In this document: in pieces, positions 1 to 64,000 of the stretch | Position numbering within the stretch: position 1 is the first letter of the stretch | How the letters are laid out: each line of letters begins with the position of its first letter | Assembly: GCA_038496445.1 (NCBI GenBank) | Contig: JALMLS010000015.1 | Location: forward strand, 248,001 to 312,000 | Reading direction: 5' to 3' | DNA: 64,000 nucleotides | Source: Trichosphaerium sp. ATCC 40318 | Taxonomy: Eukaryota > Protista > Tubulinea | Notes under the pieces: generated by a model | Seen by the model: only the letters and a program-made list of their open reading frames with translations | Told to the model about the DNA's origin: nothing | Databases searched by the model: none | Position numbers and translations under genes: made by a program

Positions 1-411
1 ATTGTACTTGTTCCTCCTTCTGACAAAAACTCGTTGGCATCTCGAGATCGTGCACTCCTCTTCAGTGCATCAGAGTGCGATATTGATACAAGTGGATTGC
101 TGGTAGACTTTGGAATACTTGAGTGTATAAACCCATCTCTTGATACATCAGGTACCAAATGAACACTTTACAACTTTCTAATTATATTTGAAGGGCTGAG
201 GAAGATTTTTGTATTGTTTGATGACACATGCCAAGGTAGTACTAGCAACGTTGTGAAGTACTCATTGATCGTTGTTGGTATTGTGGCGGGTTTGATAATA
301 TTGTTGCTGATTGTTGGTGTCATCTGGAAACCTCAGATATTCTTCCCATTTCACAACTACAGAAAAAAAAGACAGCGAGAAAATGCCAAGATCAAAAGTG
401 AGCAGTTGTAA
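1..411 (+). CDS. 3' part of a type-I membrane protein; tandem paralogue of the 730-2927 gene (5' end outside window)
   Basis: 1-411 aligns with 2532-2927 at DNA level (LVPPSD.NSLA.RDR.LLFSASECDIDT.GL.VDFGILEC, the same intron position, TM helix, IWKPQIFFPFHNYRKKR tail); stop at 409-411. Confidence 0.8.
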
Positions 412-729
412 ATAAAGCATGCTTCCATATTTACTTAGATTATAACCTGTATTGAGAATTCACTGACCTTAGTATTTTTAGTGTATCAGCAGTTTTCATT
501 GAGTTACTCTTCAACACTTGTTTCTTTGAAAAAATACAGGTTGTAATTTGCTAACCAACATCGCTTTTGGGTAATATCTATTCGCTCTGCACTTACAAGA
601 ATTAGTTTTAGTGAAGAGTAGAAGTATCTTACTGTTCTCCAAAAAATTAGACGAATTTCACTAGGTCAAAGACGCTCTAATTATTAGTACCTGGTAGCTT
701 AAAAAAACCTGATAGGATTCCATTTTCTA

Positions 730-2927
730 ATGCCAAACAGAAACATTTTAATGTTTCTCCTTCTATCTACCTTCGCTTGTATTATGCTGAATGCTCAACC
801 CGAAGGTACGTTCCGAGCTTGTTAGACAAATAGTTTTCCAAACCGAAGAAACAGCTGCTTGCCCTGTAGCCATTCTTTGGCTAAGTGGCGTAGTAATTAC
901 TGGTTTTTGATTTAAAATCCGCTTTTTTGTGAGGTTCTACAGTTACTAAAGTTGTTGAGAACCAAACCATAGGTTTAGATACTATGCTAGGCGTTAGCAA
1001 TTTCTAGATTTAATTGTCCACGTGACCGAGTACTAAGAATTTTTATTTTCTAGAGCTGTATGCTATGGATATTGAAGCTGGCTCTGAATGCTTACTTGTC
1101 GTCGACGAAAGGCTACTAGTTTGCTCTAATCGATCATTAGTTGTTTACAACTGGTCAGGTAATTAGCTTATCTTGTAGCGCCTTGACCTAACGCCTGCGA
1201 ATATGTACAGGAGACATGTATACGCTAAGTGTTAGAAAAATCAATTGGGGGAACGATGCGGATGATACCTTTCGCGATTCCCATCCCCAAGGTACCATAG
1301 CGATGAAAGGAAGCTGTAAGATTAACATCAAATAAATAGGTATTGCCACAGGAAGATACTTGTCTGATATTTTTGTTACGACTGGTTTTACTGACGAGAG
1401 GCAGATAGTACGAGCTTGTTTTCTTACTATTGTGATAAGTTTTTTAGGCTGTTTTAGATAGCGAGCTAAGTTTGAGAAGAACTCTAAGTTTAGATTTAAA
1501 CTTGATCGATCCAGATTATAGACAGATAACTATTGATCCTTCTGATACTTATATACTCGTTTCTGTCTTTAAACCAATCGCTGGTATCTACCAGTATTTT
1601 ATTAATGGTGAGATAATAATTTTTCGCACACTGCTTACCATGATAGGCACTCACACTGGTACGTACAAAGCCAACTATGGTGAAGACTTCCCTCAGGTAC
1701 TGTTACACAATCAAATGCGCTCTACCAACAACATGCTCTAACATTGAATAGGGAGTAGGGTTTATATCAAATGATGTGCTAACAGTACCATCTACCAAAT
1801 TCCTGTTGTACTTTACAATTGGTACGTATGTGCTCCTTTGTTTTTTCTTGTAATGTGCACTGTTAAGGTGACTATGACCAGCCAACACATAACACAACAA
1901 ATCCCGATCCTTTCAAAGGTCAGGCTATACATGCATATCCTAGCAACGACTTCTTCATACTGGAGAGTGAAAACGGAGCATTTTTGCTTCATAGTAATGG
2001 CACAAATAATGTGTTGGTCAATGTATTAACCTTGTATCTAGGAAGTGTAGTAAACTATTCAATACCTTCCTCAAATTTTGCTGTCAAAGTGACCATAGAC
2101 AACCTTGGACGTATCTTCTTGGTAGACGAATCCGGTCTAAAGATTTTTCCAAAACCAAGCATAGTATCAACAGGTCCAATAGATCCAATCACATTAGCAC
2201 CAACAACAATAGGTACCGTGGCGCCAATGGGATTGCTTCCACTACCCCCCACACTTTCTGGTGCCATATCATTATAATCATCACTCTTGCTAATTTCTTT
2301 AGTTATTACTTGCACCTCAGGCGAATGTACAATAAACGGAGATTTCGTCATTGACACAGATACAAGTATTGTTGGCAATAGAAGTCTTACTGTCAATGGT
2401 GAGTAATCTAAGAAGTAAACTACCAATTGTGTTGTTTAGGTGACTTAGAATGGAAATCAGGAAGTGTTCTTACTCTTGATTACTTGACGAATGTTACAGT
2501 AAAAGGATGTTTAAACTTGACAAATGCTTCAATTGAACTTGTTCCTCCTTCTGACACAAATTCTTTGGCGCCCCGAGATCGTGTACTACTCTTCAGTGCA
2601 TCAGAGTGCGATATTGATACAAATGGATTGATGGTAGACTTTGGAATACTTGAGTGTGTAACCGCATCTCTTGATACATTAGGTACCCATTGAAGCGTTC
2701 TTATTTTTTACATTGCAGTTGTAGAGCTACGGAAGGTGTATGTATTGTTTGATGACACATGCCAAGGTAAAAGTAGTAACAACGCTGTCAAGTACTCCCT
2801 GATAGCTGTTGGTATTGTGGTGGGATTGATTGTAGTCGTACTTATTGTTGGCGTTATCTGGAAACCTCAGATATTCTTCCCATTTCACAACTATAGAAAA
2901 AAACGAAAAAGAAAACAAGCATGTTAA
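730..2927 (+). CDS. Multi-exon single-pass membrane protein: signal peptide, beta-propeller-like ectodomain, P/T-rich stalk, beta-rich domain, TM helix, basic tail
   Basis: ATG at 730 gives MPNRNILMFLLLSTFACIMLNAQP (signal peptide). The first exons join in frame through GT-AG introns. TM helix is YSLIAVGIVVGLIVVVLIVGVIW; stop at 2925-2927. Confidence 0.7.
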
Positions 2928-3039
2928 CCTTAACTCCAAAGCAGTTCTAAACAATAAATAAACCATAGTTCACCTATGACTTCTACCAGTTGCCCTTGTG
3001 GAAATTGATGACTAATTTTTTGGACGTACAGTTTCCACA

Positions 3040-3200
3040 AACTAATTTGATTTAGACAAACTCCACTCAGTAGCAACTAGCAATTGATACACTCAACCTG
3101 ATTAGAGACAATGAGTATTGATCCTTCCAATACATACTTGCTCGAGTTTGTGTCTTTGAATGCAGAGGGTATTCATTAGGACCAAATTAAAAACAGTAAG
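3040..3200 (+). pseudogene. Decayed fragment of a third paralogue of the 730-2927 gene
   Basis: Translates, with stops and a frameshift, as PD*RQ/SIDPSNTYLLEFVSLNAEGIH*, matching PDYRQITIDPSDTYILVSVFKPIAGIYQ at ~1510-1600. Confidence 0.55.
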
Positions 3201-3743
3201 CAATGATAAGCGCTGCTTTTAGAAGATTCTCGTCAGAGTATGTCAAGTACAACATAACCTCGAATAGAGCGTAGCTTTATTGTTCAAGTATTATTGTAGA
3301 TACAGGATGTCTGACTGCTAATAAGAACTTGGACACGCTGATTATCCGAGGCTGTGATAAGTTATAAAAATTGCAAGCTGCATCATTTGTCAAAGTACTG
3401 TCGTGAGTATTCTTCGGGTTGGTACTCTGGAGATGGTAAATGTTTGATTTGGCCTGGTATGAATAGAAGCATGATTTATGGCAGCCACTTGTGCCAACAA
3501 AGAATGCTTTGGTATGACCACATTGTCATAAGAACTCTTGTGTAGCCAGAGGCTACTGTGTTGCACATACAGTTAAGATTGTATTTTGTAATAAATAAAA
3601 CGTTATTTCAAAGAAACTGTAATTTATTCTTTCCGTCAGCTAGCGTTCCAAATGGATAGATTGCAAAATTGTATTTGAAGAAAAATTCGAATATTCTTCT
3701 CGCTTTTATGGTTGTATAATACGGCAAATACTGAGGCTAATGG

Positions 3744-3820
3744 TGTCGTATAAGGTTCCACCATACTCCAGAGTGAGTGTGTTAATACGTTTTGTATAGC
3801 GTAGTGGTTAGTACGCGACA
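3744..3820 (+). repeat. 5' LTR (77 bp)
   Basis: Exact copy of 3987-4063; TG...CA ends with a 5-bp terminal inverted repeat. Confidence 0.95.
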
Positions 3821-3851
3821 TATGGCGACACGATGCTGTGGGTTCGATCCC
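3797..3851 (+). promoter_or_regulatory. tRNA-type (type 2) RNA polymerase III internal promoter split across the LTR/internal junction
   Basis: A box TAGCGTAGTGG (3797-3807) lies in an intact D-arm (GCGT-AGTGGTTAGT-ACGC). B box is GGTTCGATCCC (3841-3851). The 44-nt offset equals tRNA positions 8 to 52. Confidence 0.75.
3823..3835 (+). other. Primer-binding site (complement of a tRNA 3' end, possibly tRNA-Ser)
   Basis: TGG-CGACACGATG directly after the LTR is the complement of ...CATCGTGTCG-CCA. A G discriminator and GAC..GTC acceptor end are typical of tRNA-Ser; the identity is not verified. Confidence 0.75.
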
Positions 3852-3973
3852 CGGATCGGCCCGATTTGAATTACACCTACGGGTGTGTGCACGATTGTAC
3901 TGTGCGGTAATACCTTCTCCCTGACTTAGCAAAGAGACCCCGGTACGGAACGGTCGAGGGCGACCTCTTGTTT

Positions 3974-3984
3974 AAGGAGGGGAG
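3974..3984 (+). other. Polypurine tract
   Basis: AAGGAGGGGAG immediately upstream of the 3' LTR. Confidence 0.85.
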
Positions 3985-3986
3985 TA

Positions 3987-4063
3987 TGTCGTATAAGGTT
4001 CCACCATACTCCAGAGTGAGTGTGTTAATACGTTTTGTATAGCGTAGTGGTTAGTACGCGACA
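3987..4063 (+). repeat. 3' LTR (77 bp)
   Basis: Exact copy of 3744-3820, followed by the ATGG TSD. Confidence 0.95.
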
Positions 4064-5549
4064 ATGGTGACAAAACGGCACAAATTACATTCTTATTACT
4101 TTCCTAAATCCATTTCTTAACATCTTCAAAAAGAAAGAAAGTTTATTTTTGCACCGGGTCACTGTAACCAAATTTACAGTTGGCTTGCCCTGGACCGAAA
4201 TACAACTATGGAGGACGTACACGAGGGGTTACACTTTGTTTACAAACATTTTGTGTACTTGAATTCTTCGAAATCATTTTGTGTGTTTCTTGAACGCTGT
4301 TTCAGTAGATAGTAACATAAGTAGGGTGAGCAGTGCCATGAGAGTCCATTGGCGTGAATTGCTGTTGAGGGTTTTTGTTATTCCTGCTCGTTGTCTGTGG
4401 AATCGTACGTAGCCTGAACAACCTTGCTATTATCTGGGCACCGCCCAAGTAGCGATGTTCCAAACGAATAGAATACCGAATCTATCACCAGAACGTAAAA
4501 AGTTATTATTATTCCGATTCGGTTTTCAGAGAAGAGCGACTGTGAAACTGAAAGTTGTTGGCTTTTTTTTTAATCACCAAGTGCTTTTTTTTCATCCAAA
4601 CTACTCTCATATGTTTTAAAATGCATAGTTCTATACATAGAGTGGTTGAAAGCCCTATATTGAGTGAGTTTAAGATATCTACATTTTAGCTGTAAAACTT
4701 TGTCGCGGTAGGCCTAACCGACACTTTTGTTGTGAAATTGTGCCAGTGGTGAGCCAATCTTGAGCCCACCACGTGATCTATTTTTTTGCTGTCTCAAAAC
4801 CACTTTTTAGTACTTCCCACGCGTAGAAATAGCCATCACTTGAGGTAAAACATATTTTAACAACATCTCCACCTTATAACATCTCTGCCGTTAACCAATC
4901 GTTACCGTGCCCAGGGTACACCAAACGAGGAGGTGTTACGTCGTACCCTTTACATCCTTACAACATATGGAGACTTTTTTTTAATCAGCAGAAAACCTAC
5001 GACAGTGTAGTGACTTACTCTACGGAGACGGCGACGCGAGGGACTAGACAGAACAAGTAAACGATGGCACCACGTAAGGAACACTTCATGCTAATTCTAT
5101 TGAACACTACAAAATTATGTTTGGTTAACTTTTGAAATTATACGGAACTTCGCTTAGCATTCCCTAAATTTTTTTTTTTGCGAAGTATACAGGGTATTAG
5201 AGGGTATGACAAAAGTAAATGTAACAGAACAGTTGTGATGCGTTTGTAAGTTGTAATTTATTAATATTTACAGGCTTAGTCGGGAAAGGTAACTGATAGA
5301 AATTCAAGGGAAATTTCGTATATTTATACTTGTCTTTGAATGTTCTTCTTGTGATTCAGTATGAGTTCTTTCCATACGAATTCTAATCGTTACAGTAATG
5401 TATTAATTTTTCGGTGTTCCTGAAAAAAATAGTGTTCTTAATGAAAAAAAAATTGTTACACAATTGCTTTGTTCATGCCTCACTAGGATGTTATATAAAC
5501 ACGTTGCCATAGTTACAAAGCATTTTGCCATAAACATTCTTCAGTTCAC

Positions 5550-5667
5550 TCTACCAAGTTCTGGTTAATACATATTATAGACACATATGTGTTCTGAAGT
5601 ATACTCAAAAATTGGACATAAATAACGAGGTGCCCCTAGAAAGTGTGAACTGCTTACAAAAATCGTC
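5550..5667 (+). repeat. Diverged, truncated copy of the right end of the 5738-7085 element
   Basis: 5550-5667 aligns with ~6955-7083, ending in 29 identical bases GAAAGTGTGAACTGCTTACAAAAATCGTC. Confidence 0.7.
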
Positions 5668-5737
5668 AGCGTTATAAATATGCTTTCAACAAAATATGAA
5701 CATTAATTTGTGAATTGTGTCGGAAAGGTGACACATA

Positions 5738-7085
5738 GGGACTATTTTTGTAAGCGGTTCACACCTCTTATATCAAAGCTTTAGCGTGTGTTAATGTATC
5801 TCTAGAACGAATGGCTCTATTGTTATGTTCTAAGTGTGAAATAAATTATTTACTTTTTTACATGTTTTTTGGCGTATTTTTTTAATACATAGCTAAAAAA
5901 GCTTCAATCGAGCTTCATTGAGAATAAGCAGATGATTCGAGCGTGGAATCATCATAAACCGCTCTTGCAAATAAATTGATGCGTTATGGGCTAAAATAAA
6001 GCTTATAGTACCACAATATGAACGTGTATGTACAATGTACCTTTAAACGGCGTTTATCGCTCAGAAAACGCTTAAAACGTTGGTTTGCTGTGTTAATATT
6101 CTAGTCAAATCGAGTTCCCCAATACCGATGTAGGGCAAGCGTGTACAAGCGTTTAAATGGTGTACATACATTTAATAGGTATTTGACATATGTTAAGAAG
6201 GGTTTCAAGTCTGTACAGCCTTGCGTAATCTGTAAATTCCAATATTCTGTCGTATGTTACCATAAGCAATTTTACGTTTTATGAAATACCATGAGTAATT
6301 GAAGGTCCCTTACTCTTTGAAAGTACAGTCCATGCACTGTATATGATACAGCATAACTTTCAGCAATAGTTAAACAATTGTAGCAGCATAGTTTCAAAGA
6401 AACTGTTTTTGGTAAGTACTGAAGTATCTCCATGTAAAAAGTAAGTTCTGTCTCTAAAACTTCTGTAGTGGTAAAACATAACTACAGCAAGCTTTATGGA
6501 CCTCTGATTCAATAAAGTACCAAGCAAGAGTGAGTATTTTGACATTTTCATTTCAATATTATGTTCATCAACTTCTATGAAAAAGTAACCTCCGTGTTTT
6601 GATACCTAAATTATCAAATACTCTATAACTGCATATAGGTAGACAATGGTTTATTAAGCACCTGCCGCCAAAAGGAAAGATTTGAAAAAGGTATCTGTGG
6701 GTTAGAATGATTGTTCAAAATAATGACCAATTTACAGCAATCAGGTATAGAGACAGGTGATGATAGCTTTATGTGGAACACTGAAAGTGATAACAAATGC
6801 AAGAAACGACAGAATGTAATCCTTAATCACTATGGTGTTCAAGAATTACCTGCAGAATATGGTGGTGTTGGAGGAGAAGAAAATGATCCCAGGCAGGAAA
6901 AAATCGGTTTTAGATTCAATGAAATAGTTGATTGAAGTACACTATTAATTACCAGCAAGTTCTAGTTCAACCAAATTGTAGACACAAATGTGCTCTGAGG
7001 CATACCCAAAAGTTGGCCAAAAATAACGTTTTTGAGGTGTGCTAGACTTTTTTTGAAAGTGTGAACTGCTTACAAAAATCGTCCC
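5738..7085. mobile_element. Putative decayed TIR DNA transposon (~1.35 kb)
   Basis: Imperfect ~27-bp inverted termini GGGACTATTTTTGTAAGCGGTTCACAC ... GTGTGAACTGCTTACAAAAATCGTCCC, flanked by TA on both sides. The interior has coding-like but stop-interrupted sequence (e.g. 6640-6935). No transposase motif recognised. Confidence 0.55.
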
Positions 7086-7104
7086 TAGGCTCCGGAGTGA
7101 CATC

Positions 7105-7293
7105 GACTTTGCCAGTGTGGCTACTACACCGATCAAAACTTATTTGTGTGATATGAGACATCTCCGACTTTGCCTATGTGTCACAACTTCATGAGATATC
7201 TCCGGTACTACCTGTCTCATATCATATGTGAATCGTAATATATACATAAGACTTTGCCAGTGTGGCTACTACACCCGATCAAAACTTATTTGT
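7105..7293 (+). repeat. 43/44-bp direct repeat pair with an internal inverted repeat
   Basis: GACTTTGCCAGTGTGGCTACTACACC(C)GATCAAAACTTATTTGT at 7105-7147 and 7250-7293. TGATATGAGACA/TGTCTCATATCA form an inverted pair between them. Confidence 0.85.
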
Positions 7294-7409
7294 AATGGCC
7301 AGGTATGGATATCGCTCGCAAATCGTACGTATCAGTACAGCTTAGTGTTTTAAGAATTCACGTTCTCAAGCAAAAGTGCGATAAACAATTTGCATACATA
7401 GACCCCAAC

Positions 7410-8567
7410 ATGCTACAGGACTATGAGTTTAAACCAAGCCAGAGTAAGATAGTTAAATTGGTTTTTTTACATCACCTGTAGACCTCACACCGCTCTTTCC
7501 TACTCTTAATTGTCCAGAAACAGTAGATGAAAACACGAACATACAGAAAAAGCGTCAGCGAAATGATTCAAGTCGCATACAAAAAAGCTCAAAGGTAAAA
7601 AAAAGAAGAAAGGATTCGAGAGGAAACCCGCTATCAGGTACGCTATCACGTGATTTGTACAATGGAGGTTACCTTTTTCGAACAGCTGTTCGAACTATTT
7701 TGTATTATCTACTTACCTCCAACACTTAGTATTGAGTCTTGTATCATACCTTCCCGAAATAGCTACAGTTCATACCAACAATGAACTAGGGAAAGCAAAA
7801 AAAAAGACACCTTTGGCTTCACCTAATATTTCACTGCCCGAAAACGCAAGCAGTACGTCAGATTTATTGATTTAATCAAATGCCCTATCTTAAAACAAAC
7901 CGTATCTTTCTTGCTGATACTGTTCCAGAAAAAATGTTTGAGCTCCTTGGCAAATCCAACAAAAGTACTTTGATTGTATTAGTGTTGGCAGTAGTACGTG
8001 TAAGTTTAATCAATATTATCAATTTTTTGTTTAGATTCTCGAACTTGGCGTAAGAAAAAAGTTAACCGAAGAGGAAGAGGTCTTTGAAGAGGTCTTTGAA
8101 GTGTTGTGCGAGAAAAAAAAAACAGACTTTTTCTCAATATTGCTATTTGTTGCAACCAACGATCTCTACTTACGCTTATTTGCTTAGCAATCCCGATTTA
8201 TTCCTTCACAGCTTGATGATACTTAAACCGTATAAAAAGTGCACAGCCAGTGGGAAGCAGAGCGCGCTTAAAGCTATAAAGTAGTACGCCATTTGCTTTT
8301 TTTTTAACCACGAAGCAACATACTTATTTCATCTCCAGTTGGGTAGAAATCACCAAAGATAATGCATCCAGCCCTTGCTGGACCTTTAAAGTAACGGACC
8401 AAGCTCTTTGGATGTCCATGTGTGCGTCTGTACAAAACACGCTGGAAAACGGGAGCAGTGTGGAATGCTCGTTCTACGAACACGAACCTTCCAGGAGCCT
8501 ACGTTTAGACACTGTTGAGTTTATTGAATCCTTGACAGAATATAGTAAGATCGTTCATGGACTCTGA
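7410..8567 (+). CDS. Hypothetical protein with basic NLS-like segment
   Basis: Continuous spliced frame MLQDYEFKPSQN...KKRQR...KVKKRRK...EFIESLTEYSKIVHGL* through canonical GT-AG introns. Confidence 0.6.
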
Positions 8568-8778
8568 AAGACACAATGTGTTAATTCATACATGAAACTA
8601 CCAGCTTAGAATAAATTGTTTACATAGATTATCAAGTACAACATTTATTTTAATTTAGCAAACGATTCCTTGTGGTTAGTTTACCATAAATTTTCTTGTG
8701 TTTTGCAAACGGTTAAAAATGCTCGATACGTTCACAGAACTACAGATTTTCAATAACATCATTAAACAAACTTTCCTA

Positions 8779-10858
8779 ATGGAACAAACAACAACACAAG
8801 GAGCCAATATGGCCTCTGAAGGAGATCCTATCGTTGTAAACGAAACAACAGCCTATTTTTCAAACAAAGCGATTGCAGTTATCGAATTAGACAGTACAGA
8901 GTGGCACACAGTAGAACATTACTTTCAGGTATGTGTTTCGACGGTATTGATCCATAAACGCTCTACATCGCGTTAAATATCGCTGAAAACGCGTTTGAGG
9001 ACATTCAGACATCGCGTTATAGTCAAATAACGTTATACCGCTTCTTTGTCTTTAAATCTATCCCAACCGCTTACTAACGCTCTAAACAGGCCCAAAAAAT
9101 AACAAACTTTGATAACCAAGAAGTTATCCGCAATACACCAATAAACGAACTCGCATCTGTCGTATCTGTACGTCTGGCACTACCTCTTAGCTATCGCATA
9201 TTTAAACGCGTTACAATCGTTGTATTATTCTTATTCTTCACTTTAGAGGATTGGCAACAGTGATCCTTCTTGGGCACTTAGAGATGACTGGGAACACGTA
9301 TGTCACCTTAACAATACTTGTTTTTTACGTGATCAACCACGGCTTGTTCATAAACTTGATCGAGGCGGATTGATCACGTGTTTAACGAATACCAACTAAA
9401 GCTTGTTGTTAGGTTAAAAGTTCTGTAATGACGAAGGGTGTCTTGGCAAAGTTCAAACAAAATCCAACATTAAAAGAACATCTGTTGAAGACAGGAACAA
9501 GAACAATAATAGCTGAGCAAAACGACGCTGAATGGAAAAATGATGAAGGCGTAGAAGAGAACAAAATAGGTAAGAAACAAAGAAGAACATAAAAACAACT
9601 CTATTCAAGACGTGCTGTTGGTACATTCTTCATGCTCACTTACGAATGCCTAAATCTACGCTTCGCATAGTGTGCTCAGCATGAAGATATTGCGTTCAGT
9701 CAGAACGTTTTGAACTTGTTTACAGCAACAGCTAAGTTTTCTTAAAGGTCAGATACTTATGGCTGTGAGACAAAGAATTCGTCCCGCTGCCACTGATGAC
9801 ATCATTGTACCTAAAAATGATGTTGAAGAAGATGAAGTAGGCGATGAGGGAAAACCATTATCTAAAGCACAGAAGGAAAAGTACGTTATTTTTCCCACCT
9901 GGTTTGTAGTTCCGGACGTGAAGTAACATTTTCGCAATAGACTACGGCGAAGACGTAATGCTAGATCCAGAAAAGGTGTTTGGAGAGATGATATTGATAA
10001 ATCCTCGATTGTAGATAAAACCAGAGATGGAAAGATCAACATTGTAGGAACAAATATAAGTAAGTTACTTTTATTTTTGTCATTTTGCCTGAGGTGGTGG
10101 TTTTTTTTTCTTTGTTTTATCACCCCATTGGTTATGTTATCCGGATACTAAAGGTTGGCTTTGTAGAAATAAACTATAAAGCACTACCGCCAGCAGGACG
10201 GATTGTAGTCAATAGTAATCAATATATTAAAAGATTTCAGAATGAAGAGCTTGACGATGATTATACGCTGGGGTAATATATTGTGGTGAACTATTCATCA
10301 CCGTTACTTATTTAATTTGTAGTGATTCACAAGATGATATTTACCTTGAAAAACCAAAGCAAGTCTTAATGTCAGATTTTCTTCCTAATTCAGTACGCTA
10401 TTCAAAAAAAAACCAACTTTAAACTAAACCAATCAATCTGTCGATTCACGTGTTTTTCATAAATGCTAAAGATATCAATGATCTTACAATAATCCTTTAG
10501 ATTCCAACAATGCCAAGTTATTTCGTATCTAGTGACCTACTTATGATAGGTACCGTCAAACAGTTTTGTTAACTGAATTTTAAGTTTAAACTTATCACTT
10601 TTTAAACCACTTGTAATCAAAAATCACGTGATTAAATATAGGTAAATACTGATTCTATTTGTTTGATTAGAAATACAAGAAACAATAAACCAGATTGAAG
10701 GACTTGGAGATGATCCAAACAACAAGTTAGCCGAACTCACAGAAAAATGTCAGCAAATGAAACCACGGCTTACACATTTCATAACAAAGTCAACTGGCGA
10801 ATTAGAAATGAACCAACTATTAATCTCTATGGATAGACTAAACACAGTATTATGTTAA
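8779..10858 (+). CDS. NADAR (YbiA-like) domain protein with C-terminal GAT-like domain
   Basis: NADAR motifs YFSN, WHTVEHYFQAQK, LRDDWEHVK..VM..GVLAKFKQNPTLKEHLLKTG and NKIGQILMAVRQRI. The C-terminus ELTEKCQQMKPRLTHFI...EMNQLLISMDRLNTVL resembles GAT. Confidence 0.8.
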
Positions 10859-11148
10859 ATAGCATGGTTATAAATCCAAACCTTGTACATTTGAGATAAC
10901 CTGGTTAACAATTTTTAACGCACCACTGGTGGCAAATAAAATCTTTCTGAGGTTTCATTCGAGTACAGTACCTTTTGATAAAAGCCAAAAATACAAGATT
11001 TTATTTCCAACCAAACCATTTTTAGTAATCAGGCCATTGCGTGTTACAGAAATTTAATACCTATTCACATTGTTTCAAATCAATCAATACAAACTGTGTT
11101 TTGTTTCGAGTTTACAATTCTGATTAGTAAGAATATTCTTCCAGAGTT

Positions 11149-12036
11149 TTATTGAGATGTCTTGTACATTGTAAGATCTACAACATTACTTGTAACAACT
11201 GAACAATGTCCAAAAACACATGAAAAAGAATTGAAGCTAGATTCCTTTTGAGTATTGACTTTGGCAAATACTTGAAGAGGAAATACATCTGGAGTTTCAT
11301 CACAGGCAACATACACTTGATAGACTTTGGTTTGTAGAGATAACCAATCAGGAGGTAGCTGAGATATGCTTCCAAACCATACTACAGGCTTTAATTTATC
11401 AAGAAGCAGTGGTATCTTAAATGAATATCTATCTCCTGGTTTCACAATGACTTCATAGTCATGTATACGCTCAAAACCTGTATCAAGTTGATGTTTGGAA
11501 TTGTTGAGAAAGCCACCGGGGTCCTTGATAAGAGGCTAGGATTTTGTCCACTGCCAAAGTAAACTATCTCATTTGTTTTACCAACGTTTTGAATTGTAAG
11601 TGTGAATGTTACTGTCTGACCTTTGTGAACATGGTTTTTGTCACAACTCAACTCTGTTATGATGTTTGGAAGAAGTTTGTTTCGATACTTTCCCTTCCAC
11701 GTGACTTCATTGAGATGATATAAAGTCTTTAACTCCTTTATGTGCCCAAGTGACTGTTCTTTTGCTAAATCACCTGTGATATATTGATGGACATCAGACT
11801 CTAGTTTTTACACCATCACGGCCCCATTTACGATAATACAAATGTCGATAAATGTAATCTGAGTCATTTCGTATTATTTGGCATAGATAATGGTTTGATT
11901 GTTGTAACGATGCCAAATCTTCCCATGTTAGGTCGTTACTAACAATAATATTTAAAAGTATCTCAACTGGAAGTGAAAACAAGTCACTGACTTCTGTGTT
12001 TAATGTATCAACGCACGTGATACGAATCGCTGCCAT
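11149..12036 (-). CDS. F-box protein with a beta-sandwich-like C-terminal region
   Basis: F-box LFSLPVEILLNII...DLASLQQSNHYLCQII; downstream GQTVTFTLTIQNVG. The 3' end is approximate. Confidence 0.7.
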
Positions 12037-13698
12037 TTGAACTGCTATTTACTTCAGTCATGAGCTTTCTAAAGCATTTGAAGCCATCAACTGTCACTAC
12101 CATAGCTGAACTGGTTACAAATTGCCATCGACATTGACAGGTATTGTTTCAACTATATTGGCCTACTCGATCCAAAACTATACTTGCAGAGGTCCACGTG
12201 TATGGTATATCAAAAAAGGTAAGTGACTTGTATTCTCAACACTAGCCTACTGATAACTATCTGAAAAACTACAAACACTTTCCTTCACACCTTTGTTATA
12301 CCAACTGCAACAGATGAATCGTAGCTATGCACTGCCATTTATGCATGCTGTATCGTTGTTGTTATTGTAGAAAGGGCACACTAGGGTACGACAGTAAAAA
12401 AGATCTAGACTCCGAAGAGCAAATAAGGCGTACTAACCACTATACTACAAGACCTAAGCCTTGCCTGGAATCGAACCAGAGTCTCCTGCGTGACAAGCGA
12501 ATTAAAATAACTACTGGATCTATTGATAGTTTCATTTGTACCATTTTTAAACACGATGAATTTCGAAAAAAAAAAATTGTGGTAAACACTTGTATGAATT
12601 CTTTCCACTTAGTGAAAAAAATTGCATGTAAAATTGCGTCAAAACGTGTCCTTAGTCTTCGTAAACTAATCACGCATGATAAACCTATTGCGAGACGTGT
12701 TGCGAAAAATTCAATACGATTTTCGTTTGAAAAAAGCTAGATTACGTAAGCGTTCCACACACGCTTACGGGCTTTAAAACGTACTGTTAAATGAGGATAT
12801 GGAGTGTGAAAGCGTAAAATTATGTTGTAAGCGTGAAAAACATTATTTACAAAAAAGACAAGAACTGTTGCCTAATAAGGAAAGTATCAGCATCTTGAGC
12901 ACATTGTTCATATTGCGTCAGTCCCTAAACGTATAAAAAGCTCCGTTTAGGTGGGAGCAGAAGGTACATACATTGTACAGCAGCTAATTACGGTTTGCTC
13001 TCTAAGATCGAGCAACAATACTCTAGACACCGTTACTTACGCGTAAAGGGAGTGCGGGCGTACAAAGAGCTTGAGAGTAAAAGGTTAGACAAATAGGCAA
13101 GCAAAGTACTTACCCTTGCGTGAACTTGTGCTTGCTTCTACTACTACCTCGGCTGGTAGTGGAGATCCGAAAGGTGCCGCAACTACTGGTGGAGGAGCAA
13201 TATAGCTATCGCAAGAAACTTGTGAATGCACTCCTGCTACATCTTGAGTCCATATCTGCAATAGAAAAATAGTGAGGAAACAAAACTAAAGGTAAAATTC
13301 ATACATTGAATTGATTGTTTGTTAATGTAGGAAAACAATGTGTATGTGAGTACTTTTGGCTCAAACACTATTGACATGTGTATTTTCACTAGCGCTCCTC
13401 ACACGCAAAAATAAAACTACTCGCTATTGACAACAGTTTGCTGAAAATGGACTCATATTGTTTGAGCCTGTTTTTATTCGTTTACTGTGACCATGTAGTG
13501 CTACCTGGTATCCGGCTAGTAAACCGGCTAAGTTATACAGCGGAGGGTGTTGATTCATTTGAAAATGTGTTAAAATACAATTCAATTAGTGGATTTGACA
13601 TGATTGAAAATGAATTTCTTGCAAAAACTTTACTACAGACCTTTATGTACATTTTACAAGTGAGCATTTTTCCAAAAAAAAATAATAAAGAGAAAGTA

Positions 13699-16600
13699 TT
13701 AGGTGTCTTGTGTTGGCTGAATCAGATTGAAGAATTGATTCCAAGTCATAGGTTGATAGGAGTTACTTGTAAAACTATGGCTCCTACTATGTACTAACAC
13801 GATATCTGCATCGAATGCTGAAGACACTATTTTACCCTTTCCAAGCTACACAAGAAAGTTAAAAAAGCGCCAAGCGGAATGATGAAAGACAAAAGAATCA
13901 AAAAAAATTACAAAAAATAGCATCTAAGACCTTTTGGTCTTTTTGGCTTTTAAAACATTGATATAAACTGTTATTTGTTTGTAGATGTTTAAGAATATTT
14001 GGTTTTTGTCAAGTTGATAGTGAGCAAGATGTTCTGGAGATTTTTTTAACTTACCTTTTCTACAAGGAATTTAAAATTATTTGTTGAAAAGTTCTTTGCT
14101 TCATTCTCTTTTCGGAAGCCATCCGAAATGAATATTTTCTTTTTAACAAATGGCTTTGTAGTTAATTTAACACCATAGTCAGTCTCATCAACAAAGTGAG
14201 CCTAAGTACCAAATATAAGTAAACTTTCTAATTTTCTTCAGAAACTTACCCTTGGCACAGATGCAGTTATCCACTCTGGAGAAACTATCCATCTACCGAG
14301 CATAGCGGCTACAAGTGTTTTTAATGTCCTCAACCCAGGTGGGGCAACCTAAATTACTTGATTAAACGAAGGTTGAAACCACAGCAAAAAGGTGATTAAA
14401 TAAGTGACTTACAACATGAGTTATTGATGAATCAAAACTTCCTTGTGATGCGTTCACCTTGCCACCCAATAGTTTGACTTTTTCTTCTAGGTACGCTCTC
14501 TTCTTTAAACTAAACTCAGAACTATCTTGACGGAAACCACTGAACATAATAACAACTGTAGAAGAGAATAAGCAACGTCTTATCTAAAGATCTAAAAAAA
14601 AACATACATTTTCTTCGTTTTCTCTGTCGGACTGTTTGTGAGTTTGGTACTGTTTGTGTCAACGAAATAGACTCCTTTTCACCGCTAATATAAGGTTAGC
14701 ACTAGAGAATACTGAAAAAGCATTTAAGCTGTACCTTGGACGAAGTACTGATTCCTTCTTTTTTCCGCTTCGCACTCTTACAGGCGCTGAAGCTTTCTTC
14801 ACTCGTCGCTTCTTAGCAGCTGGAGCTTCTTCAGGCGAGTTTTCTTCCTCATCCATTTCCTATTTATGTCAATCACTCTAAACCATAGGTTCATACATAC
14901 CTCTGTACGTTTGCGTTTCTTGGATGTCTTCTTTGGTGCCTTGGTCGCTTTCTTTTTAACAGGTTTTGCCTTTGGTTTTTCAACTTCGTCAGGAACCTTC
15001 TCCTCTGTATTTGATGCTGCTTTAGCCTTAGCCTTAGTAGACTTCGATTTCTTAGTCGTTGTCTATGATTAATGATAAGTAAGTACAATTACACATAGAA
15101 AAAGTTCTACCTTTGTTGCTTTCTTTGTTGGCGCCTTTGTTTTTTTAGCTGAGTTCTTTTCTGTTTCAACCGCTACTACCTCCTTCACTGGTACTTTCTT
15201 TGTAGGTTTTTTACTTGCCTTTTTAGCGGCAACTTTCTTCTTTGGTTTGATAACCTGTTCAGTTTCTTTGTCGGACTCTTTTTCGCTTTCTTGCTCAGCA
15301 ATGTTCTTTTTAGTTTTCGTCTTTGTAACTTTGGCTTTCTTCTTTTTGGGTTCATCGTTAAGTTCCACAATTTGACTTTCTGGTGGTGGCCTCTTCTTCG
15401 CCCTCTTTTTGCGTACTAGTTGTACTTCTTCCTCATCTTCTTCGACAAGATCGACAATGTTGTCACGTGGAACCTACAATTTGTCAGGTGGTTTTAGGTA
15501 ACGACGAAAGTACTCGAAAAAAAACCAACTTGTGCTTACTTGTTGTATTGGTTCTGGTGCAGGCTCTGGTTCAGAAGTATCATCGTGGTCAATGACAATA
15601 ACCTTCTTATTTAATTTACGCCTCTTCTTTGGTGGAGCGACTTCTGCTGTGCTAGTACTACTTTCAGAATCAGAGCTTTCTTCTTTTTCGTCCAAGGAAG
15701 AAGCCTTCCTCTTTCGACCCATCTTCTTCTTTATAGACTTCTCAGGATCTCTTTTTATAATAGGAGGTAAATAAGCGCTCTTAAATCGTCTATAGACAAA
15801 GTTAAAATCAAAGAATAGTAACAGCAAACAACCAAATAAAAAGGTAAGAAAAACCAACCTTCCACTAGATCGTGATGACTTTGATGACTTTCTTGAATAT
15901 GTTGATTTTGTACGTCTTCTTGATGAACTCATAGATGATTGTGGTTGTGATTGTAACACCATCATTCGTGATTGAATGTCAAACATTTGTTTCATCATTT
16001 CTCTTAACTATCAGAAAAATTTAGCAATTGAATGATACAGGCTAAACAATCTTCGTTTGTGCCTTTTCAGGGTCTTTCTCATCTCCATCAGCTTCAAGTT
16101 TTTTGAACTCTTCCATTAGCCTTTGACGTTCTTGTTCTGTAGTTTCCCTTGAAGAAGAAGCCAAACGCCTACGTTTCTTAGGTCTTTTGGTTTTCTCGCT
16201 AAAAAGAAACAATTAAAAAACAGACTTCCTAAACTCATTACGTCAACTCAAACTCATCTGCTTCTTCCCATTCAGCTTGTACAGCATCCAAAAGATTTCT
16301 AGAGTGCTCACGTATTAACCGTCTCTTAGCTTAAAAGAAGATTTAATAAAACATCATATGTAGAAATAGAGCATTGGTACCAGCTGGAGCTATTTTTACT
16401 TCTTGTGAGGCAGATAAATTATTTTCAACTTGTTTAAGAAGCTTCTTATTCAAAGGAGCATTATTTATCTTTTGTAGACGCTGTGCTAGCTTTTGCAAGC
16501 TCTTTTTTGACGCTTTATCTTTAACATCTTTAAAAAAAAATTAGAAAGATTCAATCAAAACCTTCCTCACCTTTAGTTGCTTGCTGTGTGAAAACACGCA

Positions 16601-19575
16601 TCTCCATTATTGTATCCTTATCTTTAGGCTCAAGTGTTATCAGGTTTAATATTTCAGGAATCTTTACACCAGATTGACCTTAATAACAAAAGATTGTAAG
16701 CACCATCCAAGTAAACTAATAACGTACCAATAGGATTCAACAATACTTCTTTGAGCAAATTCTTACCCAACCTATTATGTACATGTATCTTTGATCCTTC
16801 CAATCCACATTCACTTATACGCTCTGGAGATACCAGAGCAAGAGCATACTCAACCATTCCCATCAAAGGAATTCTCGATTTTAACGAGCGCCTAAGCCAT
16901 TGTTAAATACTTTGCATGGTGTCTAAGACAAACGTACTTTTCTGCAGTGCAAACCTTCATTATTGCATACATTATAGCCTTCTCAGTGATATCCAAATGC
17001 GCCTTACCGCCTACACTATAAGCATAGAAAAACACCCGAAGCACTTTTCTAGCTTTAACAAATCGTTCTGCAGCTGGATCAAACAACTCCATAAGAAGAT
17101 CACCAAGAAGCTAAAAAAAGAATTTGCTTATTAGTTAAATGGCTCACTTCCATCATTATAGAACTTACAACATGATCTGTAATTGCATCAACATAGAAAA
17201 GCTTTGCAAAGCCTTCAATGGCGATAGTTCGGATATCCTAACAAACAAGATAAGTATAATTTCTAAATCTTAATGAAGCCTTGTACAATATCCGGATCGC
17301 TTAACCAATCAGCCAACACTTGGAGCAAACTCAAATCTGACACATTCTCGAGTGCTTCTACACCATGAAGAAGTACAAAATCGAATAAAGTACGAACACA
17401 CAGCACTAAAGATTAGATCAACTTTTGATTGAATTGGTTTTAAATTTCTCTCTGTTACCTGTAACTTTCTCATCTGTATCAGTTGTAGCAACTTGTGTAA
17501 ATAGAGGCATGTATTGCTTGGCAACATCTCTTCCCATTAAACAATACAAGCCCAAACATTTCAAAGCTAAAAAACAGAAAATTAGCATCCAGTGAGCTTT
17601 CAACACTGTTTTTCTATCAAACTTACCTGAAAGGCGAATCTCAGCACTTGTGCTTGGTATACCAGGTAAAATAACATCTGTTGATAGACTGTCAATTGAT
17701 GGATGCTTCACTTGATCCTAAAACAAAAATAAACATTGCGTTTATCAAACCTTTTCAAGCTGTACCTTTCTCATTTGTTGTAGTAATTCCCCAGTTATAC
17801 TCAGTGCTGTTATTGTTTTATTTTCTTGTGCTTGCTTTTGTTGTGTTGCTAAATCCTCTTTTTCTGGTTCAAGGGGTACAAGAAGATCTGATATTATTCC
17901 TGTAACCTCTAGAATATACTCATTTCTCTTATCTGTAAATGTTTTTGCCATCACTTTCATTGCCCAATGTCTGGACTCAGAAGATAACGCTTCTGGTAAA
18001 TACAACCGCAACCACGTTTGCATAGCTTGGCGCCCTAAGAGTTGAATTAAAAGTGAACTCTAAGGTTATCACAAAGCTAAGGGTGACGCACCAACTTCAT
18101 CAGAGAAATCATATAAAATACATAATTGTAGTAACTGCTCCACTATGAATGTTTCTGAATCAATGAGTTGTAATAACTTTGTCATCTTTGATACTTCAGG
18201 TAACACCTGATCTATAATATCCTCAGCAATTTGCCAAGGCTGTAAAAAAAGTTAACAGTTAAAGTCTGAACTAAGTTAATACCTGTGTGTCGGTAACATA
18301 AAGGCAATAAACTCGATAATAGAATGCACGTTCAGATGTCATTTCATCTCTAAATCCATCAGGATCTGGTGTATTATCCTCAAAGTAACGGCGTAAAAAT
18401 ACTTCAGCATGTTCTGGGTTATGCTCCACATCAAGGAAAGTTAAAAACTACTCACAAAGTCAACAAAGAATAGCGTTATCTCTAATAAATTATCAAACCT
18501 CAAGTGGATCCTTAGCGCCGGAAGTTGAAATAACTGACAACCATTGTTTGGCTACTTCCCAAGCTTCTTGTTTGACATCACTTGCTGGATCTTCTATACC
18601 AGTTGCTATAATCTGTGCACATTGTTCAGGAGTAATATCATGTTGCCAGTCATCTGTATTTTGTAAATCATAATCGTTGAAAAACAAAGGATTCTTACCA
18701 TAACATTTTATGGACTTAAATGCTTCCCTCCTCATAGTAGATTCAACATCTCGTATTCTATCAATGACATGCTTTATAGTTTCTTTCGAAAGCCCAAGGT
18801 TATTCAAAATAGCGAGTCGTACAGACCTTACGAAAGAGTTAATAAATGTTCTATGAAAAGTTACATCATACAATGTTGGTTCTGATCGTAATAGCACTCC
18901 AAATAGTTCAACTACAGTGTCAGTTGGATCAGTTTCCTCTTGGAATTGTGCAATTGCTGTCACAGCCATTTCTCTAAGAGTTTAAAGTCAAATTAGGATA
19001 AAAAAGTTTGTAACGTTTAAAGTGAGTGATTCGAAGTTAACTTGTCCCTTATTGCGAAAAATACACTTCGTACCTGACTTGCGGGATTTTATCATTCAAC
19101 CGAACTTGCATACCCTCAAATATCTCCTGTAGTATCTCTTCGCTATAGAAATAATGTCAGGGGCGGTTAGATTAACCGTTGCGTACTCAATATCTGTTTC
19201 TTCATCAACCGTCGCTACAATACCCGCAATCATTTGACAGGAGCGATAGCGCACTGCTTTTTCTTTAGAACGTGTCAATTCCAACAGAAAATGAAGGAAA
19301 GACTCAACAAAGTCGCTATACGCGTTTTGTTGCTTTTTTGTGAGTTCTCCATCGGTTTGTGTAGCAAAACGAATGAAAAATTTAACGAGCCGTTCTACAG
19401 GCATTTCCTTCTTAAAATGAGTAGTCACTTTAGAAACATGCTTCTGGAAATGCTTTTTAAACCGACTAGGCTTCCTGAAGAATATTTGGCGTAAATCTTC
19501 AGCGCATTTGTCGTGCATGACAGCAGATTGCTGGCATTTTGCTAGAATAGCTGGTATATCGGCTACCTTGCTCAT
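13699..19575 (-). CDS. NCAPG: Condensin I subunit CAP-G with long Lys-rich linker and C-terminal BRCT domains
   Basis: CAP-G hallmarks VERLVKF, SKEKAVRYRSCQMI, RIRDVESTMRREAF, ALKCLGLYCL and IAIEGFAKL. Exons from ~16600 to 13699 join in frame into a BRCT (FVIMFSGF...LLGGKV...ITHVVAP...RTLKTLVAAMLGRWIVSPEWI). Confidence 0.85.
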
Positions 19576-19746
19576 CGCATTCTACGAAAAATAAACCAAA
19601 GTTCACTCAAAAAAAAAAATTTTCAACCGCAGAAAAAAAGTCAGCGTTTGGTAAAAAACTTCCGACACTGTTGAAGAAGCCAAAGGACGCTCTGGGGTTG
19701 AGCAGTACTAGTATATTACTGGCTAAAAGAATTAAAAAGAGGTGTC
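19576..19746. promoter_or_regulatory. Probable bidirectional promoter
   Basis: Only 171 bp separate the divergent ATGs at 19575 (-) and 19747 (+); contains poly-A tracts. Confidence 0.5.
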
Positions 19747-22700
19747 ATGAACCCCACACAATTATCGAAGCTGTATTGCTTGCTAGTGTCTCTATTAGCA
19801 CTTTCCGTACTGTACGTGTAGAACAGCAAACTTGGATTACGTTCTAGCGTAGATTAAAAAATTTCGCCTCACCGTTGTTAAATACGATTATCGCTACTGT
19901 GTGCGATTAACTAATAATCAACGTAGCGCTGAAATCGGACTCCCACCACCCAAATGCATTTTGCAAGCACCGGGATTAGTACCAAACGAACCAGTCAAGT
20001 TTCCCGTGCGTATATTAATTGCAGTACACTTTTGGCTATTTTTTTTTGTGCCACGTTGAGCGCTTGGCGTAGAAGATCACTTAACAGTTCTTATTACGCG
20101 TCGCTGACGTTATTGTAGACTCCTGAGGAAGCGCAAGTGATTGGTGACGCTTGCACCACAGATTGGCTTGTTGGTACACCGAATCTTTGCTGTACGGAGG
20201 AATACCGTACACAAGTAAAGAATGTACGTGTCAGCGTTTTTACTTTAACTATTTGAATTGCGGTTACATGCAGTACACTCGCCAAGAAATCCAAATCGGT
20301 CTTTACAGGCCATTTACGATTTGTTTGCGTTAATTTTCTTATTTGTTAAACAAACGTGCTTATTCGTTCGTTTCAGTCCACAACAGCCATACACCAAAGA
20401 CTATTTGAAGTATTGAACATTACAGCAATCACAGATCCAAACAAAAGCCAGGTTCGTTATTACACCAAATCTTTTTCGTTACTGGCGTATTTAACGGTAA
20501 ACTAGGAATGTAAAGATGCCATCGATGCTATATCTTGTATGCCTTGCTCGGGATATCAAGACTCCTATTTTTTTACGTACCCAGATGGTCGCACTGAGAA
20601 ACGTGTCAAATTATGTAGCACGTACGTAATAAGGCGTTGTTTGCCATCATACTCGGGATTGTGTTTTTTCTTAACGTTTGAATCCTTAGTTTTTGCGAAA
20701 CTTTGTACACGTACTGTGGCGAAGCTACTGTTACCAATCCAGCAACAAACGCAACTGTTGCAGCCAAGACATACTTTAAGAGTGGTAGAGATGTGTGTAA
20801 AGCAGTAGAAGGCGACTTTGGTGTTTTTGGTAAATGGGAATTTGATGTCTCATGGGACGAAGAATACACCCAATGTTTTGATCCTTCATACTTAGGTGAG
20901 AGTGGTTATTTTTATTCGAGAAACTTTAAAGCGCTTTTTCAAGTAAAAACATTCGAATGCTTTTTTTCTTTTCTTCGGTTGTACTAACCTTTTTGTGCAG
21001 AATGTAGTGCTGAAAATGCTATGTTCCTATATACCCCTTGTCAAGCTGGACATCGTGATATGTTTTGGGAAATAGAATCAGCATGCAGAGGTGGTCAACG
21101 TCTTCCAGCACAAAGACACATCAGGAGGATTCGCTGCCGTAAGTTTTTTATTTATTAATTCCTTAACCTTGTACTAAGACATATTAGCACAAAACTGTTC
21201 TGCCGGAGAGTACTTGGTACCTGGACAAGAAGCATGTGAAGCATGCGGTGAAGGAACTTACAGTCTTGGCGGTGGATTCCAGATTTTGACGTGGGACAAT
21301 AAAGCAACTATTGTCAGCCCTACAAGAAAAGTTAAGCCAATTGCTCAGATTGAAACAAATGCTGTTTTTGAGACGTATTGTATTAATACTCAGACAAAAG
21401 CTGTTATACAAAACTGCTCTTGGAGTTTCAATGGATCCTTTGCTGAGAGTAATATCGCTGGTAGACATTACGTTAAATCAGTACTAGAGATGGATGTCAG
21501 CGTACGTCATTTTACAATTTAGCTCTCTCAAGTTTTTTTTTCTCATTTTTTTTTATAGTTAGCCCGTGATGGTCAAGTTCGCTTTTTGGCTAAAGTGGAA
21601 GGTGAATTCAATTTCGATAGGTTAGAGTTTGTTGTTGATGGTCATGAGAAACACTGGATTAAGAATAGTATTGAACCTGTTGAGCAAACATTCCCTGTTC
21701 CAGGTGGATACCATAAACTCACTTGGGAGTACTCAAAAGATTTCTCTTTTTCAAGAGGCTCTGATATGGCTCAGCTATTTGTATGCTTCTTTTGTTAAAG
21801 TCTCATGTTGTTCCAAGCTAACAGTTTATTACTAGATGGTTGAAGTACTCGGTACTGGTCATGCTGATGATCGTTGTACTAAATGCCCAGTCGGTTTTCA
21901 TGCGAATGTGACCTCATCAGTAGAGTGTCACAAATGCCCTGCAAACACTCACAATCCTTTCAAGTACGCTAGGTTTTTTAAAAGTTGTTCCATCTTTAAA
22001 ACTCCAACAATGCGTTGTTATTAAATATTTCTTTAGAGGAGCTGCCAAATGTGATCCTTGTCCTTCAAACATGTACTCTCTTCCAGGATCTGGTTATTGT
22101 GACCTAAGAGAACGTGTGTTAAAAAAAAAAAGTAAATGATGCATAGCGTACTAACAAGGAATTACCTAGCTTGTTTACAAACCGATGCAGAGTATTACTA
22201 TGGTTCTTGTAAGCCTAATGGTTTGAGAACAAAATACTGGCGTTGGCTAGAGCCTGTTATTTGTGATAGCAGAGCTTCTGAACATTCCTATGTTCTACCT
22301 GGAAATTCAGAAGTTGAGTGCGGTAAGTTAAATTACTATTAGTTTCTTGTATACTTATACGAACATTAGCCGCATGTAATCCTGGATACCACCGTAATTC
22401 CGCTACATCTCATACTTGCTCTCCATGTCCAACTGGTCAATGGAGTCCTGGTGTATGTCTTTTTTTGTTTTTACTATCTACATACTCATTTCTTATTTTA
22501 GGGAAATGCTACGTCTTGCTTGAGCTGTGGTGTTGGACATTACGCTCCTTACACTATGTGGCTCAATACTTGGTCAAACTTCCCGCTTGGTACTGAAACT
22601 CACTGTGATGGATCATGTGGTAGCGCAGGATGGCGTTTGCTTGAGGATCATATTGATTCTGGTTCTGAGCATGGATATAACGTAAACTCTGTTCTTAACA

Positions 22701-25700
22701 TTCCAGTCAACATTTCAACTGAACAAATCACTGGATCAATCGAATTCCATTGGAGCATGGATTGTACTGTACGTGCTCTAATTTAACTCCAGAAGATAAA
22801 GGCGCTTTGGAAGTGTGAATCATTCCTATTTTATTTTCACTATTATTTTGGTGTTTCCTGTTAACTCTTCTTTCTAGTCTACTTGCTTTTTTGAGTTCTT
22901 TATTGACCAAGAATCAAAGATGAAGGTTAATGTACTATGTACGCAACTTGATTTTTTCTTTTGTTCTTTGATAGCAACGAATTTCATTCAACAGTTAATG
23001 AATATTCAATGACTTATTTTATCTTTTTTAGCAAAAGAGACTGGTCCTAAAATATCAGTTTTTGATATTCCAGATGGTAATCATACTCTTTCTTTTGTTT
23101 TCGGAAAATCTCCAGCAAATAGAATAGTAGATGCCAGTAAAGTTAAAATAACAGTACGCAATCTTTAATAATATTACATACCTCTTTTCATTTCTCACTC
23201 GCCACAGGAAATGATTATTGCTGGAGTTGTAAAAGGAGGTGCTGGTGAGTGTCTTCCTTGCCCAGCTGGAACGAGAAGTAATGGTAATACTGTCAGTTGT
23301 ACCATGTGCGGACCTGGAACATACAGTGGCCAGTACGTGGTTTTTGATAAAGTTGTTTAGAGATTTACTAATTTTTCAATTTAGAGGTGAAAGCAGATGT
23401 ACTAGCTGTCCTGCAGATACTGCACACAATCTAGAAGGTCAAGGCATAGAAGGTTGTAAAGAATGTGGTAAAGGAACCCAAACGGTTGCTGGAAGCCATG
23501 AATGTAACGACAATGCGTGCAGTTTTGTTGACGGGCCACATAAATGGTCTTTCAAGAAACTCTCAAGGTAAACATTCTGACTCTTCTTCATTTTTTATTT
23601 TTTTGGTAACTTATGATCGTTTAGAGAGGATACAATGTATGGTCCTATTTTTGATAGTTACCAACCTCGTCCATTCGCATACTACATCAATATTTGCTCA
23701 AAGTCACACACGAACTCTTCGTACTGTACTAATTACCATGATCATACCAAAACACTTCAGACATATGTATGTCAAATTGTTGATGGTGGATCAAGTGGAT
23801 TGAGTATGGATCTTGGTGATACCATCGTACGTTTCTTTTTGAGTTGACTCAAACTCAATATTTTTTCTTTCTTTCTTTGTCTTGTTTTGTGCCTTTGTTG
23901 CTTCGTGTCCTTGTTCTTATTGTTTTTCCATTAGGGTTATAAAAAGTATGTTCCTAAAGATAATAGTACCGACACTGGTGTTACAATTATGTACACTGGT
24001 GGTTTCTTGGGATGTGGTGATGAACAGAAAAACATTTCTGAGGTTGCAAGACAAACAGAGATTCATATGATATGTGATCCAAAAGCTGGAGAAGGAGAAA
24101 TCAAAGGTATTAAGCCTGTACACAAGGCTGGCTACGTGTGGGATAAAGTACCTACAGACCCTGAACGTTGTCAATATCAGGTACGTGTTTTTTTTTGAAA
24201 TCAAATTGCCGAAAAAATGTCGATTACTGTTGTGTTATCTTACCAATTAACCTCTAGTTTGAATGGCGTTCTGTATATGGTTGCCCTGAATGTAGTGAAG
24301 CAAACATGCATAAAGTAACATACCCATGTCAAAGTGGAAAGTATCATATTATTTCAACATGGAACAAAAACCCAAAAGATTGTCATGATGGTGTACCACT
24401 ATTGGGAACTGAAACTTTCCCTTGTAACAGTATGTCTTGTTCCAAAAGAACTCTATTTTAACTTGTTTACTATAGAATCAAGCCTCACTTGTAAAGACGG
24501 ACAGAAAGCTAGTGTAGATGGGTCTGAATGTTTGGTACGTTGACTACACAACTTTTTTTTACTTTGAAAAATAAATTGATCAACTTGTTGACTTTTTCAA
24601 AAAGGATTGTCCAGCTAATAGTTATACTGTTGGTAATGGTGAAAGATACACATTCAGAATCCATCAAACATTCCCACCAACATTCAAAACATCTTGTGTG
24701 AATAACAAGGGCAGTGTTAATCAAACTTGCCAACGTATGTTTCATTTCATCTTTTTTTCACCTTGGTTTCTCTTCATTAAAAAAAAACCTATTTAGCTTG
24801 GACCGTACATGGAGGTTTAGCAATGTCAGGACAACATCAGTCTAGCCTTTCAATCAAAGAAAACTTCTTAACGCCTGGAACTATAACGTTCCTCTACGAA
24901 TGTACGTAGTAGACAATCAAAACCACTTCTGAGAACTGTTTACTTATGTTTTTTTCAGCTCGTTTATCCAATCCACGTAACAAATGGAGTTTCCTTATGG
25001 ACGGTATTGAAAAAATGGAAGAGCGGTTCTCTAGTTTCGGAATTTTACCTTCTGATCCAATCGATGTACCAATCGGTACTCATACATTCGAGTGGCGCTT
25101 CTTGCGCTCTCATAAGGTATGTCTTTTTTGTTAATAATTTGTTTTTTATTGAACCTTCACGCGTCTTTTTTACTTACTATATGGCTTGTGTAGGGTGAAG
25201 AGAGTGGAGATGATTACCTTGGAATCCATGAGATTACATTGCGTAATACGACATTTGCTCCTCCTGTTTGTTACAACTGTCCTATCAATGAAGTAAGTTC
25301 AAGTTTGTTTTGTGAACTCTTTAACCTTACAAAATTAGTATGGTTCTGCAGAAAGAGACAGTTGTGAGCACTGCCCTGTTGATCATTTCCGCACACACGA
25401 CATGGACGCTTGCGAGCCGTGCCCAGAACAATATTATAGATTACCTGGCATGACCTCTTGCGAGTACGTTGAGATTTAGTACAGTAGCAACTTTTCTTGG
25501 TTTAATTAATCTTGTTTTCTTAGACAAATGGAAGAATGCGATTCTATTCGTGATTATGTTCCTGTATATGCTGATTGTGTGAACGGAAAGACAACTCTAT
25601 CATACCGACTAAGTACGTAGTATTAACCTTGTTTTGAATTCAGGGATAGCTCGAACTAACACTCTTTAATAGAAGCGTCCGCCAAGAACTGTTTCGGTGA

Positions 25701-28253
25701 TGCAGCTCCAGCGGTATGTGTTTATCTTTAATTGTTTCTAACTACTAGTCTACTTTGTCTTAATTTGTTCTTGTAGCCTACTAGTGATGTTGCTTGTCCT
25801 CCCTGCCCATTGGGTCAATACCGTGAGGGTAACAGTGGAAAATGTAAAGCTTGTGAAGGCAGAAACAGCTATCTTGACACTGATACAAACTCGTGTGCAT
25901 CTTCTGGACCTGGTCAATATGTTGAGCATCAAATGCAATGGCTTGTTGGTCATACTCAAGAATTGAACGGTATTAGTACCAACTGCGAGTCAGTAACTGG
26001 AAGATGTCCTGTCGGCCAAGGGTACGAGCATCAGAGGAATACTTATGTACTTGTGATACTAATTGTAATTTCAGGTTCCATCTCTCAACTGATCCAAAGA
26101 ATAATAAGATTTCTGATCGCTTAGAGACAGGTGTCAGCGAAGATGAAGTGTGGATGATAGCTACTATTGAGTTTGCTATTGAGGACAATGGTCCTGTGAA
26201 GGTTTGTCTTTTTGTTTCAACACGCAACTGTGGGAACGAAACCTCCTAACTTTAATGATCTCTAGGGATTCTTTGAATTCAAACACAGTCTAATTCGCTA
26301 CGATACTTCTTCTGCAGCTATATCAAATGATACATCACTTGATGTATTAGTTAATGGCGTAATTCTTACAGACTTTACTTTGGATACATCAGGAATTGAG
26401 GCTACATACGCTATGCCTGTAAGTACTCAATCGCCTAAACAATTTTATGTCTTCAACTTTCTCAACTCTTGCTTGTTTCTTTCTTTACTCACTATTTTTC
26501 CTCTTTTTAGTTGGGTGAGGGTATGTACAATGTATTGTTTATATACCATCAAGATGCTGCTGATAAGAATGTTGGTGTATCTATCAGAGACATTTATGTA
26601 TCTGGCGTTGTTGCTGATGAAGGCAGTGTCGGTGTTGAGGCTTACAGTTGTCCACCTGGATATAAGGTACGCGATTATTATTATTAGCTTTTATTTTACT
26701 AACTACGGTCGCTTAGAATGATGGTACTTCTGAGACTTGTTCATCTTGTCCTGCTGGTACATTCTCTGCTCACTACAAAAACACAGAGTGTTTGAGCTGT
26801 AATGAAGGTTCGTTTTAATCTTTTTGTTTGAAACATGAGTTTTCCTGTTATCTTATATCGAGTTTAGGATCTGCTTCTCTAAGAGATGGAAGTGATGCAT
26901 GTTTAACATGCCCACTTGGTACCAAGAGTAATCCTGTACGGCGCTTTTGTTTAGATGTTATTTTTATATCGGATTTATATTGACTGTTCGTTTTATAGGA
27001 ACACACAGATTGTGCTACCACTTGTTTCTTCCCAAGCTTTGAATCACCTGTATTCAACCTTAACGCTTTATCCGAACAAGTTAGTGACGAAGTCACTATC
27101 CTTAATGATGAGGTAAAACTCTTTTGTGGTTTTAAAGTTTTTCCAAACAATAAATACTCACTTGAAATTCTAGGAAGAACCAATGTTCATCTTCAACTTG
27201 TGCCGTAAAGCAAACCACACCAGGAAGAATGCTACCCATCAAAACGTATACACAGATCTTACTCACTTGACACAGGTGCGTACATAAGTCAGAGGTGGTG
27301 TATCCTTGATGTTAACTGACTTTTTTTGTGAATAGGTTACTGAAGATGGTAACTTAAACAACCTTGGTTCTTACCTCGAGTTCTTTGAAAAGGAAGAAAA
27401 ACAAGATGAATGGGAGCTTCATTATCACTCCGATATTGCTCCAGCGAACTGCGACGGTGGAAGCGCCATTCAGTACGTTCTAGTGAATAGAAAACCCCTA
27501 TAACCGTATTTTTCTTTTACCAACTATTTTTGCTTATACTTGCTATAGAGTCCTCAAGTTTATTTGTGATACTACTGCTAACATTGGTAAACCAATTCAA
27601 GTCGATGGATCTGATCCATGTCACTTAAGATTCGAGGTATGTCTAAGAAACATGGGTTTAAACCAAAAAAATTAATCTATGTTTTCTTCATAGTGGCGTT
27701 CTGAGTTTGTTTGCCGTGCTTGTGGTAAGGCAGATATAAGAACATCGTATGGACAATGTAGTAAGGATGGTGTACAACCTATCGTTACTGTACGCGTACC
27801 AGGCGCAGAGTGTGTATTCGCAAACGCAACGTACGTCAAGCCCAATTTCATAAAAACTTAGATTTCTTATTTTTTTTTAGTGTACCACTTACACGCAAAT
27901 GTCGTGTTTGTGAGAAAGATGACTTCGTAAGAGAGCTTGGTGAATGTCTTGGTGGTATCCAAGATGTTATTTACCGCAAGAACAAGACAAGCACTTGTTA
28001 TGACTTAGGTTACATGCTTGGAGAGACACAAGCTTGCTGTACGCCAAATTTTTTTTTGTTGGTTTCTTATGTTTTGTTTATAGCCGAGGTTGCTGTTAAC
28101 AAAGGTGTCGTCTTTGGCGTACTTATTGGCGGTGGTGCCGTATTGTTGCTTCTTGCTATTGGTTTCACATACTGCTGGCGTAAAAAGCACCAACTTGCAG
28201 TTGATTATGCGTCTCTTAATGAGCAATATGCGGCTGATGACTCTAAGTTGTAA
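19747..28253 (+). CDS. ELAPOR/KIAA1324 (UPF0577)-like Cys-rich type-I membrane receptor with N-terminal folate-receptor-like domain and two MRH-like domains
   Basis: Signal peptide; ELAPOR-like motifs CEACGEGTYSLGGG, GYHKLTWEYSKD, EVLGTGHADDRCTKCPVG, KYWRWLEPVIC, ICDP...CQYQFEWRSVYGCPEC and a second CHLRFEWRSEFVCRAC. TM helix GVVFGVLIGGGAVLLLLAIGF; DYASL tail. Confidence 0.8.
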
Positions 28254-28345
28254 AAAAAAAAAGAAAACAAAGAGAAAATAAAGACTCCACAGATTTTGTC
28301 CACATGGACACTCAAAAGTTGCTTAATAGTGGAGCGTTGAGGACC

Positions 28346-29951
28346 ATGGCGTTAGCTGGAAGTTGCAAAATCACAAAAGAACATAAAAAAGTAAATCAGT
28401 TTATTTTTCACTTAGAACTTAACAATAGGGCCATTCGTTCCAGCCATATATGTTAAAGCATGTAGTTGAGAGGCGTAAACCACTTACAACAATTGTCCCT
28501 ACTCCTGCCACTAGGAAGAAGAAAAAGCAGTTTTTACGGTAATCAACCACTATTAACTTTTTATGACTCTCGTAGGAACGTTAGGGACGTCACAGGCGTT
28601 ATTGATTATTTAACGCTTTTTCATGGCTACAACAAACCATCTGGTAAGCTCTATCGCTAAAATACAGTATAACATGATGTAGGAGATGATAGAAAAGTAG
28701 AAAAAGACGCTTTTAATTTTATTATACACAAAAAGCTTAAAAACATCATCAAACTCTTTTTGGAACTAATTTCGAGCGATGTACTTGGTATTACAGTACT
28801 TTCTAAGCCTATGTATCTTAACATGCCTTAGACACTGTCATTCAAACAATAATACACCTCAATGACTATAACCATATGGTACAATTTACAGGAACACGAA
28901 GAACAAATAAATGGGACTTGAACAAGTAAGTACTTACACCGAAAACTCGTTGAGTTTTTGTCATTCTATTTACAGCACTTTTTTAGGTTGCTTTTTATCT
29001 GTGTTTCCAAAAAAGGATTCACTCCATCATCTTCATTACTAAAGCATTTTTGTTATTCTTGTACCTCTCCTAAAGTTCTCACGTACATATTTTGTAGATG
29101 TGTTGTTTTTTCAAGTCTCTTACAGTTTGTGATTTAGAGCTGTTTTAGAAGCATCTGGTGACGGCATTTGTAAGAAATTTTCAGGAAACAGTAATATATT
29201 ACACGTATTATTAAGTACCTCCTCCAACCGCATTTTAAGTGTAAATATATTGAGGATATTGAAAGAAAGAGGTGTTGATTTCTATGCAAGAAATATTAAA
29301 GGCAAGAATTTTCTTACTTTTTTCTTAACGACTTACTTTTTCCAAAGGCCAAATGCCCTTATTTTGCTTGCTTCAAAGTAAAATTAAAAGGGCAAGACGT
29401 GATCTTAAAGCATTGACTACAGTTGAACCTAACATACTTACTAATTCTGTCCTTGACGATGGTATGACCTTTCCTGAGATTCTATTGAAGCAGATAAAAG
29501 AATTTCATACACCAAAAAAGGAACCCCTGTGGACGTCTAAAAGGCTTCAAATACGTCCAGTGTGGTTTTATATTCATTTGTTCCAGTATATTGTTTCTAT
29601 AAAGAAGTATCAACCAACACAGTACGCCACACAATGAAGGTTTATGGACAGAATTGTGTTTTAACAAGTTGCATACTCACGGTTTAATACTAACTCAATT
29701 GCTCTTTAGACAAGACGTACAATTACTCTTTAAAGTGGGTGTACATAATCTGCACAGTGTTGAAATCATCGATTTTGTTTATCGAGAGTGCAAAGAAGCA
29801 CTAACTGCCAATTTTATTCGTTCAGTAATTAAGAAAGGCGTATTGTATGAACTTAAATAACTCAGTTGTCATGGTACTTGTGCCTAAGTATTTGGTTTTA
29901 GGTTGAATTGGTACCACAGATGGTACATGACAATTTTTTCAAGGTATTTTA
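28346..29951 (+). CDS. Ankyrin-repeat-like protein
   Basis: GNSNILHVLLS...VNILRILKERGVDFYARNIKGQMPLFCLL across a GC-AG intron. Both ends are approximate. Confidence 0.55.
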
Positions 29952-30274
29952 ATCATATTCGTTTTCCTGATGCTTCGCTGGCGTCCAAGATGAAAACGTA
30001 AGAAATGTGTTCGCATTGATTGTAGTAGTCTGCTGACTTTTGTCGTTCAGGGATTATGCCATAGCTGTATTTGTTTTACAAAGGACACCTTTTGCGCTTA
30101 TTGAAAGCAATGGGAGTGAACACATAAAAACCACTACCAACCTTCGTCAAGGTATTTTTCCTGTTTTTTTCTCGATGAAGCTTTTCTCAGTTTATTCTGA
30201 TTGATCTTTTGATTGTAGGACTCTATGTTTCAGGTGTTAAAAAGCCAACACAGAAACTAATACTAAACGGTTCT

Positions 30275-31809
30275 ATGGCCATTCAAGATCTTCCTACAGT
30301 AGTTTGGGAAGTTATCTCAAATAACCTAAGTATGATTGATCTTGCTCGAGTTTCACTAGTTTCCAAGCAACTACAACACATTGCTTTGGGTACGTACTAA
30401 CACAATGAATCAACTTGTTATATAATGCTTGGGAACATATGTACTATGATTAGTACTTTTTGTCAAACCCATTAACATAGACACAAACAACTTATCTCAA
30501 TATGTTCTACTGTTATTTTCTTTTGAGCTAAATTGAAATTCATAGATGATTATCTTTGGAAGCAAATGATGAAAAAGAATTATGGAACTACGAATATCAC
30601 TTATAGAAGTTTCTTCAAGGAGTGTTCTAATCACGACGTGCGGTATTTAAACATGTCTAAAGGGGAATGCAAAAAGCAATTTACAATCTATGATATTGAG
30701 CCATGGGCATACGAGGCTCTTGGTGGCTTTGTAGCTATTAATGATAAGAACTTAACGAAAAAAGAACGCAATATTATTATTGACATTCAAAACTGTTCAT
30801 GTACGTAGTAGAGCATTTGGTTGTCTTTCGATACTTTTTTTGAGCAAAGCAATTTGTCAATCCATTAGCTATTCTTTGCTTACTTGAAATTGGTAGATGC
30901 TGTAGCCAAGAATCATATACCTTCTACGGAATATTCAAAGCTTAGATTATGTAAGCGAGGAACATCTATACTTGCATTTGATTGTGCTGGACCTCAATGT
31001 GTTTGGATTGATCCTAAAACAGGCAAAAAATTGTCAACATCTACCTTCAATGCAGAGCCTTTGTCACCCCTTGTAACTGCACTTAACAACACAATACTAA
31101 TGGCATCATGTACGTTAGTTTTATGAGAATATCAAAACACGTGACCATTCTTTGTTTCATTTCTATGAATAATTCTACTTATTTAGTAAACATGAGATCT
31201 TTCAACATATACGATATTGAACTAGAGAGGTTGATTGGCACTCTACACACAGGTGAATACTTTCAATATGGTAGTGTTCCAAAATTAAGTGATAATTATA
31301 TCTATTACAATGTACGTTATTTGCTGTTTGTTTTGAAGATCATCAACATGAGAAACTAAGGTTTCAGTTGAAGCGTTTTCTTTTTCTTTCTGAGTTTTTG
31401 GTAGGGGTATAATAAGCTTCTTTTCGCTGATAAGCGTGAATGGAAGTGGAACACGTGTATTACTACTACAAGCCGTCCATATTTTCACGTATTTGATGAA
31501 GATAAGATTATATTACATACACAGCGTGGTCTGTCGTTGTATGATCCCAGAAAGAATTCAGAGCCTGTCAAAACAGTCTCATCGCCACTTTCTAGCGGGT
31601 TTAACTTTTCTGATACAGAGTTGTCGTTACAAGATGGAGATCTATATGGAGGAAACTGGCAAATCTGGGATTATCGTAAATTAGAACTAAGGGCTGTTAG
31701 CACTAATGTGTATTCACGCAAATCTTTTTATCATAGTGGTTTTTTTTTTGATTCTGCAAAGCGCAATATTATTGTGAAAGATTACAACAGCTGCTATAAT
31801 GTTGTGTAA
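30275..31809 (+). CDS. F-box protein with beta-propeller (WD40-like) region
   Basis: MAIQDLPTVVWEVISNNLSMIDLARVSLVSKQLQHIALDDYLWK; downstream FNIYDI, LYDPRK and WQIWDYRK strands. Confidence 0.75.
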
Positions 31810-32214
31810 GCATGAAATAAACTCTTGTTGAAGTGAAGGCTTGTGTTCTGTGTAGCGAAAGTTAGTTTTAGATGGTTTGTGAGCTCTGGTAACCCCACCA
31901 GAGTATGCTTACTGATTCATGACCTTTAGTTCAATATTTTCTCTGTGCGTAACATGAGGCATGTACGTTCGCTATAGAACAAAAAACCTGTTATAACAAA
32001 GCGGATCTTAAGAAACAATCATAGTTGGATTGTGGTAAAAGAATAAAAATGTGATACTGGCAATTTATCTCAAAAAAAAGTACTTATAAAACAATATAGA
32101 ATACGCACTAAAATTTAATTCAACTGGAAACAACACCAATAAAGGAATGAGTATTTATTAACAGAAAATACGTGACTCCTCGCAAGTGATTGTCTTACTA
32201 TTTTTGAAAGCAGT

Positions 32215-35200
32215 TTAATTGATGACAACACGATTGCTTACGTTTTTAGGCTAAGAGGCACATATTAATTTCTCTACGAGTAATATTTCAATAAGCATGT
32301 ACCTTTTTCATTATTATATCCTTGTAGGTTACTATTGGTATGATAGATTGAACATCTAATCCTTGAATTGGTTGGCGGTACATACTAATTTCAATATGGA
32401 TATCATTTGAGTTAAGATCACTACTCCATGCTTCACTACTACTTTGTACAGCGTTTATAATAGTCGTAGCATTAGTTTGAGGGTCCGTTATATCTGTATA
32501 AGGAAGAACAACATGCTAAATAAATCACGTGAGTCATGTAAACTTAGAAGAAAAGTTTGATTTAAAGTACCTTTGCTAGTGGAATCCACACTGTGTTTGG
32601 TGTTTGTTCAAAGCTCAATGTGCTTGATGGTTCACCGTATAAAGTCATACCAAACAGCATTGATGATGAGCTTTCAACAGTTTTACCAGCATCCGATCCC
32701 AGAGCCTTAAGAAGAGCTGCCATGTACGTAATGAACGATGAGCCTAAAACTATTAAGATTTTATGGGATGTTGCCTTTCTGTACCATCAGGAGCTAGATA
32801 CCCAACATCAATAGGGGATTCATTATTTATGACTGGTCTCTCTGCCTTAGAGAAGTATGAAGGATCACCAAAAGTCATGAAATCCTACGTGTGATAACAC
32901 AATTAACGAAACCCAATTTGTTGTATGCGAAGCGTACAGGGTTTGGAGTTACACCATCCATTAAAAAGTCTTTGTTCCTTTGTATGACTACAATAGGGTA
33001 CATCGATTGGTAGCTTAGAATGTCCAATACTAATGGTACAGGTTAGCAAGTAGAAAAGGAAGAAAGGTGTAAAAAATGAAAGGAGATTACCGTTAAACAC
33101 CATCTGTCTTGGTTCTGAGGAAGACATGACTGAAGTATACTTTGCGCTTGCACCAACTGATATTGTAGGGAAGTTATCATGAGGTGCATTAGCGCCATTA
33201 ACAACCATGTTTGGCCAAACAAAAGGCATTGGTGTTTGAGGTAAAGATTCAATTGTTAGTATCATAGAGCCATCTCCTTTCTGTGTTGAATCTACTCCAT
33301 ACGTAGTAGAGAATGTAAAGTCGCCTCCAAGACTATAAATAAAAATTAACAAACGAGACAAATAGAAGAGGTGGTGGCAAAGAGTTTTTATAGTTAAGTC
33401 TATATAAACTTAACGAAGTTCGCACCTTTGTTTTAACGTCGTGTCAGCGCCCACATGTGCACTTATTAGTGATGTTAGTTGGTCAATGCTTTTGGCCATA
33501 AGCGCAAACGTTGCCATTGTGGTGTTATCAAAATTACCTAATGTGAACAGTCAATAAAACTACAAACTTGACTTTTTGTCTTTGTCAGTACCAAGAGCAA
33601 GGTTTGATAGCACTGGATTGAATGATGCTTTTGCGTTAATTGCATAAGTGTTCAAAGCAGCTACAAGTGGGTTTTGTGTAGGTGGTTCAGCAGGAATGGC
33701 AATAGAAGCGTTTCCAAGAGCGTTAATGTTAAGATGTGTGACAATTGTGTCTTGAAGGGCGTGTGTTGCAATTGGCTTCGTGTTCAGGTTATAAGCGTAC
33801 TTTCTTCCCTCTGCAATGGTTTGAGGGTTTGAAGGTTGTGTACTTGAATGTGCTAGGTATGGTATATGGCTTGGAACAGATCGGGACATGACAGGTGAAG
33901 ACAAAGAGCCTAAGTTGATGTTGTATTGTTTCGATGTTCCAGAAGTAACCAATTTCAAACGGAGTTGCCACGCAGGTACATCAGTGACTATGTCTTTAGC
34001 AGAGAAAGAAATATATTCAGGTACGAAAATAAAGCTTCCAGAGAAGGTGCGCTAATAGGTAAAGTCAGTAAAGAACAAAAATAAATAAAGTGCTATTCTC
34101 TCTGAAAAAAAAAGTGTTCATGGTGTTTCGTCTTTAAAATCCAATATTCTATTGTACCATTGCGTTTGGATTTAGTGATAAAACAAAGCTCATTATTTTA
34201 GGTGTCATATTGAGCCCAGAAGGATCTAATGAAACTTGGGTTTGCTCTACAAAGTTGCCTTTCAAAGAAGTTAAAATAAAAAAGAGAAAGAAATTAACTG
34301 ACCAATTGTATCATTCTGTGGGAAGTATGCATAGATTGATCCTGATAAAGCTGGTGTATCATAAAATCCAATACTGAAGTATTGATAATTAATATTGAAA
34401 GGCATCTACACAACTTGTTAGTGAAATCACACGATTCAACGAAAAGAAAACGGAAGAAATCCAAGAGTTTTTTCTTTGTGTACCAAAACAGCAATATTCG
34501 TATAATGCCCGATGCCAATTGTTCCCTCCTCAAGTTCTCGTTTCAAAATTTCTTGTCGAGCATGTGTAACACAGTTTTGAGCAGTTGGAGCTATCACAAA
34601 TGAGCAAAACATAACAAGAAAAAAACAATCAAGATGGCTCTAAACGTACTCCATGCTGGATTCGTGTAGGTTCCTGACTGCGATAGCCATGTTGTACGTC
34701 CAGCAACATTATTGGCGATAGTTGTCAAGTTTTGCATGACTTGATAGTAAGTGCTAGTGAACGATGCACCAAGAGATTGGATACCCATTGCTGCAATCTT
34801 TGGATTTTGTAGCAGACCAAATGAATGTGGCAATTCTGTGGCTAAAACGTTACCGTCTCTTTCAATGAAAGATCCCTTAAGTACGTTAATGTCTTTGTTA
34901 TATTTGTGTAGGTTCGTACTGGGTGGTCTGGAGATGGAATCTTGGATAGTGTTTTGACTAAAGGTGGTACTGAGAATGTAAGAGGTTGATACGTTGACAT
35001 TGGAAGACGTTGAATCATATCTGCGTTGCTTGGTGTCTTAGTCAACATCAAGTAGATATTTGGATTCGGCGCGAGTTGCCCTGTGTTGGTGAGAACTCTG
35101 ACATCGTATGCGGACTCAACAGCAGTAGCAAATTTAACCAAATCATCAGCTAGGTGCAAAGCATTAGCGTCAAGGAGGAAAACTAGCTTCAAAAAGTATT

Positions 35201-38200
35201 TTGGTTTGTTCACTGAAAAAAACAAAGGCGTACATGTTTTGACTAGCGGGTAAACTTCGTTTACTATGCTCTTTGCCTTATCGCTTGTATTTGGCGTATA
35301 GAAAGAAGAATCCTTACCACGTGACATGGTGAGTGTTACAATAAGTTTTAAGAAGCCAGCTTGAAGGTTATTGATATTTTGTTGCTTGAGTCCGAGCGGG
35401 AATGTTACTGGTGTTGTGCTTGGTAGATCACCTGGTTCGCCTAACCATTCTAGTACTTGAAGCTTCACTGGCAGCTGAGAAGAAACTTCAGTTATCACAT
35501 CAGCTTCGAAGGTTTGCAAAGAAGAGAGTAAGTTAAGTTCAACTTGGTGCGTATCCATTAATTGAGCTCTCAGCTTCTCAACAGATTCAGTCAGAAGTGA
35601 CTTATCAGTAACATCTGAACTATCAAAGGATAATGTAACCAATAATTGGGAGCCAGGAGAGGATGGATTAACACCATAAGTAAGAGAAACCTTCAATAGG
35701 AGTCAGAAAAAGTTAGATCAATACAATGAATAATCGTACACCAGGAATTGAAGGTAAATGAACAAGTTCGTCCAGGTATGTACACTTTGCTGATACTAAG
35801 TTATGATATTGTCTCACTGGAGGCATTGTAGTGACAAGGGCATCAGATGGGAGTTCATTACCAAAACCATCTCTGAAACTTACACTAAAGTACACTGTAT
35901 TTCCAACAACTGGATTATCGTTAGTTCTCTATTTTGGTAATCGTTCACGTACTGTCGTATGGTGAAGGAAGCGATGAGTCAAATTTGTCAGTGAGGTTAA
36001 AAGCGTGACTGTATGTCAAGGCTCCAGTAGTTGGATTGCTTTTAGGGAGAATAGGAAGCCAACCATCATAACCAATAAAGTCTAAAAGAAAAACTTAGAC
36101 ACCAACAAACGCGAAACAGAAGTATTACATTGATTTGCAGGTCCAGGAGTTGTCAATACCATATGATAGAATTGTTCCCATACTGATGTTTCTAAACGAT
36201 TTGGTTAGCATGAAGTAAAATACGAGGTAGGCACATACCAGTTGGACTAACAGGATATTTTGGTTCAGGTAATGATACCTCAACAAATCCAGGATTGAGG
36301 TAACTTTTAGCTGTATTGATGCCTTGTACTGTTGCTACCAACGGACCAGGCGCTGATGTAGCGACACTGTTCCATAGGCCAACTTAATAATGGATTAGCA
36401 AACATCTAGTGTAGACTCAATATACCTGGAGATCCCGTTGTTGGTGTAATTGACAACAACACAAAGGAGATTGTGCTATTAATTGGTCCAATATTCGATT
36501 TCAAAAGCATAAAATGATCTGTTTGCCCAATAGAGCTTTGCCATATATTATGTAGTACGTATTTGGCATCAGTGCCAACCTTATAACCAATAACATTCAG
36601 GTTATTATCAAAAGCAATGGCGTTAGCCTACAATAGATGTTATCGTAAAAATCGATAGTAAAAAAACCCACGTGATAATCACGTGAAATTGTAAAATAAA
36701 TTATGTGGCGTACAAGGTCAAGTTGGTTTGTCACAGGATTGACTATCGCTAGTTCATACTTTGATGGAAAATTCTCAAGTACAGTTTGCAATGAACTGAG
36801 TAATGTTGGATCAGCGCCATGTATCTTTAGAAGAACACCAGAAGTAAGTGATGGCATTGGAACAACCTCTACTCTGACTTGTATTGTGAATGCATATTTA
36901 GCAAGCAGAGGAACCATTGATGAGTTCGATACAGATATTTTAGATGTTGGCGTTGCAATGTCTTGTAGCTGTTTTGGGAATTGCCATAGACCTCCAGGTA
37001 TAATAGGTTTCATGGAAAATAATCTAGGCTTAACAATCCAACTATCCACACCAACATCACTTGTATAGTTTCCTATTTGTTTCGCTGTTGCAATTTTATC
37101 TGTTACGTTAGATGCAAGGATTGTAAAGTTGCCAATGTTTGATTGCCCTTTTGTTTCTTTGATGAATACGAGGCACGAACTATTGAAAGGCTTGAGGTCG
37201 AACTGTAGTCCCATTAAATCGTAGATAGGAACGTCATAGTCCTAGATAAGGAAATAAGAAATAAATGAGAAAAATACTTGTACACAGTTTCGTTTTTACA
37301 ATAGCGTACAGGATTGACTGGTGAAGGATATTGAAGACCTCCGTGAAGGAGAGACGCCATCTTACCAACGACATTTTCTAGTATTGAAGGATCTGCATAG
37401 ACAAAGAACTTTCGAACCCAATCGGTTATTGTCACTTAATAAAGAAGTTACTAATGTTTTGAACGTTGTAATCAATGTACTTGATGTTCCTGGTTCTGAT
37501 TGTGATACTATTGAGTTCAATCCGTCTCCAATCAATAGTTTAAAAGTTCCCAGAGCTACTGCTTGACGCATGGTATAGTTACTAGTCACATACCACTCTG
37601 GTACCAAAAACCATTCCGCAAGATCTCCAGCTTCTTGGAAGCTTGCTTCTGATGCAATGTACTTGTTCAGAATTTGTCTGTACTCTTCAGTTATAACTAC
37701 ATCGGTTGCAGGAGACTCAGTTCCAGTTCCTAAAACGATAAGAATAAGATCTAAAAAGATAAAAAACCAAAAACTTACCGTAATCTATTAAGAGTTCGAA
37801 ATCAGAAAAGATTGGGAAGATATCAGCATCTAGAGCGCTCTCTACTGACTGTGGCAACTGCTCTTGAACATTAAAAGAGAAGAGAGCTGTGCCAAGAAGG
37901 TCAAAAATACATTCATAAGTCAAGTCTGGAGCTTGTTTATCGAAAGGAGGTTGAAACATCTGACGAATCTGATCAATATCGTTCCAAGAAAGAACAGTCG
38001 ATTCTGTTCCGTTTGATTGGTGCAACAATATCCATGCAACAAGCGCTTGTGCTACATCTGTTGCAGAGGCAGGGTTATACTGTTTATAAAAAGACGTTGT
38101 ATTCCTTAACAGAACCCAAGAAGAACCAATACGTGGTTGTATATCTCCTGTTGTGAAGTTCGATGATTTGATAGAAAGTTGTGGAACGAATAGAAGTACA

Positions 38201-41200
38201 AGCGTTTTACGGTTGAAGGCTTGGGTACCTATACGACAAGTTAGATTAGTCTAAACTGTATATTCATTAACTCGTACCCCAGTTAGATATATTATAGACC
38301 ATCTTTGCAAGTGTAGAATCAGCACATTGAGTAAATTGTTGGTATTTAAGTCGTCGTGGTTGAGGAACGTGATTTGAACCCAGAGTCTTAGTATTTTCTC
38401 CAAATGGTAATCCGCTTCCTATAGTCGTATGCCAGTGGATATTTGCAGAGAAATGAAGGTGAATCTGAAAGCGCACGTTAGTCAGAATTCATAGAAAGAG
38501 TCTTGAATAATATTAACGCACGTGTACAAACCAGAACAGTTTAATGCTTACACCCACTTCCACATGCACTTCAAAACCAACTTCAGTGGATTTACCTGTA
38601 GTTATTTCCAGGTCAAGAACAAATGAGGCTGAGATGTATACGCTAGCTTTCACAATGACGAAATTTACGCTTCCCCATATTTTAACTAAAACGTTTTAAC
38701 AATAAGCACGAACTTGGCGTAGAAATAGTGCACCTCCTGCTCCAACCTGACCGGCTACATGCCACCACTCAGGATGAGATACAATAGATCCATGTTCAAG
38801 ACCGAAGTAACCTTCAAGAGCACCCATGAAGTAAACCTACAAACCGAAATAGTAAGAATCAAAAAATGCAAGTTTTTCCATACCTGTGCACCGCAACTGA
38901 AAATTCCAGCGTTTATTTGAGGACCATATCCAACTTCTAAAGCTACACCTCCTCCAGCAACAACAACATCAGAAGGTGGCGGTGGACTTATTTGAGAAGC
39001 TCTAAATAAGGAAGGTGAGAACCAGCTGCGATACTCTGTATTTACCCGGCAGATGTGTAAGACACAAAGAGTCCACCTGCTCCTGTGAAAACACCAAAGC
39101 GAACAGTGAACGAATGCTTAAAGTCAAGAGACTTTCCTGGCCATCCGAAACCTAGATAGAAATATCCGCCAGTGTAGATCTCAATGTGAATCTGAAAAAG
39201 TGTAAGCAAACAAAGTAACTTAGATTGCACAACGAAATACTCACTGTAGGCGGTGTGACTTGGAATCCTCCAAAGGAGATTGGAAAGTTGATCAAGCCGA
39301 CAGTTATGTCATAGCATCCTTCTCCATCAGATAATTGATGATAAAGTATTGATAGGTCCAGGTGAAGTAAAGGAAGTACAAGTTGTGCTCCATATAATCG
39401 AGGATTAATATCGCTGAAAACTACATCCAAAGTAACAGCTTTATCCAAAATCTCAAGCGTCAGACCTGGTGGTAGTATTTAGTAACACGTGACAGAAAGA
39501 GCGCGAAAGTATTCTTTACAAAATTACCTGCTATAACTTCGTTTTTTGGGTCGTAGAGTGTTGGAAGCTGAGGTAACGTTGGCGTTGTTGGTAACTTCTT
39601 CAAAGAACCCAACACATCTTCGATAGTAAATCCAGAAAGCGATGGTAAATCCAAGTGTTGGCCTACGCTCAAGAAAGGAATACTGAAAACATCTCCAAGA
39701 TTCCTAAACTTGTATTAATAACGCACTATCTTAGTTGTTTCTTACCCTTCGTCGCCATCACCGAGCAAGAAAAACCAACCGAATTTAGGATTAATGTGAT
39801 CGTTTGTTTCTACTACAAAGAACAATAAAGAAGCCGATCCATCTTTAGGATAAGTGTTTCCAAAGAATGTTATCTTCAGTCCTTGTAGCTCCAGAACAAA
39901 TCTACATAAAATGAGACAAAAAGCATCTCGTGAAGCAATAACTTACGCTGTGGATGAATCAGGCATGGCAACTTGTTTCAATACAAAATGCTGCCAGCTC
40001 AGTTTAACAACACCAAACAAGTCAATGGATTTTTTATCTGAGCTTGCTTGTACTTGGATACCAAGGTAAACTTCAGCGTCTGGGTATGGATTCCAAGCAA
40101 CTAATATACTTGAAACTAGCTCTAATTTCTATACAGACATTAATTCAGTTCTATGAACCTGGCATGAGTGAAGTAACTATTTTTGTACCTTTCCTATTGC
40201 TCCAGCACTTCCAAAGTCCGTATCGAACATTAAGGCATATTTTGGACCTGATCCGTCTGTAATTTGAAGTTCTTTACGTTCATCCAACTCTCCAACGTTA
40301 ATAACAAAGTACCCATTCAGTACACTTTGCCCACCATTGTACACGAATTTGCGCAACTTAAAAGAGTAATAAGTAAGGTAAATAAGCGCTTTAATTTGTA
40401 CCTTGAATGGCCAGTTGGCAAAGAAACTATGACCACGTGGTTCGTTGTTACCAAATGATAAAACCAACTTTTCAACGTGCATATCAAAGTCAACACTGCC
40501 ACTAACAATAGTTCCAGTAGTATCATTATAAGTGAAGATATTGCCTAAGAAAGAAATTTAACCAAAAACAGAATTCAAGCAAATTACACAGCCCAGAACA
40601 GCAACGCACTTGAAATCTCCAACCCTGTAAATGATAACTTTGCGAAAGATAAAAGATCCCAAGTTATCTCCTCAATCTTTTGAGTATTGAAGTTTATACT
40701 ACCATCTAAAATGAACACCTACCAGAAACGTTAAGATACTTTTTGAGTACTAAGTTCGTTGTGCTCGTACAGTTTGAAGAGCTCGTGTGTATGTTTTAGG
40801 ATCAACGGAAACGGGTTTCACAACGAGTTGGAGCTTATCAATCTCAACATCATTGAGAATGAATGACGTTCCGTTAAACGAAAACAAAAACTCATCCAAG
40901 GTCTCAAATTGAAACAAAACATGTCCAGAACTATCACGTGTATAGTCACCTTCTACATCAATATACGGCGGATGACTTTTGCTTGAAGGATCAACGACAA
41001 TCTATACAATCATTAGTAAATTTGAGGCAAACAAGAGAGAAACTAATACCGTGTCATCCAAGAATCTTGGAATGTAAAGTCTAAGTTGAGAACTAAAACG
41101 TTGAATTCTTGCGTGATCAAACTGCACCCAAAAGTTCTGAATTTAAACGTCAACACTACAATGTATACCAAGTTTGGACTTACCTTTACGAGAAAGTGAA

Positions 41201-44128
41201 AGGAACCATCAGTGTTGTTATCAGGTACTACTTGGTTGAAGTAAATCATACCTCCAAAGTCAGCACCTACGAAATTAGATTAAAGCAGATCCATTTTGAC
41301 GTTTTATACCTTCCAAGGCCGCAAAAGATGTCGTGTTCACTACATTGTTGTATGTTGAAACCCCTTCGGATACATACGCATGGTGAAGCCATGGAGAATG
41401 ACCACCAAAACCAGGAATAAGCCCTGCAATGATATCTGGTAAAATTTGTAATTTTCCAAACAAGCACAACAAGCCTTTCCATTCTGGATCTTGCAATATC
41501 ATCTTTATATTCTAGCGGATTTGGTTAGAAAATCAACGCTTCATAAACTGATTGTAGAGTTCACATCATTAAAATAATACGGTATTGCGTACCGAAAACC
41601 AAGGGTTAGGATCAGCAATAATGTTCTTTACTTCGGTTCGTAAATCGTTTATGTCATTCATGGTTACACCAGGGAACAGCGTCCATAATTCAGTATTTTG
41701 TAGTAAATCCACTATTGATTTATGAGGATAGTTCTTATACAAGAAGAACTTTGGAGTTAGGGCATCGCTATCCGATAAACTCTCAGGGAACATATCTAAA
41801 CCAAATCCTGCGATCGAAATCTTCATATTTACTGAACCGCCAGGAGCTACAAAAGGCGGTTAGATAATATTTATGTTTACCAGTATTTACCGTATAATTG
41901 CGTTGGTAAAGTAGCTACAACGAACACCTAGCGAAAGTAAACATATCTAGAAAAAAACAAGAATTTTCAGAAACTTTGGAAATACGCACGTGCGAAAAGC
42001 TCTTTAGATATGAAACTAGCTCCAACGCTGGTTTGATGATCGACATTTCGATTTCTCCTGCCTCAGTTTTAAGTCTAAGTATTATTAGAATCTTCCAAAT
42101 AAAAAATCACGTGCTTTGCAAAAACTACTTTTAGCCAATTAAACGATGAATCTTGAGTTGCTAGAACGTTTGACTTGGTAAGTATATTAGCTGGAACAGC
42201 GCTAGCTGTGGCCGCTATATTTTGTGGCGTCGTATCAGTGGCCTTTCACCAGTTAGTTTTAGTCAAAACGGAATAAAGCCGTACACGTTTCCTGTTTGTT
42301 GACGCAACCGCAAGATCAAACTCAATTACATCAGCATCTTTGAACGAACCGCCAGCTTAAACACTTTTAGGAAACCACGTAGAAACTTTCATTGTTTTAC
42401 CTTTACAAAGGTATGGCATGATTGGCATAGCCAATGGTTCATCAATGCGTGTTTTATATGTACCGAAAGTATACAAAAACGGCTGAGTGTTGACACTAAC
42501 ATCAAAGAAAGGATCCGTCTGCGGATGTCTAGTGTACAAAGAAATAAGCCTTACGTTTCTAGGATTTAACGTACGCATAGTAAGTACTTGCTGATACACT
42601 CATTCCAGCTGTTTTTTTGTAATCCGTTAGTTCAGTACCACCTGGAGCAAAGAAGGCATTCTAGTGAAGAAAGTGAGTTCTTTCCCGCGCTTTTGTTGGT
42701 TTAGTACTTGATCTCCAAAGTAAATAGGGTTAGTCGTGCTGGCATCAAACATGAGGTATTCCAAAGAATCTAACCCGGCTCGTATCCAATTGGAACCGTT
42801 GCCGTCTATAATGTATTCAGTACTGTAAATAACTTCACTTGAACGTACTGTGTGAAACAAGAAATTCACCTTGTGGAGCCAAATAGTCACTAAGATAAAA
42901 GTAAGTTGAGGCAATCGCAAAGCCTGATAATTACCCAAATCTATTATCAAACGAAGAAGTTGATGTAGTATAAATCATTACCGGAGATCCACCAGGTTGG
43001 GAAAAGCAAGACTCATAGTCAATACCTAAACAACAACAAAGTAAATCACGTGCTTACAAGAAACTCCCAAACTTCTACTACAAATAGAGAAAAATTCAAG
43101 AGGCCAGCCCTAAATACCTTGAGGAAGTGTAAAACTAGCAAACTCAGTGTAAGAATTAAACTGCGCTTGGATAGCCGTTGGGTATAGTATCTTTCCTTTT
43201 CTATTGAAAAAGTGCCATGCTTGACTATTTTGATCTGCTCTGTAGTACACGCAAGATAAAGGAATGTCAAAAAAAGACGATAAAGTCAGTACAGCGTTAA
43301 TATTCCCGATGCTTGATAAAGAAAAAGAGACGTTGAAGACTAAGAATAAGTATCACAAAAGGTGGTGAAACAAAAAAAGCGAGCGATTAATTTTAACGTA
43401 CGGTTACTATCTACCTTTGCCTGAAACTCATTACTTCCTATATCAACGCCACCAAGGTATACGGTACCAAGGCTTGTTGACCCTCCAGTTCCTTTGAATA
43501 TTATCGAATCAACAGTAGTAACAAAGCTGGCTGTTCCACCAGCTGCTTCAATACGCACAGCTTTACCATAGCTAACTATTACGAGTTACCAAATAAAAAA
43601 ATAAACGAAAGAATCTACGCACTTGAACCAGCCTCAAACTTCGCTGTAGCATTACCAGTTAACGCAATCTTGAATAAAAGGCTTTGCTATCGAAATCAGA
43701 CGACACTCAAGAAGAACTGAAACAGGAAAACTATTGTTTGCGTACAGCAAGTGTAAAATCCATCCAGATAACACTCGAGTTACTAATACCAAAAGCCTCT
43801 TCGATAGAAGCCCTTATTGAAGCATCATTCAAATTAACCGACTGTGTTGTCAACACAATGCGCTTAGACGACAGCAACGTTGTAGGCGCTAAGAATGTCT
43901 GTAATGTGAAGCTTGAAGGCAGTTTTGGGTTTGTTCTAGTTAATAGCAAAGCAGTGCCATTTTTTGTCCCAAGAGCCGCGTAGTAAGTCCAATTTCCTGG
44001 TACGTTCGCTACTTTTTGGAAGGAAACGCCTAATGTCGTTATTTTTTATCCAAGTTAATCTATTTCGCACCCACTACAACGTGTAGTAGCGTTAATACTA
44101 ACGCGCACACAAACAAGCTGTGTCGCAT
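32215..44128 (-). CDS. Giant (roughly 3000 aa) secreted beta-rich protein resembling uncharacterised large bacterial proteins
   Basis: ATG at 44128 gives MRHSLFVCALVLTLLHVVVG (signal peptide). Dozens of consecutive minus-strand exons; the junctions I checked are in frame. Stop at 32215-32217. Motifs include YTGGYFYLGFGWPG, GAGGLF, WGSVNFVIVKASV and FRDGFGNEL. Confidence 0.7.
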
Positions 44129-44390
44129 TACTATCACTTGAAATATGAGAATCTCTTTGAAACACGTGCACAGTTTTAAAGTTCCTGTGTTCATCAATAA
44201 GCATGCTTCTTCATGCAGCAACCTCAGCTTGCTCAAGTATTTAGCAACAGCCTTACTAGTGCCTTGTTATTCGCCAGGTTTATAAGCAAGTATGACTCAC
44301 GTAGTCATCGAAGAAGTACGAATATTTCAGGAAAGATCTTAAAATCACGTGCACAGTTTGCTTCAAATTTTATTTCGGCGTTGACAATTT

Positions 44391-46225
44391 CTATGCTGAT
44401 AATTCTATATTATTTGGTGCACTATCCACTGTCGGTAAAGCCTGCTGCGCTTTTTTAAAGCTCTGCCATACATAAAGATTATATCGTGTTTTAGAAATAA
44501 TGTTCGCAATGATGAATACGAGTATTAACGACACAGCAATTACTCCTCCAACTGTTCCTAAAATTACAGCCAAAGGTACTATAATAAACATAAGTATATT
44601 AATTTCATTTATGGTTAGGTGTAGCGCGTACGTGAAGAGCTACAATCGTCAATAACAGATAACAAGAGATATACTGAAGAATCTTCTTCTGATAAAGATG
44701 AAAGGGTAATTGACTTGCATGGATCATTCTCATTTAATGTTAGCGACACGTTGCTTATAATATCGCCTCAACAGAACATCAGAACCAGAAACAGCACACG
44801 GAAACATAAAAAATAATCCGAAGTTGTACCTGTGCATGTAGTATTTTGTCGTAGTATTTCTATTCTTTCTTCTCCTACAAGATCAACTTCAATACTAAAA
44901 CTACCAGATACGTCTATACACCCTTGTACGATCACCAATGTTGCATCATTCATATATTTAAAGGTAGCATCCCTTATACTTACATCACCTGGTAAACATT
45001 AGTTTAAAACCGACAACAAAGTAGTTAAAAGTGGGACAGCAATAACCATTTGCTCTAAGAAGTCTGTAATACTGTTTTTTGGGTAAAAAGGCATGGGACA
45101 TTACTTTAACAGTTCCAGCTGATGTACATACCAGAAAAAGTGCTATTGGAGTTTACAATAAAAACGCCTGTAATAACTGCTGGCGTTGTAGTGGGCGCTA
45201 ACGTGGGTGCTAACGTGGGCGCTATAGTGGGCGGTTCTGAGGGTTCATTTGTAGGCGCTACTGTAGGAACATTTATTGCTAACAAGTTGTTAGCAAACAT
45301 ACGCAGTCAGACAACATTACCTTCTCCAAAAACATTGATATTAATGTCAGAATTGTTTGTAAAACTCAGCACTTGAACAGCGCCAGTTGCTACTAAATAT
45401 TCTGCTGCTAGTCCGTCTCTGTCTTGAGGTACTGCAACACTGGAAGTGTTTACAGTAGTATGAAGGAAAATATTGTCTGCTTCAGCATGCACAGCAAAGT
45501 AAGTAAACCCAGGGCCAAGTGTTAAATTAAATGTATCAAGCGTAAGCTCAAAGATACGAACTGGAGTGCCATCAAAGAAATTATATGTCTCCATTGTCCC
45601 TGGATATGTCACTATTGTAGGTCTCAGTTTCGATATATTTGTGATTGTTTCTAGAGGTTCAAGGAGAAAGGCTGTGTCCCCAAGAAAGAAGGTAATACTG
45701 CGCAGTGTAAGAACAAAAAAACAAAGATACAAGAACGGAAAAACTAGGATTACCTGTCATAAGCCAATTCAAATTCAGCTACTGTTTGTGGATTGGTTGG
45801 TGCGACAGTCCAAACACGTAAAGCTGATATGCTCCACTCGTCAGTAGCATTAGATAGCCAAAAACTATCACCAAGCATTCTAGCGTTGTTCTGCGAGTCA
45901 AAAGCCAAGTTTTCTCGCATACCTTGACGAAATAAGATGTGTTAGTGTGCTATTTTTCTGTAGGTTCTACTTTGCTTTAAAAAGGGTACATAGCATCTCA
46001 AAAGCACTATGATACCGGATAAATACAAAGGGAACGGTAAGATTTCGTGAGAACTGTTTTCGAACGCAAAAGGCATACGACGCTTCACTTTCTTATGTAT
46101 CACGTGCCTGGCCCATTGTTGTTTAAATTTGTTGATGGCAATCCTCTATTGAACAGTAATTCAGCATTGTAAAGCCCTACTAGAATTACAGCGAGAGAAA
46201 GGAGTAGCAGTGATGATGACGCCAT
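44391..46225 (-). CDS. Type-I membrane protein: bacterial-like N-terminal beta domain, PTxAPT stalk, beta-rich domain, TM helix
   Basis: Signal peptide MASSSLLLLSLAVILVGLYNA, then LFNRGLPSTNLNN...GDSF...WSISALRVW...SDININVFG. Stalk PTIAPTLAPTLAPT; TM helix VPLAVILGTVGGVIAVSLILVFII. Confidence 0.75.
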
Positions 46226-46740
46226 TCAGAGTAAAAGCAATCAACACTGCTTAATCGTGAAGACGAGGCTTTTTGGAAATTCAAATTTATTACTATGTAT
46301 GAGTTTTTGAAACAATAGTACCGCTTTTGGAACTTTAAGGTTTTTGCGTCGCTCACAACGCCCTCGATAAGAGATGTTGTGATTATCGAAATGTTTTCGC
46401 GGATGGTTTTTGCCACGTCTTAAAATGGTGTTCTCTACCATACTGTAAAGGCCGTACATAGGCTGACACGCTTAAGTGGAAGCTGGTACTATTGCGCAAG
46501 TGTATGTCTTGGCATAGTGTTGCTGTTAACAGCAGACGGTTCAAGCAGAAACTGGATTTTGCTTGTCTAAAAGTCAGTCTGTCTGAAAAATTATATGATA
46601 CAGTACAATACTTTAAAAAATTACCGCGAAATAGCTCGGAGGGGTTTAAACAATAAAACTGTCTAAAGAAAAAAAACTATATTTGAGCACAGTATGCAGC
46701 AAGTAAATCTATTACGCATGGGCCACATCCACGAGCAACT

Positions 46741-49010
46741 CTACTTTGGTGGTGTTACAAATACCCATTGTTGATTCTGATTACTTGAGCTAGAAGACCA
46801 CAAATACACATTCCTAAATTACCTTTAGCGATTTTCTCACTTTCTAAAAGTATCAAAAAGGGCATACTGGTTGTTTGCTCCTCCACCATTACCATCAATA
46901 GAGAAAGCAATATTACGTTTTTTTAATCTGTATGTATTACCAGATACACTAGACTTCTCCCAATGTTGATTAACATTATCTTGACTACACTCGTAGATTT
47001 TCACATTTCTATTTCCAAAAAAGTTAGAAAAAGATGCTTTTGAATTACATATTGAATACTTGGTACGCACTGTCTTTGACTCCCACCATTTCCACCATCA
47101 AGGCAATAGTTTGTATAACGTTTACGGTAGATATAATATCCGGTGCTGTGTTTTGTTTCGACCCAATGTTGATTTTGGTTTTCGTCATTGTAGTTGTAAA
47201 GGTACACATTGTGGTTGTTGGCGTTAGGCTGCTTTTGTGTTGTCAAAGCATGACCTTGCGAATTTTGCTTTCGAAGGATATATAACTTTTCATCATTAAT
47301 AGAGCTAAGACAATTAATAGTTCCAAGTTTTGTGCATCCCTTCGCTTGGCTTTTCCTCGAAAACTTTAACCATTTATTCAAGCTTAAAAAAAAGCAGTAG
47401 CAAGTTACGGCGCGTAGACAATTACCAAAAATACGTACTTGTTAATTGGCATGGTACTCTTCATTACACCTGAGTTGTCAGGGTCATGGGGCATATTTAT
47501 AAGATGCCCAATTTCATGTGCACTGAGGATGGTTCGTTTACGAGTATCGCCCATTTCTTTCACTTCAGCTTGAAAAGTTTGAGTACGACAAACACCGCCT
47601 ACATATGCTCTTCCTAATAAGCCACCACCGCTGCAGTCATGATACAGTAAAGCCATTGGTGGTAAAGAATTTGAATAGTGAGTTGTCGTCCAAGTTTTAA
47701 AATCACCATGAACATCATCTCTTCTCGAACACTGCCAACCTGCCGCTAAATAACGCAGTTACGTAATTAGTATCTTGTTATGTTTTGTGTACAATACTCA
47801 TCCCGATCCTTCATTATAAGCAACTCTGATACAATAAGTTCCACATTCTTGTAAAAAAGAGCGTTAGTAAAACAGCTGAGTACGAAAATACTTACCAGTT
47901 CCTCGTTAAATATTGCGTTCACGTTGTGAATGTCTAAACAAAGGCTGGTTAGTGAAGACAATATTAATTTTCGAAGAAACTATTGTAGTTCATACTGTTA
48001 GTAACATAGTCTACTGAACCGTCAACTCCTCGATTGTCAAAAAGACTTTTATCAACAACCGCTACCTGTTGACTGCGTTAGTGCAACAAAATAACAATTA
48101 TATGATTATTGTACCATACGGAGAACTTCTAAAGATGAAGGACAACCTGTTGGAGGAGGATCTAATGGTACTTTATCTCCCATGGGGTACGCTCTTAAAC
48201 AAAAAAAAAGTTAGTCTTTCTCGAAACAAAGAGAGAAAACTACAAACCTTCTTGAACGTCTTGAACGAGTATGTTTTTGTCTGTCTGAATTAACCATGTC
48301 ATTACAAACTCCGCACCCAAGTGATTCTTCGTGATGTAGATTGTTACGCCTTTAAAGCAATGAGTAAGTACTATGTACGAAAGTGATACACCTTACCTTA
48401 GAATCACGTGTGTGCCAGACCCAAGTTTTTCCAAATGGTGTGGTCCCATGAAATCTATGTGCCTAAGATAAAAGAAAGAGTTGTTAGTACCATCAAAACA
48501 ATCTCGGATAGAATACAAAACGTACTTTGAAGCAGGCTCAATTACAAGCATCTCGTCATTTACGAACAGAATACCTTCTATCGTTCCATCTTTATGGGCC
48601 ATAAACCGGAAGCGATAGTTATCATTGATTGACTTGAAGGTTTTTGATGGAACAGGAAGGTACTTTGAACTGTTTCCTGAGCTTATGATAATCTATAATC
48701 TCGTTAGACTAAAAAAAAGTACAAAACAAAAAAAACCCACTCTTGAATCCAAAGTGAATGGCGACGCTTTGATACATTCAATCGTCATCGAGCTATTATA
48801 TTTGTGTACTTTTAATACATGAACTCCTTCAGCGCTTCGTTTAGGAGACATTGATAAATCAACTACAAAAAAATCAGCTGCTGGCTTGAAAAAAGCTTAA
48901 ATCATACTTGACGTAACAACCTCAAAGTCTTCTACGTTATTCCAGTATTGCTTGTCATGGCATAAAACAGCGGTAGCCATAAAAACTGATTGAAGTAAGT
49001 AATACTTCAT
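46741..49010 (-). CDS. Secreted M12B (reprolysin/ADAM-type) zinc metalloprotease with C-terminal ricin-B beta-trefoil lectin domain
   Basis: Signal peptide, prodomain with Cys-switch-like LGCGV and basic RSRR site, LLGRAYVGGVC, HEIGHLINMPHD zinc motif and SGVM Met-turn. Three QxW repeats (NQHW, NQHW, NQQW). Confidence 0.88.
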
Positions 49011-50011
49011 TAACACAGAGGCAGTAGTACCAACCACACAAAGCTTCCACATTGTTCGTTTGTGTTTGGAATGTTTTGGACAGAGCTCAATCTCACTTAT
49101 TTAGTTAAGTTGCTATGGTTGTTTGTTCTTGCAACGTACTTTTAGATGGTTGGATGCCGAAAACTAAGAGACGGGTTTTCTCGGACAAACTACGTATTTT
49201 ACCAAGCTAATTATCTGAAAAAGAATTGCCAGGGTCGTAATCAGGGTTGTGTTTATAACTTGAGGTGATAATTTGAATATTCATGGTTTGGGTTACACGC
49301 CCTTTTTGTGTCCATACACGTGTTGTTGTAAAATCACGTAACAAAGCTCACAAAAATTTGTTATTACATCTTTTTAGCGAGATCCTACGGCGATACCTCA
49401 CGCTGAATATCATCGCAAAGAAGGTCTATCGCGCAATGGTGTTGTAAATGAAGGCATTGTTCATCACAGGTTAACAACTCAATGGTTTAACAACTACAAA
49501 AACTCTTTGCTTAGAAAACTTCGCAGAATTTATACTTGTTTTTTTATACACTTGGTATTCGTGGCGTTAAACAGAAAAAAACCTATTGTATTTTGTTTAA
49601 AATTTTAGATCCCGCTGCTACGTGTGATTTTTAAACTGGTGACTACCATGCGCCTCTTGGACAATGTACTACAAAAACTACAAAAAAAAGTGGACAATAT
49701 GACTACGCGGTGGTTTGCCATGGCACTATCTCAACAAACAAATTGAGTGCTATCAGTTAGCCCGTTATCTCGACCGCATTACAAAAAGATATCAAGTCGG
49801 GAAAACAAGATCTAACAGACAGCTGAAAAAAGCCAATAGTGCTAAACAACAATCTATTTTTAGCCTAAAAAAAAGCAACAAGCCCTCCTTTAAACAAATG
49901 AATTGACTATTGAATGAAACTGATACACTACACAACATTTTACAACAATAAACTAGAACCAAATGTTCAACAATTACTATTTTCTTTTTTACAAATCATG
50001 TGGCTATTAGT

Positions 50012-53000
50012 TTATACTTTATCACATAAGCTTTCGTTTGTATATTTGGATTCTTCTGTTTTGTCTGATTTTTCCTTTTGAGACGATTTCCTCCGTCTTG
50101 AAGATGTTTTTTCAGGTGCTTTCTTACTACTTGCGGAATGCGATTCATCAATACATGAAATCACCTTTCCATTTTCAGTGTCATCTTCGTCACTGCTTGA
50201 AGATTCTTCAGCTGTAGCCACTTTTTGTTTTAACTTTGCTACTTGTGTCTCTAGTGCTTCAATACGTGACCTCATTTGAGAAATAACTGGTGTTTCACTC
50301 TTGAAGTTCATATTACTGGTGGTATGACTCCCATAGGAATTATCTGTCATCGAGTCCTCGTCTTTGGTCATGTAAAACAGCTTTGGAATAAGAAGCACAA
50401 GAACTGAGGACAAAGGCCCAAGAATGATACATAATGACCGTAGAATGTATAACAGCTCTCTATTTGAAGGTCCAAACAACTACAAAGTATCACGTGAGAA
50501 TGGAACCATAATGTAGTTTTCTTATTTTTTCCTCAAAAATAAAAAAAAGAAGAACGTACTTGAATAACAGCGAAAAGATCAACAAAGAAGTTGAGTATAT
50601 AAACAGCCAGTCCAATCAACCTAAAATTTACAGTCAAAATCGACGAAGCAATCAAGCAGTAACTTCAAAAAAAACTACTCGGCTTTTCTTGTGCATTGAA
50701 GTAATCTTAAATTCGATCGTACTTCGATTCGTTGTACAACAGAGATCTCAACTTCCATATTCTTATCACCCAGTAAATTCCATATATAAGAACACACACA
50801 TTGACAACGCCAAGTATCGATACAAATATAATATCCGCCTTTGTATTTTGGCAAGAGTAAAAATCATCTGATAGGACATACTCGTTCTCTATCTGAAGTG
50901 TCCCTTTCCCTCTACTTACTATTGTCCATAATGCGAGTATTACAACTTCTATAGCAAGTATGATACCGATAATAGGAAGAATCTTTGCATTCGTTACTCT
51001 GAATACTTCCAAAGATTTCACCAAAAAGATTTGGCCTATCCTGTAAACACGTGCAAATAAAGCTCCGTAAGTCAACTAAACAAAAACGTAAATAACAATG
51101 GACGTTAAATAGCCTTACACCAAATCCTATAGCAAGAAGCCATCTAAATACATTACAATGAAGATCATTTGTATGAAGAGACCAAAAGAAGACGGAGGAA
51201 TACATCAAAATTGTGCCACACTAAAAAGCATGTTAGCGAGAATATGGTAAAAAAACTAATCACACTTGCCAACATAAGTACAACGAACAACGGTTGAGAA
51301 GCACGGATCACGATATTGTTTCTTGCAATAATCACGAATATTATCAATCCAATTGTTAAAAGTATGACAGCACCAACAATAGCACCAATAATACGCTCAC
51401 TGGTATGCACTAGAAACCACTTAATAAACAATATTCATACAAACATATCAAGTTCGTTTTGACGTACAATACCATCCATAGGTGGTTTGACGTTGATCCC
51501 ATCTTGGTACTGGATATACAACACTCTTTGTGGCAGCAAATAGAGGAGCCACAATTTCATAGTTCAAGTCTTTGTCAAGCTGGTATGTAAGAACGTTTCT
51601 TCCAGCATTTTGACCAAATCTATCTACCTGAAACTCTCCACTAAATCCTCTCATATCCATTGTATCTATTGCAGATTGTATTTTATCTGGATCCATAGAA
51701 CTATTGTTTGTTAGCACTTATCTGAAAAGTTGCGTGGTCACATTTTTACGCAACGACAAAAGAACAACGGAACTTGGAACCCGGAACTTGACACCTATTT
51801 TTAGCGCGTCGCCACCATTAAGTTTACAAACGCTTCTTTTAAGCAAAACAGGTTGTTAAAAAGTACGTACTTTGCTTTCTCTACTGCGTATTGGATTATA
51901 TACCCCATTGTATACCCAGAAGTACCATGATGCCTTGGCTCTCTTCCATATCTATCCTTAAATTTTTTCACAAACTGACGACCTGAGGGGAGAGAAGTTC
52001 CATTGGATATGAAGTGATGGTATCGAACATCAGGGTCTACTTCTTCGTATATTTCAGAACTCAGTCTCTCATCAAACTATAGTGACAATTAAACACTATA
52101 ACTACACAGCATACGCAAAAACACGTACAATACTCCCTGCTACCATAACATACTGTGCGTCTGCACCAATTGTGGCTTGAACTAGCTCGGGTATAACAAG
52201 ACACGGGATAGAAAGTAAAAAAGCCTAAACTAAAAATGATTCACGGAAACAAGTTGAATTCAGCTTACCTTTGGATTAAATCCGAGCTCTCGAGAAAGTC
52301 GTAGTAATGCTGAACATGAGTTCCAAGTGCCCCCAACAAGTACATCTATCTCTTGTCAGTCAAAGGTATACGTATATAAAAGGTTATACATACCTGGTTT
52401 TATCTCAATCAAATCGGAAATCATTTGTCTCAAATCATTTTCTTGACTTTCTAAATCAAACCTACTGCTTATTTGCTTTTGATACACAAGGTCAAGTTTC
52501 AAGAAGTTAATATCTCTCATAGCGCCAAGTGCAATACCAATCAAAGCAGCTAATGAACAGTTACAACAAGAGTAGCTCTTGGTACTCCGCTTTACGTACG
52601 TTCCCAGTAAACTGCAATTCTTTTTGTTCCTTGTATTGTCAGAATATTAAGCGCTTCACCCATGAAAGACAGAGTTGGTATGATAAGCTCTATGGTGTAT
52701 GGCAGACGTCTACCAAATGATGACTCACACGGATATTCGATATTCTCATCACATATAAGTAAAGAAGGTACTCCTGTCGCCGCTAAAAAGGTATGAATAA
52801 TCGTTTGAAGTGAATCAACAAGCGAACACGTATAATCACGTGATTAAATTTTCACGCACGTTCAATGCTATTAATTTTATGGTCATGTCCAACAATAGCA
52901 GCAGGTAGGCCATAATCAATAGACAAAGGCTGAATCGTAATTAATAAAACTTAAACTAGAACAAACACCGGTTTTGTAGATGTGTGCAAACACATCAAAT

Positions 53001-53495
53001 AACCCCATAAAGCATTTTCCAAAAGGGTGGAAGTCGTTTCGTACCAATATAAAAAAATCTACATCATAATCGTTTACCAGTTCTAATGCAGCAGCTGTAG
53101 ATGCGTTCGCTGTAGGCTCTATGGTGAATAATTATAAGTAAAACTGGATGTACAGCAACCAAAGTAGTTAAATGTTATGAAAACTCCGAAACAAGATTGA
53201 TCAGTTTTTCGGTTCGTACCGATTGGCTTGAATATAATTTCGACTTTATACGTCTCGTTGTTTATAAGGAACCCTCCGCGTCTGTTTACCTATGAAATAC
53301 TAAATCAGCCTAATTTTGTTATACGTGGAGTCAAATCACCTCTTCAAGCCATAATTCTTGACCATCACGGGAGTCTATTGAGTCTTGTTTTAATCCGCCT
53401 GATTCGGGGTAAATACTTCCAATCCTGAACACGTTGTCTCCTGAAACAGCCAGACATAATATAGCCACTACAATCAGCAAAGTGGGAGGTTGCAT
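50012..53495 (-). CDS. Class C (GABA-B-like) G-protein-coupled receptor with periplasmic-binding-protein (Venus flytrap) ectodomain
   Basis: Signal peptide; RIGSIYPESG...GQELWLEEVNRRGG ligand-binding fold; 7TM_3 motifs VIRASQPLF, TYGALFARVYRIGQIF, YNESK and LLIPKL; coiled-coil tail. Confidence 0.88.
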
Positions 53496-53936
53496 TTGGG
53501 TGTTAAAGAAAAACTGCACAATACAAAAATCACTAAATGCCTTAACTAAACCTAATTAAGCAGTAGCATAAACTCGTGCTTTTCGTTTTTGTTGTACCCG
53601 CGCTGCGCTACCTGTAAACATAATATTACCTTTTCGGAATGTCGTCAATGAACTACACAAAGTACATTCGCTCTATAGCGCAATTATGCTACGAAGTTTT
53701 TTTAAGGTGGAAGGAAAAAACCTCTACCAAAAAAATGGTTGTATTATATTTCCTCTAAAGTACGCCCATATAATATTATGGTCCTTGTATTTTACATCTG
53801 TTATATTACACGATCAGCTGCAGCATGGAAAAAATACCCTTAGGAGCTGTAGCAGGCAGTATGCACGAATGTTAATCATTCGAAGTACTATTTTTTTTTC
53901 TTGGCTTTGTAGGGTTGTAAGTGAACACTAAGCTGT

Positions 53937-55643
53937 CTATTGAATAGTCAATGTTTTATCACGATATTTATATGATGCGTACGCTTCTATCAAAGGAGGT
54001 AAAGACTTGGAAGACTTGACAGAGCATAGAATAGCCTGTAGTCTAGGTAATATATCTTTACTTTCGTTGCTCAAGGGAGCAGTAGTATCATTGGTGCTGT
54101 AAAGTTATTAGCTTTGCGTAAAGAATAGAGATTAAAAGGTACATGCACTATCATTTTTCACTGCATAGTAGTGTTGGGGAGGAAACAAGAGGACTTATAT
54201 AAAAAATATGTGTACGTACAATAAAGGTTTCAGTAGATCATAATACTCAACCATTTGGTGACATACGTGACTCTCAGCAGCGGGTTTAAGCTCATCTATG
54301 AACTCATATAGTGACACATAATCGTCACCCTCTGCACTACCATAATCAGAATGTACAGTAATCTACACAGAAAGAAAAAAATAAGAAACAACATAATTGT
54401 TTACATAAAACCAAAGAAATAAATCGTACTAATTGTCCTATGATCGCATCTACTTGATGTTGTTTTTCCTTTATAAAAGGATTAAGTTCTTCCATATTCT
54501 TCTCCGTAAATGGAGTATCATTAGAAATATTCTGAACAATTTTTCCAAAAAGAACAAGAACTCGTTGTGCGTCGGCTGAAATTTGCTTTTCTTTACGCTA
54601 ACGTTAGCACAACACCACAGTGTATTTAAGGCGTACCATTGGAGATAATATTATAGCGTTTAGGGGATGTCAACGCAGGTGTTAAAAATCTCAAGAAAAA
54701 CAACGCGCCTACTGCCTGACGCCCATGATCACCAAATTTACCGTATACAGTATCATAAATAGCAGAAAAAATCACAGAAAACCCCCTATAGGTTAAGACG
54801 TAAGTGCGTGCACAAGAGAGAAAGAAATAAAAATAATAAAAATAAATCAAAAAAATCTGAAAAGAAATCTAAAAACATACTGTGGTACGTTACTTATTGT
54901 TGCTTTAATTGTATCCAAGAAAGAGCTAACAATACCACGTAAGTTATCATGTGCATCTTGTAAATCTGAAGGCTTCTGAGACCCATCAAATCTCATTATA
55001 AAAAACTTTTTAGTTGACTTCATTATTTTCTTAACAAAAGGCTTCAACAGTTTCTGTAAGTATGCAGTCCCAAATAAAATAAAGTAATCTGACACCATTC
55101 TAACGCGCATTGTTTTACCACGGAATAATTGATCGTTCGTGCCTACGTCATGTTACATTATGTGCATATCGCGTATAAACACTTATAAATGCTCCAGAGC
55201 GATTTAAAATTGTTTTCGACAAAAGGACAAAAACGGCGAACAAATGCCAAAGTAAGCCACTAAATCATTTCTCACGCACAAGTTAACTCTATATCCCTCT
55301 TTATCGCCCTAATTTGCTGCACGTTAGACTTATTATAGTTAAATGGCGTTACAGTACCATAAAACTAACTTTTCCGCGCTTCTTTCTCGATCAGGTTGCG
55401 CTGCTAGCAGAATTACAGTTGCTTGAGCGAATTTGGCTATGTGGCACGATTTTTGTACAAACGATAACGCGTCAACACACTCATTGGTATGGCGAGTGAA
55501 TATCTAGCCCGTTAATGAATTTATTGTATTATTTGTCTGTTCACCTGTAAAACATCTCTGGGCGCGTAGTGTCGTGCTGAAAGATTAGGAACTACACTGT
55601 CTAACGAAATGGCATTTGTAGTTTGTTTTGTGGCTTTGTTCAT
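53937..55643 (-). CDS. Ras GTPase-activating protein (RasGAP domain)
   Basis: Arginine finger LFRG, GTAYLQKLLKP, VGALFFLRFLTPALTSP, RVLVLFGKIVQNISN. The start is approximate. Confidence 0.85.
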
Positions 55644-56013
55644 CCTATCATGTTATAGCGACAAACTGACCTCTTCAAACAAAGCACGCTAACGTCTTAA
55701 GCAAAAGAATCAGTTAAGGTTTGCATGCAAAAAAAAACAAACACAAATTCTTCGCCAAGAATTTCACGATCATTCGGAACATGCCGATCGATTTAGTTCA
55801 CTAAACTGTATAAGGAACGCGCTGCTTTTTCTAATCAACTTCTGTGGTAATGCTTTAGGTTGCATAGTCTGTAACGTTGTTCAAGTTTTATCTGTATAGT
55901 ACAACCTTGTCACGTGATATCCAACAAGGCACATCTTCAACGATTGATTTTAAACGACTTCGGAAGAAACTGCATTTTTTATTGAAAAAAGGCATTGCAT
56001 CAGATCTCTAAAA

Positions 56014-58366
56014 ATGAGCGTACTCCTTGAGACGTCGCTAGGCGATTTGATTATTGACCTTTTCGTTGATGAGACTCCCAAAGCCTGTACCAATTTCTTA
56101 AAGCTATGCAAGATGAAATACTATAACAACTGTATGTTTCATAACATACAGAAAGACTACGTACTACAGACGGGTGATCCGACAAATACTGGCAAAGGAG
56201 GTGAAAGCGTATGGGGGTACTGAATTTGCAAGCGCCTACGCGATCTAACGCATAATTAGCGTTTTATACGGAGACCAAGCAAAGTATTTTAACGATGAGT
56301 TATCTAACCGTAGACACGATAAAGTTGGTCTAGTAGGCACTTTAAACAACAAACCAGATCAAAATGGCTCTCAAGTACGTATTTTGTTCCAATACTCCTT
56401 TTTTCGTCGCCTAGCAGTACGGACGCCTCAAAAGTATGCGAAAAGCATCAAATACTCACAAAGTATTCTTGACCGCTCCGTTTGGTTATAAAACGCTTCC
56501 AAATCATCTAACGAAGCTGTTTCTTGGTTGAAAACGCCATAATGATTTTTTTTGCGTGTCAACGGCAATGCTTCCTCTGCTAACGTTCACTTTAGTTTTA
56601 CATCACTACAGGCACTGATTTGGACTCACTAGATGACAAACATACAATCTTTGGTCAAGTCGTTGAAGGACTAGATACGCTGGATAATCTTAACAACGTC
56701 TTCACAAAAGATGACGGCACACCCCTACAAGTCATAAGGTTAGTAATCAAGTGTATTTTTAGTCGTGTTTTTTGACGAAAAACTTGGCCAAACAAGGACT
56801 GTTTTTTCTTGGTGTCGTGGAGCACACAGTGTGACTTGTTGAACATCCTTAGTTTACAATTGAGTGGACTATATTTAAATTCAATAATTTCATCATTTGT
56901 CAGTTAAATTGAGAAATCACGTGTGCAACAAAACAAACTAATTTTTTTTTGTTTTTTAGGATTCGTCATACAATTATATTGGCAGATCCTACAAATGACC
57001 CAAAACAACTTGAAGATAATATCCCTTCTCGATCACCTTCACCTGATTTGAGAACTCCTGAAGGAATGTTAGCTGAGGATTATGATCTAGGACAAGTAAA
57101 CCAAGAAGAGATGGAGGAAGTCAGAGAACAAATAGAAGAGGAAGAAGCTAGACGTAGAAAGAGCATGCTTGTTATGGTACTTTTTTTTCTTTGGTTTTTT
57201 TTTTCAGTTACCTTGTTTCGCTCTGCTCATTCTTTTTTGTAGCTTAATGATCTTCCTCATGAACAAATCAAACCTCCAGAGAATGTGTTATTTTTGTGTA
57301 AATTGAACCCTGTAACACAAGAAGAAGACTTAGAGCTTATTTTCTCTCGATTTGGAGAAGTTGTAAGGTATGTTACCTTGATGAGCGTTTAGCTTGTTTT
57401 TCTTACTTATGTTATGATAGTGTAGATATTATGAAAGATCATTTGACTGGTCAGAGTCTATGTTATGGTTTTGTAGAGTTTAAGGAGGATGATCAAGCCG
57501 AACTGGTACAAACCACTTGATTTAATTACTTTTAAGTTGTTTTTTGGTTTTTCCTGCTTGGAAGGTGTATTAAATTCCTAAAAATAATGTCACGCTGTAT
57601 AAGGCGATTTTATTGAACATGATAGAAAACGAGAGATTGTAGGGTTGAGCGAAGAAAACGATATTTCTTTTTTCTTTTATTTTTCGTTTGGGTGTATTAA
57701 TTTACTCTTTGTAGGCATACGCAAAGATGAATAATGTACTTGTTGATGATCGTCGTATTAAAGTAGATTTCAGTCAATCTGTTGCTCCTGTTGTAATGAA
57801 AAATTGGGGTGGATGGCAAAAGTATATGGGTACGGATATTTTCCTCTTTTTTTCAAAACTCCAAAAACCAAATCAAAAAAAAAAAAGTAGAAAACTAAGC
57901 TTTCAAGTGCCTTCCGTCTTTGTTGACTCTTTTATTATTATTATTTGGATAACTTCTATGGTCGTTGCTAACCTTGTTTATTTTAGAACATCAGAATAAA
58001 AAGCATGGAACTAATATTCCTATTCCAAGTCGTAAGAGAGAACGTTCTCCTCCAATGACAAAATCAGGTGACTCTAAAAAAAGGAGAACTGAAGATCGCC
58101 GAGATGTAAGACGAGATGATAGAAGAGATGATAGGCGAGATGATAGAAGAGATCGTGATCGTGATAGATCAAGACGAGGTGGTGGAAGAAGTAATGAAGG
58201 TAGACGTGGTAGAGACGATAGAGATCGTCGAGACAATAGATCAAGAGATGACAGGCGAAGGGATAATAGAAGTGATAGAAGAGATGATTATAAGAGGGAT
58301 GATAGGCGTCGTGATAGACGCAGTAGAAGTCGTGAAAGAAGAGGTAGAGCAAGGGATCGTAGATAA
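56014..58366 (+). CDS. PPIL4: Peptidyl-prolyl cis-trans isomerase-like 4 (cyclophilin + RRM + RD/RS-rich tail)
   Basis: [17 protein letters not shown]...[83 protein letters not shown]. Confidence 0.95.
58095..58363 (+). repeat. Low-complexity coding repeat (RRDD/RD/RS) of the PPIL4 tail
   Basis: AGAAGAGATGAT-like 12-nt units encode RRDD. Confidence 0.8.
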
Positions 58367-58380
58367 ACTCTTTAATTTTT

Positions 58381-58865
58381 TTACAAACCTAAAACCTCAA
58401 AGAGAAGAAACTCGCTGCTGACGTTAACTCTGAGCTCATCGTCACGCGTTTGAAAAAAAAAAAAATTGTAAAATAACAAAAAAACTTTGGTCAGTTTGCT
58501 TGTCTTGTACTTTTTGCTATTTTCATAAGAATACTTTAGCGGTATAGTTCCTATTGACAGAAGACTTACAAAAGTATAACTAGTCCCATCACAGTTTATA
58601 AGCTGAAAGCTACCTGAGATGTCAAAGGTGTCTTGGTTGGTTTCTTTCATCAAAAAATGAAGCACTTGCTCTATGTACAATTTGATATTTGGCTTTGTTC
58701 TATCTGTATTGCCACAAGATGCTGTTGGAATAGAACTGCTTTTTTACCAAAGCTTTGATTAAGGTTGGGAAGCATCGCTTTTTCGACAGTTTCCAAAATT
58801 GAAACTGTCGAAAAAGATTGCTCACTACCAGTACTTTTCTTCGGTACAGCATAGACGAAACTCAA
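58381..58865 (-). CDS. Possible hypothetical protein (incomplete model)
   Basis: Two minus-strand ORFs can be joined by a phase-compatible GT-AG intron; no recognisable domain. Confidence 0.3.
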
Positions 58866-59577
58866 AATGGTTTTCCCAACTATAACTATAGTGTAGTAGA
58901 TGCATATTCAAAATAGAAATTGAAGTTTAAGATGGTTCTGAGGTGAGTAAAAACGTCTCAAAGGATTCTCGACATCCGGTAAATATCAAAGCAAGTACTC
59001 CTTGCAAAAATTTTATCTGCCTACCATTTGTGAGGTTGCAGTCTATATCGGCTCTATGTTGGTGTTCAACTCAACACCAAAAACAATGGGAGTAACTATG
59101 TATTGGGTTGTTATCAAACATAATGAGTACCCAACAACATAAGTTAACAACCCTCGCGGATTTTTGGGAAGAAAATTAAGTGATAATTCTCATTTTCCTC
59201 AAATGTTGAGAATTATTTTGCGTTTGCAAATAGTGGAGCACAAATTTCTTCAAAAATACATTCAGGCTACTACCCTGTGATACTGGCGTAGATTTGCCTG
59301 TGTGAACTAAATTAAGATCAAGATGATTCCTTTTGTGATCTGACGACTTCCTTTTTTTGGTACCGGTTCAAATTCTATCTTTTTACCAAACTCCTTGCTT
59401 TTTATTTTGGTTTTAAAGACAGTACGTGCGCTGTTCTTTGATTTTTCAAACTTAGTACAATTTTTGCTGAATTTGGTGTCTAGTCACGTCTCATTTTTTT
59501 AGGTACGTATTTAGTGCAACACAAGACTTTTAAGTTTTTGTTCTTAAGGAGCTTAAACACAACCTTGAATTATAACA

Positions 59578-62175
59578 ATGACGGCAACAATACCTTTATT
59601 AGTAGTAGTACTAGCACTTATTGCATGTGTTTATAACCAGCAAAGTACTCAAAAACCCAAAACCCTACATTCTGATTTCTTTTGCAGCGGATACGCTACC
59701 TTGCACTGTTCATCTCTCTCCTACTGGAAACGATACTTTGGTACCCAACTTCCCTGTAAGACTACAATAGCTTATTACGGCGTATTAAGGGTAATGGTAC
59801 TATTGGTAATCCATACGCGTCTATTTCCAAGGCAGTGTCATTGAAAGATTGTGGAAACTTGAAGGCAGGAATCAACGCTTGTGTTGTTTGTTTAGCAGGT
59901 ATTGTATACTCAACAGAGTTTATGGATGATTTTCGTGTTTTACTGTTGTTGTTAACTTTGAATAAGATGGTATATATGATTATAATAGAACGGTTCTTCG
60001 CTACAACTCTTTGGAAAGAGGTTGAAAAAAAAAGAAAAAACTCGAAGGAACTTACCCATTTTTGTAGGAAAGCTTATCATCCGTCCTGAGACAAACGCCA
60101 CGGTTCATTACAAAGAAATAGTACAACATTTTTTCAAAACATGAAATCATTTTCACGGCACCCTACCTTGTAGAGTCAACAATCCGTCAAACACGTGTTT
60201 TATTACCATTAATTTTTTAACTTTTAATATGCGCATGTGCAACAACTTTTATTGTTAAAGTATAAAACGTAACGCAACGTCCAGAATATAGTTTTCTCTA
60301 CCCACAAGTATTTACAAGTCTACTTAGGTTTTCGAATACACTACAGGTAACAAACAATAAATAGCTATTTTGATGAAGTGGTTTTTGCTTAGACTGCTAG
60401 GATTTCGTGCCACAGTTATCGCTACATCAAACAGAACATCAAGCAACGAAATTGGTTTATTAGCTACAATAACAGACTTTAACTTATCAGGTACAAATAA
60501 AGCACATTTTCTGGTTTTTTTTCCGTCTATGTTCAACAGCAAAATTTTATATTAACAACAGCTTACAGGGAGATCAGTATTTAGCAGCCGGTCTGGTGTT
60601 TCCCAGTTGAAATTTACAAATGTCGATTTCACCTTTCGTGGGGATATTGCAAGCACTGGAGATATGCTATCTGCATCTTTTGACAACTGCACGATTTCTG
60701 GAACAATGAAAGTACGTTGTATTGTAAGAACCGTTCCCTATTGTTAACAACGCTGGGTATAGATACAAGCTACTACCAGCGCAACAGTTGATATCACCGA
60801 TACTAGTGTAGTTACTTCAGGACACTTTGATGCTACTGGTGCGTATTCCAATGCAATATAACTTATGTCATCTAACTATGGACGAGTATAGGAGATGAAA
60901 TGGTCATAACAGTGAAAAGAACTACAGCTGATCAAAAATCGATGTCTTTTGAAGGGAAAAGCATTAGAATTGAAGACTCATCTTTTACCTGTACCCCTTA
61001 TGGTGCTTGTCTTGATTTGGGGATCAAAAAAAAAGGTGGTTTCACGACAGGTTTACGTATGAGCAATGTATCATTTTATGGTGAACAAACCCAGACGTAT
61101 ATCACCGTTAGAGCAGATATGCAGACAGACGCATACCTTGACAAAATCACTTTCAATTGTGATTCTGTAAGTTCTGGTTTTTTTTTCAGTGAAAATAGTT
61201 TGTTGACTTCTTCCTCCCTTGAACTAATGTTTACTAGAGTGATAGCCCACAAGGAGCGTTAATAGATGTTTATAAATACGGATCTCAAATCAACTTTATA
61301 TTTGATGACATTAGAGCATGCAACAGTGAGTCTCATTGATAGAGTTCAAGTAAAGCTGATAAAGTATGTAGTGTATTGTGAACCTGGAAGTGCTCGAGAA
61401 TTATTCTACGAACCTTGTGAGCTATGTAAAAGAGGCAGTGTAGCAACGGGTAACACTACATCATGCACTAAGTGTAAAGCAGGTATGCAGTGCCAGTCAT
61501 GAGGTGTTTTACTAATTCCATGTAGGTACCTTTTCAAACACCAAACGCTCTGAGTGCATCGAATGTCCAGCTGGCACTTATAGCGGTGTAGAGTATGTGT
61601 TTACCATGGTTATGGTTCCACTAACGTAATGTATAGCTCCGCTACTACCTGTAGTAGGTGTTACAGTCCTTCGTATCAAGATGAGTCTGGGCAAACATCA
61701 TGCAAACCAAAATGCCCTACTGGGTATGAAAGAAAAAATTCTACAACTTGCCTAAAATTGCAAACTTGTAACTCAGGTACGTACTTTCTCGTTCGATTTT
61801 TTATTTTGATCACGTGATTAACTGACTGTATTTTTTAACATAAGGCGAAGCATTGATAGCTGGTAATTGTATTAAGTGCCCTATATGGACTACAGCTGAT
61901 GTAGGTTCATCATATTGCAATAAGTGTAAGTTTACACAAATAATTTGTTTCTACCGTAAGTAGTTCTGATCTTTCTATGTAGTCAGTGGTGTTGGTATTG
62001 CTATGAGCATACTTTCTACTATCCTTTGTTTCGCTTGTTGTGCTGGTACGTAGTGTATTTGTAGTGTTATCCATAAAAGTGATAATGTGTTTTAGGTATC
62101 ATTGTCATTATCATCATTGTTGTATTGAAAAAACAAAAACAAAACAAGGCTAACGCTTATGTGCGAATGCCTTAG
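59578..62175 (+). CDS. Cys-rich single-pass membrane protein with GCC2/GCC3 (ephrin-receptor-like) repeats
   Basis: Signal peptide MTATIPLLVVVLALIAC; CEPGS, CKRGS, CKAGTF, CPAGTY and SYQDESGQTSCK repeats; TM helix; NAYVRMP* tail. Confidence 0.75.
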
Positions 62176-63178
62176 AAGCCTATTTTGCAAAGAATTATAA
62201 AGGACAGTTAATATTCATCCAATAAACGTTGTCCCCTTTCTAAGAAATGCTTATGTTGTTTAAACAATCTTGAGAAGCTCAGTAATTACCGAGCTATTGT
62301 CTCAGTTGATACCAGTGCTTGAGATTTATTAGGTAAGAATGTAAGTATGCGAGCACACTCAGTGCCATTGTTGTGTCTAGATTGTTATTATGGACAGCAG
62401 GCAAGGTTGAGGAATTCAAAAAAACCATAAAATAGATTGTGACTGAAGCCAAGAAAAGTCCAGCGTGATTTTGGTAAATAATATCAGATTATTGAACAAC
62501 TTGACGGCTGTTCAACAATAGTCTTACATCAAACAGCAGAAAATATTGTTAATAATTCAATTAATGTTATAGTGCATGCTGAATAAACTCCACATTTTAT
62601 TCATCATCCTGCTAAAGTTTATTGGAACAAAGAAAAGTTTGTTGTGTTATTTTTTTTTTACTTGTTCTCAATTTTTCTAGAGTGAGCTTGCAATACTATC
62701 ATCTTGGCGACCAACACATTATTCATAAAATATTTCAAAGGGTCGCTTACATGGAAACTAAAAAACACTGAAAGACGTCACTCGCTGTATTTTTAGCTTC
62801 AAAAAGAAAAATCCAATAAAACAAAACATAAAGATACAAAAATATCCAACTCTTACTTGACTTAACACATTGTTCACGTTGCAACAATAATGGATATAGT
62901 ATTAATGTTTGTTTAATAATAATTTAAAACGTCTTAATGAGGACATCCACATCTAATGGCATTTCGTGAATATTTTTCAATATACTCTTCAACTGCTATT
63001 GTTGATTTATCAAAGACAATAACAACTTGTATTTACGAGTGACGACCATCCTGTCACATTCATTTGACAATTCCAAGGTGATGTTGCTATGGGTATGTAC
63101 AATTGTTGTTTCTAATCACAGAACAAAGAAAAAACAAAGAAGGCAAGAGAAGAAGTGAGAAAAGAAAATCTATTACTT

Positions 63179-64000
63179 TTATAACAATAAGACTAATACA
63201 ACTACGATCAATGCCATTGTAACTTTTAACACAAGCGAAGAAGAAGGTGGAGCAACAGTAGTAGGTGGTGGGGTAGGCATAATTGGCGCTGCTGTAGTTG
63301 CTTCAGTAGGCGCTTCAGTAGTTGGCGGTGGGGTAGGCATAATTGGTGCCTCTGTAGTTGCTTCAGTAGGCGCTTCAGTAGTTGGCGGTGGAGTGGGCAT
63401 AATTGGTGCTGCTGTAGTTGCTTCAGTAGGCGCTTCAGTAGTTGGCGGTGGAGTGGGCATAATTGGCGCTGCTGTAGGTGCTGTAGTTGGTTCAGTTGGT
63501 GTTATTACTTCACTGATATTAGACCTTCCTGAAACCCACACGCATGAACTGCTAGATGTACGTTGTATAACAAACCACCACTAAAAAAATATGATTGAGT
63601 ATAAAGATATTTTACCAGTTCGGGAACAGAATAACGTACACCCATGGTTACTGTACCGGTTCCATTTTCTGGAGCTGTCCACGTGAATGTTATGTCACTG
63701 TCCTTTACTGCTCCATTCACGTGACGAAGAGTACCATAGCAATCAGGCGCAGCAAAGAGGTTTGTGTCAGTAGAAAGAATAGTAGGTTCAGAAGAATCTA
63801 TTGTTCCAACAATCTCACCAAATGGTGCACTACCAGTGTAGAAAGAAATTGTTGCTCCCTACGAACAAAAGGACGTGAGTAACAAAGAAAAACAGGCTAC
63901 AAGTTTTCGGAGCTAGCGAAAAAAAAAGACGCACTGTGTAAGAGACATTGGCGTTACCTGTAACAGTGAAAGTATAATTGGCGTCTGCGACGTATTCTGA
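63179..64000 (-). CDS. Reeler-domain protein with Pro/Thr mucin-like stalk and hydrophobic C-terminus (GPI signal or TM); 5' end outside window
   Basis: ITFTWTAPENGTGTVTM Reeler motif; 20-aa tandem repeats; ends SSSLVLKVTMALIVVVLVLLL*. Confidence 0.75.
63255..63490 (-). repeat. Coding tandem repeat, ~4 x 60 bp
   Basis: The unit encodes TTAAPIMPTPPPTTEAPTEA. Confidence 0.9.

Follow-up and report, generated by a model that had tools for sequence, protein, structure and literature searches.

Is a 320-bp stretch of the genome of Trichosphaerium sp. ATCC 40318, with the ends of a retrotransposon and two motifs of a tRNA gene, a mobile element in its own right, and could it be transcribed from a promoter that is complete only where its LTR meets the internal region? 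The stretch lies at positions 3744-4063 of the window, i.e., the whole sequence of 64,000 nucleotides that was analyzed (contig C9:248001-312000), and all its features are given for the + strand. Its two 77-bp LTRs (TGTCG...CGACA), at 3744..3820 and 3987..4063, are 100% identical, and direct reading of the flanks gives the TSD ATGG on the left (3740..3743) and on the right (4064..4067). The internal region of 166 bp (3821..3986, 55% G+C) starts with a TA spacer (3821-3822) and the PBS TGGCGACACGA (3823..3833), and ends with the PPT AAGGAGGGGAG (3974-3984) followed by another TA spacer up to 3986. It is non-coding, and no ORF of note overlapping 3744-4063 was found. The initial annotation had claimed these same features (identical 77-bp TG..CA LTRs, an ATGG TSD, PBS and PPT in canonical positions, and no coding capacity), and all of them were confirmed. 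We conclude that 3744-4063 is a true miniature LTR retroelement of the non-autonomous kind (TRIM), and that it has been active recently.

The assembly that we searched comprises 70.3 Mb in 642 contigs, with about 37% G+C. Two copies of the full 320-bp element were found genome-wide (70 Mb). The second one (C29:309062-309381, minus strand) has its own TSD, GTAA, and shows two differences in 320 nt from the window copy, C/T at 3874 and T/C at 3944. The 166-bp internal region is present only in these two full copies, and the LTR alone gave 43 candidate places. Inspection of 35 single LTR copies puts the family at no fewer than, i.e., at least, 35 members beyond the full copies. Eight of the 35 are identical to the LTR of the window, 17 have perfect 4-bp TSDs, all differing, and three LTR subfamilies can be told apart by their identity to the window LTR (about 95-100%, about 88-91% and about 78-81%). 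Dispersed copies, TSDs and identical LTRs together indicate a real, recently active family that persists mainly as solo LTRs. The very recent transposition that had been claimed is upheld, since the two LTRs of the element are identical and eight solo LTRs are identical to them as well. The assignment to the TRIMs also stands, given the dispersed non-coding copies with different 4-bp TSDs, the PBS and the PPT. As to the many copies that the genome search had been expected to return, the differing 4-bp TSDs are there (ATGG, GTAA and those of 17 solo LTRs), and the full-length copies are only two. No tRNA gene was found within 1.5 kb of the 37 LTR loci checked, so insertion is not targeted to tRNA genes. 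In JGI metagenome contigs, a 28-mer covering the PBS and the T-arm described below had no match, and a 19-mer had two matches in GC-rich contigs, which we judged to be due to chance.

The PBS is the exact complement, over 11 nt, of the 3'-terminal 8 nt of the tRNA-Ser(AGA/UGA/CGA) genes together with CCA. The annotated PBS thus pairs with a real tRNA, tRNA-Ser, over these 11 nt only; a longer PBS was rejected, since no tRNA gene fits the 15 nt after TGG at ≤2 mismatches. The same 11-mer is found downstream of LTR ends in many other elements, and in 14 of them an integrase match follows 3.5-7 kb downstream. Most tRNA-Ser-primed families have an GATTTGAACC-like motif after the PBS, complementary to the T-loop of tRNA-Ser, and in the autonomous families this second primer contact comes 3-4 nt beyond the PBS core. 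The corresponding complement of the tRNA-Ser T-loop in the miniature element, GATTTGAA (3863..3870), may serve as an extended primer contact; it is located 29 nt beyond the PBS core, with a sense T-arm in between.

Among the tRNA-Ser-primed elements examined, a single one, at C44:226987-233975, has LTRs ending in CGACA. These LTRs are 150 bp long and start with TGTCG, the TSD is TAAA, and a TAT spacer leads to a PBS identical to that of the miniature element. At the other end, the PPT GAGGGGGA is followed by TA. The ORFs code for gag, protease, RT, RNase H and integrase, in the order of Ty3/gypsy elements, with the coding region spread over two reading frames (the pol region is split). The family is small, one full copy and one solo LTR. 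The PPT junction motif GAGGGGNNTATGTCG occurs at exactly three sites in the genome, the two miniature copies and the 3' junction of the C44 element. A Ty3/gypsy element of the kind that had been suggested as a search target, with the TGTCG..CGACA ends, PBS and PPT junction in common, does exist in this genome. Outside its termini, PBS and PPT junction, alignments of its LTR and internal region with those of the miniature element were not significant, and because the likeness is confined to these parts, we consider the C44-type element only a candidate helper, whose proteins would copy and insert the miniature element.

Three other loci were considered. The 28-mer of PBS and T-arm has one further exact site, on C117, behind a different 192-bp LTR (TGTCGTAT...CATAACA) in which AATAAA is present and the A box absent; a T-arm behind an LTR of this kind implies that the T-arm needs no adjacent A box. 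As a partner, C117 was rejected, with no second LTR within 12 kb. From this, and from a copy of a C155 stretch that follows the 28-mer, the C117 element appears to be a truncated remnant, and its LTR and internal homology to the miniature element were not significant beyond the ends, PBS and PPT. On C563, two LTR-like copies 6.8 kb apart were also rejected as an autonomous partner. They are inside duplications of ~800 bp that flank a repeat-rich host region, where a gag-pol ORF is absent. A one-mismatch PPT junction on C32 was taken as a chance match, since no LTR follows it.

The motifs of a tRNA gene are found on both sides of the LTR/PBS junction. The A box TAGCGTAGTGG (3797..3807) matches every specified position of TRGCNNAGTGG, and a D-arm-like hairpin can be drawn around it (3799-3816). 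The B box GGTTCGATCCC (3841-3851) lies 44 nt downstream of the start of the A box, enclosed by a T-arm-like hairpin (3838..3854). An A box at the end of the LTR with a B box 44 nt further on had been proposed before, and both are in place. The strict pattern TRGCNNAGTGG-N25-45-GGTTCGANNCC gave seven matches in 70 Mb, namely, the two copies of the element and five tRNA-Thr(UGU/CGU) genes, and the reversed pattern used as a control gave none. The A/B module is, hence, far beyond chance. From A-box start to B-box end there are 55 nt in the element and in tRNA-Thr alike. Compared with tRNA-Thr(UGU), the arms that bear the promoter are similar (D-arm, 16/20 identical positions; T-arm, 13/19), and the others much less so (acceptor, 2/7 and 4/7; anticodon arm, 6/20). 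Judging from these identities, the D-arm and the T-arm of a tRNA-Thr-like sequence appear to have been retained, with the end of the LTR and the PBS in the place of the anticodon arm. By this replacement, both boxes come together only where the 5' LTR joins the internal region.

The composite itself was rejected as a tRNA gene. ARAGORN called 0 genes in it, the Rfam tRNA model had no match at E up to 10, and the acceptor and anticodon arms are near-random. Of the tRNA origin that had been suggested, the derivation is retained, with tRNA-Thr as the nearest source, and the composite is no tRNA. Of the 35 LTR copies, 32 have an intact A box, with all three subfamilies represented. By our estimate, the A box varies between subfamilies no less than the remaining LTR does, and since the rest is about equally conserved, this is a weak sign of selection. 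The conservation of the boxes among copies can thus be affirmed for the A box, the internal region being present in only two copies plus one remnant. The two hairpins have energies of -6.3 and -6.9 kcal/mol, not better than those of shuffled sequences, and no exceptional RNA structure was found (z-scores, -0.3 to -1.8).

Signals for the formation of RNA ends set the element apart from its relatives. Neither AATAAA nor ATTAAA is found anywhere in it; in each of the 22 LTRs of other tRNA-Ser-primed elements examined, a single AATAAA lies 44-74 nt ahead of the PBS. Runs of four T's occur, on either strand, only at 3790..3793 in the 5' LTR, four bases before the A box, and at 4033-4036 in the 3' LTR, and the tRNA-Thr and tRNA-Ser genes here are likewise followed by TTTT as their first T run. 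The lack of AATAAA and ATTAAA and the placement of the T runs fit an RNA that is not mRNA-like. A TATAAG at LTR positions 6-11 (3749..3754) might act as a TATA element.

Transcript evidence came from the assembled contigs of public RNA runs (X1 to X4), in which the depth given per contig does not show local coverage. The runs derive from relatives of the assembled strain, the stretch 4152-4442 differing by 11 letters and 15 inserted letters, and the element in the RNA contigs has 0-3 differences from the window copy. The word depth in X1 is 1300-5700 for the element versus 22 at a neighboring transcribed stretch and 0 at 3300-3709. The element, as represented in contigs of these related strains, yields abundant sense RNA. 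In X1 and X3, which belong to separate studies, an Illumina adapter is fused at 3797 in one contig each; the last T of the adapter may itself be 3797, so that the insert, and with it the main sense RNA, begins at 3797 or 3798, i.e., 44-49 nt past the TATAAG. In record 20 of X3, the opposite adapter type follows 4004 (LTR position 18), and both adapters fit a stranded library of sense RNA. The X3 contigs leave positions 1-53 uncovered in the 5' LTR and positions 19-53 in the 3' LTR. Taken together, the coverage and ends in X3 give a main species that looks linear and about 207 nt long (3798-4004). No poly(A) tail was seen at its 3' end in the contig that abuts the adapter. A unit-length transcript with its end at the T run, as would be predicted, was not seen, the RNA end in this one run being 4004.

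Other contigs extend further. X4, from the same sample as X3, has a low-depth contig running through the entire 3' LTR and 7 nt beyond. Record 1 of X1 goes from 3881 to 3986, then through a full LTR and on to 3851, and record 9 of X2 has 273 nt, i.e., 243 + 30. In both X1 and X2, the k=31 graph closes as a 243-nt cycle without branches to flanks, an appearance that is the same for a circle, for tandem copies and for read-through. The RNA contigs lead from the LTR into the PBS unbranched, although identical solo LTRs exist, and the lack of LTR-to-flank paths in spite of eight such solo LTRs suggests that accumulation of the RNA needs the internal part. Sequences at the loose ends of the RNA contigs, sought as an empty-site allele, had no match in the 64-kb window. 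When 3798-4004 is folded, pairing is predicted between the inverted ends of the LTRs (CGACAUA with UAUGUCG) and between GUGG (3804-3807) and CCAC (4001-4004), with the RNA ends at the base of the panhandle; the z-score of this fold is only -1.2. A helix-bulge-helix at the RNA ends (CCAC/GUGG plus AUAC/GUAU) was rejected, the second helix being absent in LTR subfamily B.

We regard a functional split Pol III promoter, with A and B boxes across the LTR/PBS junction, as plausible, giving it about an even chance of being correct. In the mechanism that we propose, the element carries a tRNA-Thr-like D-arm (A box) and T-arm (B box) with the end of the LTR and the PBS between them, and this pair would most likely recruit TFIIIC and Pol III. 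Pol III would then drive a short, non-mRNA-like transcript, making the element a split-promoter variant of the TRIMp3 class. Transcription would have to start unusually near, or even within, the A box, because the T run just upstream would abort earlier starts. The replication-competent RNA would read through the T run of the 3' LTR and thereby gain a terminal repeat, at most 23 nt long (LTR positions 55-77); the X4 contig is compatible with an RNA of this kind. A Pol III-like mode seems favored by boxes that are perfect and correctly spaced while the remaining tRNA has decayed, as well as by the apparent loss of AATAAA with T runs only in the LTRs. More indirectly, the tail-less 3' end, the high abundance and the unbranched LTR-PBS contigs point the same way. 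Several observations count against it. Starts of tRNA-type Pol III genes are located 8-20 nt before the A box. An RNA that begins at 3797/3798, equivalent to tRNA position 8/9, begins within the A box and departs from this canonical pattern; from a canonical start, in turn, the T run would be met at once. An RNA from 3798 to the T run at 4033-4036 has no terminal repeat, which also speaks against Pol III, as does the X3 end at 4004 rather than at a T run. The T-arm of C117 without an A box would count on the same side, and so do the unexceptional hairpins and an A box that is no better kept than the remaining LTR.

Alternatively, the element would be an ordinary TRIM with a promoter in U3 (Pol II or another upstream mode), and the tRNA-like arms would act in the RNA, a reading that we take to be possible, if on the unlikely side. 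The promoter would then consist of the TATAAG and the oligo-T run, with a start at LTR position 54/55. The RNA does begin a single base ahead of the D-arm hairpin, 44-49 nt past the TATAAG and directly past the T run, at a pyrimidine-purine step. AATAAA is absent, though, where 22/22 related LTRs have one, the RNA 3' end shows no visible poly(A) tail, and a promoter within the LTR should be active in eight identical solo LTRs, yet competing LTR-to-flank branches are not found among the contigs. As for the arms, with similarly limited probability, an elbow mimic flanking the PBS could place the tRNA-Ser primer, bind tRNA-binding proteins or stabilize the RNA. Both hairpins are within the RNA, on either side of the PBS, the T-arm of C117 also follows a PBS, behind an LTR with a poly(A) signal, and a tRNA-like element near the HIV-1 PBS provides a precedent. 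In addition, the autonomous families keep a second, GATTTGAA-like contact beyond the PBS, so primer-tRNA contacts outside it matter in this group. Against a mimic of this type, it would not require exact DNA-consensus boxes and spacing, and the fold has no support from covariation or energy. It is less probable still, in fact quite doubtful, that the module is a fossil, a captured tRNA-Thr gene or a fragment of a tRNA-derived SINE with no present role, other signals serving for expression and mobility. The negative results of ARAGORN and Rfam, the lost acceptor and anticodon arms and an A-box conservation that is not clearly above that of the remaining LTR speak for a fossil. The presence of the internal region in just two copies and one remnant is also compatible with it and makes selection on the B box not measurable. 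Against it, the boxes match the consensus fully at the exact tRNA spacing when the other arms have fallen to near-random identity, and the family is young and expressed.

The missing repeat in an RNA beginning at LTR position 55 would no longer be a problem in a retrozyme-like replicon. In it, a unit of 243 nt, made up of one LTR and the internal region, would form a circular RNA or a one-LTR DNA circle, and reverse transcription round the circle would rebuild both LTRs without a terminal repeat in the RNA. Record 9 of X2 is precisely the k=31 output expected for a closed 243-nt cycle, and record 1 of X1 joins the internal end, a full LTR and the PBS at high depth, with no flank branches. The same graph cycle is also produced by tandem copies in the strains or by transcripts started upstream, and the ends at 3797/3798 and 4004 indicate instead a linear species of 207 nt. 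Besides, there is no CUGANGA hammerhead core on either strand and no Rfam ribozyme at E up to 10, and the helix-bulge considered for the cut sites does not hold up in LTR subfamily B. We hold a retrozyme-like replicon on its own to be very unlikely. The split Pol III promoter could be combined with it. A working split promoter together with a 243-nt circular or concatemeric intermediate would avoid the need for a terminal repeat, and the ~207-nt RNA would be a processed by-product; we see this as improbable, and the same small chance applies to what the combination would amount to, a ribozyme-free, retrozyme-like TRIM.

If the split pair works, the element has a context-dependent promoter within a mobile element. 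Half of the promoter would be copied to both ends and only the upstream copy completed by the internal half, so that a solo LTR or a 3' LTR would be silent from the outset. Pol III-type LTR parasites (TRIMp3) would then also be represented in Amoebozoa, with an LTR that is among the shortest recorded. In any case, an expressed element of 320 bp with two near-identical copies is a compact test case for the origin of the terminal repeat used in strand transfer, and even without Pol III, a tRNA-elbow mimic around the PBS would be a simple model of how a primer tRNA is placed.

Several described kinds of elements share part of these features. Like the tRNA-derived SINEs (SINE2), this one is a non-autonomous parasite that has kept only the A and B boxes of a tRNA and gives a short, abundant RNA. 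SINEs, in contrast, have no LTRs, PBS or PPT, depend on LINE machinery and produce variable TSDs; the LTRs, PBS, PPT and fixed 4-bp TSD found here rule out that identity. Classical TRIMs and SMARTs (SMARTs, 292 bp) are alike in size, PBS, PPT, TSDs, lack of coding sequence and dependence on autonomous elements, but they are without motifs of small-RNA genes and are taken to be transcribed by Pol II. Plant retrozymes are non-coding LTR elements with PBS, PPT, 4-bp TSDs and an abundant small RNA (Cervera et al. 2016, PMC4918200). The element has the same frame, the abundant small RNA and a contig graph that closes at unit length, and differs from them in that neither a hammerhead nor any other known ribozyme was found in it. 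Cassandra is likewise a TRIM with sequence derived from a Pol III gene. In the passages on it in PMC10886601, its LTR promoter comes from 5S rRNA, and its RNA is said to begin in the 5S part of the 5' LTR and to finish in that of the 3' LTR, with a terminal repeat of only 18 bp. As far as those passages describe it, Cassandra is a plant element with a 5S-type (type 1) promoter and a terminator wholly within the LTR, whereas the promoter motifs here are of tRNA type and split.

Helenus (TRIMp3) is closer. These non-coding TRIMs of 311-1263 bp occur in fungi, in animals and in one plant. They have a PBS, a PPT, TSDs of 4 or 5 bp and numerous solo LTRs, and the animal ones have been linked to Gypsy-type helpers (Kojima 2024, PMC10886601). 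Their LTR encloses a complete tRNA-like unit, boxes A and B included, which is no functional tRNA, and their use of Pol III is presumed, not validated (PMC10886601). The short non-coding element studied here resembles them in its PBS, PPT, 4-bp TSD, solo LTRs and tRNA-derived A and B boxes. It differs in that the A box is in the LTR (3797-3807) and the B box internal, beyond the PBS (3841-3851), in an LTR of only 77 bp, in its amoeba-type protist host and in the 5' end of its transcript inside the A box. Since the boxes are not both inside the LTR, the element is not a member of Helenus but rather a variant of the TRIMp3 idea. We found no description of the split A/B layout in the literature searched, including that on TRIMs in Amoebozoa and on TRIMp3. 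By its sequence features, then, Helenus/TRIMp3 appears to be the closest described kind, and the split module is what sets this element apart from it.

Only one other element in the genome, the Ty3/gypsy candidate helper on contig C44, combines the TGTCG..CGACA ends with the polypurine tract junction of the mini element. Its coding part is split (2301-6170 and 6236-8584 within L110, C44:225200-235199), with gag-PR-RT and RH-IN in separate reading frames, and the identity between its LTRs is 98-100%. The PBS, in turn, is shared more widely. A survey of 29 loci (L081-L109), centred on exact TGGCGACACGA matches, indicated that the tRNA-Ser PBS is common to several Ty3/gypsy-like families of this genome; in most of them it is followed by a GATTTGAACC-like motif, the complement of the primer T-loop, and each family has one AATAAA, located 44-74 nt upstream of the PBS. 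A truncated LTR element on the minus strand of C117 (about C117:4820-5045, in L043, C117:3333-6347) has a 192-bp LTR (TGTCGTAT...CATAACA) containing AATAAA, followed by TC and then by a 28-mer (PBS plus T-arm) identical to that of the mini element. Downstream of the 28-mer there is a copy of a stretch from C155, and no second LTR was found within 12 kb. The plus strand of L078 (C179:52540-52790) and of three similar loci (on C1, C160 and C535) resembles a tRNA 3' end with encoded CCA, a reading that we rejected, as the sequence is the extended PBS of one Ty3/gypsy family in reverse orientation.

Some LTR copies of the mini element appear to have been multiplied within other sequences. Four copies of ca. 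90% identity (L024, L025, L028 and L030) have both flanks in common, so they are evidently a single old solo LTR recopied as part of another repeat. On C563 (L033, C563:4700-13600), two segments of ~800 bp (317-1114 and 7153-7890 within the locus) share 94% identity at a distance of 6.8 kb, and a solo LTR of subfamily B, i.e., one of the three mini-LTR subfamilies, lies within each of them. These segments surround an array of ~147-nt tandem repeats, and the arrangement resembles a segmental duplication rather than a retroelement.

Positions 4152-4442 of the window are transcribed in the public RNA runs X1 and X2, with 11 substituted letters relative to the assembly and three insertions, of 1, 3 and 11 nt. 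The mini element in these runs, unlike this stretch, is nearly identical to the assembly. The differences across 4152-4442 indicate that the public RNA runs derive from a sister species or from a strain that has diverged from the assembled one.
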